A stretch of 64,000 nucleotides of DNA from Phallusia mammillata. Lineage: Eukaryota. The notes below the pieces were generated by a model. That model was not told where the DNA came from, searched no databases, and was given only the letters and a program-made list of their open reading frames with translations. The position numbers and the translations under genes were made by a program. Below are positions 1 to 64,000 of the stretch, piece by piece; the first letter of the stretch is position 1; the number at the start of each line of letters is the position of its first letter. The stretch covers positions 3,224,001 through 3,288,000 of the forward strand of contig OZ281498.1 of NCBI GenBank assembly GCA_965637545.1. The letters run 5' to 3'.

Positions 1-488
1 CGTTGAAGTTCGCTTTCGGAATTAGTTAATAAAATACGCAAACATTACTATCATCAGCAAACAATACCAAGGTAGTCGAAATGTGGGTAATAACAGCAAG
101 TGAGAGTGAACCACGATTTTTCAGTTCACTGTTGTAAACTACGAGTTAGATCTGTGGAAAATCAAAGGTCTCGATCCGTTTTCATGTGTAAAAACTGTTG
201 TTAAATTCTGTTCTTAATATTTCAGTGCAAATCGTGCGGTAATGAAACATGGTACAAACACAACAGTAAAAAATCTGCACGGTATGTGCAATAAAAATGT
301 CCACTGCTAGTGAGAATTTGACAGAAACAACTGTCTACAAATTGTGTTGATTACAGAATAACGCACGTGTGTATTGCAACACAGCCACTACGGGCTATTT
401 ACTGCATACAAAAAACCGTAATTAATTTGCTAACAGCGTTTTATAATTGCACATTTTTTCGATTGTTCAATCAATTTAGGTGACGGTG

Positions 489-2508
489 TTAAAATTCAAT
501 GAGGTCGACGTCCTTCTGTTCTGCCCTTTCTTTATCTGATGTTTCCTGAATGAAAACCTCCGTACTGTTAGCAACTTCATCTCTTTTGTCTTTGTATCGC
601 CTCCAAGCTGACTGAATTCTGGAAATAAACAATGAACTTACTATTCCGTCGCATTCACCATTGGCTGGTTTCAAAAGGTTACATACATGCCACGAAATAA
701 GAACATTTGAGAAAGGCAACTATGAATAAATTTATTATTTATTTTAGATCCCTTAAGCCAATGTTTCTCAACCTAAGGATTGCACCATGTTCATGCCAAA
801 AAAAGGAAAAACACATTCTAGTAATCAGTAGTGTGGGTTGCATGGTGTTGAAAATCCCCAATAACAAACAATTATTTCAAACCTCTGGTTCATGCAAACG
901 AATTACATACATTGTTGCACAGTAGTTTAGGTGTCGGAATTTGTTTTTTCCGGTCAGAATGCATTCTTCAATCTCAGTTTCCAATGTGTTACTGCAACAA
1001 CATTTACATGAAAAATTTGAAGTACACTAATACAGTACACAACTTTCTACTTCTCTATCAGAATTTCTCCTTCTTCTACTTGTTCCATCTGTTTTTTATA
1101 CCTCTTTGCTTCTTCCTACAAACATGCTTTGAAACAAACAACTGAAAGTAAAAACAACAATAACAAGATTTACAAACCCTTTCAAACATTTCATATAACC
1201 GTGCAGTATAAATTTTTCTGCCCAGGTATCCACGAAAATGTTTTTGAATACAAGTAGCAGCCCAATTTTGAGGATCCTCCAGCTTCTTGTGATCCTGCAA
1301 AACATTAACATGACAACTAAACTGTGGAATCCCTTATTACACCATTCCAAGTACAACAGAACATGTTAGAGTTTCACGTACATAAAAAGGGCATTTTTTA
1401 ATTTTAAACATTTTCCAAAAACCAACAGGATTTCGGATGGTACAAAGTACAGGGGACTGAACTCTGTTTGTTTACACTCTGGTCAACTTGTCCGCGTAAC
1501 ATCCCAATGTGAGTTTTGTTACCGATGCGCTCAAGCTGTATATATAAAAAAACCTTTCAGGAAAGTAAGTTGCGCCACATTGTAATTTCGATTTTTGATG
1601 GGGGATTTTACAACAGTTCCTATTTTCCATCAACTGGTTTCCACCGATTGGGAATTTTTGCAGAGCGTGTTTTTGCGGCTCGCACTATAGTGCAATTTGC
1701 TACAATATGAATACAAAAACTCTTTCATTTTTGTGAAGCAAGTGGAAGAACAGAATGGGTTGTGGTGTAAATAACACAGCAGTACACCACCAAGTATAAC
1801 ATGCTACAAATTTTACAAATCTTTTCATGCAATTCAGACATGGTGTTAAATAATTTTTAATGGTTTAGGGGTGGATAAAATCAAACATATCAATCTGTAC
1901 AATGTGAGGGCATGATGACTGTTGAAAGATATGACCACTTGACTGAAGAGTGTTTAGAAGTTGTTATTATCTGGTTAGTATGTAGTTCATAATCAACCTT
2001 AATTTAACTTAAATGACCATATAATACACAATAAGTACAAGAACTTATTATTTAATTAGATAAAACAACAATTAGATTTACTTCATTTATGCTGGTAATC
2101 TGCTTGGCAATGGAAGGTGATATTCGATTCATCAAATCCAGATTTCTTATCATACGTAACTGCCATATTTCACCATAATCAGGTTCCTGCAACACTGGAG
2201 CTGAAATAAATTTCACGTAAAAGCAAAAACAACAAAACATATAGCAACACAAAATGTGTACAGAAAATGTGTCAAATTTAGGATCATTCAGAAGCAAAAA
2301 TATAAAGGTAAACCACAAACAAAAAATGGTCAGTAATAAAACACTTACCTTCAATTTTTAACTCTGCCAACAAAAGATTGTACTCTTCATCTGTTAACTT
2401 TATGTCATTCAAGGGATTTGCATCGGCACCAACGTTTTCATTATCTGCAGACTCATCAGCACTGGAATTTTCTGTGCCATAACCACAATCTACTATCTGT
2501 GCCTCCAT
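489..2508 (-). CDS. IQ-motif (calmodulin-binding) protein, about 223 aa, 6 exons; family not recognised
   Basis: Exons 2349-2508, 2082-2200, 1178-1294, 1051-1115, 911-991, 489-618 have GT-AG ends and sum to 672 nt (224 codons). Two IQ motifs: AATCIQKHFRGYLGRK and CATIIQSAWRRYKDK (the second is split by an intron). Acidic N-terminus MEAQIVDCGYGTENSSADESADNEN. Extra exons between 1295 and 2081 cannot be excluded. Confidence 0.75.
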
Positions 2509-3439
2509 TGTTTAACTGTGGAAGAGCCAAGAAAAAAATGTTGCAACTATGAAAAATAAATAGAGGCATGTAAATTTTTTTTAATTTTGTTGCATAAAGT
2601 GTGCTATTGTGTAATATGTGGATTGCACATCTGAAAAAATTGGTCACATATATATACATTGTTTACATTACTGATGTATTAACATAATTTATGTGCTTTT
2701 CTTTTGTAAATTGGGAAATAAGAATAAACAAAATGGCCTAGGTTTATCGGAGGTTAGTAAATTGAATAATTCAATTGCTTAAAAATTGGTAACACCTGTT
2801 TTTAGGCAACATGATATTGATGACAAAACAAATTTCCTCTTACTTTTGGTGTTTTACCCCAATCCAAATGCCCTGTTAATTGAAGAACAATATTGTTTGT
2901 TATTTGACAAGCCGATATGTTAAGACACAAATCAAACTTTAGAACAATCTAATTTCCCGAAAACGTTTCGGCTGGTGCTTAATGCTGACTACTTGCAAGT
3001 ACAACTAAAAAGTTTCAATTTCAAAGTGCGTGTGGTGCATAACAACAAAAAATACAGACAGGATCTCCCTATTGTTACCACTGGGGGCAATAAAGAAGTC
3101 ACGTTGCCATTTTTATTTTGTCATGGCATATAATAATTTTATTTTCCTGTTGTATGTGCAATTTATACAAGTCATCAATGCTGAAATTAAAATTTGGCGA
3201 AAAAATAAACATTTTTGGTATACCTGACACTAAAATCTTGTCCCTGGCCGTAAGCTTAATATTCACCATTTTTGGGGGTCAACAAACAAACTACTTACAT
3301 GGTGGATTAGAACAAAAAAAAATTAGTCGAGTCGTAGACCAAACTCAGTTCAAAGATACGAATAAACATCGCTGGTTTCTTTTTTTTGATTTAGTACAGC
3401 AGTTTTATTACCGCGGCCCTTTTCAGCTATAGGCTACCT

Positions 3440-3779
3440 CAGTGGTTCCCAAACTTTTTTCTTTGAAGGCGCATTTTACAAAAAACAAAAATTATTTGGC
3501 GCACTTCGAACATTTGAATCAAAAATATATTTGAATTTTTTATTTCAGTTTAAAATGGCACAGCAAATTAGCTGACAAAGGCACTAACTATGAGGTCATA
3601 AAGCCGCTATACAGGTCACTCTCATATTTAAATAGCCTAGTTGAACATCTCAGAGACGTGGAGCATGTTGGCCTAGTGGTCTAAGCACCTGGTACTACTA
3701 CTCTACTTGATTGATTTTAATTTCAATATTTTTTGCGGCACACCTAATGACATCTCGGCGCATAGTTTGGGAACCACTG
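3440..3779. mobile_element. hAT-type MITE (340 bp)
   Basis: TIRs CAGTGGTTCCCAAAC / GTTTGGGAACCACTG; perfect 8-bp TSD GGCTACCT (3432-3439 and 3780-3787). Confidence 0.92.
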
Positions 3780-5243
3780 GGCTACCTGAAAGCCCAGCCT
3801 GCTTGAAAAATTTCCAACAAGTTTATTCCAAATATGGAAAATAAATTTTCAATCCAGCATGCATACCTAGACGCAATATCAATTATTGTGAAAAAATAAT
3901 ATTCTGTTTCCACCGTTATGATTTACATCTCAAGTTGAATTTTTTTAATTAAATTCAAGCGTTAAGATACTTTACCTGCTATTTATCACTATTTACCCTT
4001 GTTTGTCGATATTATATCTTTATTAACAAAAAATGAGTGCACGCGTTTTAGAAATGCCTCCATTTATACGTCTACGTTGCTGCTACTAATGTCAGTAACT
4101 TAATTAGTTGTTACACTTTTTTTGAAAATTTTAATTTTCCCTCCTACTTCCGCGGTGCCTTGCATGATATCTCTGAATTTCCGAAGTTGCCGATAGCGGA
4201 AAAGCCCGAGGTGGGCGCTTTTGATGTCCTGCGACGATGGCGGGAACTCTTAGTTTTTGCTGCTTGACATGTAGTCAACGTAAAATATAAGCACAATTAA
4301 GACATCGTAAATTTAACAAATGAGTATTTTAAGGCGAAAGATACCCATATTCATAAAAACATACAAACAAAATTTTTAAATGGTCCCAAAGCGCGATTAA
4401 TTGATTGACGTAGTACAAACGACAAAAGTAATGAGAAAAGAAGTATTTTGTAACTGCTAAACAATATCAGCTTTAAGCGAACAATCAAACCACATGAGCA
4501 TAAACACAGCTTACGATAGTGGTGTTTACGCCCGTGTTTTATTTTTTAAATGCGGTTCCTTTATGGATGCACATTCACAGTGGCGTATTTGTACATGAAT
4601 AATATGTAGGCTATATTTAGTGTAGGATCTTGTTCCTTGGTTGCTATATCATTCCATTTGGGTAGGGTTTCTTTTTTGGTTGTCGTTGTTTACCTACCTT
4701 CAATTATTCAACCGGCTGGAATCCACCCATGTTGTCAAACCAAGTCGCGTTGCCGTTAGCGCCACTCGTTTCTTCAACGAGATTCCAACCTCTCAGGCCC
4801 GCTTTTTTGCCAGGTACAGCTGCTGCGTTTTTTACCGTTGCCCTCCATCTGTTAGTATTATTTTAGCGTATTTTCAACCGCTAGGTTTTCGCAGCTGTGT
4901 CCTGTGTTTGTCGTGTCATTGTACCGTCATAAGTTACTATGCTTGTCGCGTTCAAGTGCACGTGAACAAAATAAAATACGATACGATTTGAAATGGTCTT
5001 GAGATTATTCGTTTTGCTTTTTGTGCAATTGCAGGAAGTGATTAAAAGCTGCAACACATATTTATGAAAGGAAAATTATCAAAGGAATTGCGTTACATCT
5101 TATTTTCCAGTTATTGCTGATTTCTATTGATTCCCGATTTTCTTTACTGCAACTTGTGTTGCAATCTATTGCGTTGTGTGACGTAACAATTAACTGCCAG
5201 TTTTGTGTGATAACGTAACGTGGTTTCGTTCTTTTCGTTACTG

Positions 5244-5662
5244 CAGTGGTTCCCAAACTTTTTCATTATTTTTTCAAAACGGTCCCTTTGCCATTATTTC
5301 GAGGGCTCGCGGTCCTTAAGCCTGAATGTGTATTTCATAAAAACGAAAGTTGATTGCAGGATTTTAGCTAGTTATGCAAAATTGCGCATAACAATCATTC
5401 AAAGACAGCATGTGACATCACAAACAGGACAAAAACATTACGATTGTGCGCGAACAATTGCATTTTTGATAGTTGTCATTCAATAAAGGTCATTGTTTGG
5501 CAATGGAGACAGTCGATTCTCAATTCTACTTTAATTTAAACTTATTTAGTGGCACAAACTGACGCCAAATAAGATTATAGAATTACTTCAACCGCTTCGC
5601 GGTCCCCCAAAATTGCCTCACGGATCCCTAAAGGACCGCGGACCCCAGTTTGGGAACCGCTG
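5244..5662. mobile_element. hAT-type MITE (419 bp)
   Basis: TIRs CAGTGGTTCCCAAAC / GTTTGGGAACCGCTG; perfect 8-bp TSD CGTTACTG (5236-5243 and 5663-5670). Confidence 0.92.
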
Positions 5663-6501
5663 CGTTACTGTCTTCCATGGAGCACTTTGCTTTCTCGGTT
5701 GCATTTGAAGTCGTGTTTTTTATTGGTGATCGATTGTAAATATGTGTTTACGACTGCTAAAAGTTAGTTTCTTAAAAAGTGGAATAAAATTATTGTGGAT
5801 TTAATAGTGATGACTTGTCATGTCATTCTGCTTTACAATAATTGTCATGTACATTCAGCCAAGGTGCTTAATTTGAATTTTGTTAACGCAGTGGTCCTGT
5901 TGTGTATCTCCACCCCCACGTGAAGCGTGACTTCATTCTACACATACTGTCGCTCAACAATGCCACGGTAAGGACTAGCATCGTGGTTTATAACTTAATT
6001 GTATGTTTACGTGTGTGACAGTAACTACGAGTCGTGTACCCGTGTTGTTTATTTCTTTTCGTTACCACAACAATTGGTAAGACTTGTGTTGCATTTCCTC
6101 GTTTAAAGCAGAGTACTTAATGCAATGCCTTTATAGAAACCGTCTCCTTTCGTTTTGCATTTGATCTGTTCGTCATCAAGGTGTAGGCGGAATATTTCAG
6201 GTAGTACGCTAGTAACTTTCTGTCATACTCAGTTTAAGTCGATGATTGCAACTCAACTGATCGGCCCTGGTTTGGGCAAACCTCGTGTCTTGGTCATTCT
6301 TTTGGAATTGTTTGCTGATTTCAGAAGAAAAATAAATCTTTTCCGACCCAGATAACAAAAGAAGGCGATTGTTTAAGCATAACAAACTTTTCTTAGAATC
6401 TAAGACAGGGTTCTTATCCAGGGGTGCGAGAACTGTTCCGGGGATGCTGAATCATTAAGGTTGGTTAGGTCTATTCTATATAAATACAAAAAACCCAGGG
6501 G

Positions 6502-7379
6502 CAGTGATGGGGAGACTCGAGTCACCTTTTTAAATGACTTGACTCGAGTCTCAGTTGTGAAAAGACTCGACTTGACTTGGACTCGTCTTATTAGAGACTC
6601 GACTCGGAATCGTTATTTCACCAACAAAACGGATTTGGATTTTTTACAATTAATAATTATTAATACATAACCCGTTCAGTTGGCTTCAACCAAACAACAG
6701 CAGCAATTTACTGTGCGATGCGAAGTTATTTTTGCTTAATTTTAACGTAACGAAGTCGCTGCTGCATGCACAAACTTTCTTACGCTGGCATTAAGGGTTG
6801 TACTTATTGCTTGGGTTAAGGTAATGGAATGCAGTATGTCAAGACCAAGTATTCGTTTTCAAGCGCTTATATTACTGAACAAACGCTCTAGCGCAGGGGT
6901 GTGCAACCATTTTCGTCGGTGGGCCATATAACCAATTCCGCGGACATCAAGCGAGGGCCATAGATTTTTTTCATGTACACAATAAATTTAATTATTTTTG
7001 AAAGCATAAATACATTTATTTTCTAAAACATATTGAGTTTCGCTGTAACGCTGGCTTTCACGACAAAATAATTGTTTACTAGACAAAGGGAATTATTACG
7101 CCACATTCGGTACAGTACTCACAAACTGCTGTATGGCCCACTGGTCGGAAAACTGATTTAGCTTATACTTGTTACGAATAGTATAGCAGCTTGGAAGATT
7201 TACCAAAAACTATGAACCATTCAAATAGATTAACTATCTAAACCTTTATCCTTTCCTTGCAAAAACTTTTTGGGACTTGCCTTGACTCGACTTGAGACTC
7301 GAACCCCATTTGACTCGACTCGAGACTCGTACCTCTTGTGACTTGAGACTCGACTGATAGGACTCGTTACCCAATCCTG
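6502..7379. mobile_element. Nested hAT element with GACTCGA subterminal arrays (878 bp)
   Basis: Imperfect TIRs (CAGTGATGGG vs reverse complement of the right end, CAGGATTGGG); many GACTCGA repeats at about 6514-6610 and 7260-7365; perfect 8-bp TSD CCCAGGGG (6494-6501 and 7380-7387). Confidence 0.85.
6894..7150. mobile_element. Partial hAT MITE nested in the 6502-7379 element
   Basis: Left TIR-like CAGGGGTGTGCAACC followed by GGGCCA motifs. No clear right TIR or TSD, so the end coordinate is approximate. Confidence 0.45.
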
Positions 7380-7445
7380 CCCAGGGGTGTGTGAAAATTG
7401 GTTGGTGATTTGAAGAGGGTGCAACATGGAAAAAAGGTTAAGAAC

Positions 7446-7801
7446 TAGAGATGTACCGAATATTCGGTTTGCCGAATTTATTCGGCCGAATCGATCATTT
7501 TTGCAAAGATTCGGTTTCGGCCGAATAATTTGTTGCGATTCGGCCGAAACCGAATCTTTCACGAACACAAATTTAAAGCGTTAAACGTGTCTTTTCTGCT
7601 TATTATGGTCCACTAAGGACGAAACACAACTATTTTGCACTGGCTGCCTGGTAGATAAACATTTTTTTCACGTCAAACGCGTAGCGTACGACTTCGCGTG
7701 ACGTCATAAATGATTCGGTTGATTCGCCGAATTTATTCGCCAAAACCGCCGAATATCCGGTTTCGGCCGAATCGAAATTTAGCCGATTCGGTACATCACT
7801 A
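7446..7801. mobile_element. Nested hAT MITE with TTCGGCCGAA arrays (356 bp)
   Basis: TIRs TAGAGATGTACCGAAT / ATTCGGTACATCACTA; perfect 8-bp TSD TTAAGAAC (7438-7445 and 7802-7809). It is inserted into the right end of the 6406-7814 element. Confidence 0.92.
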
Positions 7802-8633
7802 TTAAGAACCACTGATCTAAGACTTAGATTATCCTATACATTGGTGGTTCTCAAACCTTTTGCCTTTTAAATTGAGGTATTTTTGCCCTTTTTTTCATTA
7901 CCAAGCAACCGAAACATGGTGCCTAAAATAGCAACCACGTTCGGTCCAGGACCAAAAGTTCAACCCCTTCGTTTGGGTTGCGACGTCGGGAATCAACAAG
8001 AAAGACACATTGCATTGTGATGTAACGTTGTTTTCCGCTGACAATTTACGTCTGTTCACAATGGGTTCAGAACGCATTCTGGTTTGTCACATATGAAGAA
8101 CGATATCTTTGTGCGCGAATTAAGAAGTTGTCGCGGACCCCAGTTGAAAACCATTGCTATCCATCCTGTTGTAGCGATCAATTTGTGGATATCGATATGA
8201 AATTTGACTGTTAAATGAAGCTTTCGTGAATCTGATTGGCTATCTTTACTCAAGAGGCAAGCACGTTTAAACAAAATGATAATCGAATAGGGGGGATTTC
8301 GGAAAAAAGTTGACCTCCACTAAGCGAGACAGTAAAATATCCGCAAGGTGTCAGTGTTGTAAAATTTTTAACTGTAATCTAAGGTAAAGAGCAACGTTTT
8401 GGTTGTTTTAATACCCTAAATTGTTTTTAGCACTCTTTTATTACTACGGTACATCAAAAAAAAATTCCGGTGCCAAGGCAGTTAGGCTCTAATAAACAAA
8501 AATCCAGAATAATACGCTCTGGTGCGCTTAATAAACTTAACGCATGACTGAACACATGTTTCTGTTGAACTGATGTTTTTAGCATCGTTTTAGGGTTCCC
8601 AAGTTCTCTTCATCTGCTTTTGGAACAGCAGAG

Positions 8634-10065
8634 ATGGTTTTATTAACTGCTGGTAAGTTACTTAGAGCCATTGGGGCAAGGACGTCCACAGTGAAACTCG
8701 AAAGACCTGCGAAGTTGATGATGAAGGGAAGAAATCCCATCATAAGAACACGACAGTATCTCGAAGAGGGTATAGTGTTTCGGGATTGTGTAAAAATACT
8801 TACCATACATTTTGGTGACTATAATGACAACGAATTAAAGTGAGTTATTTTAAATATTTACTTTACTAGGTAATGAAATACATAGCAAAATGACCTTTGC
8901 AGACTGGGTAGGATCAATGAAGTATTATGAGAGTGGGTGTTCAAATATTTTAGTTTACATATCAGACTTTATGTAAGCTATTGCTGCCAGATATACATTG
9001 TTAATCGTGCACCGTACTATGCGCATTCAGTCACTGAATGTTATTTACCCTGATAAAAGCGACCTGTGTAGGACCCAGTCTGCAGAACATGGCAGTTCCC
9101 GACGAGATCTTGCGCGTGCAGTACCTATAAGTCCCGCGTGCGCGCGTGCACGACCCATAAGTTCGTGTGCAAGACCAATTTCAGCAGGTGCAAATAAAGT
9201 AAGAGGTCAACACAGCCCATTTAGACGCCTTTGGTGCAAAATTTACGGGTGCAAACCCCAAAAATTGGCGTGCAAAAAATTTTGTTAAAAAAAAATCGTG
9301 GGTGCAGCTGTCATACTATGCAGACTGGTGTAGGACATCGGAACAAACATACAATTGCCAGAAAAGCTCTATAAACTTGGCTTACTATTGTAAATACTTA
9401 ATACATTTGACATGTTGAAAGTTGCTTCTAGTTTATACATGCATATTGTGCTTTTTTTGCAGAGAACTTGTAGATTTAAATTTCAGTCAACTACAGTACA
9501 AAAATCCAAATGTGCAGATTCTTTGTCTTAAAAATCTAACTCCAACCCCTTTTCTGACATTTTTCTTGGGTAAATACATGAAAACTTGCTATTTGGAAAA
9601 AGTGCAAAAACACAATAAGTTTTTACATGCAGATGATGGTGAAAAAGTTGTTGTTGATGTGGAAGGCATGACACAACTGCAGATTTTGCAACATATTCAA
9701 AAGGCATTTGGAAAACCACGGTAAGGCAATATTTTAATGAAGGTAAAACCAGTTATCTGGATTCAAAGGTCCTGTAGTTTTTTTATTGAGTAAACTAAAC
9801 TCAACTAATACAATAAATCAAAAGCGTTATGTGCCCTTTTCTTTGCAGTGAATTGGTGCTGTTTGAAAACAAAGCAATGGAACCCAACCCAGCCAACTTT
9901 GGAAAAAACTTTGCAAGAAAATGCATTTGCACTGAACTTGGCCAACTACCTTGCATGTCAACTAACAAAGTTGTCCCTTTTGACAAGCGGGATAAAATAA
10001 GTGGAAAAAGAAATTGGAACTATAATCCTAAAAAATATCCTAATGGTATTGAGGAAATAGTATGA
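8634..10065 (+). CDS. MRPS25: Mitochondrial ribosomal protein S25 (mS25), 205 aa, 4 exons
   Basis: Exons 8634-8839, 9463-9569, 9633-9720, 9849-10065 total 618 nt with GT-AG ends. Motifs MMKGRNPIIRTRQYL, QLQYKNPNVQI, LTPTPFLTFFL, NPANFG, CICTELGQLPC match mS25 (human MPMKGRFPIRRTLQYL, QYKNPWVQI, HPANFG, CICEVEGQVPC). Confidence 0.93.
9075..9328. mobile_element. hAT-type MITE, CCAGTCTGCA family, copy 1 (MRPS25 intron 1)
   Basis: TIRs CCAGTCTGCA / TGCAGACTGG; perfect 8-bp TSD TGTAGGAC (9067-9074 and 9329-9336); internally homologous to 21912-22160. Confidence 0.93.
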
Positions 10066-10235
10066 TTGTGATAGTGAGGATTTATAGCAAATCATCACCA
10101 GGAAAAGAAAAACCGAAGATCCAGCTTTATTGTTTCACATGAGCACAACTTTAAAACCAGATTGCCGCTTTTTTACAACTACCTTTATTTTGAAAGAGTT
10201 GGTAAAAGTTTTTTAAATTCAGTTAGGTGTAACTT

Positions 10236-13200
10236 TTACCGCTGGTTTTCAACATTTTGTGGAATGTATACTGGTGTTTTAGGCAGACACATAGGTTCTT
10301 TTTCTTCAATAATATCTGCTGCTTTTTCGGCAATCATGATTGTTGGGGCATTGAGGTTCCCGCTGACTACACTGGGCATTACAGAGGCATCAACAACTCT
10401 GAGATTGTTTACTCCAATGACCTAAACAAATAAATATTAAAATCAGTGTTTTATAGCATTTTTTTTGTGGTGCTTATTTGAAAAATTAAAAAAGTTTCTA
10501 CAGACTATTTGAAAAAGTTTTTTTGGGGGTACAAAATACACACTAAAATAATGTCAGTAATCATGCAGTATGCTTGCATTTATGTGACCATGATATCCCC
10601 ATATTCAGGCTGGCATCTACGTATGGTTCACATTTTTTAATACTTAAAAAACTAATCACAAGAAGATGCTAAAATTCACAGCAAAATAAGCCTTCCCAAT
10701 ACCTGAACTTGTTAAAACTAGGGCAAGTCAGTACATTTCTCAATAAAAAGCAGTCATATTCACAAAGCTATTGTCTTTTTAACAAGCAGTATGGCTTAAC
10801 ACATACATAATTATGGCCCTTTTTGAACCAATTTCATTTTTCCGCTACTAATTTATCATCAAGTTTATATGTAACCTTAAACTGTTTGAAAGTGTGAGCT
10901 ATTTTATACAGCCACCATTAATGCTTCTGCGGTCATTAGTTTATTGAAAATTCCATTAACATTATCTCCAAAAATAGCCATACTCAATGCAAGCAGATCA
11001 CCATAACTAACTAATGCTCATGTAAGACAGCACAGAATTTTTACTTCATGAGCTAATTGAGTAACTGCTGGGGCTATTGGGTCAAACAAAACAGATATTT
11101 TATGTACATGACTATATCTACCAGCTGTGAATGCCAAAAGTGCATGAACAAACTCCACCAATGAAAAAAATCAAAATGGACAATTCTTAATATATTGCAA
11201 GTATAGCAGCCCAGCCCATAACCCAAGTTAACTCACAAACAATGTGAGTACATGATATTTGACCCAAAGTTACCTGTATACCATATTTACCTGATTATAG
11301 GCCACGGCGTATATTGTTTTTTTACCTGCCATTTGTGTTGTTTATAATCGGGGGCAGCTTACATTTTAATTTTATACTGATATTATTTCTACACTCCAAC
11401 TTGTTAAACCATTTGGGGTTCAACATTTGTATGCATATACAGATTATACGTCGATATACATTCTGTTTGGTACAGTTATCAATGTAACTAGCAAAAATGG
11501 GCAAATAGTTAAACTAAGTAAAAACAGAAATATGTATTGTGAAACAATAGTATCTAACATCTCAGAGTGCGGCTTGCAATTGATGCTGGTTTACATTATA
11601 ATTTATAACCTCAACATGTAACTTACAATCCAGGGCAGCTTATAAATGAGGGCGGGTTACAATCGAGTAAATGGGGCACCAAAGAAAGTAGTTTATGGAT
11701 AGCAGCATTTGAGTAATTATGTTTATCATAAAAACAACAGCAGCTGTTTGATAAAAGTCGGTACAAAAACATTTTGTGTCAAATCCTCATGCCTTTTTGG
11801 TTTATTTACAATTTTAAATAAAGATGTGTAACAAACCACCTTCAACTGTGGGTCAACAACTGCCATGGGATCATCAGTGGATCCCATCTTGCAAGTACAT
11901 GATGGGTGGTAAGCACTGTCACACTTTTCTCTCACAAATGCATCGAGTTCGTCATCTGATTGGATCTGATAAAATGGAGTTACATCGGAATAAAACAAAA
12001 TTCAATCGAAATATTTAAAAAAATGGACATTCTATCTTTATTCCATTAACAGATTTTAGACCGGGTAGTTACCACAACCACCTTGTGTTCACAAGGATGT
12101 GGGATTTAAATCAGCCTTTGCCACACATGATGTACTAGGAAATTCAAGTAGCATTGCTACAACTCATAGGTTGAACTACATTAAGTTACCAACTTCCCCA
12201 GGCATTGCCAATTTTACCAACTTCCCCCGAGGATAAAAATTACACAAATAAACAAGACTAACACTTACTATTTGTGATATAAAGCCTTTCAACACTTTTT
12301 ATGTGAAAATAACAAAATTTAAATTTGTAAAATTCAACACTTTTTATGTGAAAATTAACATTTAAGAACAAGTCATTTAATGTGTTAGTTCTTTAAGGTT
12401 TAAGCACACTGCAGCCTATATGGTGGTATTAGGTTCATTTCAGAGATTTACTTGTTTTCCGGGCTGAAACTCTTCGCCACGAAATTCATCAAATGCAGGC
12501 TGTTGGAATATTTCTCTAGTCAACTTTACACTTTCACGTAATTCCCACCGATCTGACTCTGCAAAAAAATACAAGACATTTGGTCACTACATGATGTGGA
12601 TGCGAATAGAGATTAGCTGTAGTTGCTGTAACCAGACATGGGGCAATTCGTATTCGTCATTCGTATTCGAATGCAGGTTTTACCACCTTCCTGCTGTATT
12701 CGAATGATTTTGGCTTTCATTCGATAGTGCATGAATACAATTCGAATTGTTGATGTTAATTTTTGAGTAACAATTCATGAATACAAAAGCTTGAATTAAT
12801 TCATTCGAATACAATTCGAATTGTTGTAGGTCTTTGACAACTTAAGAATTTGCAAATTCGAATACACGATAATTTTTTACGAATACAATTCGAATTGTTG
12901 TCGGCCTTCGGCAACGTAACAATTCGTAAAATCGAATACATGACTACATTTTTACGAATACAATTCGAATTGTTGTCAGTCTTTGGCAACGTAACAATTC
13001 GTAAAATCGAATACATGACTACATTTTACGAATACAATTCGAATTGTCAATTACCTCCAGACTAAGAGTAATCGAGAATATGTTGCCACATATTTTTGCC
13101 AAATAGATTCGAATACAATTCAAATTGACAATGATCTGTGACCTGATTTGACAAGTTTTGTTTATGTTATGAAACAATGACACATAGGAGTTTGTCTGTG

Positions 13201-16200
13201 ACGTTACATAAATGGAATTGTGTTATAAAACTTGCAACATTAGTTTGTTCTCAGCACATAGCGTGTTTATGAAGCAAAAATCACATGTTAATTACATCAG
13301 TCAAGCTAATGTGGCAAAACAAAGCTCATTGGTTTACATTTTCACCAATAAATTTGCAATTCATAAACCCAAATGTTACTTTTTGTTCGAATACCATTTG
13401 AGTTTCGGGGCGCTTTTATTTCTTTTATTTTCCACAACTATGAATACCCGAATCGTGCATTCGAATGCTATTCGAATTGTTGGCCTCTTACAACGACTGA
13501 ACAATTCGTGAATACAAATAACTAGAACTATTATTTCGAATACAATTCGAATTGCTACATCTGAAAAGGAAGGAAGTATTCATGAATACGAGTACACACT
13601 TGGGGTTTATTCGAATAGTATTCGAATTACACGTTGTTGTTTTTTGGTCAACTATTCATGAATACAAATACTTGAACCGTCTTATTCGAATACAATTTGA
13701 ATTGCTGTCACCTTAACATTACGAAACAATTCGTGAATACAAATGCTTTACTGGCATTATTCGAATACAATTCGAGTTGCTGAAATTCAAAAAGAGTGTA
13801 AGTATTCATGAATACGAATACATGGTTTGGTTTATTCGAATAGTATTCGAATGACATGTCGTTGTAGTTTGGTCAACAATTCATGAATACAAATACTTGA
13901 CTCGTTTTATTCGAATACCATTCGAATTGCTGTCACTCAAAAATCACCAAAGTATTCATGAATTCGAATACAGTCATGCAGGTATTCGTAAAGTATTCGA
14001 ATACAGGACGCGTGTATTCGACCCCATGTCTGGCTGTAACATCCATTATTTAAAACTGTAATATCCGTCAACACCCTGAGTATAGAAACAGTGACAAAAA
14101 AACTTGTTTTTGCCTAATGATCAAACTTGACCTGGGACTAACATTTCCTATGAAGCAACACTTATAACTTACTTAATCCACCATACTTAACTGATAAGCT
14201 CAACTAGCACAAGAAATATTTGTTTACACAAACCTGTCTCCAAGTAATTTGGCTCAATAATTGGATGAACATTAGGGTCCCTTGATTGAAGTTTTAGCCA
14301 ACCCTTGCTTGTTGCTCGTAAACTTCCTACATGAACTTGAAAAGCATGACATTCTGATGCTTTTCTGCCATGGTCAATAACCTAAACAATATTCATTCAT
14401 TTATTTCATTTCGTTCGCGCGCAGTAAGTAATCAGTTACGTACATTCAAATAACAATGACGGAAACAAAAATGGATCAGCTGGAGCTACTAGTGGCCATT
14501 GCAAGTAGCTGACCCTATCTATTTAAATGGTTAAATTTGATACTTTTAAACAAGGAATAAACAAGGATATTTTTGTAACATGAAATGAATTTTTTTACAA
14601 CAAAGTGTTTGAATTGTCTTACTTGTGAAGGAAGAAAATGGAATTGAATATCTGGATGGGTCAAACCACCTTTGCTTCTGATAAAACCACCAGCACACAA
14701 GTGAGATGAGGCACCAAGGCCTGTTTGCTTAGTAAGCCACTCCAAGCCAATTTTAACCATGTTGAATGGCTGTTGGGCTGAGTACAGTGTAATAGGCTGA
14801 AAAATTGAAATTATTTAGGTTTTGCATGAAAAGTTGCTGTTACAAATGTATTACTATGAAAATCAATCATTTAAAGTTGTCATTTACTAATATATGTATA
14901 TATCCAATTATACTTTAAAAACGAAGCTTTACATGCACACAAAGGAATATCTATAACTACTGTTGTTTACTGTTTTAAAGTATTCATGCTACTTGTGTCT
15001 CTTAAAAAGTATGTTTGCATGATAGAAAAAGTACAAAAAACATATGAAAGTTAGTGCTACAAATCAACATGCACTACAGAAAACCTTCTTGCACTTATGC
15101 TGAACATAAAGTTCTAAATGATCCTGCAGGTTCTGGCCAACACCAGGTAGGTGTGCAACAGTTGGAATGTCCAACTTTTTCAGATCATCAGCATCACCTT
15201 GCCATGCATGAAGAGGAAAAAAAGTGAAAAAATATGAAAACAAAAACTGGTGTTTAATCGTATGCCACTTCAGTCCAAAGTGATTGAGTTAAAAAGAGGT
15301 GTTAATACATCAAGCATATCACAAGCATGCAGTTGTGTTGTTTACTTTGCGAGGAAAAGAAAATATCACACAATGAAAAGAAAAGCAAAAAAACAAACAT
15401 TAACGCCAAAAACTGAACTCACCCAAACCAGATAGCATAAGAAGTTGTGGTGAATTAATTGCTCCACCACATAAAATTACTTCACTGGAGGCAAAAACCT
15501 GCTTTACTGTGCCACTTTGAATGTACTCGACACCGATTGCATTTAGGCCATCAAACAAAACCTTGTTTGCTAAACAATTGACCTGCTCAAAACACCAAAT
15601 GACAAAAAATGGGTTACAAAAGATACTGTTATATTTCCATGAAAAAGAAACATACACTTTTTCACAAATAATTATGTGACAATAAAAAGCGGTCCCATAG
15701 TACAAAATTTTGTGTAAAAGAGGTCATTTTTTGTACACATATACAAAAAGCATGTACCATAAAAGTGTGTTGACATTGTGAAAGACTACTGTATACATTA
15801 CAGATGCAAAAATTTACCTCAGTATGAAGATTAGGGCGGTTGAGGGCTGGTCGAAGATATGCAGATGCTGTGCTCCAACGCTTTCCTTCATGCACAGTCA
15901 TGTCCATTTTTCCAACACCCTCTTGTTGAAAACCATTCATATCTGAAGTGAGAGGGTAACCTGCTTCTTGCCCAGCTTTCAAAAAAGCTTGAAACAAGGG
16001 ATTTTCTTGAGTTCCTTAAAAGTAAATGACAAAAAAACATCAAAAATATGAACACTTGGTAAGAAGGACAAAATGTAATTCTTACCAACAGACACATGTA
16101 ATGGCCCATTTCCACCGCGATATGTGTCTTCACCTAATTCATGAGTCTGTGCCTTTTTGAAGTATGGTAGTACTTCATCATATGACCAGCCTTTGGCACC

Positions 16201-17346
16201 CTCTGACACCCAACGATCATAATCAAAGGCATGGCCTCTTATATACACCATTGCATTCAATGATGATGATCCTCCCCATACCCGACCTCTAGGCCAATAC
16301 ATTATTCTGTTGTTGACATGCTTCTGTGGCGTTGTGTTATAGTACCTGAAGCAACAGGGTTTGTAGAGAAGGGAAACAATGTCATGTTTCGTACTGCTTT
16401 TTATGCAACCTTTCTAAATTTGATTCAAAAATTTTAACATTACCAGTTATATTTGCTGTTGCACAAATTGTAAGTTAAAGCAGCAGGCATGTGAATTTTC
16501 CATGACAAGAGGAGTGAATTTAAAACTCGATCTTTTGGACCAGCTTCCAACAGCAGAACTCTGTTATTAGGATTTTCAGTCAGTCGATTTGCAAGTACAC
16601 AACCTGCTGAACCTGTTAATATTAATCAGCTACAATTAATGCAAATAGGGTAAACAGTTAAAATACACTGATGTGGATGCGTGCATAGTCCATCACATTT
16701 TTTTCAATCAGAACCAACAATGAAATAGTATTCCAAACGGTACAGTCACATGTAGTTACAATTTTGTGTGTATTCTTTCCAAACCTACCCAATGAGCCTA
16801 AACCTATCCAGCAGTGCTTTGGTGGTTTATTAAAATGACAAACTCCATCTTTTCCCAACATTAGCATCAGTTTCTGAGTCTGCTTTATTGGTCACCTCAA
16901 TGTACACCCCAATAACAATGCACGAACCACAGTCACATAATGCCTGCAGCACATTTAGCCCATTGTGTTCATTATATTGCGCTTTGTAGCGGTTTGGTGT
17001 TGCACAGCTGTTTTCAGCTTATTGGACGCATTATACATAACTTTTGCTTATCAAGTGAAATTAATTTTACATGTTACTGATTCAGGTCAATGTTGTCCCT
17101 TTTTGTTCTCAAAAAATATGAAATACTTCAGCAATGACTGTTTTGGCTATAAATTTTGCTAGCACCGGATTGACACACTGATGGAAATAATAGTCATCTA
17201 AAAAACATTTACCAACGAAACAAAAATAAACAATGGCAAAAAACCCTACCTGCTCCAACAATAACATGTGTATGTTCGCCGCTTGCACTTGAAAAGGTGG
17301 AAGCATTTTGGTTCCTTAAAAGGCGGATAAAATTGTTTTTGAACAT
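10236..17346 (-). CDS. CHDH: Choline dehydrogenase, mitochondrial (GMC oxidoreductase), 578 aa, 11 exons
   Basis: Exons 17250-17346, 16444-16612, 16086-16345, 15818-16014, 15423-15582, 15085-15197, 14623-14796, 14234-14381, 12452-12558, 11840-11965, 10236-10421 total 1737 nt in frame. FAD motif [16 protein letters not shown]; [21 protein letters not shown]; [11 protein letters not shown]; [18 protein letters not shown]; [11 protein letters not shown]; [16 protein letters not shown]; N-terminal presequence-like [13 protein letters not shown]. Confidence 0.95.
11279..11673. mobile_element. Degenerate Tc1/mariner(pogo)-like MITE remnant in a CHDH intron
   Basis: Left end TACCATATTTACCTGATTATAG and right end TTACAATCGAGTAAATGG are imperfect inverted repeats; repeated GGCAGCTTA(C/T)A-type subterminal motifs. 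Heavily decayed. Confidence 0.4.
12633..14032. mobile_element. 1.4-kb non-autonomous hAT element with ATTCGAAT arrays (CHDH intron)
   Basis: Perfect 11-bp TIRs CAGACATGGGG / CCCCATGTCTG; perfect 8-bp TSD GCTGTAAC (12625-12632 and 14033-14040); dense (A)TTCGAA(T) motifs; internal 74-75-bp tandem unit at about 12876-13050. Confidence 0.93.
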
Positions 17347-18104
17347 TTTTTACTCCTGTAAATAAAAACGTTTTTCAAGAAAGAACCGACGAACACTGGA
17401 AAATCGAAATAAAGCAACGGGGCTTTCCCGGCAATGAAAACATAAAATCAATGATCCGTTACGTCTGTTCTGTACATCTGCGCTATGCTCAGTTAATTCC
17501 ATGAAGCATGAAAAATCCATTTAAAACGGTGTATCCCTAAAAATGTTGTCGTATATTCAACTCTTTGCACCACCTATCAAACTTATGCTGTATCTGGACC
17601 TGACGTGTCAGCAGCTCAACCATAAAACTTATTTTTTGGTCTTTTGTACTTGCTCCTGTTTTCTGAATAGAAAGATAAACTCTCCTTTAAGGTTCCTATA
17701 ATGCAACGGTCCCATACTCCTTACTTACGTATTTTTCCCTCGAGGCCCCTAAGCATGTCAAATCTACTCTTCGATCGGTAAAAATATCTTAGACCCAGAT
17801 TATTTGTACGACGACGCAATTAGACCTAATTAAGTTCCCACTCAAACAAAAGTCGTGTTTTCTTTACCTTGAAAATCACAAACCAAAATACATTTTGCAA
17901 ACTGGCATAAAACGGGTTGCTCTGTTTGCCATCAACGAAAACTCGCGTAGAGCTTTGAAACAGTTTGACACGAAGAAAAAAAATCGGTGGCGAAAGACCA
18001 CTTTGCATCTTGTAGAGAGTTTAGATGCCTTTTTCTGTTCATTGAATTAAGCAATCATCTCAAAATAATCTAAGTACTCTTGTCTAGGACATGTTACACA
18101 CATC

Positions 18105-18335
18105 CAGAGGTGTGCGGCCCGCCAGCCAAATGCGGACCTTTGAATAGGGGTTGGTGGCTTGCAGAAATAGGTGTGTCCCGCTAAACTTTTAGACTAATAG
18201 GCTACTTTCACGACCTTAAGTTAGTTTAGAATTAATTGCGAATTTACTTTAATTTAATAGACCGCAATTAGTACGAATTAGTACGCAAGAAAGTAATTAA
18301 GTACACTTTTCTTAAATATAAGTGTGGTCCCGGTC
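18105..18335. mobile_element. Decayed hAT MITE fragment
   Basis: CAGAGGTGTGCGGCCCGCCAGCC resembles GGCCCGC-type hAT subterminal motifs; no TSD found. Confidence 0.3.
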
Positions 18336-19648
18336 TTATCATGCTAAGTGTATTTGCTCATCATTGATAAATGTTGCATAGGTTGTATCTTTGCACAAAA
18401 CCTACGAATTACTCGATTGCAACTTATTTGGCCACGTATTTGGCTCAATGTAAAAGGTGTTTCATTTTTTACCGATCATGTTTATAGCATGCTACTAGCA
18501 GCTACCAACCACATTGCGACCACTAGGCCTACTTCGTATTTAGACTATAGCAATTAGCCCAATGAGTGTTCTTTTAACAACTGACGAGGCAGCTGGATTG
18601 GTCAGCGACTAAACAAGAAACGATCAACCCAATAAATTTAAGTATTTTCTTGTAATTATCAAAAATACCTGCAAAAAAATATCTCGAGTCATCATTCATA
18701 CATTCATTCGAAAACGACCGTATTAGCCTTTACCGGCGTAATCGTGTACAATTGCGTTATGAAACGAGGCTTGTATTTATTATATGATCGTTAGATATAA
18801 CCCCTGTCCCACACTTTTAGTAAAGAAAAACAGCGATCCCAATACCATGTCAGTATAGGTAGGCTAAGCTATAACCTTCTTAATGAGTTCGTGCAATAAG
18901 TACAAAACTTGCCATAAAATTGCTTTATGGTTCCAACATGTCCTACTATTTTTGTTCGAAATGCCAATATAGGTGGTCTTTGCGTAGCAATGTAACAGAA
19001 TATTTCACCACTTGGAACTATAAGCAAGTTAGGCCTACATTTTTATGCGGTCGCTTTCTTGTTGCAATGCGCTCAAAACAATTTGTAGGCTAGTTGAAAA
19101 TTGAAATAAAGAAAATTAATTTTCGCTCAGGGCATTGCTATGCATAAGAAGGTTTGCTTTTCCGAAGAAATTTAAGAGAACGTTGTATTAGCTTATAGAC
19201 ATCATGGGGTATAGCTGGACAGGACGATTAATTAGACCTCTCAGATTAATTCATTCAACTCAAAATTTTCAGCGTTCAACAACCCACATACCTCACCCAG
19301 ACATGTAATTTGTTGACTTGTAGAATCCACCGACCTCAATCTACCTGCTTGTTATTTGCTTACAAGCCTATGTCAAAACACAAACAGGGCAAAGGTCGTT
19401 TTAATTGCAAGCGTCATGGGACTGTTTGTCTCCAGAAGGACGAAGTTTAAAGAAAAGCGGTGCCAGCACTTCTGTCAAATTCGCTGGATGACTGTTACTG
19501 CGGCACGTTTTTTTGTGAAGTGTTGTGTTGTTCCCAACGAATGGCATACTTTTTGCGAATGTGGTTGAGAGTACAAGGAAGGCGCTGCGCACACGTCGGG
19601 TCTGGAATTCAGAAGGCAATATTATTGCGTTGTTTCGATTACCGAAGA

Positions 19649-19949
19649 ATGAACAATTGGATTGCGATTCCTGTCCTTATTGTTTTGGCACTACTAGTTC
19701 TTTTTTCAGCTCAAAGGTGTTCAAGTAAGCGTTTCTATTAAACTTTTTGCTATATTTTGGGCGTTTTACTGCAAAATCTGCTTGACAGACAGTCAACCTC
19801 TACAAAGTTTTGTGGATACGACAGACCGCAACCAAGAGGTATGAATAAGTTCATGTTATTGCGGTGCATTTGCTGTGAAATAGGCTATGTTTGGAACAAA
19901 GCTTTTGCAGACGCACCAACATCCATTAACACGTTTCCTGTCTGTATGA
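19649..19949 (+). CDS. Candidate small secreted peptide precursor (54-63 aa), 3 exons
   Basis: Exon 1, 19649-19724, encodes MNNWIAIPVLIVLALLVLFSAQRCS (signal-peptide-like) followed by donor GTAAGC. Exon 2 is 19789-19838 with donor GTATGA. Exon 3 starts at 19911 (TTTTGCAG) or 19884 and ends at TGA 19947-19949. Frame is preserved across both introns. AATAAA at 20153. No homology recognised. Confidence 0.42.
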
Positions 19950-20792
19950 GCCAGAAACTAACAAAAGTTTGGACCGTCTTACAAATATTAGAGATGTCTA
20001 TGAAGCGCTTTATTTTTTGCGTTAATTAGCAAATGTTTTAGAGACTTCATAACAGTTTGAAGAATGGCTTATAGCTGTTTACAATGACAGCCAAACACAA
20101 CATTGGAAACGTATGCTGTTTTTTCCTGCAGTTTCCAGCCAATGGGCCAACCAATAAAATATGAATCCCCTTGGGCAATCATGGCGCAACGATTTGTTTT
20201 TGACTCAAGCTCGCTACCGAAAAGTGCTGAATCAGATAGTCGATGACGTAAACATCTTTTGTTAAAACAACCTGTAGCGGATAGAATGTTTTGTAGGCAA
20301 TACACTAAAGTGGGCAATACACTGACCTAATTGAGCATAACGACCCGTGAACGTTTAAAGGGCCGGTCAGTGCAATAAACAAATGATTTTTGTATTAGTT
20401 AAATAAGTGGAATTACCATTACGATAAGTTAAAAGCAGGGGAATGTGTTTGTCTTAGTAGGCCGACACAACACCTAAAACGTTGTGCTTCAGTGGTTCTA
20501 ACAGCTACTAATGTCAATCATCGTTATTTCTTGTCTTGTCTCAACTTTTTCGTCTCGTTGTGTTTTTTTTTACTATTTTAATTAGTTATGGATTGAGGTA
20601 TTGTTGGTTAACTAAACAAACAGCGTTTTTCAGTAAATTTATTCCGGATTCTATATTTAAATAAAATGCACCAGAGCTCACTGAATACGCAACATATTTC
20701 ACAATATCAGATTGACCGCGGATGCACTGATGAACTTAGATAATTGCAGTTTTTAGAGTTTACATATTTTATTATTCTAGGGCAACAGAAAA

Positions 20793-23700
20793 ATGGCAAG
20801 CAGCACTAAAGTCGATTGCTCTGACAAGAAAGCTATGTTTTCTATCACAAACATGTCAAACCTGTTTCAAAAATGTGCGAAATCGGACAAAGCACAGCAA
20901 GTTGAAATGGATCTCTATCTAGATGCCTGGGAAGAATTGATCAGGTAAGATATTTTTGAATTTGTTAGATATCGCTTGGTCAAACTTTGTTTATCACTTT
21001 TTATTTTAGTGTACCTTATCTAGTTAATTTAAAAGCGGTGCAGTTCTTTATGTAATTTGGTACTGTATGTGCAAGAACTGCCTAAGAAAGAAACTGCAGA
21101 AAAATTGCTCTCACTGGTCTGTGTACATTGAACAATGCTATTGCAGGGAATGCAAATAATTGCTTTAAACTGATCAAACCGATAATCATATGTTTGTTTG
21201 TTTCATTTTTGTCACATCTGGGCATGTTTTTTGGGAGGCTGAGGAAAACACACAAGTGCCAAGATCAATGGGAACTTACACCTTGTTACGCTAACCATTT
21301 GGCCATTTTGGGAAGAATATAAATTCTTTGAGTTATTGTACTGGTAGTTTTGTAAAGCACAAAACTTTGGCAACGTATAAGACATTGTGGCACACATGGA
21401 ATGATTTGTGTGTCATTTTTAGTCAAGTAGCATGTGCTTACTTCCTAAAGTTTGTTGATGTAAAAAAAAACTTGAAGGAAATCAAACAAATTACTATAGA
21501 TTAAGAAACAATTAATTTTGGTAATTAATGCATTTTGGTAAATGGTAATGCATATGACCGATCGTACCAGTTGGGAAGTGTAGTGTTGTGTTTTTTTGCA
21601 AATATTGATGATGATGAGTGTCATACCTCTGTTGAAAACTTATCTCGGTAACTGCATCAACAATTCATAGTGTGCTTTGTTTGCAGATTTTTGAATTCAA
21701 TGGGTAAAGCATTTACGTTTGTGAGCTCAGATGTGGTTGACAAGGTTGGAATTTTGCGGGATTTTCGGAAATCAAATGAGGGCAAAAACTATGCCACAAT
21801 TGAAGAAATGATGTCATATGAAAAGAAAAATGATCTGATAAACTACAAAGATGCACCATCAAAAAAGGTAATTATTGATTCCTGTTTTGGACAGTTTGTT
21901 GCACTTATAGGCCAGTCTGCAGAACATGGCATTTCCCGACGAGATCTCGTGCGTGTAGGACCTACATGTCCGGCGTGCGCGACCCGTAAGTTCACGTGCA
22001 AGACCAATTTCAGCAGGCGCAAAGCAGGTAAAAGAGGTCAAGACAGCCCAAGTAAATGCCTTTGGTGCAACATTTTCATGTGCAAACCCCAAATCTTGGC
22101 GTGCAAAAATTTTTTTTCAACAAAAATTTGCGCATGCAGTTGCCACACTCTGCAGACTGGCTTATAGGTGCTGATTAATGTGTTTCCCCCTGTAACTCCT
22201 ATATATATATTTACCCCACTAACCCTATAAAGTTGGTAATTTTTTTTACAATACCTGGGTGAAATGAAGTTTTGACAGTTTGTATAGTATGCCATTTTGA
22301 GTTTTGTAGCAATGTCTGAATTGCATGAGATTTGGACAGTTTGTACTTTACATCACATGATAATTCAAGGCACAGTACTGATCACAACCACTTTATACCA
22401 CATAAGTTTCTTTTAGTTACTTCTTGAAATGCATCATTTTCAACCTTTTTTAGTTTTTGGGACCCATGAGTTTCTGCCTGCAGAATCAAATCAAATTATA
22501 AAAAATGTTAGCTAATATGGGACCCAATACAAAATAAACATGGGAAATAAATTAACATTTCAAAATAGGTTATAGTGTATGTGCTATAGCAAAACGTATT
22601 AAGCCACCCTTCTGGTTTCAGTGTAACATCTGGTTTATGTTTGTGCAAAGTACTTGTTTATGAGCTGAAAATGTGACAAAAACGTTTGTTTCATGTTTTA
22701 AAAACAGGTCAAAGCCTCTGGATCAAGAACACTCCTCAGGTTGCACCGGGCTTTAAAATTCCTTTTAATTCTTATTGGTAAACTCGCCAGAAATGAGGAT
22801 GATGGGAAGGTGTCTGTAATGGGATACAATGCCTACCACGCCTCTCCGATGTCCAAGTAAGAAGTGGTCTTCAAGCTGTTTTGTGCAAAATAATAAGAAC
22901 GGGACAGAACCAATCCTTTTGTAATAGGTATCATCCATGGATTGTTCAAAAAGCTGTAGGTGTCGCTGTATACATGTTGCCAGATCGTGAAACCTTTATC
23001 AAACAAATGTGTCAAGACCTATCAAGGGAGGAAATAGAGTCGACCATGGATGTTTGCTCACAAAGCATGGATGCAGTGTTTGAATATTCTGAAGCACTTT
23101 ATAGGTTTGTATTCTGGGGTTTATTCGAATGAGGTCTAATTAAGTGTCTGATATCTTCCCAACATGGCTTTGAGACCATTCTTTCATTTTCAAACGAGCT
23201 TAAAAATTGTTTATAGACCTCTAAGATCGCAAATAATAATCTAAAAGTTATAAGCAGCAGCTGACAAGGTGTTTTTGTTATTAAACTTTTTTCATGATGG
23301 TTATAGTTTAGAATATCGCCCACAATTGTAGTGTGATATATTGTAGGACTAAGTTTGTAGGTGGTGACATGGCCCAGGTTAAGTTTTGAGTTTTGGTATG
23401 GATATTACTCAAACAGTCTTTGTTAAAAAGCTGTATTTGTGGAAAGATAACCACAATATATTATTACTATCACATTATATAGCATTTGCTGGGAAGTCAA
23501 ACAATCGGTGTAGTCACTCTTTGACAAAATTACACCTGGCGTTACAGTGCCCACATATTTAAAGAAATTAAAACCTATGTTGGATAACTTATACTTTAAC
23601 ATGTGATATACACTTGTATAAACTTTCAACCGTGTCCCACTTGTTGTGACTTGGTTTGTCGATTTCGCAAGTACACAGTTTTAACTATGTTTACAACTGG

Positions 23701-23800
23701 GTATAACATTATAAAAAAGCAACTGATCAAACATATTAATTTTTTTACTTTCAATTATTCTCTTGTTTGCAGCAAATTTGACCTTCTGGAAATACCCTAA
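20793..23800 (+). CDS. CPTP: Ceramide-1-phosphate transfer protein (GLTP superfamily), 228 aa, 5 exons
   Basis: Exons 20793-20944, 21687-21867, 22708-22856, 22928-23104, 23773-23800 total 687 nt. Motifs YLDAWEELIRFLNSMGKAFTFVSSDVVDK, SGSRTLLRLHRALKF, YHPWIVQKAV and C-terminal LYSKFDLLEIP match CPTP/GLTPD1. Confidence 0.9.
21912..22160. mobile_element. hAT-type MITE, CCAGTCTGCA family, copy 2 (CPTP intron 2)
   Basis: TIRs CCAGTCTGCA / TGCAGACTGG; perfect 8-bp TSD CTTATAGG (21904-21911 and 22161-22168). Confidence 0.93.
22340..22492. repeat. Old dispersed repeat, copy A (homologous to about 40188-40345)
   Basis: Shared blocks in the same order and spacing in both copies: AGTTTGTACTTT(T)ACAT, GGCACAGTAC, ATTTTCAAC and CCCATGAGTTTCTGCCTGCAGAA. 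Confidence 0.6.
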
Positions 23801-24479
23801 AATGAAATTTAAACAACTGTACGATGTGGAACTCACTGTGTTGCATGAGACTTCGGTGTTGTTTGGAGCTGTGCAATATCAACATTTGTTATGTACACAT
23901 GAATTACACAATGACTTGTTAGGAGACTTCCACAAAAGGGTCAAGGATGCGTTTTTTGTGCAGTATATTGTTGTTTGTTACACGAAATGTCAAAATGCTT
24001 TCTGTTTCGGCCATAACACCACAATACAAATTTTCGGTAAAACTGTTTATCAAAATAAATCTTGCCTTTGCCATTCCTAATGTGAAGCTGTTAACAAAAT
24101 TTTATGTAATTGTTTTATATTCTGCAATTGATATGTTACTTGTTCTTTATTGTTGCGATATATTTTTATGTACTACGGTGTGCTTTTAGGTGATTATTTT
24201 TTATTTAATGGTTAGGCATTACTTTCTCACAGTAATGTCCAACAATTTGTTTTTTCAAAGTTGTTTAATCAAACACTGTAAGCACTGCATAACCCGCCTT
24301 AAGTTGACAAGAATGATTTAAGCTTACATGCTCTCGGCTGTAACAGTTTTTTGCAGTTGCAATAAAATGTTAAGTCCAGTTTGCTTTTGGGTTGTTGTAC
24401 AATGTCATATACAGGAGGTCCCTCAATTCCCCGCTAGATCTACTAACCAAAGGACTCACAGTAGAGAAGCTTGCAAAAT

Positions 24480-24669
24480 GTAGTTGGGTGGCACAAAGAG
24501 CATTTGCAAATATTTAAAATGTTGACGGTTAGGGCTATTAGGGTTGGGCTGAGGATTTGTAATAACAATAAAATTAAACTAAAACCTAGTTCGTGATGCT
24601 AAATTTAGTTCCTAGCCCTTTTCCAGTCTCACTGTTATTTAAAATCTGCGCTCTTTACGCCATCTACTG
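24480..24669. mobile_element. Fold-back/MITE-like element with TAGGG motifs, copy A
   Basis: The arm GGTGGCACAAAGAGC...GACGGTTAGGGCTATTAGGGTT is paired with the inverted arm CTAGCCC...GCGCTCTTTACGCCATCTACTG. The same arm occurs at about 29098 and, reversed, at about 30450. Confidence 0.55.
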
Positions 24670-24949
24670 GTGTTTAGCAAACTTTTCTACTGTGAGTTCT
24701 TGTGTTAGTAGCTCGACCTAATTTCCCAGTGCGATCCCCAAACGTTTCTAGAATCGCTCCTAACTTCCAACCACACCAAACTCTTCAGTGTTCGTTATAG
24801 GACAGTTTACTCTGGCAATGCTACATAGGACCAAACTTTAAGCACAATATGGTTTGCACTCGTTTATTATCGACAAATCACCAGTGTTAAATAAATTATT
24901 GTATCAATTCAAATTTGCATCCTAAAACTGGAACATCCTCGAGCAGCAG

Positions 24950-27900
24950 TTACTTCGGCATAAGACGATCAATGCTGCCGCGCTTCTCCAAACGTTTTTC
25001 CATTTCCACCAGCAAATTGACGCCATCAATGACTTCTTGCACCAGTTGAACTTCGGACTTGCCTAGTCGGTCCAGGTTCGAAATATCGAAGGTGCCCCCA
25101 ACAGCTGCGGTGTCGACTCCACCAGTGCCGCGTTTTTGTAGTCTTGAACAATAGAGTTGAGTTGTTATTATTATCTGTATATTATACATAACGACACATT
25201 TGCACTGAACAATCAACAAGCCGGAAATAGCAGCGCAATGTTAAATGTTATGGAGCGAAAACTAGAGGATGGCACAGCTGGTGGATGATTCTGCACTTGC
25301 AGCTACATCGTATTCAGTCGGTTCGCACAGGTTCTATAGAACCGTCTCACGGATTTTTATAAGATCAGCGAACCGGTTAGCATTACTGGTTACTGTCAAT
25401 GGACTTTTTGTAACAGAAACGGCCGAAATATATGACGTTTGTGATAGAACCGGCTGACAAAAAATTAATCCCACCACTGAACGTATTATAAAGCGTTGTG
25501 TGGCAGGGGCTTACCAGAGAGTTTGATGCACTGTCACTTGTCAGTATAACACGGCAGGGGGTAACATTGGTGAAACCAGTCGAGGGACGCTAGAATCTAA
25601 CCACCCGTGTTAGGAAAAAGGGTGTGATTCAATACAACAAAATACCATGAAATATGTTTAACAGCAAAGTTTTCTAACCTCAGTTTGTCAAGAATGTCAT
25701 TGAATCGCTTGTCCTTGCTAAGCAGGGGTAGCTTGACATGGACACCGCATCTCAGTCCGTTGCCACAGTTTGATGGGCAGGTAAGAATGTAACCAAGGTT
25801 TTCTGATTTCTGAAATTCCCATCCGATTTCCTAAAGGTTAATACCACACTTGTAAGGCAAGTGATAGTGCTTTTACAAAACATTGTGCACTAAGCTGCTA
25901 CGCCTGGCTTGCAAATACAGCGTTTGTGATCAACAGCCTTTACCAAAAACACAACAACAAAAAGATACAATTTGTTAGATAGCACAATTTCGTTGACTAA
26001 TTTTTCTAATTTATATTTGTTTTTTCCAAGCCTCAAAGATTTTCGTAGTTTTACCTTGACAAAATGTTGTACCAAAACGAATTCGTAACAAACAAATCCC
26101 GTCTTTGATAGTACTGTGTTTTCCTAAGTATAAACCATACATACCCCAACAACTTTCTCGATTTGGTTGACGCCTTTGCAAAAGCGGGCAAACACAGACT
26201 TCATGTCACCGCCTTTCTGCAACACAACAACAGATTTACAATTACATATCGTACATAAATTACAAAAACTATTTGACTTGCCTCCATAGAGATAAGGCGA
26301 AGATGGTCTTCTTCGTTCACCCATACCAAGAAGTTTTTCTCGTCGTTGTGGAAAATTCCACGAGCGTCCGGCCAGTCCCTAGCCATTCCTGCGCTTGTGA
26401 GCAAGGGTGAGACCGGTTTGTCAAACAAGAAGTGATCTTCAATCAGTTTGTCCTGATCCGCTTCGGACATCGTCTTTAACGAGTAATACTGACCTGCGGT
26501 AAAATATTTGTTTTTGGATAAATATGAGGGATTAGGCCAAGCCGAGTACTCGGTTATATATATATGCGTTAGATGGTGGAAAAACACGGGTCCTGTAAGC
26601 TTAATACGCCGCTGGTGACGTAAGGGACCTTGGAAAGCTATAAAACTAGCCTGGAATTGGAAATGTTTGTGACGTCACAATACACCGGGAGTGCTCGGAC
26701 GAGCATCTCACGTTAATACTCGGTGTTCGGCCACTCAGAACACTTGCGGTTTTGGCCCATCCTAACAAATATGTGGCTGACAGACCTCTTACCGGACAAA
26801 TCCGAAGATAAGCCTTGAAACGCTGCGATGGCAATGTTTTCAACTTCACGTCGCTCGGCTCTGGAGCAAACAGGAGGATGAGGTAATCCTCGGATTGCTC
26901 TGCCAGTTCGAACACGTGACGAAAGAACATATTTTTCGTCGAGTTTGCCACCTTTGATATGGGCCGGGTTAAGGTCAATGGGATGGGTGTCGACCTCTGG
27001 GTCATAGCCGTTGTGTCTTTCCTTTATTACTGCCAGAAAAAAATACAGTAACTTAATATTCTCGACTTTTGTTTTCTATTGCCTTAAAGCCAAAATTATA
27101 AGATAACCCTGTCAATTCAAAAGGGAAGGGCATTCTTAAAATGTGTGTTTTTCGGAACGGAAAATTAGGTAACAAAATTTTCCAAACGTACCAACAAGCA
27201 TATTATTATTGTTAGTTTATTGCACATAATAACCATAATTTTATCAAAAAATGATCAATGCAAACGTTGCTTATTTTTTCATTACTACAATAGCTGTTAA
27301 TTATAACTACTGATGTACATCAGTTAGATTAGTTAACGGCAACGGTTCATTGTCACCTGGGTAAAATAGGTCTTTGAAAGTCTCGTAACTTTCTTCATCG
27401 CATGCGGTTAGTCCAACAATTTTAATGAAAGGATGCCCTTGGTTGTCTACACCAGTCTGGATGCACTGGTCCAATGTGAAACCATTTGGAGTTGTCTAAT
27501 TACAAAAATAAAAAAAATACAATCATACGCAGAAGCATGATTAAACCACACAAATGTTTCACCTAAATGTCCATTCATTAGACTTGTACAAAGCGCAAAA
27601 ATTCAAATCATAAGAACAAAACTTATGGTTTGACCAAAACTAATATATTGTTAACCAAATGTGACCATGCACGTCGTGTCTTATTTTAGAATAATCTGAT
27701 ATTTGGTATGAAAAAAATGTGCACAAGGTTACTTAATTTTTCGAAACAAGCATAGATGGACATACTGGTTAATAAGCTCTGATTTAACCTGTTTTTTAAC
27801 ACCCCTGTAAAAACGTAACGTTTTGACTACTGTTAGTACTTACCACATCTCTTAACTTAGCATAACATCCAGGAGTGAGATGATTTTTCATGATATTGTG

Positions 27901-28056
27901 ATGGTTCTTAAGGTCAGGAAAGTCGGCCCCTGGTGGATATTTCAATTCTCGTGTCGGTGGCAAACGAGCTCCAGCAACATGTTGTTCCCTTGTTTTGTAC
28001 CACAAAGCTGCTGAACTAGCTGCCGCAACCGCAACACCAACTTTTTTGGAAAACAT
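24950..28056 (-). CDS. CKMT: Creatine kinase, mitochondrial-type (phosphagen kinase), 405 aa, 7 exons, divergent signature
   Basis: Exons 27844-28056, 27357-27495, 26793-27029, 26282-26493, 26145-26216, 25679-25830, 24950-25142 total 1218 nt. N-terminal extension then [10 protein letters not shown]; [80 protein letters not shown]. One GC-AG intron. Confidence 0.9.
25275..25479. mobile_element. Decayed hAT-like MITE in CKMT intron 6
   Basis: CAGCTGGTGGATGATT and AATTAATCCCACCACTG are imperfect inverted ends with internal GAACCGG motifs; no TSD. Confidence 0.4.
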
Positions 28057-29091
28057 CTTTGTCTATCGCGTTAACTAAAGTTCGAGGTTTTTTTCCCAAA
28101 TACACCAAAGCAGCCACTTTGCTTCGACTAATTTAAAATTGTGTCAAATTGCATTGATCGAACAAACGATGAAACAATGGTATTTGTCTGCCCTTGTCGC
28201 GTTAATAATTGACTGTATAAACCGCAAAACCAACAACAAAAATTGCGAAAAAAAATTAAAGTTGGAATTTTCTAAACTAATACACAAAACTTTGCTCCAA
28301 ACTGTATCTAAAATCAAACAATCAGTTTGATTGCTTTTATTAAGCATTTTTTTCGTTTTTTAGGCCACGTTATAGTTTTGTCTGCCATTAAATCGGCATG
28401 TGAAGTCACGTACAAGGGTGTTTAACTAGGGGGCAGAACAAACGGTTTGTGTAACCTTCGTGGTCCCTCAAGTCAGCACATTTGCCATACGTTTCACATT
28501 ATTAATAGGTTTCCCAAAGTCAGATGGTCATATACCTGAAATTGTGACAGTTCTTTACATATTTAACTACGTGGGTTGGATATAATACTGAAGTTCCCCC
28601 CCTGAAGTTTGCTGTGTATATTTCCACTTTAAATTTTACACATACGCATTGTTTTGAACCAAAACAGTATATTTTCATGTAATATAGTCTTAAGCGCGTG
28701 GGAAAATATTAAGTTTTTTGTGAAACTGGTCATAGTCACCATGTTGCAGTTTGTCTTTATCGTTGCAGGGAAATCTTATGATTAAAAAGTCAGAATGAAC
28801 TTTACTTGCTGTCAATCAAAATCTATACATCTCGCCTTGTTCTTTATTGTAAGCTTATTATTTTTTTAAATGTTTAAATATGTATCCTTTTTACGGTAAC
28901 CCATTATTTTAATCCTTATTTAAAGTGCATGAATGAGTTAATTTTATACAAAAAATTGGTAGATAACGACAAAACAATAGTCTAACTCTAAACAGACAAG
29001 TTTGTTAGTTTAGTCTTTCGGGGGCTTCTTTTCTTGTCAAAGCGGAACATGCTAACACCATAACTCACGTCAGCCGCACATTTCGCAAATT

Positions 29092-29360
29092 TTCGATGGG
29101 TGGCGCAAAGAGCACATTTGAAACGGTATCTCTAAAACTGCTGACGGCTAGGGCTATAGGGTTGAGGTAGAGTATTATCATTTAAACTTGAATCAAACAA
29201 ACTCAAAAACTTTGATCCTAAGAAATTTTTGAAAACTTACTTCACAATTTTTTTTTCACGGGGTTCGAACCCAGGACACTCCCGGGGACGAATCCCGATC
29301 AGATTTTTTATGTCTTTTAACCGCAAAATTAACAATTCAACCCTGTGCGCCACTTATCGG
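29092..29360. mobile_element. Fold-back/MITE-like element with TAGGG motifs, copy B
   Basis: GGGTGGCGCAAAGAGCAC...GACGGCTAGGGCTATAGGGTT with an inverted end CCCTGTGCGCCACTT. Confidence 0.5.
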
Positions 29361-30315
29361 CATTTAGCTAAATGTGGGGTTGCCGTGAGCTACGGTGTTA
29401 GTAGCTCTCCCAGCCCAATCCCACCCTGTTTCTCTCACACGGTTTGTTACATTTTTGGACTCTCTCATATGGTTCCACCAACACCTTCTTCGCACCGCCA
29501 CATGTGGCCATCATCTGCGAAATATGGTATTTAAAACTGTTTTATACATGCAATATCAATTTACGGTGTCGTTGTTATTTGGCGGAAAAAACTTTTAATT
29601 ATTTTTTTTATCTATGGTTTTATATTGTGTTTACTGGTGTTTTTCCGGCACTGTTAGATGACATATGTGTCGTAAATGATTTGGAAATGTGGCCTAATAT
29701 TTGGAAAATGTGGCCTGATATTTGATTGTGGTGCGAATTTTTACGAAAAATGTTGTAGCTTAGGTATAGATAGAAAACTTCCACCCCACCACAAACCCAG
29801 CACATTTTTGAATTCCTAAATCATCCACAAACGTTTTTATAACTGTCGGATTACAACATTTTTCCTGCATCTGATTATGATTAACCAACTTAACCAACTA
29901 AACGCCGTTTATTTGCTATGCCTGTTACAGAGATGCAGATCGAAGTAAAGTTGCTAAAAGCCAAAGAAGCTTTGGAGAAATTTATAGAAACGTAGGTTAA
30001 AACATTGGTTGGTATTTCAGAATTTAATTAAAATCTCAGGATCAGTTAATCAGGATTTTCATTTTTGTGGATTGGGGATTTTCCGGCGTCGTCTCTGCGC
30101 AACAACAAGAAGATCATCTGTTCTATCCGTTTCTTTATGTAAAAACTAAAATGATATTTGTTGTTGCGAAAATGCGTTGGGCTATTTACCTAAAATTGGT
30201 AAACAGGAAAACAATACCTTTTATTTGGGACTCCATACAAAAGGCGCAAGAATAGTTTTTATTCATACTCACCGAAGCGAGACAAAAATAACGTAACGAT
30301 ATATTTGGTTGGGTA

Positions 30316-30537
30316 CAGCTAGGTGGCGCAAAGGGCTGAATTATTTATTTCGCAGTCAAAGAGGGGTTGCGTTGGGAACTAAGTTTTTGTAAATTTTACA
30401 TTAGGAACTGAGTTTTATAGTTACTTTTTTAAACTTTTATTGATAACACCTTACCCCAACCCTAATAGCCCTAACCGTCATCATTGTTTGCAGATATACC
30501 GTTTTAAATAGGGATTCGTGCTCTTTGCGACACTTAT
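30316..30537. mobile_element. Fold-back/MITE-like element with TAGGG motifs, copy C
   Basis: CAGCTAGGTGGCGCAAAGGGC paired with AACCCTAATAGCCCTAACCGTC...GTGCTCTTTGCGACAC, the reverse complement of the arm in copies A and B. Confidence 0.55.
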
Positions 30538-32317
30538 CAAAATTTACCGAAATGTTGATGAAAGTGGATGTTCCGTGCATTTGCTACCTTAGAGTTTTGA
30601 TATTCTGTGGTCGATATTATAATAGGTAATGCATTAGTTAAAATTGCATCAATTTCAACACCAATTTATAGTGCGATTGTGTAGCAATGTGTGTTTTATA
30701 TTTTTGTGTTTTTTTTAAGCGCAACATCAGACACTTCAAGGCACTTTTGTCTTTCCTTTAAACTTTAAAGTCTAGCGGCCTTAGATTGCGTTTTCTAAAA
30801 CACTCCCTAGCACTTACGCAATTCGTTTCCTGCAGCTGCCTTTGTTGTACAATAATTATTTCTTTTGTTTCGGAGCGACAATAACTTCACTCCGAGTTAC
30901 AATAACGCCATGTCATTTGACTATATATTTGTGCTTGATTAAAAAAAATACCGCACATGTCAGGAAGTTGGGATCGGTATTTTTAAAAATCGAAATCCTA
31001 GCAAAACTTTAGGAAGCAGAACTGGAGAAAAATCAATAAAAAGCGGATCAAGATAAAACACCCTGTTGGAGATTACGGTGTATCTGGGTCTGCAAACTAC
31101 TTGTCATTAAGTGGAAGTATTGCCTTAACTCAACCAAATGTCAGTAGCGTTATGCAAACCACTAAACACTGCTGTTGTACTTGTAAGTACTCAATCCGCG
31201 ATACTGTGCAAACATTGTTATAAATTTGGACACGTTGGTTCAAAACACTAATTTATGGCACCAAAAATGTGCATTCATAAAATTTTGTGAGACCAGGGCC
31301 TATTTTACGCCAATAACATTGAAGCGAATTTATTTACTTTTAAAATGCGATAATTAATGTCTTACGAACATTAGTTTATACTGGGACAAATAGTTTTGGC
31401 CTTACGACCGTTCAACTGGTGTAGTTGTTTGTTTTTGGGTCAAGTTGAAAATCCCTACTTTGTACAGATTTCGACAGGTACGACACATGGTCTGATCTAA
31501 ATCGATGAACGAATGTGATGATGCAATCTTGCCTTGCATTCGTTGGAGGAAAAAATCAATGACACATACTCACAGTTCGAGAACATGTTACATTACTCAT
31601 ATTCAACATCAATAGTAATTTTAAAACAACAATGCAAGCACCGATTTTTTGACGAATAATAAGAATACAAAATTTGTGATTGCCATTGTACTGTAGCAAT
31701 AATGTTAATACCCAGTAAGTAGTGAAATAAGGCAAAATCGTTCATAAATTTAAATTTGTTCTTAAAGCGTTACATTTGAAAATTGGGTGGAAAAACATTT
31801 TTGCTTCGCACACACCAGAAAAGGTTGATGTAGATAAAACATTGCACTTGTGAAATAGAGAACTGAAGAAAGGGTAATACAGCAGTATCCCAATGCATAC
31901 ACGGGGGGAAAGACATGTGAATATTTCATGAGCGCCTGCATTTCTTTACCAAAGTCAATATTACAGAATCTAACTCAATGCAAGCTGTTTTGCCAACCAG
32001 ACTAAACATCAGCACTAAAGTTTTCAAGTTTGTGTTGTTTATATCATTCACATAAATTTAGCATTTTTTTCGAAAAGGTTTATAAATTTGAAAATAAACT
32101 TGTCCCAGTTTTATACACTTTATGCAACTAGATCATGCAGGAGTTTCACAACCAACACCTCATGCAGACAATTTTGGTACCACGGTAATAACGTAATTAA
32201 ATACAACCATATCATGGTCACAATTAAATAAATAATACATGCTTTGCGAAGAAAGTCAAGGAATCGTATTTTAGGCTGTTTGCTACCTAATACATACTAC
32301 ATGCAACAATTTAGAAG

Positions 32318-34264
<1,947 letters not shown>

Positions 34265-34271
34265 TTACCAC

Positions 34272-35620
34272 CTGAAATATATTTAACATTACATTTTTAA
34301 TCTTGTTCCATCATGTTCAAGGTAAATTTTACCACTTAACAAATTCTTCCCTAGTTCGTATTAAACGATGTGAAAATATGACTTGACACGAAACAAACAA
34401 AATGTCTGCCTTTGTGCTTTGTCGCGTACTTGTATAAAAACGTACATTAGATGCCCCGGTCGGACTGTTACAAACAAGCAAAATACCTTTAACATTTACA
34501 TGATAAGCAAATAAAACTGCTAAGTTTGGTAGTTGTCATCTTTTGCACGCAACTACAACAGAATAAATTGTTCTCTCTTTACTGAAATTTTCATCATGAT
34601 TTACTCAACTCTAAAACGGCGTACGCATGGTCGCTCAACCATGACCAATCAGAACGCCACCAAAGCGACGAACGACTCGAAAAGTGCTTTGTACTTTTAT
34701 TGCAACTGTCGACACCAGGTGTATGTTAAGAGATTTATTTTGACATATAACATAAGTTTAAGTAATGTATATTTGTTTAGAATGTCAAAATACGCTCCCA
34801 ACCACACAACGGCGAAGCATTTGCTGTATTACTTCCACTACCTTCCCGTTCTTGATCTCACAAAGGCAATATCTGTCTGCCCTGCCGCCAACAACGGGAC
34901 AGTCTGGTCGTTTGCTCTCATCCGTTTAATAAAGGTGACGTCAAAATAAAGAAACAAAAATATCTGCTCACTTTTGTGATCAACCAATCACAGTTTGGCG
35001 CTAGGAGCTAACATCAACCAATGGAAATCCAGTATTTCGGGTTGCGACCTTTTGCACACGGCACTGACGTACTATCATGTTGTTGTGCTCCATTTTCAAT
35101 TGAGAGAACCCGGGTATAACGAAATAGATTTTTGAAATACCACGTTTCTATGAAATTTAAAGTGGTATCTAGTGTAGACTTTGAAAAGGAAAGGTTGTTC
35201 CAATACTCAAAAGAGTATTTTTTGATTATTCGGGTGTACGTTACAATTTTCTTGGACAAGATTTAAGAAGCAAGTTTGATTGAAGGCATATGTTGGTTTA
35301 GCACAGCAGTCTGCAGTTTTGTCTCTCAGCGTTTTATTTTGTTGTTTCTGCTGTCAATTTAAAATTAGCATTTAATTTTGCATCAACTGCATAACAGCCA
35401 CAGGAAATGTTCAGGCTTAGTCAAAATTTTTACCTTTTTTGCTTTGTCAAGTCTCACTGTCAACCACAGTTACCTCACTGACTCTAGGAATTGTTGCTTG
35501 AGTGCATTTTTTTACATTGGTAATTGCGTAAGTTATTTATGCTTATATTCTTTACCAAACTTTATTTTTTATCAAACCAGTGTTGTAGAGAATGTTAGAG
35601 TTCAGTTGTATTACACATAG
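34272..35620. promoter_or_regulatory. Probable bidirectional promoter between head-to-head KLC (-) and SAP130 (+)
   Basis: The start codons are 1.44 kb apart. CCAAT boxes GACCAATCAG (34643) and CCAATCA (34984), a perfect CRE palindrome TGACGTCA (34936-34943), an E2F-like TTTGGCGC (34994-35001), and local CpG enrichment. Confidence 0.55.
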
Positions 35621-35666
35621 AAATGCCTTGGCACAGTATTTGTGAATAAAAATTGCCAACCTAAAC

Positions 35667-38600
35667 ATGTCTGTTAACAATACATCACCAACAATCTCGG
35701 TTCCTGTATCCATCCCAATTAACCCGGCGTTTTCCTTAAATGATGTTAGCGCGGTTTTGTCAACTGGCAGCACAAAACCTCCTTTGCAGTCACAGGTTGT
35801 GTATCAGCCTATTAGCAAGGTGTCTATTAACCCAATGCCAGCTCCTACAAATTCAACACCAATGGGTGTTCAGGTAAGTTATGTTTGTATTCTAAAATCT
35901 TTGGCTTGTTTTAAAGCAATATATTTTGTAATTTAAAGAACACAACTTTTACCAATAAAATCTGTGAATGCTGTTTTTAGGACAATTCCTCAGTGAAACA
36001 AACAGCTAGTACTGCCCCGGTGTCCACTGGTAGTACACCTGTTGCTCCGAAACAAGTTATCACCAGACTACCCAACCAGATTACCCAACCTCAAAAGACA
36101 TTTGGCAAACATCAGCTTCCTGTTCGTTCAGTTCCAGCTTTAGTTTCTGTCTTACCCCATGTTATACCCAGATCTACATCTGCTGTTAACACTGTCTCAA
36201 CAGCTTTGTTAGATCCTGGCGGTGGAGGAGGTGGCTTTCCAGCAAAAGGTGTCGCTTTGCAACCTGCCAGTTTACCAGCTGCTAAGCAAAAGGTAAAATA
36301 TATGCAACACAAACGTTTGTTAGTTTTTGCAATTTTTAAAAAAAGCGACATATTATATTTCTTAGGGATTAGAATAAATGTCATTGTTAGGATTAGATAC
36401 ACACATATTTAGCATATAACCGGTATATATTTTTTATCAGTTTCAAGCTCAACATGTTTTAATGGCTCCTGGCTTGAGAACTCCAGCACCCATAAAGTAT
36501 TCCCAATTCCAGCCAACAGTAAGTAATGCCAGATAAAGCATCAGTATTTAAATTACTTTGTCTTTGTCAACCTGTAGTTTGTATGTTCCTTTTTTCAGAA
36601 ACAAAATGGCAGATGTATTTTTTGTAGCAATGTTTCAAAGAGTTTTTGGCAATAAACCTTCTTTGTTTTCAATTGCAGACTTTTGGTTCAGTGTCCTTTC
36701 AACTACCCAACCAACATCAAACTACCACTACATTGGCAGTGAAACCTCTGCAAACTGGAAACCGTGTACAACAACCTTTGGTGGTAAATATGTATAACTT
36801 CTTGCACTACTACCCAGCACCTAAACAGTAACTTTGTAAAGTAGTTTTTGTTTCGTTTAGTTGTCAAACTGTTTCTTATTTGTTTATGCTTATTGCAAAC
36901 AAAATATTTAGGTTCGATCTATTGTTCCGCAGCCACAAGGCAGGCCATCAATACCCCTTACAGTTGCTACTACACAAGAAGCACCAAGAAGGTAGGTTTA
37001 TTTACTGTAGCTTATGTATTTGTGTATAACAAACTGACTGCAAACAAAACAGCTACCTAATTTCTTGCATTGTACTCAACAAACCCTTGTTTTTCCAGAC
37101 CCAGCAGTGTACTTCATCAACCAACCACAACTATAAGCATTTCCGTAGCAGCAAGGCCCAACAGCCAACAAGAACCTATACAGTTAATTAATGCAACATC
37201 CAGGGTTTCTGTAACTTCAGCTGCAGGTAATTCAGGCATTGAATGTCATACTGCATTCAAATAGCTTGTTTGTACCGTTTGTCAAAAATATAATACAATT
37301 GAAAAAAATTCCCTTGTTCACTGAATAGTTCTATTCCGAAGTTTTTTATGATTGTCTGTGCTTTAATTTACCAAAATTGTTGTATAGGAGGGAAATCTGT
37401 GTACCAAGTGAGTATTGCATCAACTTCAGGTGTGTCTCCTATTTCTGCTGCTGCTCCAAAACTTGCAAGAAAAGTGGTTACTCCAAGGCCTGCGACCATT
37501 GTTGCAAATAATATCATTAGTAAGTACATTACTGGTATATAAACAAATTACATGTACGGAAACTAAAAAAAATATTTTTGCGTTTAGATCGTACTGCTCC
37601 AACGTCAAGTGCGTCATCAAGCATTGCCACATCTGTAACTTCTTTTACTTATTCTGCTCCCCAATCTCGTCTAGCTTCCATAGCATCAATCACCACATCT
37701 GCTGTTGCTAAGGTGTTTCCACAGCCGGTAAGAATATGTTTGTCTGTAAACTGCTGTATGTACATGTTCATATTCTCACACAACACAAATCTAGACTAGT
37801 TCTGTTAATTCCATACGCAATTTTTAAAACTTTAAAATGCAATTAGTCGGAATATAGGATTTTCTGAAATCAGTATTAACAGTACAGGTTGTTTAGACTT
37901 TACAAATTCATACGATCAAAATGTTTGTATGTTGCAACTTATGGCACTTCCTGCTTTAGCAAATACTATAATAGTTAGTTGTGTTTTCTCTCTGGCTCTG
38001 ACAAAACTTGCCAATAGTTTTGTACTGTTGATATAAACAGAAAAAACATAGACTACCAACTATGACCTTATTCTTCAACCACAGCCTTCAGTGAGTGGTA
38101 TATCAGCTCACGTCCGCACAACTGAAATCAACCAGCCTGCAACATTGGTCCGCCACACACAACCATCCACAGTAACAGCAAATCAACCATCGTCTTCTGG
38201 CAGTTCTGTCATAGCTTCAGTTGGTGCATCTTCAAGGGTAACAATGAGTTGAATAACTCAAATTCCTTTAGCGTTAGGACAAAAAAATTAGCCCAAATTT
38301 TAAATGTTTGTTGTGTTTTAGACCGTTTCATCTGTCATGCAGCCGATGATCTACATGCCCCAGGCTCCTGGCATAAGTTTAAGTTTTCCATATCATACTC
38401 CTACAGCAACATCATACACTTCAATAGGTCATGGTATTCGACCTGCATTAAATATTTCAGGTAAACTTTTTTGGTCATTTCAATTAAATTGGTGTTATAT
38501 ATGCATTTACGTTTTTAGCTCCTAATCAGTCTGCTCCAATTCGCCTGGGTTCAAACTTACTTGTAATGGAAGCCCCAAGACCTGGAACAGCACAAAGCAA

Positions 38601-41600
38601 CATTACAGCTTTTACCCAAGGTATATTACAAATCTATCACGCTCTTAAGCTTTTTGTATTCATGCTCTGTAACCTTGTGATTTCTTACAAAGGGCAAAAA
38701 ATTCTTCAAACAGTGCCTGCAACCCAAACTGGAGGCTCAGATCAACCCCGAATGTTGCCCCCAAATATGGCATCGGGCCAAGTACCCACAGGAATACAAC
38801 ATGTCCCAAATATGTCTCCGAAGCCAGCTATTTTGCGGCGACCGATACGATCAGATACAAGGTAAGTTATCACTTAGTTAACAACTGATTTTTGATTTTA
38901 AAATATTTGTTTTTATTTCAGTATTACCAAAAAGCTGAACTTTTCTTCTGAACCAAGAGTTCATGATCGAGCTTCCCCAATAAAAACTGAGCAAAGGTGG
39001 GTTGCAAATTCCGTATTGCAAGTTACAGGTCTCCCTCCAGAAGGGTACACAAATTGTTTGTTTTTTTCTTTCAAACGCCTGTTTGATCAAAAAAGAGTGC
39101 TACAACCCTTTAAATTTACACATGTGATAGATAGTTATCCAACGTTAAGACTCCCAAAATTTGCCCCCAGATGCCCCAATGGTTTACCCACAGGCCCACC
39201 AAATCTTACAGTGGTTAAACTTACTAAACTACATGACCCAGGTGTATTATACTTTGTTTGTTGGTGGTTTCCAAAGTATTTTAGTACTTTTTGTGACTGG
39301 AATCAACCATTTTTCTTTTCCGCTTAAGAGTTTCTTGTTTGCTTACATAACCTTTTGATCAGCAATGCAAGCCCTTATGCCATTAAGTTTAGATACTTGT
39401 ATCATGCTCTAAAGCAGTGATTCTCAAACTGTGTGCCGTGAGAGATCTCCAAGTGTGCCGCGAAATATTTTCTCTTTTGAAGTGCAAACATTCCCTAGTG
39501 TTTTAGGCCTTTACGGCGAAATACTGGTGCGCATAACAAAGTTTTAAAGCCCATATTTTTTTATTGGTAATAAAAAGCATCCTTACCCACCACAATAAAG
39601 TTGAAAGTTAACTTAATTATAAGCTTATATGATCAACTTCTGTTGTGTTTCCCTGCGAAGTGTGCCTCGGAAGGAAATTTTGGTTCTTTAATGCGCCGCA
39701 TGGTAAAAAAGTTTGAGAAACACTGCTGTAAAGGCTGAGGGACACTTATAGTTGTTTCTACTCTGCTGCCATACACAGTAACTCACTGATGTATAGTTAT
39801 AAACTTTCACAGATTGTACACATAAAGATGTGCCATTAGTTTAGTTTGACTGGATAGCCCCACTAGCTTCCCAAAATATGTGAATTTTCAAACAATCTCC
39901 TGATTATATAATATTTGGATAGCTTGAAGAGTTGGCCATTTATAGATGTTGGTTGTTGTGTTTTACCCTATAGCCCCAACTTTTCCGCACACCAGCCCCC
40001 TAAAATGGGTGAATTTTATTAACTTTGTTCGAACTGGATGAAACATAGACACCTTGTAGACTTAGCCATTTGTAGGTGTTGTTTGTTTTGTTTTACCCTA
40101 TGATCTCACTATTTAACCCTTTTTTCCATTTAAACTGGAACATGAAAAAAAACACTTCAGACCATGTTTGACTTGAATAACGCTTGCATAGTTTGTACTT
40201 TACATAGAATGATCATGTAGGCACAGTACCAATCACTGTATCTGACCTTACAGCACCAAACTTTCTCATGGTTGTCACTAGAAATACATTATTTTCAACT
40301 TTGCATGTGTGGGGGCCCATGAGTTTCTGCCTGCAGAAACAAATCCCTCTCATATAGAAATTAAAATCGAGTTTAGAGGTTTAGATAGCTGATAAATATT
40401 TTTTCTGCAACGACAGATTGCATTCTGCAAATTCTTCTGATGGAGGACCCAATGCTTATGGGTCTGCAAAGCGATATCCACATGAGACGACATACTCTGT
40501 TACATCTAACATCAAACCAGCATTGGCAGGCCAAGGTACATATATCTGCATTTAGTAACAAATAATAGTTGTAACTAGTAATATGGGAATGCTTGATGGC
40601 CGGCGTACTATAATTTTTTCCATACAATTTAGTTAAAGCTTAATTCATATTTGTTGAAGGTAATGCTGAGAATAATATTTATCGAACTTGCATGTTTTGA
40701 CCACAATCTGTTGATAAACAAACAGGCTCCCAAACAGATTTTTACATTACCCCTTTATGTTTCTAGTTAAACCTACAGTGACCAGCAATGGACTTGGTCA
40801 CTCCTTAAAACTGCAAAATAGCAACACCAACATCCCATTTGTAAAAACAGGTTAATATTTTTATTACAATTTTTTGGCTATTTTAATATGTTTTTCAGCA
40901 TTTAACGACAATTGTTTGTTTTCAGAGCCAGGTTCCATGCAACAAGGTCATGTCACGAACTCAAGTGTTGATGAACAGAAGATAGGGATGGAACAAAGTA
41001 TCCAAAATGTGCCATTTTCCATTAAAACTGAAACAGGTATCTTAAACTCCCAGCCATATTTTTATGCTGAAATAAGGTTTTTGTTTCGTATGGCTATTCA
41101 CGACAAGTATATTAGACCAAATAGGTTGATATTATTTTTCTGCAGTTTCAGGCCAAAGGTTTCAACCCACAACCACCTACCACCTTCAAGGCAACAAACA
41201 AGGCCAGGATGGAATTTCTGCCCCACACCAAGTGATACATCAGCCAGTTTCCAAAGTGAGGCAGCTGCAGCAGCGAGTGACAGTCACAGCAACTCCAAAG
41301 ATCATCCCTGCCAATCAGCTACAGCACGGTGTCAATTCTCCAGCATTGCCAAACAACATGCAAATTCGCCAGGTCAATTCGAACACTGCAATGCACTACA
41401 GAGCTGGCGAGCTACATCAGACATCCATACACAGTGAGAGCAAGCTAAAACTGAGTGACAGCGCACCTGCTGGGACACTTAAAAGAGGCTATGACAAAAT
41501 CACCACTATTCCCCTACCTCGTGATGACCGTCTGAGGTCGAATTTAGAGCAACAAAATTCACATTTCATTCAAAACAGTGCCCATGTTAACTTAAGCAAC

Positions 41601-43747
41601 TCTGCCCACGAACCTTTAATGGGGCTCTCACCAAGAAAGAAGCCAAGAAAACAAACCCATGTTGTTGCAGAAGGTTTGTATTGGTCTAAATTACAGACAA
41701 TTGTCAAATATAATATACATGTGTGTCTTTTTATAAACTTGGTCAAAAATACCTGAATTAAAAAGATTTGATTTTGTCTAAATATTCCAAATATCCTAAA
41801 GTTTATGTAGTTCAACCCTACTGTAAAAAATGTATTTTCTCTTAGTTAAAGAACGCATTTCTTTGGGGTAGTTGAAAGTGTTTATTTTGCGGTTATGTTA
41901 GTAAAACCAGAAAAGAACCTTAGGCACCACTTTTAGCGATAAGTGCTGCACAGCATAACATTCGATACATTCTTGCAGAACTGCCAGAAAACATGCAGAT
42001 GATTGATGATGAAATGTCTACTGATGATGCTGATGAATGTGAGGACGAACAACCTCCTCCAACAACTGTCTGTAATACACAGGAAAACTCAAAAACAGGT
42101 AATATGCTGTTCTATTTTACCTTTATGGTCAGGGTTGCCAAAACATCCTTTTTTCTAAGATTTGTTCTTATTTTGGAGGAAATGTCAGAAAAATGGTTTG
42201 TCCTTATTTCTAAGAAATGTCCTTGTTTTTGACTTGAGTCCTTTGTTTGTCTTATTTTCAACAATTACAAGTCAAATCCCTGCTTTGAGTAAAAGTAAAC
42301 CTATAGACCTGAGGTGTCGTGAGATGCTGGAACACATTGTTTCTTGCTAAAATAACAGTTTCTTGCTAAAAATATGGCATGTGATACTCATATAAAAGCA
42401 AAGATTTTATTTTAAAAGCGTTTGTTTCGCTTCATATAGTCAATGGTTTAACAATGTGTGTTAGCAGTTTTTTACTGTAGTTTTAATTTTGTTTTATGTG
42501 TTTGGCAAAATCCTTTATGCCTTTAGGAACGTCCAAGGGGCAAAACCACTTATTGTCTGATTTGAGTTCAAAACCAGTTGTGACAACTGCAGTCAAGCCA
42601 ACCACTGAATACACAGATGAAGACGGTGTTAGGTACAGCTTGTAAACAAAAAACAAACTGTTTACATATGTGTGCTCATGTATCTGTAATGTAAACAATG
42701 ATCATGTTTCTGTGCAGGTATGTTGTTGTACGAGAGCGACCCCCTATTAACTTACTGAATGGACATCGCACAAGAGCTGTAAACAATCACTTCACCCACT
42801 ACTCTGATGTGAAAGTTAAAGGTATATGTTGCTTAAATTGACAAATAATTGACAAATCTAACTACTGCCAGAAGTGGTAATAACTGCAACTTTTTTTATT
42901 TTAGAAAAGAAAATAACGTTCCAGGATCAGTGTTTTGATTTGAATCGAATGAAAGGCTGGAAAGTCAAACATTTAGCCATTCAACTTGATGAGCTGGTAA
43001 GTTTGCTTTAAACTGATTTAACTCATATAAATTAAATGTTAATTTTTTTAAATACATGTTTTATGAGTCTGTCAATATTTGTTATTCCAGCGAACTCTTG
43101 ATGCAAATGCTCTCGAACGCATCGAAAGAGTCAAGAATGGCCTTCTTCAGCATTGCCAAACCGTACTCAGCACCGACGTTTCGCCGTGCGAGATCGGCTG
43201 CAAATCGCCGGCACAAATAATATCGTTGCCTACCTCTGTGGCCACCACAACCCCTACGCAGGCTCGCAGCTTCCCCACGACCTTTTCCAAGACCTTTTCT
43301 TCGGATAAAATCGGTGAAAACTCACCTTTGACCCCTCTCGAGCGGCGGGCGTCCAGAATCCGCGAGGAAATCCTGAAGACTGAAGAGATGGCACAGGTAA
43401 TACGACCATTTTCGAACTGAGTTGTTGTTTGTTTGTAAGATGTACCTGAGCAGATACTTAAAAGAGGGTTGTTTGGTGACTTAGGTCAAAAAGATTTTGG
43501 ATTTGTTGTCACACCTTTGAAAATTTTGTGACAATTATGATTTACAGATGTGTCTTTGTTTCAGGCAAACATTCAGCGCTGCAATGTTATGCAAGAGCAA
43601 CTTTCCGAACTGAAGGCGATCTTCGTCAAGGTACTAGACAACCGCGACCTCGCCACAAAGCTCGTGGAAGCCGGGCGTGTTTGTCAAAAGTCGTCAAAGA
43701 CAGTCGGCTCAAACGGGGTGCGGAGTTCTAAGAAGAAGAAGAGCTAG
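35667..43747 (+). CDS. SAP130: Sin3A-associated protein 130 (HDAC complex subunit), more than 20 exons
   Basis: Long S/T/P/Q-rich exons from ATG 35667 (35667-35873, 35981-36292, 36441-36518, 36679-36783, ...). Diagnostic SPRKKPRKQTHVV, then the SAP130_C region EYTDEDGVRYVVVRERPPINLL, HFTHYSDVKVKEKK, GWKVKHLAIQL, AQANIQRCNVMQEQLSE, KVLDNRD; stop TAG 43745-43747. Some middle exons (about 38900-41000) are not fully resolved. Confidence 0.88.
39415..39725. mobile_element. hAT-type MITE (311 bp) in a SAP130 intron
   Basis: TIRs CAGTGATTCTCAAAC / GTTTGAGAAACACTG; 8-bp TSD CTCTAAAG vs CTGTAAAG (7/8). Confidence 0.88.
39855..40102. repeat. Degenerate tandem duplication, period about 130 bp
   Basis: TTGGCCATTTATAGATGTTGGTTGTTGTGTTTTACCCTAT (about 39932) recurs as TTAGCCATTTGTAGGTGTTGTTTGTTTTGTTTTACCCTAT (about 40062); the GTGAATTTT block also recurs. 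Confidence 0.5.
40188..40345. repeat. Old dispersed repeat, copy B (homologous to about 22340-22492)
   Basis: Same ordered blocks as copy A, including an identical CCCATGAGTTTCTGCCTGCAGAA. Confidence 0.6.
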
Positions 43748-45830
43748 TCGATAGCTGAACGCACATTACAGCGTGTACCGTGTCCGGAGCCGCAAGCCGA
43801 GGGCGTTTTGTGCCTTGTGGTCAAGAGAGTGGCTCGTTTGACCTGAATGCCGACAAGGCAAATGATGGACTTCGTTCGAAGCCTCAAAAAAGTTCTTTTC
43901 ACATTTCTTTGCGCGTTTGTTTAAGCGCAAGTACTATCAATGCCAGCCGACCGGCCGTTTTACAGATATTGTGATTGCACTTACATTTTATATGGAATGT
44001 AGAGCTCACAAAGACTGATGGCATACGTGGTTCGGACGTGACTTCGTGCATCACAGAAGCTTTACTGACATTCCAGTTGTTCAACCGATGTAGGGTTACA
44101 TCAAAAACGTTTTTGTAGCACCTGCTAAATCTTCAGCACCCGTGGCCAGATTAACAGGGCATAAACCCAACGATAAACTTTGTTCTTGCGTTCTATTTTT
44201 GTACCTTGGATTTATTTACAGCGGATACGGTCGTACTGATGCTACGGTTGGACTGTGCCTATTTGGACCCCAGTTTTACAGCGGGCTAAAAGCAGTTTTC
44301 AATAATGTTCATTGTTCATGCACCGATTACCTGGAGCTGCACCATTTTTTTGCGAATTTGAGATATTGTGGCGATATAACTATAGTTCAATGTGACTTGT
44401 TTGTGCCGCTGCAGTTTCGTGCACTTCGCTACACTCAACGAACACCCAGAATTATATTTTTACTGATTGCCTGAACGCATGATCGATGAAAGTTTCATGC
44501 GCCTCGGTGCCTAGTCGGTGTACGTCAGGTTTTCATACATCTGACTACTTTGTAAATAACCACATTTCGACGCTTTCGTTCTTTTTGCTTTTTATTATAT
44601 TTTGTAACGTAACTTTAAAAAGCTTCTATGGTCCAAGATGTCTTAACGTGGTGAACACTGAACGTGTAATAAACCTGCAGCCAAAATACATGCACTGCTG
44701 TGAGGCCTTGAGTGAAGAGCAGCAGTTACTTTCGCGCGCTAAAGCACCGTGACGCGTCGTACGGTTGAGTGCATTTGGTAAACCGAGCCCAAATGGTCAC
44801 CCTAAGCTCCCCAGGCGGTAATAAATTTATAACTTACTTAATAGTTTTACAGTCACATAATCCGTTACTTATACAGCCTTGATTTTAAAATTGCTCTCAT
44901 GTAGAATTGTTAGCACCCTTGATTAGCGGTCGAAACAGTTGTCAACAGAAAGGAATTTGTTGGATAGTAAAAATGTTTGTCCCAGGACAACCGAATAAAT
45001 GTATAAGCTTGAGGCAGGTTGTTTTGTCACGCAATCATCGACTGGTGCATACAACGGCAAGCGCTGTTTTGTCAATAAAATTACCATGGTTTTGTCTGTG
45101 TTCATTTCGAGTGTCGAAAAACAACTGTGGGAAAAAGTCTTGTCAAAGTGGATACGGCCAATAGTAATCCGGCAATTACGAAATCTTTGAGGCTGAGGGT
45201 TATACGAAGCACGTCCAAAAGTATTATTTTAGTGAAATTACGTTTAAATTTAACGTTTGTAAGCAATCGCGTTTTGTTGTTGTTTCGTAACACAAATTAA
45301 TAATTTGAAAATAAAACAAACAAACCACACCCACTGGCATTTGCTGCTTTGTTGTCTGAAACTGCTGTGAAAGTGCTTGTGCTTTGGTATCCACTAAATA
45401 CTTTATTGATAACAAACATTAAAGTCGTTTTAAATTTGGTGGTCAGAGGTTCACTAGAGTGTAAATATCAGGAAAAACTCTCATCTGCTAAACTGTCTTG
45501 ACTACAGTATTGAGAATGTGTCTATGTTATAGTCAGAAGTTGATTTAACACCAGTTTGTGATGATATATGCTGATGTTGTTTTCTGATGAGGTTTAACAG
45601 TGTGTTTTTCAAAGACACTTGCTGTCATATGACCACAACAATATAAAGATTGCTATAATGTTTCATTTTATCTCATCTGTTGAGGCTTTTCACATACTTT
45701 CAAGGCTGTTTGTCTTATAGTCTACAGTTTAGTTAAGCTTTTGTCCCAGAAGTAATTCCAAACTTGGTGTTGGTTTGGGTTACAAAACATTAATTGACCT
45801 TCACCACTATAGTGCCTTATCAAGCTGAAA

Positions 45831-48800
45831 ATGCCAGTCAGAAAGCAGGGTGAGTAGATTACCTATGTGTTTAATAAGTTCTGTTGTTATGATTTAAAAT
45901 GATACATATCAATAGATTTCCTTAAATTTTATTTGGGGAAAAAATGACCACAGCACATTGAAAATGTTAATTATTTTATAACCCTTGAATTTTGTGATTT
46001 TAAGATGCCAAAAGGGCACTGGCTTTATTGGAGCAGTACCACAATCGACTTGACAATCCAGATGATACGCCACTGAAAGGGGCCCTTGAAAAAGTAATGG
46101 ACATTTTTAGAAGCCAATTGTTCCATGCATTGTTGGGTAAGTGTAGTACTGTAGCGTTTTGTTACAAATATAAGCAATAATATGCTTTCGCCAAATTGTA
46201 AAATATTATGATACAGATATGTTGTCATTAGCGGGCAATTTAGACTAAATTGTGTTGTTTATTGTAATTCTAGTAATTACTTTGTTTTCGACAAGACCCA
46301 GTAAACATCCGTAATGGACAGACGTTAGACCCGAGTGTTTGTTTACCCCTTGTTGTAAATTGATACATTGTCTTGATGAATGCATATTGAGCAGCAGTGT
46401 TTTAAACATTTTTGTAGATATTCAAGAATATTATGAACTAACGTTATCGGAATCAACTGAAGATATGAAATACAACCTAATGGTACCACAGGAAAAGCGT
46501 TGGAATGACATCTCTACAACAGGGAACACCTCACAAGTACCAAATCAGTACAACAACAATGCCATATCCACAAAAAAGGTCAGTGCACACTGTAGTTCCT
46601 CATGGTATTGGGGTTGTTTGGTATAATATCTCATTGGTGACAAAAAATAATAAATTTGTCTGGACAACAAAATATTTAATGATACTTGTGTTTTTTCATG
46701 CTGCATAAACTAAAAAGGATACACATTTATTGAGATGTGGACAAGTTGTTTTATTGAGTCGATCATTCATTCTGACTGTTAACACTTTAGTGGTTTTAAT
46801 CTAAACTGCAGAAGACTGCTATTTATACTTGATTCAAATTTATCAAAAAATTGAGTCATTTATCCTTGAACTCAAGATAAATATACTTTGCCTATGCAGC
46901 AGCATCGGTATCTTGCAAGGGTTTGCTTTTTTGCAGACTTTTTTTTCATCTGGAGAAGTTTCCTTTTCTCAAGGGAACATAGTTGGTTTGTAAGACTCTT
47001 CTCACCATGAAATATTAAATTTATTAAATGTGCCTTCTATTCGAGACCCAATGTTAAAACTATCTGTACTTATTTGTTTGAGCTTTCAGAACTAATATCA
47101 GAGTTTTATGTGATAAGGTAGAGGTTGGCTTGTTTGAAAATAAAATGCTAAAAATCATCATACAATATCCAAAACACATTCATAGTGAATTTGAGCATTT
47201 GTTTTCTGCTGTATTTTTTTCAGAAATAATCTAGTAGCAAAACATTGTTTTGTTTGTTTAAGAAAAACAGGAAACTCTTTACGAAATCACACATTATATT
47301 TCCACTTCACCTTTGGTGTTGGGACGTTTGCCAGTTGCCCTTTTGACTACAACTTGTATTAGTTTGGTCTCCACAATTTGCAATAGCTTCCTGTCGCTTC
47401 CCTTGCGCCTCAACCGCTACTGGCACTCCCTTCACATAACAGAGGGTTCCTGAACTCGTAACTGAAGGCAATTGCCACCAATCGCCGGGCGTTTACCTCA
47501 TGGACCCATGCCCCATGCTACTTTGTGCCAAGCCTCGTTGGCTGACTGTCTTATTGCCTTGTGTGATGCGAGCTCGTCTATTATAAATGACGATCGATCC
47601 CCGGGACAGCTCGCCAGCGACGTAATGCACCCATGGGATTCAAGAGAGTCAGTCTAAGGATCAGAATTGGTGCTTGCCGAGTACTCGCCCTGTGTGATTA
47701 AGTCAAGAAGGTGGTTACGTCATTTGCGCGTATTATCTTCAGTGCCACGTGGTTCCAATGCCACAGGAAAAGAGGTTGATTCGCCGGAAAAAGGTTTTGA
47801 GCAAAGTTGTCAGTGGACAATTGTTATTAGAAGTATTGGCAATTGCTTTCGACTTATGCAATTGCATGCGTTGTCAGGCTGTGACAGAAAAGGGCAATGA
47901 ACAGTGGTAATCTCAAAAATCTTAATAAACGCGCTGGCCGCTGAAACAAGAACGGTACCAATTGGTATTTATGTCGGATTTTAACGTTGGGATCAGAAAC
48001 CCACAACAGGCCCGTCACATTTATTGCCCTGGTAGCGTAAATGAGAATCTGATCAGCATTGATCCAAGATTTTTATTGGGATGTCGGCTTTCTCCGTGGT
48101 ACGGTTTTCCTGTCACATTAAGCATTGACAGGCCGTAACCGCCGCTACAAGGTGCAGTTTGTTTGTTCTTGGTGTAAGATCTGCATTCGCAAAATAGGCC
48201 AGACGGACTGTGACATGTGCGACTGGCAAAAATGGAGTTTTGGAAAAATTGGTAAAAGTTATACATTCCATTTGCAGTCGCCGTGTTCGACTTCAACAAA
48301 GAATACGTTAGCCAGATTTACTATTCAAAGTGGTAGGATTTGTTTAGTTTGTGCAATTTGGCGTTTCGCGTGTTGTCTCAATGTGATTGTTTAGGTTTTT
48401 TAGGATGCCGGTAGAGGTTATTTTTTAGCTGACGGTGGTTAGTGGAAAACCGTCGTCTAACACTTACAAAACCCTTCAAAAAATAGTGTGACCAGAAAAT
48501 GTCCTGTATGTGTTTCTCAAAGGTGAGTTCTTCGTTTTATTCTTGTGAAAGGAGTCTTAATCGCGTTCGTGTGTGTCACTTGGCTATGGCTTTGTGTTGT
48601 GAATTGTCGTCACCAGTCTTTCGTCCTGTCTGTTATTCTTGTCATAAAATACCAGAGCATGGTGGCGTGTTTACATAGTTGTTACTTCGCTCGTAAAATT
48701 TCTCGACGTTTTAACACTACCAAGAATTTGGGTTCCTCTGTGAGCCCTCCCTTTGTAGACCAGTGTAGGTATGTGTCATAATGACTGAAGTTAGGCGCGT

Positions 48801-51800
48801 GTATAAAATCAGGTCTATATTTGGCCCAAGGTTGCTACTCATAAATAATGTACTCCGGTTGGTGTGTTTGAAATATTCATATTGGCTTTTTTTTGCGGGT
48901 ACAGTATTGCCTTTAGCTTGTTATCCACTATATCGAACCTTGGCTGTTCATATCAGGTCGCAATCGCAATCTTTATCATGCCAATGGCCAGCGCTTATAG
49001 AATAATTTTGCTGTTTGGCAGTCACGTTTGGGCGTGTTATCGCGCCATCTGCTTCATTGTGTAGTTCTAATAAGACATACTCCCCCTGGAAAGCGAAGAA
49101 GGTCGCACATTTTTGTCAAACGTCAAACCCTATTACATTTGATACTGCATTCATTTCCATGGAACGTGTATTGGGGATAAACACATATGACTCACCTAAT
49201 GCAGCTGAAAATGTTAACACGTGGTCCACTCCGTCAGTTGTGAAGATCGAAGTTGTTGGTTGAATCGATCGCCTGTCTGTACTCTGCAATCTGTTTGTAA
49301 AACTTTTACTCAGTGTTGCATGCGGCCATCAAAGCGGAACGGTGATCGCCCTTTTTTGTGCAAGCTTACCAACTCTGTTTCACACAATTGCCGGTCTCAC
49401 GACCTGAAATATCGTATACAATTAAAATTATTTGCATAAATAATACGAACAATCTAAACTTTTTTTAAATTGCGCAAAGGTTTGTTACGAAATTCACTTC
49501 CTATTCTAATTGACATCATCCGTAAAAATATGACGTATACCAAAAATATGACGTATGCCAAATATTTTGTGATTGGAATATAGCCTATATGAAGATAAAT
49601 TTAATGTGCCTTTATGTCTTTTTTCTGGGGTTATTGTTTTGTATAAAACTTGACGCAGAAAATTATTTGCACGAGATTTTGTGTGACTAAACTTTATATT
49701 CACTTGGTGGACGCGAAAATTTACGAAAAGTGCACGTAAATGTCACGACGTTACCCCAGGTCGATTTATAGGGCAAAGAAACTGAAATCAAATTTCGATC
49801 AGTCTGGACCAAAAAGTCGTTCTTAATTAGATTATTCAACCATACGACGCGGGTGTTGCTCGTATTGTGTTCCATGCCTTGCATCAAGCATTGATCCTTT
49901 TTCCTGTTTTCACCTATCTATTAAATATAGTCTGTGCATTCAGCCAGCCAAACAATATGCAGGATGAATAAGAACAAAGTATGCTGGTAATGTAGCAAGT
50001 CGATATAAGAGAGCGCTAAGCCGTTGGGACGCAACATTCATCGCTAATCCACGTTGCATGCGCTTTTATGACGGTAGTTGTTCTATGCGACAGGGATTCC
50101 CTTCTTGGTGCCGACACCGTTCGTTGTCTCTTTGATAAAAATATTTCCCGAGGGCCACGCCAGTTACTTTTACTTGGTTGGCCAGCAATCGATGCCCGTC
50201 CTCACTGCTTCCCACGATCGATGCTTGGATTGTCGTGGAAGACTTGGCCGTCGAATATTTCGCTCACCAGATCGCGTGCACATGTAGTTTGAGCCAACTT
50301 AAGCAGGAATGCAAGCAGTGTGAAGTATTTTCTAGTCCAAGGTTGTAGGGACGTATTCAAGTTATATTGACTTCTGCTGTATTTAGGTGGATGGATAAAT
50401 GTGTTCCTGCGCGATTTAATTTGTATCTTAATCAGATTATGTACAGCTAGACTAGACCGAAGAAATAAGTTAATTTACAGTTGTATTTAACACTTTTATA
50501 TGCTCTGATAACTCATTCGTACTAGACCCTATTTCTTCTGTTTAATGTGTGCGTGCAAGCAGTCGGTTGCGTGCATTTTTGACTGTGCAAGGGTCCTTTG
50601 ATATTTTAAGCACTAGATTCTTATGGAGCGAACTTAACAGCGCGCGACCTTGTTATGGTTCATGCAGCGTCTTTCCCTCACAGTATGCTTTGTTCTTGTT
50701 CCATGAAATGTAAACGAGCCTCAATCTCGTACACGTTTGGATGCAAGGTAAAGAAAAGTTACCACCATGAGCTGTTAGATTTTACAAAAGTAACAAGAAA
50801 CTTTTGTATAGTTTAATGTAAATTGTGTTAAAAAAAGAGAAGTACAAATACAAATTTTTTTTTGTATTTTGATTGTGTTTTATATGTTTGTTGTGTTAAT
50901 TGGGACATGTATTTGTTGTACAAAATGTTGTGTAAACTCTTTGTTGCTTTCAGCAGTTCTTTTGAACAAGTGACATGCCTAGACTACAGGGCACCCAGGG
51001 TGCTGTCGTGTGTTTAATAATTTAGGCCGGTCGGTTCAATACTAATTTGCAGACTATAGATTATTGCCCGATTAGTGTTAGCATATATTAACTACACCAA
51101 ATTGTACTTTGTTGTAATGTTTGAAATCTATGCGCACAAAAAACTTCAACCTGACGATGAAAAATATAAAAATACCTAAAACTCCTATTGCAGTCAGCCC
51201 TAATTGACTAGGTTGTAGTTCAACTGTGTCTAACTATTACATGTTTTGGGAAATCTTTATTTCCAGGTTAAAATCAGTTATCAGTTGAAATAAAGATTTC
51301 CCAAAATGTGTGATATTACTATGGGAGGTGGAAATCGTTGCAACAATGGCAACAGAACAGGGAATGATTCCCAGAATCAATTTACAAGGATTTGTGTTTA
51401 ACTGTGTTTGCATTCTTTTTGTACAGAAATACCAGTACAATGGTGATGATGTGAATGAAGAAGTTGAACTGCAAAGATCACAGAGTGGAAGTAGTGGCAC
51501 AAAAATACAAGAGAGAACCCAGTTTGCGAAACAACCTCAGCCCCAGTTATCACCAGTTGGATACAACTCAAATGTAAACATTTTTTTAAATTTAGGTTTC
51601 AATTTTAGCTGCACCTACTCATCAGTAGGCCAGTTAATTTCTCATACCACCTCATGTCAATGCATCAACGTGGTATATATCATGCCATTTTTGGTGTTGT
51701 AAACAAAATATGTGATTTATTTCAGACAAATCAGTTACTTCAGCAGTACCAGCAGCCGACCCCTAATGTAAGTACACATGTGAGTGAAGGCAGTACAGTT

Positions 51801-53291
51801 ATACTTGTATTTCTGTTGCCGCGTAAAGGCCTATTGTAAAACCTCTTGTCTGTGTTAAGCAAACACATCCTGTGTATTTTTCAGACCCCACTAACGCCAA
51901 CATACGAATATGATGAGATTACTCTGGAAAGGGTAAGTTTAAAAATATTCTGACTTTTTATACGAACACTGTATTATATAAACAGAATGCTTTTGTTGTT
52001 GGTTTTGTTTTAAAAAAAGTATTTTTGTGCAGGGAACTGCTGGCCTAGGATTTTCAATAGCTGGTGGCAGAGACAATCCCCTAGAAGGTGATGACGTCAG
52101 CATTTACATCACAAAAATTATTGCTGGAGGTGCAGCAGCAGCTGATGGAAGACTCAGGTGGGAATAGTATCTTTTTTGTTGTTTTTTATAACTTGTCGAA
52201 ATGTTAAGAAAAAAAAGAGTTATAAAAACTTTTTTGTTTTTGATAACTTCTTGAAACGTTTAAGGAAAGAGTTATATAAAGATGTATTTTTTAGGGCCAA
52301 CGATGCGATTATGTCGGTGAATGGAGTAGATACCAGCAACGTTTGTCATTCGGATGCGGTGAATGCCTTGAAGCTCGCAGGACCGAACGTGGTGTAAGTG
52401 ATTGAGGGGGTTGTCTGTTGCTGAATGGCTTTGCGCATTGACAATCTCGACATTTCATCCTCAGTCTGAAGATCAGACGACAGATCATGGCTCGTCCGGG
52501 GGATCCCCACTCCGATGTCGCGTATCTCGACAACCTGATTGATATAAAGCTGTACAAGGGAACAAAAGGTGGGTTGCTTCGCTTGCTCATCAATCAATAG
52601 GAATTTTGTTATTAAGGACAATAGGGCGAAATTACCTACACTGGAAGCTTTGGTGCGGGGCTAAAACACTTTCTGCATAAAAATCATCGAACCGGTTGCA
52701 GTAGCCATAGCCCTAAATAACCATCATAGTAGGCGAAAATGTATCTATTATAAGGCTCTTGAATCGACGCGTTGATTTATTTTCCTTTTGTTGCAAACAT
52801 TGGTATTTGAAAGAACTTTGAAACAGTTGAGTGCTAGTAGATGCTTTGTGGTAGTAATGTTTGGGTCTCAAAACATCCGGTCGATTGGATCTCTAAGTTC
52901 AGTCCTTCAATACAAAAGGGTTTTTCCTTTGCGACACGCTGAGCATTTACAAAACCTCAATGTGGCCCTACATTCTCTTTAGTTTTTGAACACGTGTAGT
53001 TGGGAGCGTTGCTGGATTATTGTTTTGTTTCTATACCCAAATCGTGCTTCGTTTGCGTCAAGGAGTTACGGAAAAAGTATACAGGAAAGTTTCCAAACAA
53101 CGTGCGGTTTCCGAAGTATTTTTGCCTTATTGCCAACTACCTAAATTTTCCAAAGCAGACCATAAGGCAGTTGTGGCCAACCTATGGCGCATGCGCCAAA
53201 CGTGGCGCATTGCATGACATGATTGCCTTCTTTTGATAATCATGAAAATCAAATTAATAAACTAATAAATAAATAAAGTAAGCCAGCCCTA

Positions 53292-53332
<41 letters not shown>

Positions 53333-56300
53333 CAGAGTTATTTTTTACTTAATAGTTCTTATTTCTTATTACTATCCTTCTCATGCGAAAGTTGTTTCTT
53401 TCTCTTTCTCTCTATATACAAGAAGTAGTCATAGAAGGTGGGGTTACGAGACATTTATGGCGCATCCAACACAGTACGTTAAAAACTAGGCGAATGGTAT
53501 GTAGAAGGTTGGCCACCCCTGCCATAAGGCATCAGCAATGTTAAACCATAGCATAAAAAAATCTGGCTTTTATACTGTTTAGTTGGCGACGATGATGCAT
53601 ATTTAGTGATTAGTTTCCCTATCTATCTTCGCCAGTGGCATCACATTCATCCGAATCGGCTTATTCTGGATTTGCGAAATCTGCTTTGTGTCTTAAGAAT
53701 CAAACTCGCAGTGAGTGACAAGTCGACAAAGAACAAACAGAGTGGATGGCAAAAATCCTAAGATCAGACATACACTTTACGAAATGAATCTGGCCCAGAC
53801 GGCTTAGGGTTTTACCAGTGCTTTCCCCCCATTAAACAAGCCCAATATAGTGCTCACAATTGTTTTAGGGGTTGGCATGTAAACACTTTGGCTTTAAATG
53901 GTGTTTTCTGGCTTCATTGTTATCCAATGTGAAAGGTTTCAATTTGTTTTGGTCAAAAGCTAAAAAACGTAGGTGTTGGCTATTTATATATTGGTGTACG
54001 AATATTATTTTAGCATGCTCAGCACTTTTAAAAAACATGTTTGTCCGACAAAAGTAGTAAGTTTGACTCAGATATGTTATTGGGTAAGCAACCAGTGGGA
54101 AAACCGTGCTGCCAATTACTGTTCGTGCAATAAAAAAACACATACATAAATGTAAATTTATTAGCACACAGCGTACAAATGAATATATGAATGTGTACAC
54201 ACGGCATTCACTAAAGTTCTTCCTTGCAAGCCTTACTTAACATGTATTGACTATTCCAGGACTTGGCTTCAGCATCGCGGGTGGTGTGGGCAACCAGCAC
54301 ATGCCTGACGACAATGGGATATACGTGACGAAAATAATCGAGGGCGGAGCTGCCGAAGCCGACGGGACGCTGCAAGTCGGCGACAAAATAATGATCGTAA
54401 GTTCCCCAGTTTTTCGCTTAACTGAGAGAGCTAAAGAAATTCCTAAAATCGGTTTTAAGAATCTTGTGTAACTTGCGCATTGCTTGCTAGTTACTGTTGT
54501 CGCTATGTAGAAGTTAAAAAGATTGTTTTGCGTAATTACATTATGTTTATTTATGGCTTACCACTTTATGTTGATAACAAATTTCATTCACGACTCGATC
54601 AAATTACTGTATTGTAATTACACGTTTCCAAAACACTCAACATTTAAAGCGACAAAGGGCCAAAAGTATGTGTTGGCAATCAGTTAGCAGAAAAATGGTT
54701 TTGTTATTTCGATTATTTGAAAATCCTTCCTTTGTCTGTGTCCAAGAATTTGCAAAAATAGAAGTTAAAGTTTCCTAAGTAACTACGCTGTCCTAAAATT
54801 CCCATTTTCAAGCCAGGGTAAATGTATTTAGAAGTAACAATACAAAATAATGTTAAAAATATAGAATAATAGAATTCTTCGGTCACGAATTTTACCGAAT
54901 GCTTTTGCAACTTTAGGTCGACGGCACGTCATTGCTTGACGTCACGCATGAGATGGCAGTGAATATTCTCAAGTCGACAGACAACGTTGTCGAGATTCAA
55001 GTTGCTAGGCAACCGGCTGTCGTTTCGCTCCAGTACCTTCCACCCGACGCCTACCCGAAGGAACATTCGTTGCCTGGCAACAGCGACTTCGCGCAAAGTT
55101 TCCATGCCAACGATGACGTCACACCCGTCATTCTACCGCCACCCAACGACGAGTTTAATCACGAAAAACGTGAACCAAGTTTATTTGCACAAAACGAACT
55201 AGAAATCGGTAGGTTATGTTTTTTTATTAAATTAAAAACAGAATGAAATAATACTAAATGTTTCGCACAAGATAGTTTACAACTCATTAATAGTTTGTAG
55301 AGGTTAAACGGCTACTTTTGGTAATTTAAATATTGAGTAAAACGTTTCTAGTGGTTAACCAAGTTAAGTAGACATGAATTGCCACAACATTTTCTCGGAG
55401 AGCATATGTTGTACTTTTGGGCATCCTAAACCAGTGCATAAAGTTTTCAAAATGATGATTTCGTGACGAACTACCAAAGTTCATTTCTCTATCACGTGAT
55501 CCACTTGGGACGCAACAAGTAATTTATTAACGAACAAGTAACGTGCTCGAATCGTAGAAAGAAAAACGCATTTACATGTTAACCTTGTTCACATGCCTCT
55601 CTATCAGCCACCGAATAGAGCTCTGTAATGCCAGTATTTCATATTTTACTTGTGTGGTGAATACTAAAGCGATAGGAGTTTGATAAGAAACTGAAAAGGT
55701 TTGATATTGAAATAATTTGCAAAGATTGTGGAAGGCTGTGTTATCATAAGGTCATTCTAACAACGTACGATATGGAGAAATGTTTTTGTAGCGGATGCAA
55801 GACAGATTTCTAAGCAAGTTGCTAAGAAAGTGTCTTTATTCTTTTGGTTTTCCAAGTGATTTCTTAAAGCTTTACTTATTGACTTGGAGTTATTCAAACA
55901 AGGAGACATATGTAATAGAAAAAGTAATATAAGGTTTTTGTTACATAACTGTGGACGAAAACCACAATTGTAGATTTTTTTCGCAGCAACTTCGAACATC
56001 GCTGCCTCGCCTTCTAGCGATTTCGACCCTGGAATGTCATTACAGGGAGATGCGGATGTTCAGCAAATCAACGACATGCTGCAGTCGCCACACAACGTTA
56101 TAAGCAGGTTGGTCTCGTTACTTATGAAGAAATGCTGGAATGATACTTGCTTAAACTTTGTTGTTTGTTACACAGGCGAAATTAACGCTAGGTGTCGTAC
56201 TCAGCCATGTGTTTCGTTTTATTTTGTTTGTGTTGTTGAAATAAATTTTGGGGCCTGTTTTGGACTGTATGAGCGAACCATAAACAAAAGATACAGATAT

Positions 56301-59300
56301 TGGCCTGAACTAAAGGCTAGAAAGGATCTGAAAGATTAGGACAGTGGTTCCCAACCTTTGTCGACGAAGGCCTCCCTTATTAAGGGACCCTTAACAATTC
56401 AAAATATTTTCATTTTTCCCCAATAGACTACATAGTAGATGCTAAACCATACAGAGATCATTTAAAATTATTTTTTTTATCAACTTTACAGATTGTATTC
56501 CCAGAGCTTAAGTGTTTATTTACGAACCACACATGAAAATTAAAGTAAATTTATCCCCTCAAACTTAAAAATTCCTTTCTGGTTTGCAACCACTGGATTA
56601 GATCATCATATAATCTGTATAAAATAGATGTTTAAATTCTGTTTTGGTCTGGTTTGAAGCGATTACAAAATGTCATACCACATGTAACAGGTCAAGATTT
56701 TCCTCTTTCTTTTAAGTTTTACAACAATTGAATTAATGAACTTTCTGATTTCATCACAGGGAAGAACGAGTTGTTACGCTTCAGAAAACTGGCGGAGGAC
56801 TCGGTTTCAACATCGTTGGTGGCGATGGTGCAGAGGGAATTTTCATCTCTTACATACTGACCGGTGGCACGGCAGATTTAAGTGGCGAACTCCATCGCGG
56901 GGATCAAATTTTATCAGTAAGTAAATCAATGCAACGATATCCACTGGACGTGTGTATTTGCCCTATCTTATCTTATCTCTGCACTCTATTGCTGGTTCAT
57001 CCTGGGTTGTTGTATTTGATAAAGTAGGAAATGTTATATGTTGTCACCTGTATTAACTTCGTGCTACCGCCTAATGTAAACATTACATTACAAACCAAGC
57101 AGACTAATGTTGAACCCAAGCACTGTGGAAAATTGTACATTTTGGAGAATAACACCTAATTTCCGCTGGTAGACAAATAGTACACTCTCGCTCATTTTGC
57201 ATGTAACCATGTGAACTAGCCAGAACGTCAACACCAACACATACTTTTTGGGAATTCTATGTAGTGAATATTTTAGTGTTCCGGATAAGGTTGCCTGAAG
57301 TTTTTTCAATGCATTTTTTTCACAGGACATTTTTGCAACTTTAGTCTATGGGGTGTTTTGTCATTTACAGTTGTGAAACTACCAACAACATAGTTGGTTT
57401 AAGATGATGTGGTTGTCAGGGATCTGGTTAATATTATACCAAACAGTTCATTTTCGGGAGGCAGAAAATGTGAATAAAAATATTAAGAAAACTGTAATAT
57501 GTTTTTCCAACTAAGTTAACCCAAACATTGCACATGATTTATCATTGTTCATTTGTTACTGAATGTACATAAACGAACCTATGCTCGAAATCGTATAAGG
57601 AATGTATTTAGTAATCTGGATCATAATTTGTATGGGGTAACTTGGAAACAATGGTGAAAGGCACCAGACTAAAAGTATGGTCCGAAACCTCTTTCTAATA
57701 AAATGAATGTGAAGGCGGGTTATTTCAATTACCGCAAAGATATAATGCAGTTTTGCTGTGTAGTAAAGGCCAAGGAAAATCGCACTTTAAAAATCACCAG
57801 ACGCTTAGTTTGATTTCTAAGATTGTTGATTTTTTTCAGGTGAACGATACGGATTTAAGAAAAGCGAATCACGAAGAAGCCGCACATGCTTTGAAAAGCG
57901 CCGACAAAGTAGTCACCATCTTGGCACAGTACAAACCAGAAGGTTAGACCATTTGGATTTTTTTGCAAGCGACAGTGGCGTGTGTTGAGTTTTGGACAGG
58001 TGTGCATCTGCTATACTATTGGGTCTAATGATTTTTTACCCACAATTTATAACCGTGAATGAAATGTGTTCGTGAAAATATTTAATTCAGAGCTAAAAAA
58101 TACGTGTTTTGCTGTTAAGTTGGATAGTTTAGTGTAAAAAGAACGTTTTTCGCGCTGTTTTGTCCAAAGAAAATCCTGGTGTATTTATATACAATCTTGC
58201 GTGATTCGCTTTATTTGACCGTGAGACTGTCAGTCAACCGGCGGTGTATGAATAATAATTCTATTTCTGGAATTCGACCTCTGATTGTGGAGTGACATAT
58301 GCTTGCATGAAAATTCACCTCATGGCGCGTGCGACGCAACAGACCGGTTTTAGCACATTGTACACGTCACAAATTACCCGATGACGCCTTGAGTCTTTAA
58401 CGCTTTTCTGCAAGACTGTTAAGTGACAGCTTTGCTTCGAAGAGTCGCACGTTTTCCAAAAAATACGTGGATCGGGCATTAGCAGCAACACGAATTCTGG
58501 CAACAAGTCGGTATTAGGACTTGGCAAAATGACAATATGCGTCACTTTCTACGAAGACTGAACTTTTGCTCTGTAACTCAATCAGAATGTTTGCTAGAGT
58601 AGTTTGCTGGTTTCATCGTGTTGTTGCGTTTCAGTGTCAGCTGAAGGTTCAGGTATTTAGAAGAATAAACAAGGATAGGGTTTGCGTTTGTACATGTTAT
58701 TATGCTGATGCAAGTCATGTTTCTTGGCTTTCGTTGTTCCATAGGCCGAGTAAGCATGACAAAATCATTATACTTAGAACAATGGTTTTAGGTAGATGAT
58801 TAGCATACAGTTAGTTCAGTCGGAAAATTTTAAAGTGTAAGTCAGCTGTGCAACTTTAAATTTTGGAAATAAGAACCAAACGGAAATCGTATACAACATA
58901 AGTGCAATCATGACTACATGCTGAATGTTCTCTGTTGAAATTTTTTTTGCTCCAGTTACTTGAAATTGCACAAGAATGATGAGAATCCAGTCTCTTTAAC
59001 GGTTTTGCCTTAACGTCCAACGGGCAAGCAGTGTTTTGTATTTTTATCGTATCATGCTATATTTATGTCTGCCGTCCTGCTGATGCGGTCATGCGCTTCC
59101 GGAGCTCAGCATTACGAGAAGTATCGTTGACTCACTGTGAACTGCACAGTTCATTTGACCTGATGAAACTGCAACAACTTGCATTCATTGTTGTAACTGC
59201 AATGCATCAGTCAGTTCAGTTCAGGTGATGAAACTGCAGTCGCGTCAGTAATTATCAGTTTTACTGTTATCGCCATTGGCTCCCAAAGGTGCAAGGAAAA

Positions 59301-62300
59301 AGCGCCAAGTACGTCTGCTGGTGCGATTAGTTGCTTGTTTGCGCAATGTGCTACGTCACCGGGATTTCGCGTGCCACCTTAAAGGTGCCGAGTGGACGCC
59401 TGTCAGCGTTGTCATAAGTTAAAGGTAGCGATGGTGCGTGGGTCATTCAGTTGGCAGTGACTACACCACGGAACAGGAAAAGTTTGTTAGGTTTTAGAAA
59501 CAAATTATCACTGGGCAGTGCATGCTACCCTAGACTCTGAGTCATTTTTAACATGTGATTTCACGTTGTATGCAAACCTGTTGCAACATACGTAGTACCT
59601 CGTTTGTTTGCAGCCACGACAGACAGTTAGACCTATCACCAGTTATGTCAGTCAAAAAACGCTTTTATTGTTTCTTTTAGCAGTTAACGACAGCCTTGGT
59701 GGCGAACTAGGATTACTCGCAGGTTACTGTTTCACGCGAGTATAACAAGCTATTCGGTTAAAACCGCCACTGTGGTTACACTGCAATGGATTCCACTACA
59801 TTAGATGGTGATGTGAGTAAAGATCCAAACCGATCCAAAAATCTTGATGAGACTGACGCATCGCTAATGGAAGTGCGACCTGGCACCAATCAGTTTCTTC
59901 GCAAGCTAACTTTGCGTTTGTCAAAGCGCTCGCGTCGCAAGAAACGGAAAACAGCAACGGAAGATACCCAGCAGGGCAGCAAGGAAAATGTGACAAGCAA
60001 CGGTGTACAGGGCGAAGGTGAGGTCTTGATCAAAATTAGCATGACGTTTTTTTGTGTTTGTTGTGAAATTGATAAAATTTGTCATCGTGAACAATAAAAA
60101 TGCTGATTTAAAGATATGTTTGCATTCCCGAAGAGTTTTTACTGCAGTCGAAAATTGCCCTTGAACAAACGTAAACAGTATTTAATAAACTGAATTATTC
60201 ATGCTGGCTTTGCCCGACTCTAGAAGTAATAACGTTTCAAATTTTCATCATCCAAGGTGATTAGATCCACACAAAAAGTCTCATACGTTTTACTTTTAAA
60301 TAACTTTAAAGTCCAGTTCAAAAACAGCAATGGAATATGGATTTTCAAACCCGAAGATCATGTGAATAATTTGTCAGGGTGACCGGGTTGTAATCAGCCT
60401 TAGCAATCTTCCTAATGTCACTGCTCAAAGCCGAGCAAATTACGCGCGTTTTTGCGACGACTCTGTAATCAACATAGGGTTATTAAAACGGTCGATGCCG
60501 GGTTGCATAATGAATCGACGGTTGTCCGTTGCATATTGCGCGCTGTCGCCCAAATCGATACCCTGCTCCATTTGTCCTAAATAATTAAAAGAGCCGTTGT
60601 TCGTTGTACCAACACCCGTCTGTATAGATTGGCGCGTAAAGTGAACGTTAGACGTTTGTGCTGCTTGGCGGCGTGTGAAGTCAAATACTTTTATGTGGTG
60701 CTTATGTCAATGAGACTAGAATTTGATCAATGTTTCCACTTGGGTAAAATTAGGGTTTACGAGAGACTGTGGCCTTTATAGTTGCGGGTAAGTTTTGTGT
60801 TTTGTTAGAGTTTGTTATATTGATACTTTGTAAGTTGTAACAGTTGGATTTTCTTTGGATTGTTTCGTGCCACAAGCGGAATTTGGGGCATTGTTTGTCA
60901 TTGTTTGCTCGGAATGCTTCACGAAAATGCGGGAGTAAACTTTCATTTAGCAAACAAACTTTTTAATGATGTTAAGTACTATTAACCTGTGTGTCTTTTG
61001 ATGTACGCAGTTAGCCAAAAGTTATACACATGAGGCTTGTCTGCATAGTGAGTATCCGTTGACCTTGTTGTTTGTTCGCCGCATGACTGGTTTTGCCTTG
61101 TCTAAACTCAACATCAAATCTATGCGGCTTATCGGCGCTGCGTCTGCCGAAGCGTGACAAACGAAAATCGGTGAGAGAGCCGGCGAATGAATGGACTGAG
61201 ATCGGAATGTGAAGCGCTTTTACACCAAGCACTCCGTCGTTACGCTCGTGGCCGTGCGTTAAGCACACACACAGCTCGCATGCGCGCACACACAATTTAT
61301 GCTGTGAAGAACTGGCATGTCAGTGTGCGTTCTGTTTCTGTGAGAAGGAACGATGATCTCCCAAAGCGAAGAAAACTGAGATTTGGTCGCCGTGAGCGCC
61401 GTATGTGCGTCATGTTTATGCGGTTTTCGCAAGCCCGTTCAGGCATTGCGATTAAACTGCAGAGTGAAACATGATTGCCGTTATCATATGAACAGATGAC
61501 AGTTAGTCAGTTACAGAGCTTTATTTAAGGATCGCGTTTCCTAACTACGTCACTTTCGGAAAGTTGCGCAGTGGGCTGTAAAATACCATTAGCTGATTTT
61601 GTTTCTTGCCTCAATGTGCCAAACTGCCAGTACCCTCGTATAGTGTTCTATTTTGTTTGTATACATACCGGTTGAAACCGGAACTAAGGCACTTGAAATG
61701 AAGATACAGCGTTTCCTAGGTATATCACTTCATTCAGTCAGACTTCAAGGGAAATAGGATGTTGTTGTGAAATATGAACTGGTTCAATTGAACATTAATT
61801 GATGACCAGTTAGACTTGACAGTTTGATTGCTTTCTGTGGTTTTGGTTAGTGCTATGATGAATTGTGATTTTGTTTTTGCATTGTAGTACGTCACTGTTT
61901 GTAGGTGCAAATAAAAATGGTTTAGTTTAACAGATAAATAACTGTTTTGCCCAGCAAGGTGAGTGTGAATAAATCTGTTTCATTGCAAGTGGTAGTTTTA
62001 AAAATATGTTGTCAAACAATCCAGTAATATGCTCTAAAATTGCCGAAACAATGTGATATTGTAAAATCATCAAGTCAATAAATGATTAGCTGCAGACAGT
62101 GCACACTGTTTTGACCTATGAGGTCCATCAGTACAGCTGGTGACAAGAATGCTACATTGAATATATCAATTTGGCAAAAAAATTTAAACTGTTTCATGTT
62201 TTATTAGTAAGATTTGAGGTAGTTCTGTGGGCCATAGGTATTCTTGCGCTTTATGTTGGTAAAATAGATGTGATTTTTCTACAGAGTACAACAGGTTTGA

Positions 62301-63861
62301 AGAAAAAATTCAAGAGCTTCGGGAACAGATGATGAACCTTTCTGTCAGTAGTGGAGGCAGTCTGTTAACATCACAAAAGAAAACACTTTATGTCCGAGCC
62401 CTATTTGACTATGATGCATCAAGAGATTCAGGCCTTCCCAGCAAAGGTAGCATTCTATTCTATGTTCTTCTAATAATAAGTAATCTTTAACATGCTCCTT
62501 TCTATATTTTGCATCTAAGTTATATTTGTGCACTCCCCCTTAAGATTTGTGCTGTTTTTAGGCTTGCCATTTCGGTATGGTGACATTTTGCATGTGATCA
62601 ATGCTTCTGATGACGAATGGTGGCAAGCAAGACGTGTGGTAAGCTTTCCCATCCACTGTACTTCCTTTTTGCAACATACTAATGCTTAATGTTGAATGTT
62701 CAGGAAGTTATAGCTGTCATTTAGAATCTGTTTGTAACAGCTTTAGTTTTTTTGTAAATGTTTGTTTTTTAAGACATGCTTCCCCCTTTCAAAATACATG
62801 TTGAATATTTATCGGATTAAGGTTGTATTTTTTGGTTATTTGTAACAATCTATTGTTTCAAAGCAATATTTAAAAACATGCTCCAAAAAACATAGCTTGG
62901 TCCTATATTGCATGTGGTTTTTGTTGAGTAGGTGGCACAGAAGATGCTATAAAAATGGTTGTGTTTTGTGACTGTGGGCTGCCAATACGCAAATAGTGTG
63001 GTGTGTTGCAGGAAGGGGGGCATGATAGTGAGGAATATGGAGTTATCCCAGCAAAACAAAGAGTTGAACGAAGGGAAAGAGCAAGATTGAAACAAGTGAA
63101 ATTTTCACAAATCAGACCTTCCTATATTGACACTAAGGTTGGCACACATGACAATTAAGTATTTGTTTTCCAATATTTACTCACAAAGTTTGTACTCTTT
63201 AATCTTAGTTTGGTGGGCAACCTGTATGTTTCAAAATTTATGATTTAAAATCTGTAATTTTTCTTAGTCAAACTAGACCTATTTAGATTATTAGGTCTGC
63301 AATTTTTTCTATTAAAACAAAAAGTAATAATGTCAGAAACATACTGCTTCATAATTACCTACATTTTGTTGCAATCTAGGAATCTTTTAGTCATGTGAAA
63401 AGGAAAAAGAGTATGATGTTCAGCCGAAAATTTCCATTTTATAAAAGCAAAGAAAATTTGGACGATTCAAGTGATCCTGAAAGTGAGTCTTCAATGAGTG
63501 AGTCGAATTTTTGTAAATTTAGCACCTAAAGCCCTATTTTTCATTTTTTATACAAACTGTTATATACCAGTCTTTTTTGAATGAGGTAATACTCACATAC
63601 AGTGTGTAATCTTGACTGGTTAATACAGTTGAACGAATAATCTTGGTTGCCACTTGAGTTTTGTTGACTGAATATTTATTTCAGACCATGTTGCATCCAA
63701 CAACCAAAGTGACAGCGAAACAAGCATCAGTAAGTTACATGTTTGACTTAATGGAAAAATTAATGCATATTTTTTAGTTTTTATTTTATATACTTACACT
63801 TACGTTTTCTTTTAAGGAGAAGATGTCATCCTTTCATATGAAACTGTCGTACAGAAAGAGT
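45831..63861 (+). CDS. DLG1: Discs-large MAGUK (DLG1-4 family), L27/beta isoform; 3'-partial (GK domain lies beyond the window)
   Basis: L27 exons 45831-45849 (MPVRKQ), 46005-46136, 46418-46578 ([10 protein letters not shown]). Then 51427-51573 (KYQYNGDD), 51726-51767, 51885-51932 ([10 protein letters not shown]). PDZ1 and PDZ2: 52033-52157, 52295-52393, 52465-52568, 54260-54396, 54917-55208. Linker 55987-56107. PDZ3: 56760-56916, 57840-57942. SH3: 62285-62446, 62562-62638, 63012-63137. HOOK: 63380-63482, 63685-63729, 63817-63861. Phases are consistent. The symbol marks the family; one-to-one orthology to DLG1 is not implied. Confidence 0.95.
48499..48522 (+). CDS. Alternative DLG first coding exon, alpha-type 1 (MSCMCFSK)
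   Basis: ATG TCC TGT ATG TGT TTC TCA AAG followed by the consensus donor GTGAGT; phase 0 matches the KYQY exon at 51427; Cys3 and Cys5. Confidence 0.75.
50685..50747 (+). CDS. Alternative DLG first coding exon, alpha-type 2 ([21 protein letters not shown])
   Basis: 21 codons; donor AAG|GTAAAG in phase 0; acceptor CTTTCCCTCACAG 1 nt before the ATG; Cys3, Cys5, Cys9 and terminal FGCK. Confidence 0.8.
53168..53521. mobile_element. hAT-type MITE (354 bp) in a DLG intron
   Basis: TIRs CAGTTGTGGCCAACCT / AGGTTGGCCACCCCTG; perfect 8-bp TSD CCATAAGG (53160-53167 and 53522-53529). Confidence 0.92.
53297..53326. repeat. (TA)15 microsatellite inside the MITE
   Basis: Direct read of the TA run. Confidence 0.95.
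56342..56595. mobile_element. hAT-type MITE (254 bp) in a DLG intron
   Basis: TIRs CAGTGGTTCCCAACC / GGTTTGCAACCACTG; degenerate TSD GATTAGGA vs GATTAGAT. Confidence 0.8.
59786..60017 (+). CDS. Candidate internal first exon of a PDZ-less DLG isoform (77 aa, polybasic)
   Basis: ATG 59786 is preceded by an in-frame TAA; encodes [13 protein letters not shown]...[19 protein letters not shown]...VQGE; donor GAAG|GTGAGG in phase 1 matches the exon at 62285 (EYNRFEEKI); acceptor TTTCTTTTAG at 59680 upstream. Confidence 0.62.
61187..61400 (+). CDS. Second candidate internal first exon of a PDZ-less DLG isoform
   Basis: ORF from ATG 61187 (or 61280) ends in [10 protein letters not shown](RER). Two nearby donors, GTGAGC at 61392 and GTATGT at 61401, are both phase 1 and compatible with the exon at 62285. 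Confidence 0.4.
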
Positions 63862-64000
63862 GTAAGTTAATGTCATGTTTTTTTTCTATAACTGTTAGGT
63901 TTATGTCCTTTACCCTTATACTGCTTGAAAACCAGCACAATTACTGTAAGTTAGTGAAAATACATTTCCTTTACACTGTGTACATTGACGAAACATTATC

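Follow-up and report, generated by a model that had tools for sequence, protein, structure and literature searches.

Mouse Dlg2 has alpha1, alpha2, beta and SH3-GK-only eta isoforms, the exons of eta being non-coding. PSD-95 begins MDCLCIVTTKKYR, and a published rule for this protein calls for five consecutive hydrophobic residues (CLCIV) for efficient palmitoylation. In rat PSD-93, Cys 16, 18, 22 and 33 belong to the second palmitoylated start, there called beta (PMC7685708). Published statements hold that Ciona lacks N-terminal DLG palmitoylation motifs and that only vertebrates have them. The same study of PSD-93 places the N-terminal sites only in vertebrate PSD-93 orthologues and has the PDZ ligand of ZDHHC14, the enzyme that palmitoylates PSD-93, first appear in Ciona (PMC7685708); among the matched papers listed, these two were the only ones to mention Ciona.

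Here we describe a locus within a window of 64,000 nt (the whole stretch of DNA that was analysed) that is likely the ascidian DLG (discs-large, PSD-95/SAP97-type MAGUK) gene, with several alternative 5' ends.

Results

A single DLG gene in a sea squirt

All the exons that an earlier note on this DNA had proposed were found in place, with canonical splice signals at each. The beta exons and the exons common to the longer forms are as follows.

45705..45849, + strand: first beta exon (E1), ATG at 45831 (MPVRKQ), coding 45831-45849, phase-1 donor
46005..46136, + strand: L27 exon (E2), Pfam L27_1 (PF09058), E 2.8e-17, junctions in RNA contigs
46418..46578, + strand: third beta exon (E3), phase-0 donor, joined to 51427 in RNA
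51427..51573, + strand: common KYQY exon, acceptor for the beta and alpha2 starts, both junctions in RNA
51726-51767 and 51885-51932, + strand: linker exons
52033-52157 and 52295-52393, + strand: PDZ1 exons, Pfam PDZ
52465-52568, + strand: exon between the PDZ1 and PDZ2 exons
54260-54396 and 54917-55208, + strand: PDZ2 exons, Pfam PDZ
56760-56915 and 57840-57942, + strand: PDZ3 exons, Pfam PDZ, phase-1 donor after 57942
62285-62446, 62562-62638, 63012-63137, 63380-63482 and one near 63816, + strand: SH3/HOOK exons, PDB matches

The reading frame is open from E1 through 55208, with AG/GT at each boundary; the KYQY exon has its donor after 51573, and a loose RNA end runs on from it into 51726. 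RNA contigs from three studies contain the junctions 45849>46005, 46136>46418 and 46578>51427, the first of which was seen in four RNA runs. Together with the Pfam L27_1 match, these junctions bear out the L27 beta N-terminus of the earlier note, including its predicted splice from 46578 to 51427. In the PDB, the L27 exon matches the L27 structures of SAP97 and Drosophila Dlg1; a word search with the L27 frame gave no match.

The beta contigs carry the 16-base ascidian spliced leader at their 5' ends: the sequence ...GGGATTCTATTTGAAT(A) on the loose ends at 45702 and 45726 agrees with the leader ATTCTATTTGAATAAG, which is the Ciona spliced leader according to the literature. The leader is trans-spliced to E1 at two acceptors, so that the exon starts at 45705 or 45728. 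Because RNA contigs from this locus carry the ascidian leader, the source organism is a sea squirt (ascidian), an invertebrate chordate, as the earlier note had supposed only conditionally. In our model, this leader-receiving first exon and the two further exons encode the L27 beta N-terminus.

The gene has the domain set L27_1, three PDZ domains, SH3 and GK, from Pfam and PDB matches for all but the GK domain, whose motifs were read by eye. Its L27_1 domain stands at the beta N-terminus, and its three PDZ domains are followed by SH3, HOOK and GK, as expected of a DLG1-4 member. PDB matches of the SH3 exon are to the SH3-GK structures of DLG4, DLG1 and Drosophila Dlg1, and the GK exons lie just beyond the window end (motifs by eye in L017:81-2702, no profile score). 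Searches of the 240-Mb genome found one match for L27_1 (the DLG L27 exon itself) and one for the SH3 exon, and the next-best PDZ3-like match was just 54% identical. By these similarity searches, the genome has one DLG1-4-type gene, in agreement with the single pro-orthologue that the earlier note had assumed. Pfam PDZ_assoc and MAGUK_N_PEST had no match in the genome search and none in the control genomes either, so their absence tells nothing.

Small alternative exons keep their order in two relatives

For comparison we used two deeply diverged relatives represented by contigs from metagenome assemblies; a search with the protein of the 97-residue PDZ2 exon, which returned only three exon-sized fragments, led to these contigs. 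Exons 51726..57942 are conserved in them, and the KYQY-type exon showed no detectable conservation in the two relatives. Three small exons, described below as alpha1, alpha2 and i1, occur in the same order in both, with introns that are no longer alignable. Since only core coding exons align to the relatives at the DNA level (68-81% identity), the conservation of the small exons is not neutral carry-over. The positional conservation that the earlier note had made a test of its reading is thus found for alpha1, alpha2 and i1. Most features of the locus exceed chance, by RNA junctions, by the rarity of the alpha1 pattern or by same-order recurrence in the two relatives.

The alpha2 start is spliced to the KYQY exon

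We propose that the 4.8-kb intron past the L27 exons holds two alternative first coding exons, alpha1, which resembles PSD-95 alpha, and alpha2, which resembles the second start of PSD-93. Each has Lys as its last codon, ends in phase 0 and appears built to join the KYQY exon, so that a short cysteine cluster would replace L27. By analogy with PSD-95 and PSD-93, this cluster would be expected to be S-palmitoylated and to place the scaffold on membranes.

50089..50747, + strand: alternative first exon alpha2, coding 50685-50747, 21 codons, donor GTAAAG, phase 0

The alpha2 junction 50747>51427, with GT..AG, was found in RNA contigs from two studies (runs X1 and X13), as the earlier note had predicted. 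The coding part ends in Lys and has cysteines at positions 3, 5, 9 and 20; alpha2 is thereby a Cys3/Cys5 first coding exon whose phase-0 splice to the KY-Y exon is seen in RNA, the arrangement of an alpha-type N-terminus. Alpha2 is kept in both relatives (L007:11308-11370, E 2e-7; L016:9247-9312, E 3e-6), where the peptides before the GT are MLCSCNCKCNTTSISCYTFGCK and MCSCDCKCNSHSFSCYTFGCK. These retain those four cysteines and add further ones, and in the YTFGCK codons common to the alpha2 exons all four variable sites are synonymous. With Ser at position 4, alpha2 departs from the five-hydrophobic-residue rule. Neither the alpha2 peptide nor the alpha-plus-KYQY peptides drew more than noise from PDB or Pfam, and MAGUK_N_PEST gave no score on the latter.

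An RNA contig runs continuously from 50089 to 50745, and the transcribed leader, which extends to at least 50089, is at least 596 nt long with 12 upstream ATGs. One of these ATGs, at 50655, shares the alpha2 frame, and one upstream frame extends across the alpha2 start; the efficiency of alpha2 translation and its start codon are uncertain. The in-frame extension from 50655 occurs in the window and in one relative and is absent in the other, so the conserved start is the Met of MLCSC. A spliced-leader acceptor just before the alpha2 ATG (tttccctcacag, ending at 50683) was also considered and is unsupported, the relatives having no AG there. Such a long leader with its overlapping upstream frame, together with a contig depth below that of the beta form, is what one would see if alpha2 transcripts were unproductive by-products of intronic transcription or cryptic splicing, yielding little or no protein. 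We regard this as very unlikely, as three species retain the peptide, with synonymous changes, and the same junction was recovered in two independent studies.

Alpha1 is a conserved micro-exon

48499..48522, + strand: candidate first coding exon alpha1, MSCMCFSK, donor GTGAGT, Cys3/Cys5, 8 codons, phase 0, last codon Lys

Upstream of alpha2, both relatives have an 8-codon exon, MHCICMPK with donor GTAAG, in the same place (same-size exons at L007:8565-8588, L008:8772-8795 and L016:1909-1932). It lies between alpha2 and the L27 exon, the latter detected in the first relative only, and the single difference between the alpha1 exons of the two relatives is synonymous. A strict pattern for this exon, ATG-N3-TGY-N3-TGY-N6-AAR-GTRAG, occurs 4 times in the 240 Mb on both strands, against 2 for a reversed control pattern. 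Alpha1 falls one short of five hydrophobic residues, with C-M-C-F followed by Ser, as do the relatives with C-I-C-M followed by Pro. No RNA contig covers 48499-48522 in four runs, and the junction 48522>51427 is absent from their contigs. Since rare forms are lost from assembled contigs, this absence is weak evidence, and the conserved frame and donor suggest that alpha1 serves as a DLG start. Of the two phase-0 Cys3/Cys5 first exons that the earlier note had joined to KYQY, both are thus conserved, and the splice itself appears in RNA for alpha2 and not, in these four runs, for alpha1. A third frame that contains Cys and is followed by a donor, at 48659-48739, was rejected as it is not conserved in the relatives.

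A putative internal start precedes the SH3 exon

59786..60017, + strand: candidate internal first coding exon i1, 77 codons + 1 base, polybasic core, donor GAA G then GTGAGG, phase 1
61187-61391 or 61187-61400, + strand: second internal candidate i2, phase 1

Small RNA data sets from four or more studies (P1-P4) contain every one of the 22 words sampled from 59760-60017, which covers i1 in full, as against about 2% of intron bases covered by intron fragments in RNA contigs. Both relatives have a comparable polybasic frame downstream of PDZ3b that ends in phase 1 (L004:18871-19009 and L018:10001-10151); in the second relative the SH3 exon was not reached within 10 kb past i1. The predicted joined frame, from 60017 to 62285, is open, and i1 probably joins the SH3 exon at 62285 in phase 1 to give an SH3-HOOK-GK protein that lacks PDZ domains and has a polybasic N-terminus, an architecture like that of mouse DLG2 eta. 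This i1-to-SH3 junction is read from frame and phase. A word search with the i1 frame gave no match, and look-alikes of i1 in the ESM Atlas yielded nothing usable. The second candidate, i2, shows no similarity in either relative and has no Pfam match; we rejected it as unsupported, and it is probably not an exon. The one or two phase-1 first exons that the earlier note had placed in this intron thus reduce to i1, which is transcribed and conserved.

It is conceivable that the conservation of alpha1, i1 or both has a cause other than use as DLG first exons, be it a regulatory element, a nested transcript or a duplicate in decay, and that beta and alpha2 are the only genuine starts. The four RNA runs without an alpha1 contig would fit this, and i1 transcription taken alone would equally fit an independent intronic transcript. 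We nevertheless consider it unlikely: alpha1 and i1 each keep an open frame and a donor in the phase that the next DLG exon needs (phase 0 on Lys for alpha1, phase 1 on G for i1), frame and donor persist in three species in which the rest of the intron sequence cannot be aligned, the sole difference between the relatives' alpha1 exons is silent, and the i1-SH3 frame stays open.

Discussion

On balance, we lean towards the view that a single DLG gene with four start types (L27, PSD-95-alpha-like, PSD-93-alpha2-like and SH3-GK-only) was already present in the last ancestor that tunicates and vertebrates shared. Common descent of the ascidian exons with the vertebrate alpha exons, which we infer from position, phase and residues, would, if true, mean that the multi-start design predates the duplications that made DLG1-4. 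The core of the earlier note's argument for a multi-promoter design older than those duplications holds up, with one gene, transcribed L27 and alpha2 starts, a conserved alpha1, and an i1 that is both conserved and transcribed. Its wording that the gene carries the whole vertebrate toolkit was overstated: no SAP102-type N-terminus was found in this gene.

Could the cysteine-rich first exons of ascidians have arisen convergently, leaving the design no older than the DLG1-4 duplications? Alpha exons are very short and cysteine-rich, the KYQY region evolves fast, and a more distant animal (L010) has no alpha-like exon in the interval from L27 to PDZ1, all of which would suit convergence. Yet the ascidian exons sit, like those of vertebrates, after the L27 exons and before the KY-Y exon, in the same phase and with the same terminal Lys; there are two alpha types, as in Dlg2; the cysteine spacing of alpha2 is identical to that of rat PSD-93, and alpha1 plus the next exon resembles the start of PSD-95. 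Convergence therefore strikes us as quite unlikely, and we retain common descent as our working model.

The alpha exons of this ascidian contradict the published vertebrate-only statements on N-terminal DLG palmitoylation motifs. A design that publications have called vertebrate-only seems older than vertebrates: alpha2, transcribed and conserved, and alpha1, conserved, would make these starts at least as old as the ancestor common to tunicates and vertebrates. If so, lipid anchoring of the DLG scaffold would not have been invented in vertebrates. The alpha exons also show how inferences of presence or absence drawn from database proteins can go astray when micro-exons lie hidden in introns. 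Ascidian embryos are easily electroporated, and their nervous system numbers only a few hundred cells, making the ancestral roles of L27-anchored and lipid-anchored DLG directly testable.

Compared with SAP97/DLG1 beta and Drosophila DlgS97, the ascidian beta form likewise has an MPVRKQ start and an L27_1 domain, whereas its mRNA acquires a leader by trans-splicing at either of two acceptors. Alpha1 resembles PSD-95 alpha in its Met-x-Cys-x-Cys, followed past the splice by Lys-Lys-Tyr-x-Tyr (MSCMCFSK plus KYQY in the predicted joined form), but its peptide is two residues shorter and its hydrophobic run only four residues long, against the five of efficient PSD-95 palmitoylation. Alpha2 has the same 2-4-11 spacing as the second start of rat PSD-93, a comparison of published cysteine positions only. 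As a whole, the gene is most like mouse and human DLG2 (PSD-93/chapsyn-110), where alternative first exons likewise provide two cysteine-rich starts, an L27 start and an SH3-GK-only form, the last of these being putative in the ascidian. It differs from DLG2 in that the eta-like form would have its own 77-residue polybasic coding exon, where the mouse eta exons are non-coding, and in that all start forms lie in one compact, unduplicated gene of ~21 kb.

A single ascidian DLG gene

From 45.8 kb onward, the + strand of the window is occupied by a canonical DLG gene, whose guanylate-kinase exons are located no more than 2.7 kb beyond the window end. Joined, the exons form a single ORF from E1 to 55208, with AG/GT at all boundaries, including those of the PDZ1 and PDZ2 exons. 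The alternative exons proposed in an earlier note are all present, with the positions and phases it assigned to them.

Exons of the DLG gene
45831-45849, +, E1, part of the joined ORF
46005-46136, +, E2, L27 (Pfam L27_1, E 2.8e-17; matches solved L27 structures of SAP97 and fly Dlg1)
46418-46578, +, E3, part of the joined ORF
48499-48522, +, alpha1, candidate Cys-rich micro first exon (MSCMCFSK)
50685-50747, +, alpha2 (coding part), Cys-rich micro first exon
51427-51573, +, KYQY exon, shared linker in the joined ORF
51726-51767 and 51885-51932, +, further exons of the joined ORF
56760-56915 and 57840-57942, +, PDZ3 exons, downstream of the PDZ1/PDZ2 exons
59786-60017, +, i1, candidate internal first exon
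61187-61400, +, i2, candidate internal first exon
62285-62446 and 62562-62638, +, SH3 exons (SH3 exon matches DLG4, DLG1 and fly Dlg1 structures)
After the SH3 exons, +, HOOK exons

In the 240-Mb assembly, L27_1 and the SH3 exon match once each, and no PDZ3-like match other than the gene's own exon is more than 54% identical. These counts bear out the proposal of a single DLG locus, and the genome appears to hold one DLG1-4-type gene.

Loose 5' ends of the RNA contigs (mapped to 45650-51640) read ...GGGATTCTATTTGAAT(A) and join the genome at 45702 and 45726. This is the 16-base spliced leader ATTCTATTTGAATAAG, known from the Ciona literature, and its presence on contigs of the L27 (beta) form indicates that the genome is that of an ascidian. 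Trans-splicing of beta mRNA uses two acceptors separated by 23 bases (AG at 45703-45704 and 45726-45727), so that the exon starts at 45705 or 45728. The ...TACGGG found ahead of the leader resembles a template-switch remnant from the library. Single-base differences between contigs and assembly (45805 C>T, 51471 G>A and 51543 C>T, one study each) are probably polymorphisms.

RNA evidence for alternative starts

Assembled RNA contigs from four runs, each of a different study, were mapped to the alpha/beta start region. Junctions 45849>46005, 46136>46418 and 46578>51427 of the beta form were found in three or four runs, and the alpha2 junction 50747>51427 (GT..AG) in two studies (runs X1 and X13), where the alpha2 exon extends 5' without a break as far as 50089 (X1) or 50510 (X13). 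No contig of the four runs joined E3 to alpha2, and an in-frame acceptor could not exist at that place, indicating that alpha2 is an alternative first coding exon. No contig in the four runs crossed alpha1, a weak negative because contigs lose rare forms. Intron noise covered about 2% of intron bases, as two short, low-depth, single-copy contigs in the L27-to-KYQY intron (47369-47533 and 49153-49424) that are probably pre-mRNA fragments or, less likely, unannotated exons.

The transcribed alpha2 leader (50089-50684) spans 596 nt or more and includes 12 upstream ATGs, and a frame of 14 codons from 50662 overlaps the alpha2 start. An in-frame ATG (50655) lies ten codons 5' of that start (50685), which makes relevant a result of the PSD-95 study behind the hydrophobic-residue rule given below: a six-residue insertion after the Met was tolerated. 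An acceptor-like site, tttccctcacag, ending at 50683, two bases before the alpha2 ATG, is strong in the window and not kept in relatives.

i1 stands apart from this intron noise: every one of the 22 words sampled from 59760-60017 was present both in numerous small RNA data sets of studies P1-P4 and in runs of unspecified type from a fifth study. Transcription thus covers i1, and is wider than that of alpha2; i1 would join the SH3 exon through a 60017>62285 junction.

Conservation in relatives

We reached DLG loci of relatives through exon-sized gene calls in a protein database, using long contigs of two metagenome assemblies: ERZ25067590 ctg29063 (plus ctg29199, a second copy or haplotype) for the first relative and ERZ25067576 ctg10451 for the second. 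DNA alignment with the window is confined to core coding exons (68-81% identity) and includes no intron, indicating deep divergence. Exon order in both relatives is that of the window: alpha1 type, alpha2 type, PDZ1 to PDZ3, i1 type.

Candidate alternative first exons in the relatives
Alpha1 type, L007:8565-8588 (first) and L016:1909-1932 (second), MHCICMPK then GTAAG
Alpha2 type, first relative, L007:11308-11370, MCSCDCKCNSHSFSCYTFGCK then GTAAGT
Alpha2 type, second relative, L016:9247-9312, MLCSCNCKCNTTSISCYTFGCK then GTAAGT
i1 type, first relative, L004:18871-19009, ...GGSNFIRRMSKRLSRRRKKKAAVEKQANETE+G then GTGAGT, downstream of PDZ3b
i1 type, second relative, L018:10001-10151, ...GGSKFIRRMSKRLSRRRKKKPVAENETKNDGGDG+G then GTAAGA, downstream of PDZ3b

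Both i1 types end in phase 1 on G, as do window i1 (...VQGE+G then GTGAGG) and the PDZ3b donor. In the shared YTFGCK codons of alpha2, four of four variable sites are synonymous, as is the sole difference between the relatives' alpha1 exons. An unbiased comparison of all open stretches of 43-64 kb with the two relatives picked up the known exons as well as alpha2, i1 and a small exon flanking the KYQY exon. It yielded no counterpart of i2, leaving this second internal candidate of the earlier note without support, and none of the KYQY exon in either relative. The KYQY linker exon is very fast-evolving, while neighboring alpha2 and the small flanking exon are conserved. A third Met-start, Cys-containing frame (48659-48739, phase-0 donor GTGAGC), 137 bases after alpha1, is not conserved in the relatives.

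The strict alpha1 pattern has four matches in the 240-Mb genome versus two for a reversed control, and the chance that any one random match lands in this 4.8-kb intron on the correct strand is about 3 in 100,000. The other three matches genome-wide, all in the window's own genome (G000), are MSCCCALK and MSCCCAHK, each followed by GTAAG and about 95 kb apart (G000:C7:23172081-23172109 and G000:C7:23267107-23267135), and MFCKCVPK followed by GTGAG (G000:C2:24693408-24693436); they could be Cys-rich first exons of other genes.

A more distant animal (ENA ERZ25073755 ctg64781, L010:1-17200) has a very compact DLG gene (GC 46%; L27 to GK in ~17 kb), with the SH3 exon split in two. Its interval from L27 to PDZ1 revealed no alpha-like exon, which carries little weight.

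Comparison with vertebrate DLGs

These data are best read as a single ascidian DLG gene that has at least three alternative starts, probably four (L27, alpha1, alpha2 and i1). The earlier note had suggested that this gene carries the whole toolkit of vertebrate PSD-95/PSD-93/SAP97/SAP102 N-terminal isoforms; these starts support that in part, but "whole" is too strong, since nothing of SAP102 type was found and i2 is unsupported. The Cys-rich starts are best read as homologous to vertebrate alpha exons, and would be palmitoylated. According to published work (PMC7685708 and one other paper), Ciona DLG lacks such palmitoylation motifs and only vertebrates have them. The ascidian alpha-type exons contradict these explicit claims, which probably rest on database proteins showing the L27 form only.

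The vertebrate PSD-93 alpha2 exon likewise encodes 21 residues and ends FGCK. Rat PSD-93, in a form with 13 extra residues, has N-terminal Cys at 10, 16, 18, 22 and 33 (PMC7685708), and the spacing of 16/18/22/33 is that of alpha2 Cys 3/5/9/20 here. The PSD-95 N-terminus, MDCLCIVTTKKYR, can be set beside the joined peptide of the window's alpha1 and next exon; experiments on PSD-95 defined a rule of five hydrophobic residues in a row, with which alpha1, having four of the five, agrees partially. Of the starts of mouse Dlg2, two are palmitoylated and one carries L27, and the gene also has an eta form with SH3-GK only.

Follow-up and report, generated by a model that had tools for sequence, protein, structure and literature searches.

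The discs-large (DLG/PSD-95 family) gene on the + strand of the window, by which we mean the whole 64-kb stretch of DNA that was analysed, probably contains a functional alternative first exon of only 24 coding nucleotides that would give rise to a palmitoylatable DLG isoform, a reading to which we assign a probability of about 0.7. The candidate encodes MSCMCFSK and, from its conservation in two relatives, it very probably exists as a real exon. The putative exon belongs to a type already known, that of the alpha-type N-terminal exons of DLG MAGUKs, which have been described as absent from this lineage.

The L27, PDZ1-3 and SH3 exons of the gene lie inside the window and GK lies beyond it. 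In a representative search, the SH3 exon showed 72-79% identity to vertebrate DLG1/2/3 sequences and, judged by this exon, the DLG gene is single copy in the genome. Exon-level matches to the cellulose-synthase family occur at two places of the genome and, although their scores are marginal, they agree with a tunicate (sea squirt) origin. The candidate is located between L27b and the exon that begins with KYQY, 2.2 kb 5' of the alpha1 exon. The relevant features of the window are the following, a slash marking the border between exon and intron:

46004-46136, + strand: L27 exon a of the beta isoform (spliced RNA contigs, translation; homologues in both relatives, listed below)
46418-46578, + strand: L27 exon b of the beta isoform, with a donor, AAG/GTCAGT, that joins 51427 in phase 0 (RNA contigs, translation)
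48484-48486, + strand: in-frame TAG, 15 nt 5' of the ATG at 48499 (direct sequence reading)
48499-48522, + strand: candidate micro first coding exon, MSCMCFSK, of which the coding part is 24 nt (direct sequence reading)
48523-48528, + strand: 5' splice donor GTGAGT after AAG, phase 0 (direct sequence reading)
50685-50747, + strand: alpha1 exon, expressed, long and Cys-rich, 21 residues (RNA contigs; 73% identity to its homologue in species B)
51427-51573, + strand: common exon 2 (KYQYNGDD...), the acceptor hub, phase 0 (RNA junctions, translation)

The codons of the candidate read ATG, TCC, TGT (Cys3), ATG, TGT (Cys5), TTC, TCA and AAG (48520-48522), followed by GTGAGT. The first-pass annotation of this DNA had described the ATG, Cys3 and Cys5, the terminal Lys, the AAG/GTGAGT donor and the phase-0 fit to the KYQYNGDD exon, and we observe all of these in the sequence. 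The motif Met1-x-Cys3-x-Cys5, with hydrophobic neighbours and basic residues after it, is present as MSCMCFSK+K, and the candidate ends in AAG in phase 0, as do the two other upstream exons, L27b and alpha1. The 64-kb window has only three AAG/GTRAGT sites on its + strand, the candidate donor being one of them. Given the in-frame TAG at 48484-48486, no start before 48499 is possible in this frame, and an open cassette exon is ruled out; a scan of the 70 nt before the candidate start (48429-48498) found no ATG.

Relatives were reached through short ORF-like calls, obtained from a representative search with the SH3 exon and from PDZ word searches, and from these calls to the surrounding contig DNA; their distance was judged from sequence divergence. 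The closest relatives of the window gene are species B (ENA ERZ25067576 ctg10451; overlapping loci L004, L006, L009 and L011) and species C (Logan SRR10746996_2348; loci L005 and L010), whose PDZ1 shows 82-84% protein identity to that of the window. Their features are:

L011:2055-2186: species B, L27a
L011:3265 onward: species B, L27b
L006:1909-1932, sense strand: species B, micro-exon MHCICMPK, AAG/GTAAGG
L006:9247-9312: species B, alpha1 homologue, MLCSCNCKCNTTSISCYTFGCK/GTAAGT
L006:13659: species B, candidate exon 2, beginning with KYRH
L006:18265: species B, PDZ1
L010:12820-12689, reverse: species C, L27a
L010:12527-12486, reverse: species C, L27b
L005:6842-6868, sense strand: species C, micro-exon MECLCLSTK, AAG/GTAAGA
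L005:7726: species C, exon 2, beginning with KHNYAASDTPSP
L005:10109: species C, PDZ1

The order of exons in species B is L27a, L27b, MHCICMPK/GTAAGG, the alpha1 homologue, the KYRH exon and PDZ1, and in species C it is L27a, L27b, MECLCLSTK/GTAAGA, the KHNY...DTPSP exon and PDZ1. All three lineages have a micro-exon of 24-27 nt in the same intron, 5' of an exon that starts with a Lys and aromatic pattern, and joining the two would give MHCICMPK+K.R in species B and MECLCLSTK+K in species C. The micro-exon was found in both relatives and the alpha1 exon in one of the two, as no second MxCxC exon that could be the alpha1 counterpart was found at the species C locus. Two upstream elements were seen next to the micro-exons of the relatives. 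In species B, a 5-codon uORF ending in TAATG overlaps the micro-exon ATG (L006:1893-1911). In species C, an in-frame ATG occurs 13 codons 5', after a TAA, and the reading from it, MPGCFRNRDKKCD-MECLCLSTK (L005:6803-6868), could bury the Cys motif.

The residues that are kept in the three lineages are Met1, Cys3, Cys5, the hydrophobic residues at positions 4 (M/I/L) and 6 (F/M/L) and the terminal Lys, together with the donor and its phase; positions 2 and 7 are variable, and the length varies by one codon (8 or 9). When the window from 45 to 52.5 kb was compared with the relatives by blastn, the PDZ exons alone aligned, at about 71% DNA identity, and the introns were unalignable. The flanks of the micro-exon, in which a promoter or an acceptor was sought, gave no alignment and no shared k-mer motif between the window and the relatives. 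Since Met, Cys, hydrophobic residues, Lys, donor and phase are kept while flanks and introns cannot be aligned, this pattern is what selection acting on a short peptide, and not on a nucleotide element, would leave behind. The loss of the ATG or of the donor in relatives, named in the first-pass annotation as evidence against the exon, is not what we observe, both being intact in two diverged relatives.

The SH3 exon representative search returned vertebrate and other full-length DLGs and no full-length tunicate protein, and in the PDZ2 word search PDZ2 proved too conserved to single out tunicates. A peptide word search with exon 2 gave no candidates, which is uninformative because expressed alpha1 fragments were missed as well. 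One locus, L003 (ENA ERZ25067590), covers the SH3 end of a relative's gene only, and L007 (ERZ25069863) and L008 (ERZ25878362) are DLG loci of other, probably non-tunicate animals. The sense strand of L008 has no MxCxC start between its L27 and PDZ1 exons, which fits the literature view of other invertebrates. This locus (ENA ERZ25878362 ctg18854, 906797-927189) is a very compact DLG gene, with L27a/b at 5322/5745, PDZ1 at 9620, an SH3 exon split in two and a dynein gene just upstream. The public representative set also includes a protein of 1144 residues, P0006, which is a GFP-SAP97 fusion construct and thus a laboratory sequence.

The splicing of the gene was read from Logan contigs of four runs (X1, X2, X5 and X6) from three studies, over 45850-51750; these contigs are spliced and are therefore RNA-bearing. 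In them, the beta (L27) chain goes from an upstream exon into 46004 and continues through the junctions 46136>46418, 46578>51427 and 51573>51726. The upstream exon, sited 5' of 45850, ends in ...ATGCCAGTCAGAAAGCAG (MPVRKQ) in all four runs, and this end resembles the start of vertebrate SAP97beta. Junction 46578>51427 is found in X1, X2 and X6, junction 50747>51427 in X1 and X5, and junction 51573>51726 in each of the four runs, with depths of 19-423 for beta and 12-14 for alpha1. The alpha1 contigs are unspliced from 50089 (X1) and 50510 (X5) to 50747, where they join 51427. The contigs thus prove that different upstream exons, each ending in AAG in phase 0, are alternatively spliced to the acceptor at 51427. 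Concerning the common exon itself, the RNA contigs confirm the start at 51427 given in the first-pass annotation, but place its end at 51573, not 51575.

Several further observations concern the intron between L27b and exon 2. The alpha1 transcript contig has at least 596 nt of unspliced sequence before the alpha1 ATG (50089-50747), and an in-frame ATG at 50655 within it would put the Cys motif 10 residues from the N-terminus. Unspliced, single-copy pieces of RNA contigs occur at 47369-47533, 49106-49424 and 49939-50112, the second of which comes from two studies and reaches about one third of the exon depth in X6; these pieces may correspond to a longer alpha1 leader, to a separate non-coding RNA or to retained intron. 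Just 5' of the exon 2 acceptor there is a perfect 16-nt inverted repeat (51248-51263 / 51287-51302), and X2 contigs match 51287-51393 partly, their ends being loose, a picture that points to a MITE-like repeat in dispersed copies.

The candidate itself is blank in these data: zero RNA contigs cover 48214-48804 and zero joints leave 48522 in the assembled contigs of the four runs, so that the 48522-51427 junction proposed in the first-pass annotation does not appear in X1, X2, X5 or X6. A lack of transcripts using this donor was the first of the findings that, according to that annotation, would speak against the exon. Because assembled contigs lose rare forms and the tissues are unspecified, this blank is weak evidence of absence. 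Nevertheless, the same runs detect both alpha1 and beta, and the blank would be explained if the conserved exon were silent or nearly so in the window species, either as a relic or as an exon whose use is confined to a small number of cells or to rare conditions and which does little at present. We consider this unlikely, as a relic would decay, whereas three lineages with otherwise randomised introns have all preserved the ATG, both Cys codons, the Lys, the donor and its phase, and as the contig data are also compatible with low or cell-type-restricted expression. The claim of a second alpha-type CxC first exon is strongly supported by conservation within the same intron, even if its transcript is missing from the four RNA runs.

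A different explanation is suggested by the region 5' of the ATG. An acceptor-like site, ...ttattttttAG, occurs at 48427/48428 in the window, and a strong acceptor-like site is present 28 nt 5' of the micro-exon ATG in species B. The first-pass annotation had proposed an independent alpha promoter and had considered a trans-splice site near 48428; the flanks revealed no promoter, and an acceptor-like site does exist near 48428, but it is weak and its flanks have no motif in common with those of the relatives. The stretch from 48428/48429, read in the phase-0 frame coming from L27b, meets a TGA at 48489-48491 and so cannot be an in-frame coding cassette exon. Both the acceptor-like sites and this stop, which inclusion after L27b would reach, are compatible with a conserved element that does not initiate translation, namely a stop-containing 'poison' cassette that would be spliced in after L27b and before exon 2, or a uORF-like element with a regulatory role. 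This seems less likely again, since conservation is seen in a peptide pattern, 8 or 9 codons long, and does not extend to the nucleotides, the upstream stop or the acceptor, and no cassette junction is found in the RNA contigs.

The motif is also very rare. In random introns, generated as first-order Markov versions of the 4,848-nt intron with matched size and composition, an MxCxC start leading to a phase-0 GTRAGT donor within 30 codons occurs in 0.18% of cases, and an MxCxC start with AAG/GTRAGT in 0.005%. The pattern ATG-NNN-TGY-NNN-TGY-N6-AAG-GTRAG has a single match on both strands of the 240-Mb assembly, which is the candidate, compared with zero matches for the reversed pattern and 0.24 expected from base composition. 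The broader pattern M-x-C-x-C-x(1-4)-K/GTRAG occurs once per locus carrying it, on the sense strand, and nowhere else (both strands of the window, L003, L005 and L006), with zero matches in 18 Mb of random sequence and composition-based expectations of 3e-5 and 1.6e-5 for the upstream regions of the relatives. A chance open frame followed by a chance donor in an AT-rich intron, an idea favoured by the 24-nt length and by the lack of RNA support found, is extremely improbable and effectively refuted by the uniqueness of the motif in 240 Mb (per-intron chance 5e-5 to 2e-3) and by the recurrence of the pattern at the matching place of the gene in both diverged relatives (2-3e-5 expected each). 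An origin from a repeat or a paralogue was considered separately and is ruled out, because the candidate region is single copy, and so are the RNA pieces near it and the DLG gene.

If the candidate is a functional alternative first exon, as we favour, its transcript would start, or would be trans-spliced, shortly 5' of 48499, and its AAG/GTGAGT would be spliced to the shared acceptor at 51427 (putative junction 48522>51427). The resulting isoform would lack the L27 domain and would read M-S-C-M-C-F-S-K followed by K-Y-Q-Y. Cys3 and Cys5, placed between hydrophobic residues and followed by two lysines, would be S-acylated by DHHC enzymes, as in PSD-95alpha, and the acylated pair would anchor the DLG scaffold to membranes. 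The genome has more than a dozen loci with DHHC acyltransferase genes. In PSD-95, MDCLCIVTTKKYR is the minimal diacylated sequence, with Cys3 and Cys5 acylated, and the basic residues after the Cys pair are required for initial membrane contact (PMC6944663; PMC4035745). The candidate motif fits this minimal peptide: in the predicted N-termini the Cys pair and its hydrophobic neighbours are retained, as are two consecutive Lys across the splice junction. Species B has an Arg two residues beyond the Lys pair, and the window species lacks an Arg after this pair. By analogy, we infer a membrane-anchored, L27-less DLG isoform whose N-terminus, given its resemblance to that of PSD-95alpha, is presumably palmitoylated.

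The dual palmitoylation of the PSD-95 N-terminus has a central role in receptor clustering at vertebrate excitatory synapses. According to reviews, the DLGs of Ciona and other invertebrates lack the PSD-95 motif, which arose in vertebrates (PMC8634674, PMC7685708), and Sanders et al. 2020 state the same for PSD-93 and place the first appearance of the PDZ ligand of ZDHHC14 in Ciona (PMC7685708). From the present exon together with the expressed alpha1 exon, we argue that these vertebrate-only statements rest on annotated beta-type proteins and overlook micro first exons; at 24-27 nt, such exons escape annotation and protein-level comparisons. The chances seem to us about even that the single DLG gene of the tunicate-vertebrate ancestor had L27 (beta), PSD-95alpha-like CxC and PSD-93/DLG1-like Cys-rich starts, and that palmitoylation-dependent DLG targeting predates vertebrates. 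If this is true, such targeting arose before the vertebrates and before the two rounds of genome duplication, and the ancestral exons were simply shared out among the vertebrate paralogues, which contradicts the published view of a vertebrate invention. A micro-exon conserved in three tunicate lineages would take the origin of the mechanism back at least to the tunicate-vertebrate ancestor, and would allow palmitoylated and L27-type DLG to be tested against each other in a simple chordate that has a single DLG gene.

Among known systems, GAP-43 (MLCCMRRTKQ) shares with the candidate an N-terminal pair of acylatable Cys, a hydrophobic patch and basic residues after it, with no prior lipid modification (PMC6944663). 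Nevertheless, it is an unrelated gene with adjacent cysteines (C3, C4), and the likeness is in mechanism only. The alpha-type exons of PSD-93alpha and DLG1 (SAP97), like the gene's own exon at 50685-50747, are Cys-rich alternative first exons that use a common acceptor and end in AAG in phase 0; they differ from the micro-exon in being longer (about 21 residues here) and in having more cysteines. The closest comparison is with PSD-95alpha (DLG4), which starts with MDCLCIVTTK. Compared to it, the window exon is two residues shorter, with Ser/Pro replacing Val-Thr-Thr and residue 7 being Ser or Pro where it is Val in PSD-95, and the window species has no equivalent of Arg13, whereas species B has KYRH; in addition, the host is the single tunicate DLG gene rather than a vertebrate paralogue. 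The candidate resembles the PSD-95 exon in being short (8-9 codons here, 10 in PSD-95) and in having Met1, Cys3, Cys5, a hydrophobic residue at each of positions 4 and 6 and a terminal Lys. Both are located 3' of the L27 (beta) exons, and the candidate, as an alternative first exon, would like its PSD-95 counterpart be mutually exclusive with these and join, in phase 0, an exon that starts with Lys-Tyr-x-Tyr (KYRYQDED in PSD-95).

Follow-up and report, generated by a model that had tools for sequence, protein, structure and literature searches.

A cysteine-rich alternative first exon in an ascidian-like DLG gene and its relation to the N-terminal exons of vertebrate DLG proteins

The window, meaning the whole 64-kb stretch of DNA analyzed here, carries a DLG gene on the + strand, in which L27, PDZ1 to PDZ3, and then the SH3 region follow one another; the window ends before the guanylate-kinase-like part. 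Pfam and tblastn recognized L27, three PDZ domains, and the SH3 region in order and on one strand, as in the DLG subfamily of MAGUKs, with the guanylate-kinase-like part lying beyond the window end. All features described below are on the + strand. The gene begins with an MPVRKQ start exon at 45831, read from the sequence, and an L27 exon at 46004-46135, located by tblastn with Ciona savignyi and zebrafish proteins. The last L27 (beta-type) exon, at 46418-46578, was identified by tblastn and by an RNA joint from 46578 to 51427; it ends with ..STKK in phase 0 and is an alternative partner of exon 2. This common exon 2 (51427-51573) has 49 codons, starts with AAA TAC CAG TAC (KYQY, of KYQYNGDD...), is in phase 0 at both ends, and is the counterpart of the vertebrate KYRYQDED exon. 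Pfam returned no match for exon 2 and none for the last L27 exon. Exon 3 (51726-51767) and exon 4 (51885-51932) were placed from the sequence and RNA contigs, and the first PDZ1 exon (52033-52157) from the Pfam PDZ match, RNA contigs, and a protein search. PDZ2 lies at about 54.26 kb (Pfam and tblastn), an intact PDZ3 at about 56.8 kb, and the SH3 region at 62.3-63.1 kb (both tblastn).

The gene appears to come from an ascidian other than Ciona savignyi itself. Among named proteins, the PDZ1 exon was closest to one from Ciona savignyi (88% identity) in the protein search, and in tblastn on the window, the L27 exon was 73% identical to the Ciona savignyi protein. The same tblastn comparison showed that unusual PDZ1 residues and an NNNAI..KKY linker, absent in vertebrates, are shared with the Ciona savignyi protein. 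The window has short introns, a G+C content of 33-42%, and no runs of N. Both polymorphisms found in exon 2 among the RNA contigs (51471 and 51543) are third-base synonymous changes by our own codon reading. The single DLG gene of the window is co-orthologous to vertebrate DLG1, dlg1l, DLG2, and DLG4.

In this gene, the last L27 exon and the common KYQYNGDD exon flank the coding part of a Cys-rich alternative first exon (50685-50747), which encodes an N-terminus of the alpha2 type and was defined by its 21 codons, its RNA joint to 51427, similarity statistics, and alignment. It reads ATG CTT TGT TCT TGT ... GGA TGC AAG, followed by GTAAAG. The translated peptide of 21 residues has Cys at positions 3, 5, 9, and 20 and ends with FGCK, and it conforms to the pattern M-x-C-x-C-x3-C-x10-C-K ending with F-G-C-K. 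The GTAAAG donor (50748-50753), recognized in the sequence and from the RNA-contig joint, is in phase 0, a phase shared by the end of the last L27 exon (..STKK), the end of the Cys-rich exon (..FGCK), and the start of exon 2. On the 5' side, a pyrimidine tract and AG resembling a 3' splice site (50670-50683) stand 1 base before the ATG at 50685, the AG itself occupying 50682-50683.

Expression of the exon was examined with public sequencing data. Twenty public runs matched parts of the stretch, and 16 of them carried about one-fifth to one-quarter of its words, the share that is expected if only exons are present. RNA-derived contigs from four runs, belonging to four studies, were aligned over 46410-52400; these contigs indicate presence only and cannot define transcript starts, and their assembly loses 16-nt tips. 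In the contigs of all four runs, the introns 3' of 51427 were removed with GT..AG ends, and the data are therefore cDNA-derived. The joint 50747 to 51427, with GT..AG ends and in phase 0, was present in runs X1, X2, and X19, which represent three studies, and so the spliced product sought as a test of the earlier note was found. The L27 route, 46578 to 51427, was present in X1, X3, and X19; X2 had the 50747 route only and X3 the L27 route only. Separate contigs carried each joint, which makes the Cys-rich exon and the L27 (beta) N-terminus mutually exclusive alternatives.

From the last L27 exon to exon 2, the 4.8-kb intron had zero depth except for a 165-nt piece (47369-47533) and a block at 50089-50747. 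Because the rest of the intron was not covered, the block is an exon and not unspliced precursor, and pre-mRNA as the origin of the upstream coverage is ruled out. Contigs with the 50747 donor extended in the 5' direction colinearly with the genome, reaching 50089 in X1, 50429 in X19, and 50510 in X2. They run straight through the AG, and thus the first exon, including its long leader, measures 659 nt or more, and the AG is unused in these molecules; use of the AG at 50682-50683 as an acceptor was not seen in the three contigs that span it. The earlier note had described a 63-nt exon bounded by an acceptor and a phase-0 donor. The donor, the 21 codons, the tract, and the AG all exist, but the AG is passed over by the RNA contigs, which read through it. 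An internal cassette exon following L27 was also considered and rejected: entry at the AG would give a 64-nt exon in which, by our own reading, the L27 frame stops after nine codons, and the Cys-rich exon is therefore possible only as a first coding exon. A candidate exon of the PSD-95alpha type at 48499-48522 had no RNA support in the contigs of the four runs.

To find vertebrate counterparts, the PDZ1 exon was used as the query against 1.8 billion representative proteins and the N-termini of the matches were inspected. A salmonid DLG4-like protein (P0038) had ..VMCQCKVICSNRTLSLMFGCK directly before KYRYQDEE, and two salmonid dlg1-like proteins (P0060 and P0270) had ..MLCHCKV[TA]CTNSTVSLIFGCK before KYRIQDED. 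Region-restricted searches then yielded at least 120 DLG4 and at least 120 DLG1/dlg1l proteins with such an exon before KYRYQDED. Among the matches listed, the DLG4 exon occurred in ray-finned fishes, from bichir and sturgeon to teleosts, and the DLG1/dlg1l exon in mammals (primates, monotremes, horse, porpoise, and shrew), shark, gar, paddlefish, and teleosts, with the DLG1/dlg1l consensus of the listed matches being MSPSIKNLDCFSP-MLCHCKVACTNSTISLMFGCK followed by KYRYQDED. Some predicted vertebrate isoforms have the exon after L27 or after another coding exon.

As reported previously, DLG2 has two or three alpha first exons whose products are palmitoylated and which are spliced to the exon that is shared with the L27 isoforms. 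In PSD-93alpha2, exon 1 encodes residues 1-21 and exon 2 residues 22-75. The full N-terminus of PSD-93 has Cys10, 16, 18, 22, and 33, while an older cDNA, 13 residues shorter, is without the first residues, including Cys10. Subtracting 13 from Cys 16, 18, 22, and 33 gives Cys 3, 5, 9, and 20, as in DLG1. The DLG2 N-terminus given in the earlier note is thus borne out by the papers in its length of 21 residues, the KYRYQDED that follows, and its Cys positions, but not letter for letter: neither that peptide nor its fragments turned up in a full-text literature search across 8.4 million papers.

The closest match retrieved was DLG1. In ungapped comparisons scored with BLOSUM62, the window peptide was identical to the DLG1 21-mer (MLCHCKVACTNSTISLMFGCK) at 11 of 21 positions (score 68), to the dlg1l 21-mer at 10 of 21 (score 67), and to fish DLG4 at 8 of 21 (score 58). 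The score of 68 was the highest among the 127,876 21-mers in the six frames of the 64-kb window, with a runner-up of 37. When the window was shuffled 200 times, the best scores averaged 30.2 (standard deviation, 4.3), and a Gumbel fit to these maxima gave a chance of about 1e-5 for a score of 68, which is our own extrapolation. In a MAFFT alignment that included eight sequences from vertebrates, C3, C5, C9, S15, F18, G19, C20, and K21 were invariant, and the joint to the adjoining KY(R/Q)Y exon was in phase 0, as at the vertebrate junction (..FGCK/KYRYQDED). We regard homology of the 50685-50747 peptide with the vertebrate Cys-rich DLG N-terminal exon as established. It is not a DLG2-specific exon, since the same type is found in vertebrate DLG1, fish dlg1l, and ray-finned-fish DLG4. 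Of the orthologous, pre-vertebrate exon put forward in the earlier note, the homology, the shared junction, and the expression hold, but the assignment to DLG2 in particular gives way to a type common to DLG1, dlg1l, and DLG4 as well.

For the translation of this exon, the choice of start codon is critical. The transcribed leader covers at least 50089-50684 (contig pieces 50089-50745 in X1, 50429-50745 in X19, and 50510-50745 in X2) and contains 12 ATGs, ten of which open short or out-of-frame reading frames, while the one at 50662 lies out of frame and the one at 50655-50657 in frame (gttATGg, with a purine at -3 and G at +4). There is no stop between 50655 and 50685, and the nearest upstream in-frame stop is at 50607; a start at 50655 would add 10 residues before MLCSC. 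The N-terminus therefore consists of either 21 or 31 exon-encoded residues. The possible 10-residue extension contains no Cys and, upon alignment, has no significant similarity to the 13-mer that precedes the module in vertebrates. Ribosomal scanning would be inefficient on a leader so laden with upstream ATGs. A well-formed acceptor stands between the ATGs at 50655 and 50685. In Ciona, a spliced leader is added to the transcripts of about half of the genes, the mean outron length is 438 bp, and many genes give both trans-spliced and unspliced forms; one function suggested for the process is to remove harmful 5' elements. Because the leader is rich in ATGs, the acceptor separates the two starts, and trans-splicing operates in Ciona, we propose the AG at 50682-50683 as a candidate trans-splice acceptor, or an acceptor for cis-splicing within the 5'UTR, that would expose the ATG at 50685.

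The alternative keeps the same exon and the same homology and has translation start at the ATG at 50655, so that 31 residues are encoded by the exon and the Cys cluster is internal rather than at positions 3 and 5. This ATG has a favorable purine at -3 and G at +4, its frame is open to 50685, and it is present in every contig that carries the exon. A conserved extension precedes M-x-C-x-C in vertebrate DLG1, dlg1l, fish DLG4, and full-length PSD-93, where the module likewise lies 13-19 residues from the N-terminus, and in published work the insertion of 6 residues after the Met left PSD-95 palmitoylation unimpaired. However, the 10-residue extension resembles the vertebrate 13-mer neither significantly in sequence nor in having its Cys, and by our own estimate about 30% of random frames would be open across 25 codons. 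With ten more ATGs upstream, ribosomes would probably not arrive efficiently at either start by simple scanning, and the well-formed acceptor between the two ATGs also speaks against 50655. We regard translation from 50655 as somewhat unlikely and continue with the start at 50685.

The earlier note had also proposed lipid anchoring and postsynaptic scaffolding. As reported by Sanders et al., Cys10, 16, 18, 22, and 33 in the N-terminus of rat PSD-93 are all palmitoylated by ZDHHC14, which docks on PDZ3 through a C-terminal S/T-x-V ligand that is already present in Ciona. Cys10 is the strongest determinant for ZDHHC14, and mutating it lowered palmitoylation of PSD-93 by 88%. For PSD-95 to be palmitoylated, Cys3 and Cys5 must lie within a run of five consecutive hydrophobic residues, a rule of the PSD-95alpha motif to which L-C-S-C-S of the window peptide does not conform. 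The vertebrate alpha2-type L-C-H-C-K also breaks the PSD-95 rule, yet ZDHHC14 palmitoylates all of its Cys. By analogy with this vertebrate N-terminus, the Cys cluster of the window peptide may be S-palmitoylated and tether the scaffold to the membrane, and the Cys-rich isoform could have a postsynaptic role. The missing equivalent of Cys10 is a real caveat for lipidation of the window peptide.

Alternatively, the cluster may carry no lipid but bind metal, form disulfides, or make a protein contact, as has been reported for the Cys/His-rich N-terminus of SAP102, in which case the exon would alter the partners of the scaffold and not its anchoring. Four Cys within 20 residues would suit such a role, as would the lack of a five-residue hydrophobic run around C3 and C5 of the kind required by PSD-95. 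The SAP102 N-terminus is not known to be palmitoylated, which is a further point in favor of a nonlipid role. However, the homologous vertebrate L-C-H-C-K is equally polar between its Cys and is palmitoylated on every one of them, and we therefore consider a nonlipidated cluster improbable and retain palmitoylation as the preferred reading.

Other invertebrate copies were also sought. The searches run gave no orthologous exon from another invertebrate, and these blanks are weak evidence owing to length filters and divergence. A related genomic contig (Logan SRR10746996, L001/L002) contained PDZ1 to PDZ3, exon 4, and the L27 exon, with PDZ1 85% identical to that of the window, but motif searches and tblastn detected no recognizable alpha exon or KY.Y exon in this highly diverged contig. 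A word search with the stop-free reading frame 50610-50813 gave no candidate among proteins of 37-119 amino acids, full-length proteins being outside its scope. A metagenome scan with the exon profile gave no match, the spliced N-terminus gave only noise when searched against PDB sequences, and a full-text search did not find the window peptide printed in the literature. That the 21 codons are a chance reading frame, an untranslated part of the leader of a real transcript with a coincidental likeness to the vertebrate peptide, could appeal to the shortness of the exon, the want of a second invertebrate copy in the searches run, and the many upstream ATGs of the leader, but is very hard to credit against a score of 68 when the maximum in 200 shuffled 64-kb windows was 47, and with the match falling at the exact place of the vertebrate exon, in the same phase and with the same length from the Met.

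Taken as a whole, the locus is probably best explained by an alternative first exon of a single DLG gene that is served by an internal promoter and replaces the L27 N-terminus; this exon is homologous to the alpha2-type exon of vertebrates and predates both the vertebrate duplications and the tunicate-vertebrate split. The age follows from the distribution: a homologous exon occurs outside vertebrates and in DLG1, dlg1l, DLG2, and DLG4, and it is therefore older than the duplications and the split. Mechanistically, an internal promoter, situated in the intron that separates the L27 exons from the KY.Y exon, drives the transcripts, in which the donor at 50747/50748 is spliced in phase 0 to 51427, so that the L27 (beta) N-terminus is exchanged for a short Cys-rich peptide. 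In some transcripts, the AG before the ATG at 50685 may be used with a spliced leader or a 5'UTR exon, which would strip off the ATG-laden leader and place the start at 50685. S-palmitoylation of the Cys cluster would then tether the DLG scaffold to membranes, the likely enzyme being a ZDHHC14-like acyltransferase docked on PDZ3, as with PSD-93.

A wider proposal, on which our own judgment is evenly divided, is that a lipid-anchored DLG existed in the tunicate-vertebrate ancestor together with the ZDHHC14 ligand, that the alpha2-type exon, and not the PSD-95alpha motif, was the ancestral anchor, and that the ascidian start is exposed by spliced-leader trans-splicing at the AG. If so, DLG1, DLG2, and fish DLG4 retained the alpha2-type anchor following the vertebrate duplications, and the published view of DLG N-terminal palmitoylation as a vertebrate invention would be overturned.

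Sanders et al. described the N-terminal palmitoylation sites as restricted to vertebrate PSD-93 orthologues. Hayashi reported the sites as lost in the DLG of Ciona intestinalis and of the acorn worm Saccoglossus, wrote that the regulation 'appears unique to vertebrates', and called for data from urochordates so that the origin of 'synaptic palmitoylation' could be dated. As read from its sequence, the window exon contradicts the sequence part of both statements for an ascidian-like genome. In our view, the earlier negative result for Ciona probably arose because only the annotated L27 isoform was examined. The origin of the Cys-rich exon would move to before the tunicate-vertebrate split and the DLG1-4 duplications, the point at which the ZDHHC14 PDZ ligand also first appears. 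The exon type is already known from vertebrates; what is new is its expressed homologue in an ascidian-like DLG gene. A simple chordate with a single gene should also allow the function of a lipid-anchored DLG isoform to be tested against that of the L27 isoform.

Four known systems can be compared with the window exon. In PSD-95alpha and SAP97alpha (MDCLCIVTTK), too, the alternative first exon is short, carries Cys3 and Cys5, and is joined to the KYRYQDED exon, but it encodes 10 residues rather than 21 and needs the hydrophobic C-L-C-I-V that is absent in the window exon. Ray-finned-fish DLG4 (MGPSVMSPPVKNLKCFSPV-MCQCKV[IV]CSNRTLSLMFGCK) has the same module and junction, with 8 of 21 residues identical, but also a first Cys that is one residue nearer to the Met and a longer upstream extension. 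PSD-93/DLG2 alpha2, named PSD93beta in Sanders et al. 2020, corresponds in residues 1-21, in the KYRYQDED that comes next, and in being an alternative to the L27 isoform. It differs in its Cys10, which is missing in the window exon, and in that palmitoylation and axon initial segment targeting are experimental findings for PSD-93, whereas the window exon is known from its sequence and RNA contigs. In DLG1/SAP97 and dlg1l (MSPSIKNLDCFSP-MLCHCKVACTNSTISLMFGCK), a conserved extension of 13 residues, which adds a fifth Cys, precedes the module, and the vertebrate exon is sometimes an internal coding exon, both in contrast to that of the window. Like the window exon, it stands before the KY.Y..ED exon and encodes 21 residues from an internal Met, with Cys at 3, 5, 9, and 20 and a terminal FGCK.

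Upstream of the common exon 2 of the DLG gene, a candidate micro first exon resembling that of PSD-95alpha, in which the 10-residue MDCLCIVTTK is spliced to the KYRYQDED exon, lies at 48499-48522 on the plus strand. It reads ATG TCC TGT ATG TGT TTC TCA AAG (MSCMCFSK), ends in phase 0 and is directly followed by GTGAGT. In the contigs of all four RNA-type runs (X1, X2, X3 and X19) placed on 46410-52400, RNA depth over this candidate was zero, and no splice joint led out of it.

An isolated 165-nt contig of low depth, obtained solely from run X1, covers 47369-47533 (plus strand) inside the intron between the last L27 exon and exon 2; it showed no joint to any exon and could be either noise or an exon, whether stray or belonging to a 5'UTR. 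In run X3, a 370-nt contig fitted only at 51287-51393, on the opposite strand and with 3 mismatches, and its flanks on both sides of this match were unlike the window sequence. It appears to derive from another, expressed copy of a dispersed repeat. Within exon 2 itself, two plus-strand polymorphisms were detected, G>A at 51471 (runs X2 and X19) and C>T at 51543 (run X19), both at third codon positions and synonymous (Leu, Pro).

Elsewhere in the window, an uninterrupted, intronless kinesin light chain ORF of 635 codons occupies 32318-34225 on the minus strand, with a possible acceptor about 46 nt upstream of its ATG. The exact protein is contained in UniRef/nr.

As for other DLG proteins, annotations of ray-finned fish DLG4 (P0038 and P0151-P0269) include the Cys-rich alpha2-type exon in lineages ranging from bichir to teleosts. 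No tetrapod DLG4 occurred among the 120 matches listed, 120/120 being from ray-finned fishes, which suggests that the DLG4 exon was lost in tetrapods. The N-terminal region of another representative protein, P0057, holds WWPECTCTNREWY, which may be a diverged remnant of the alpha2-type exon in another DLG paralogue: it includes a C-x-C-T-N stretch, similar to the C-x3-C-T-N core of that exon.
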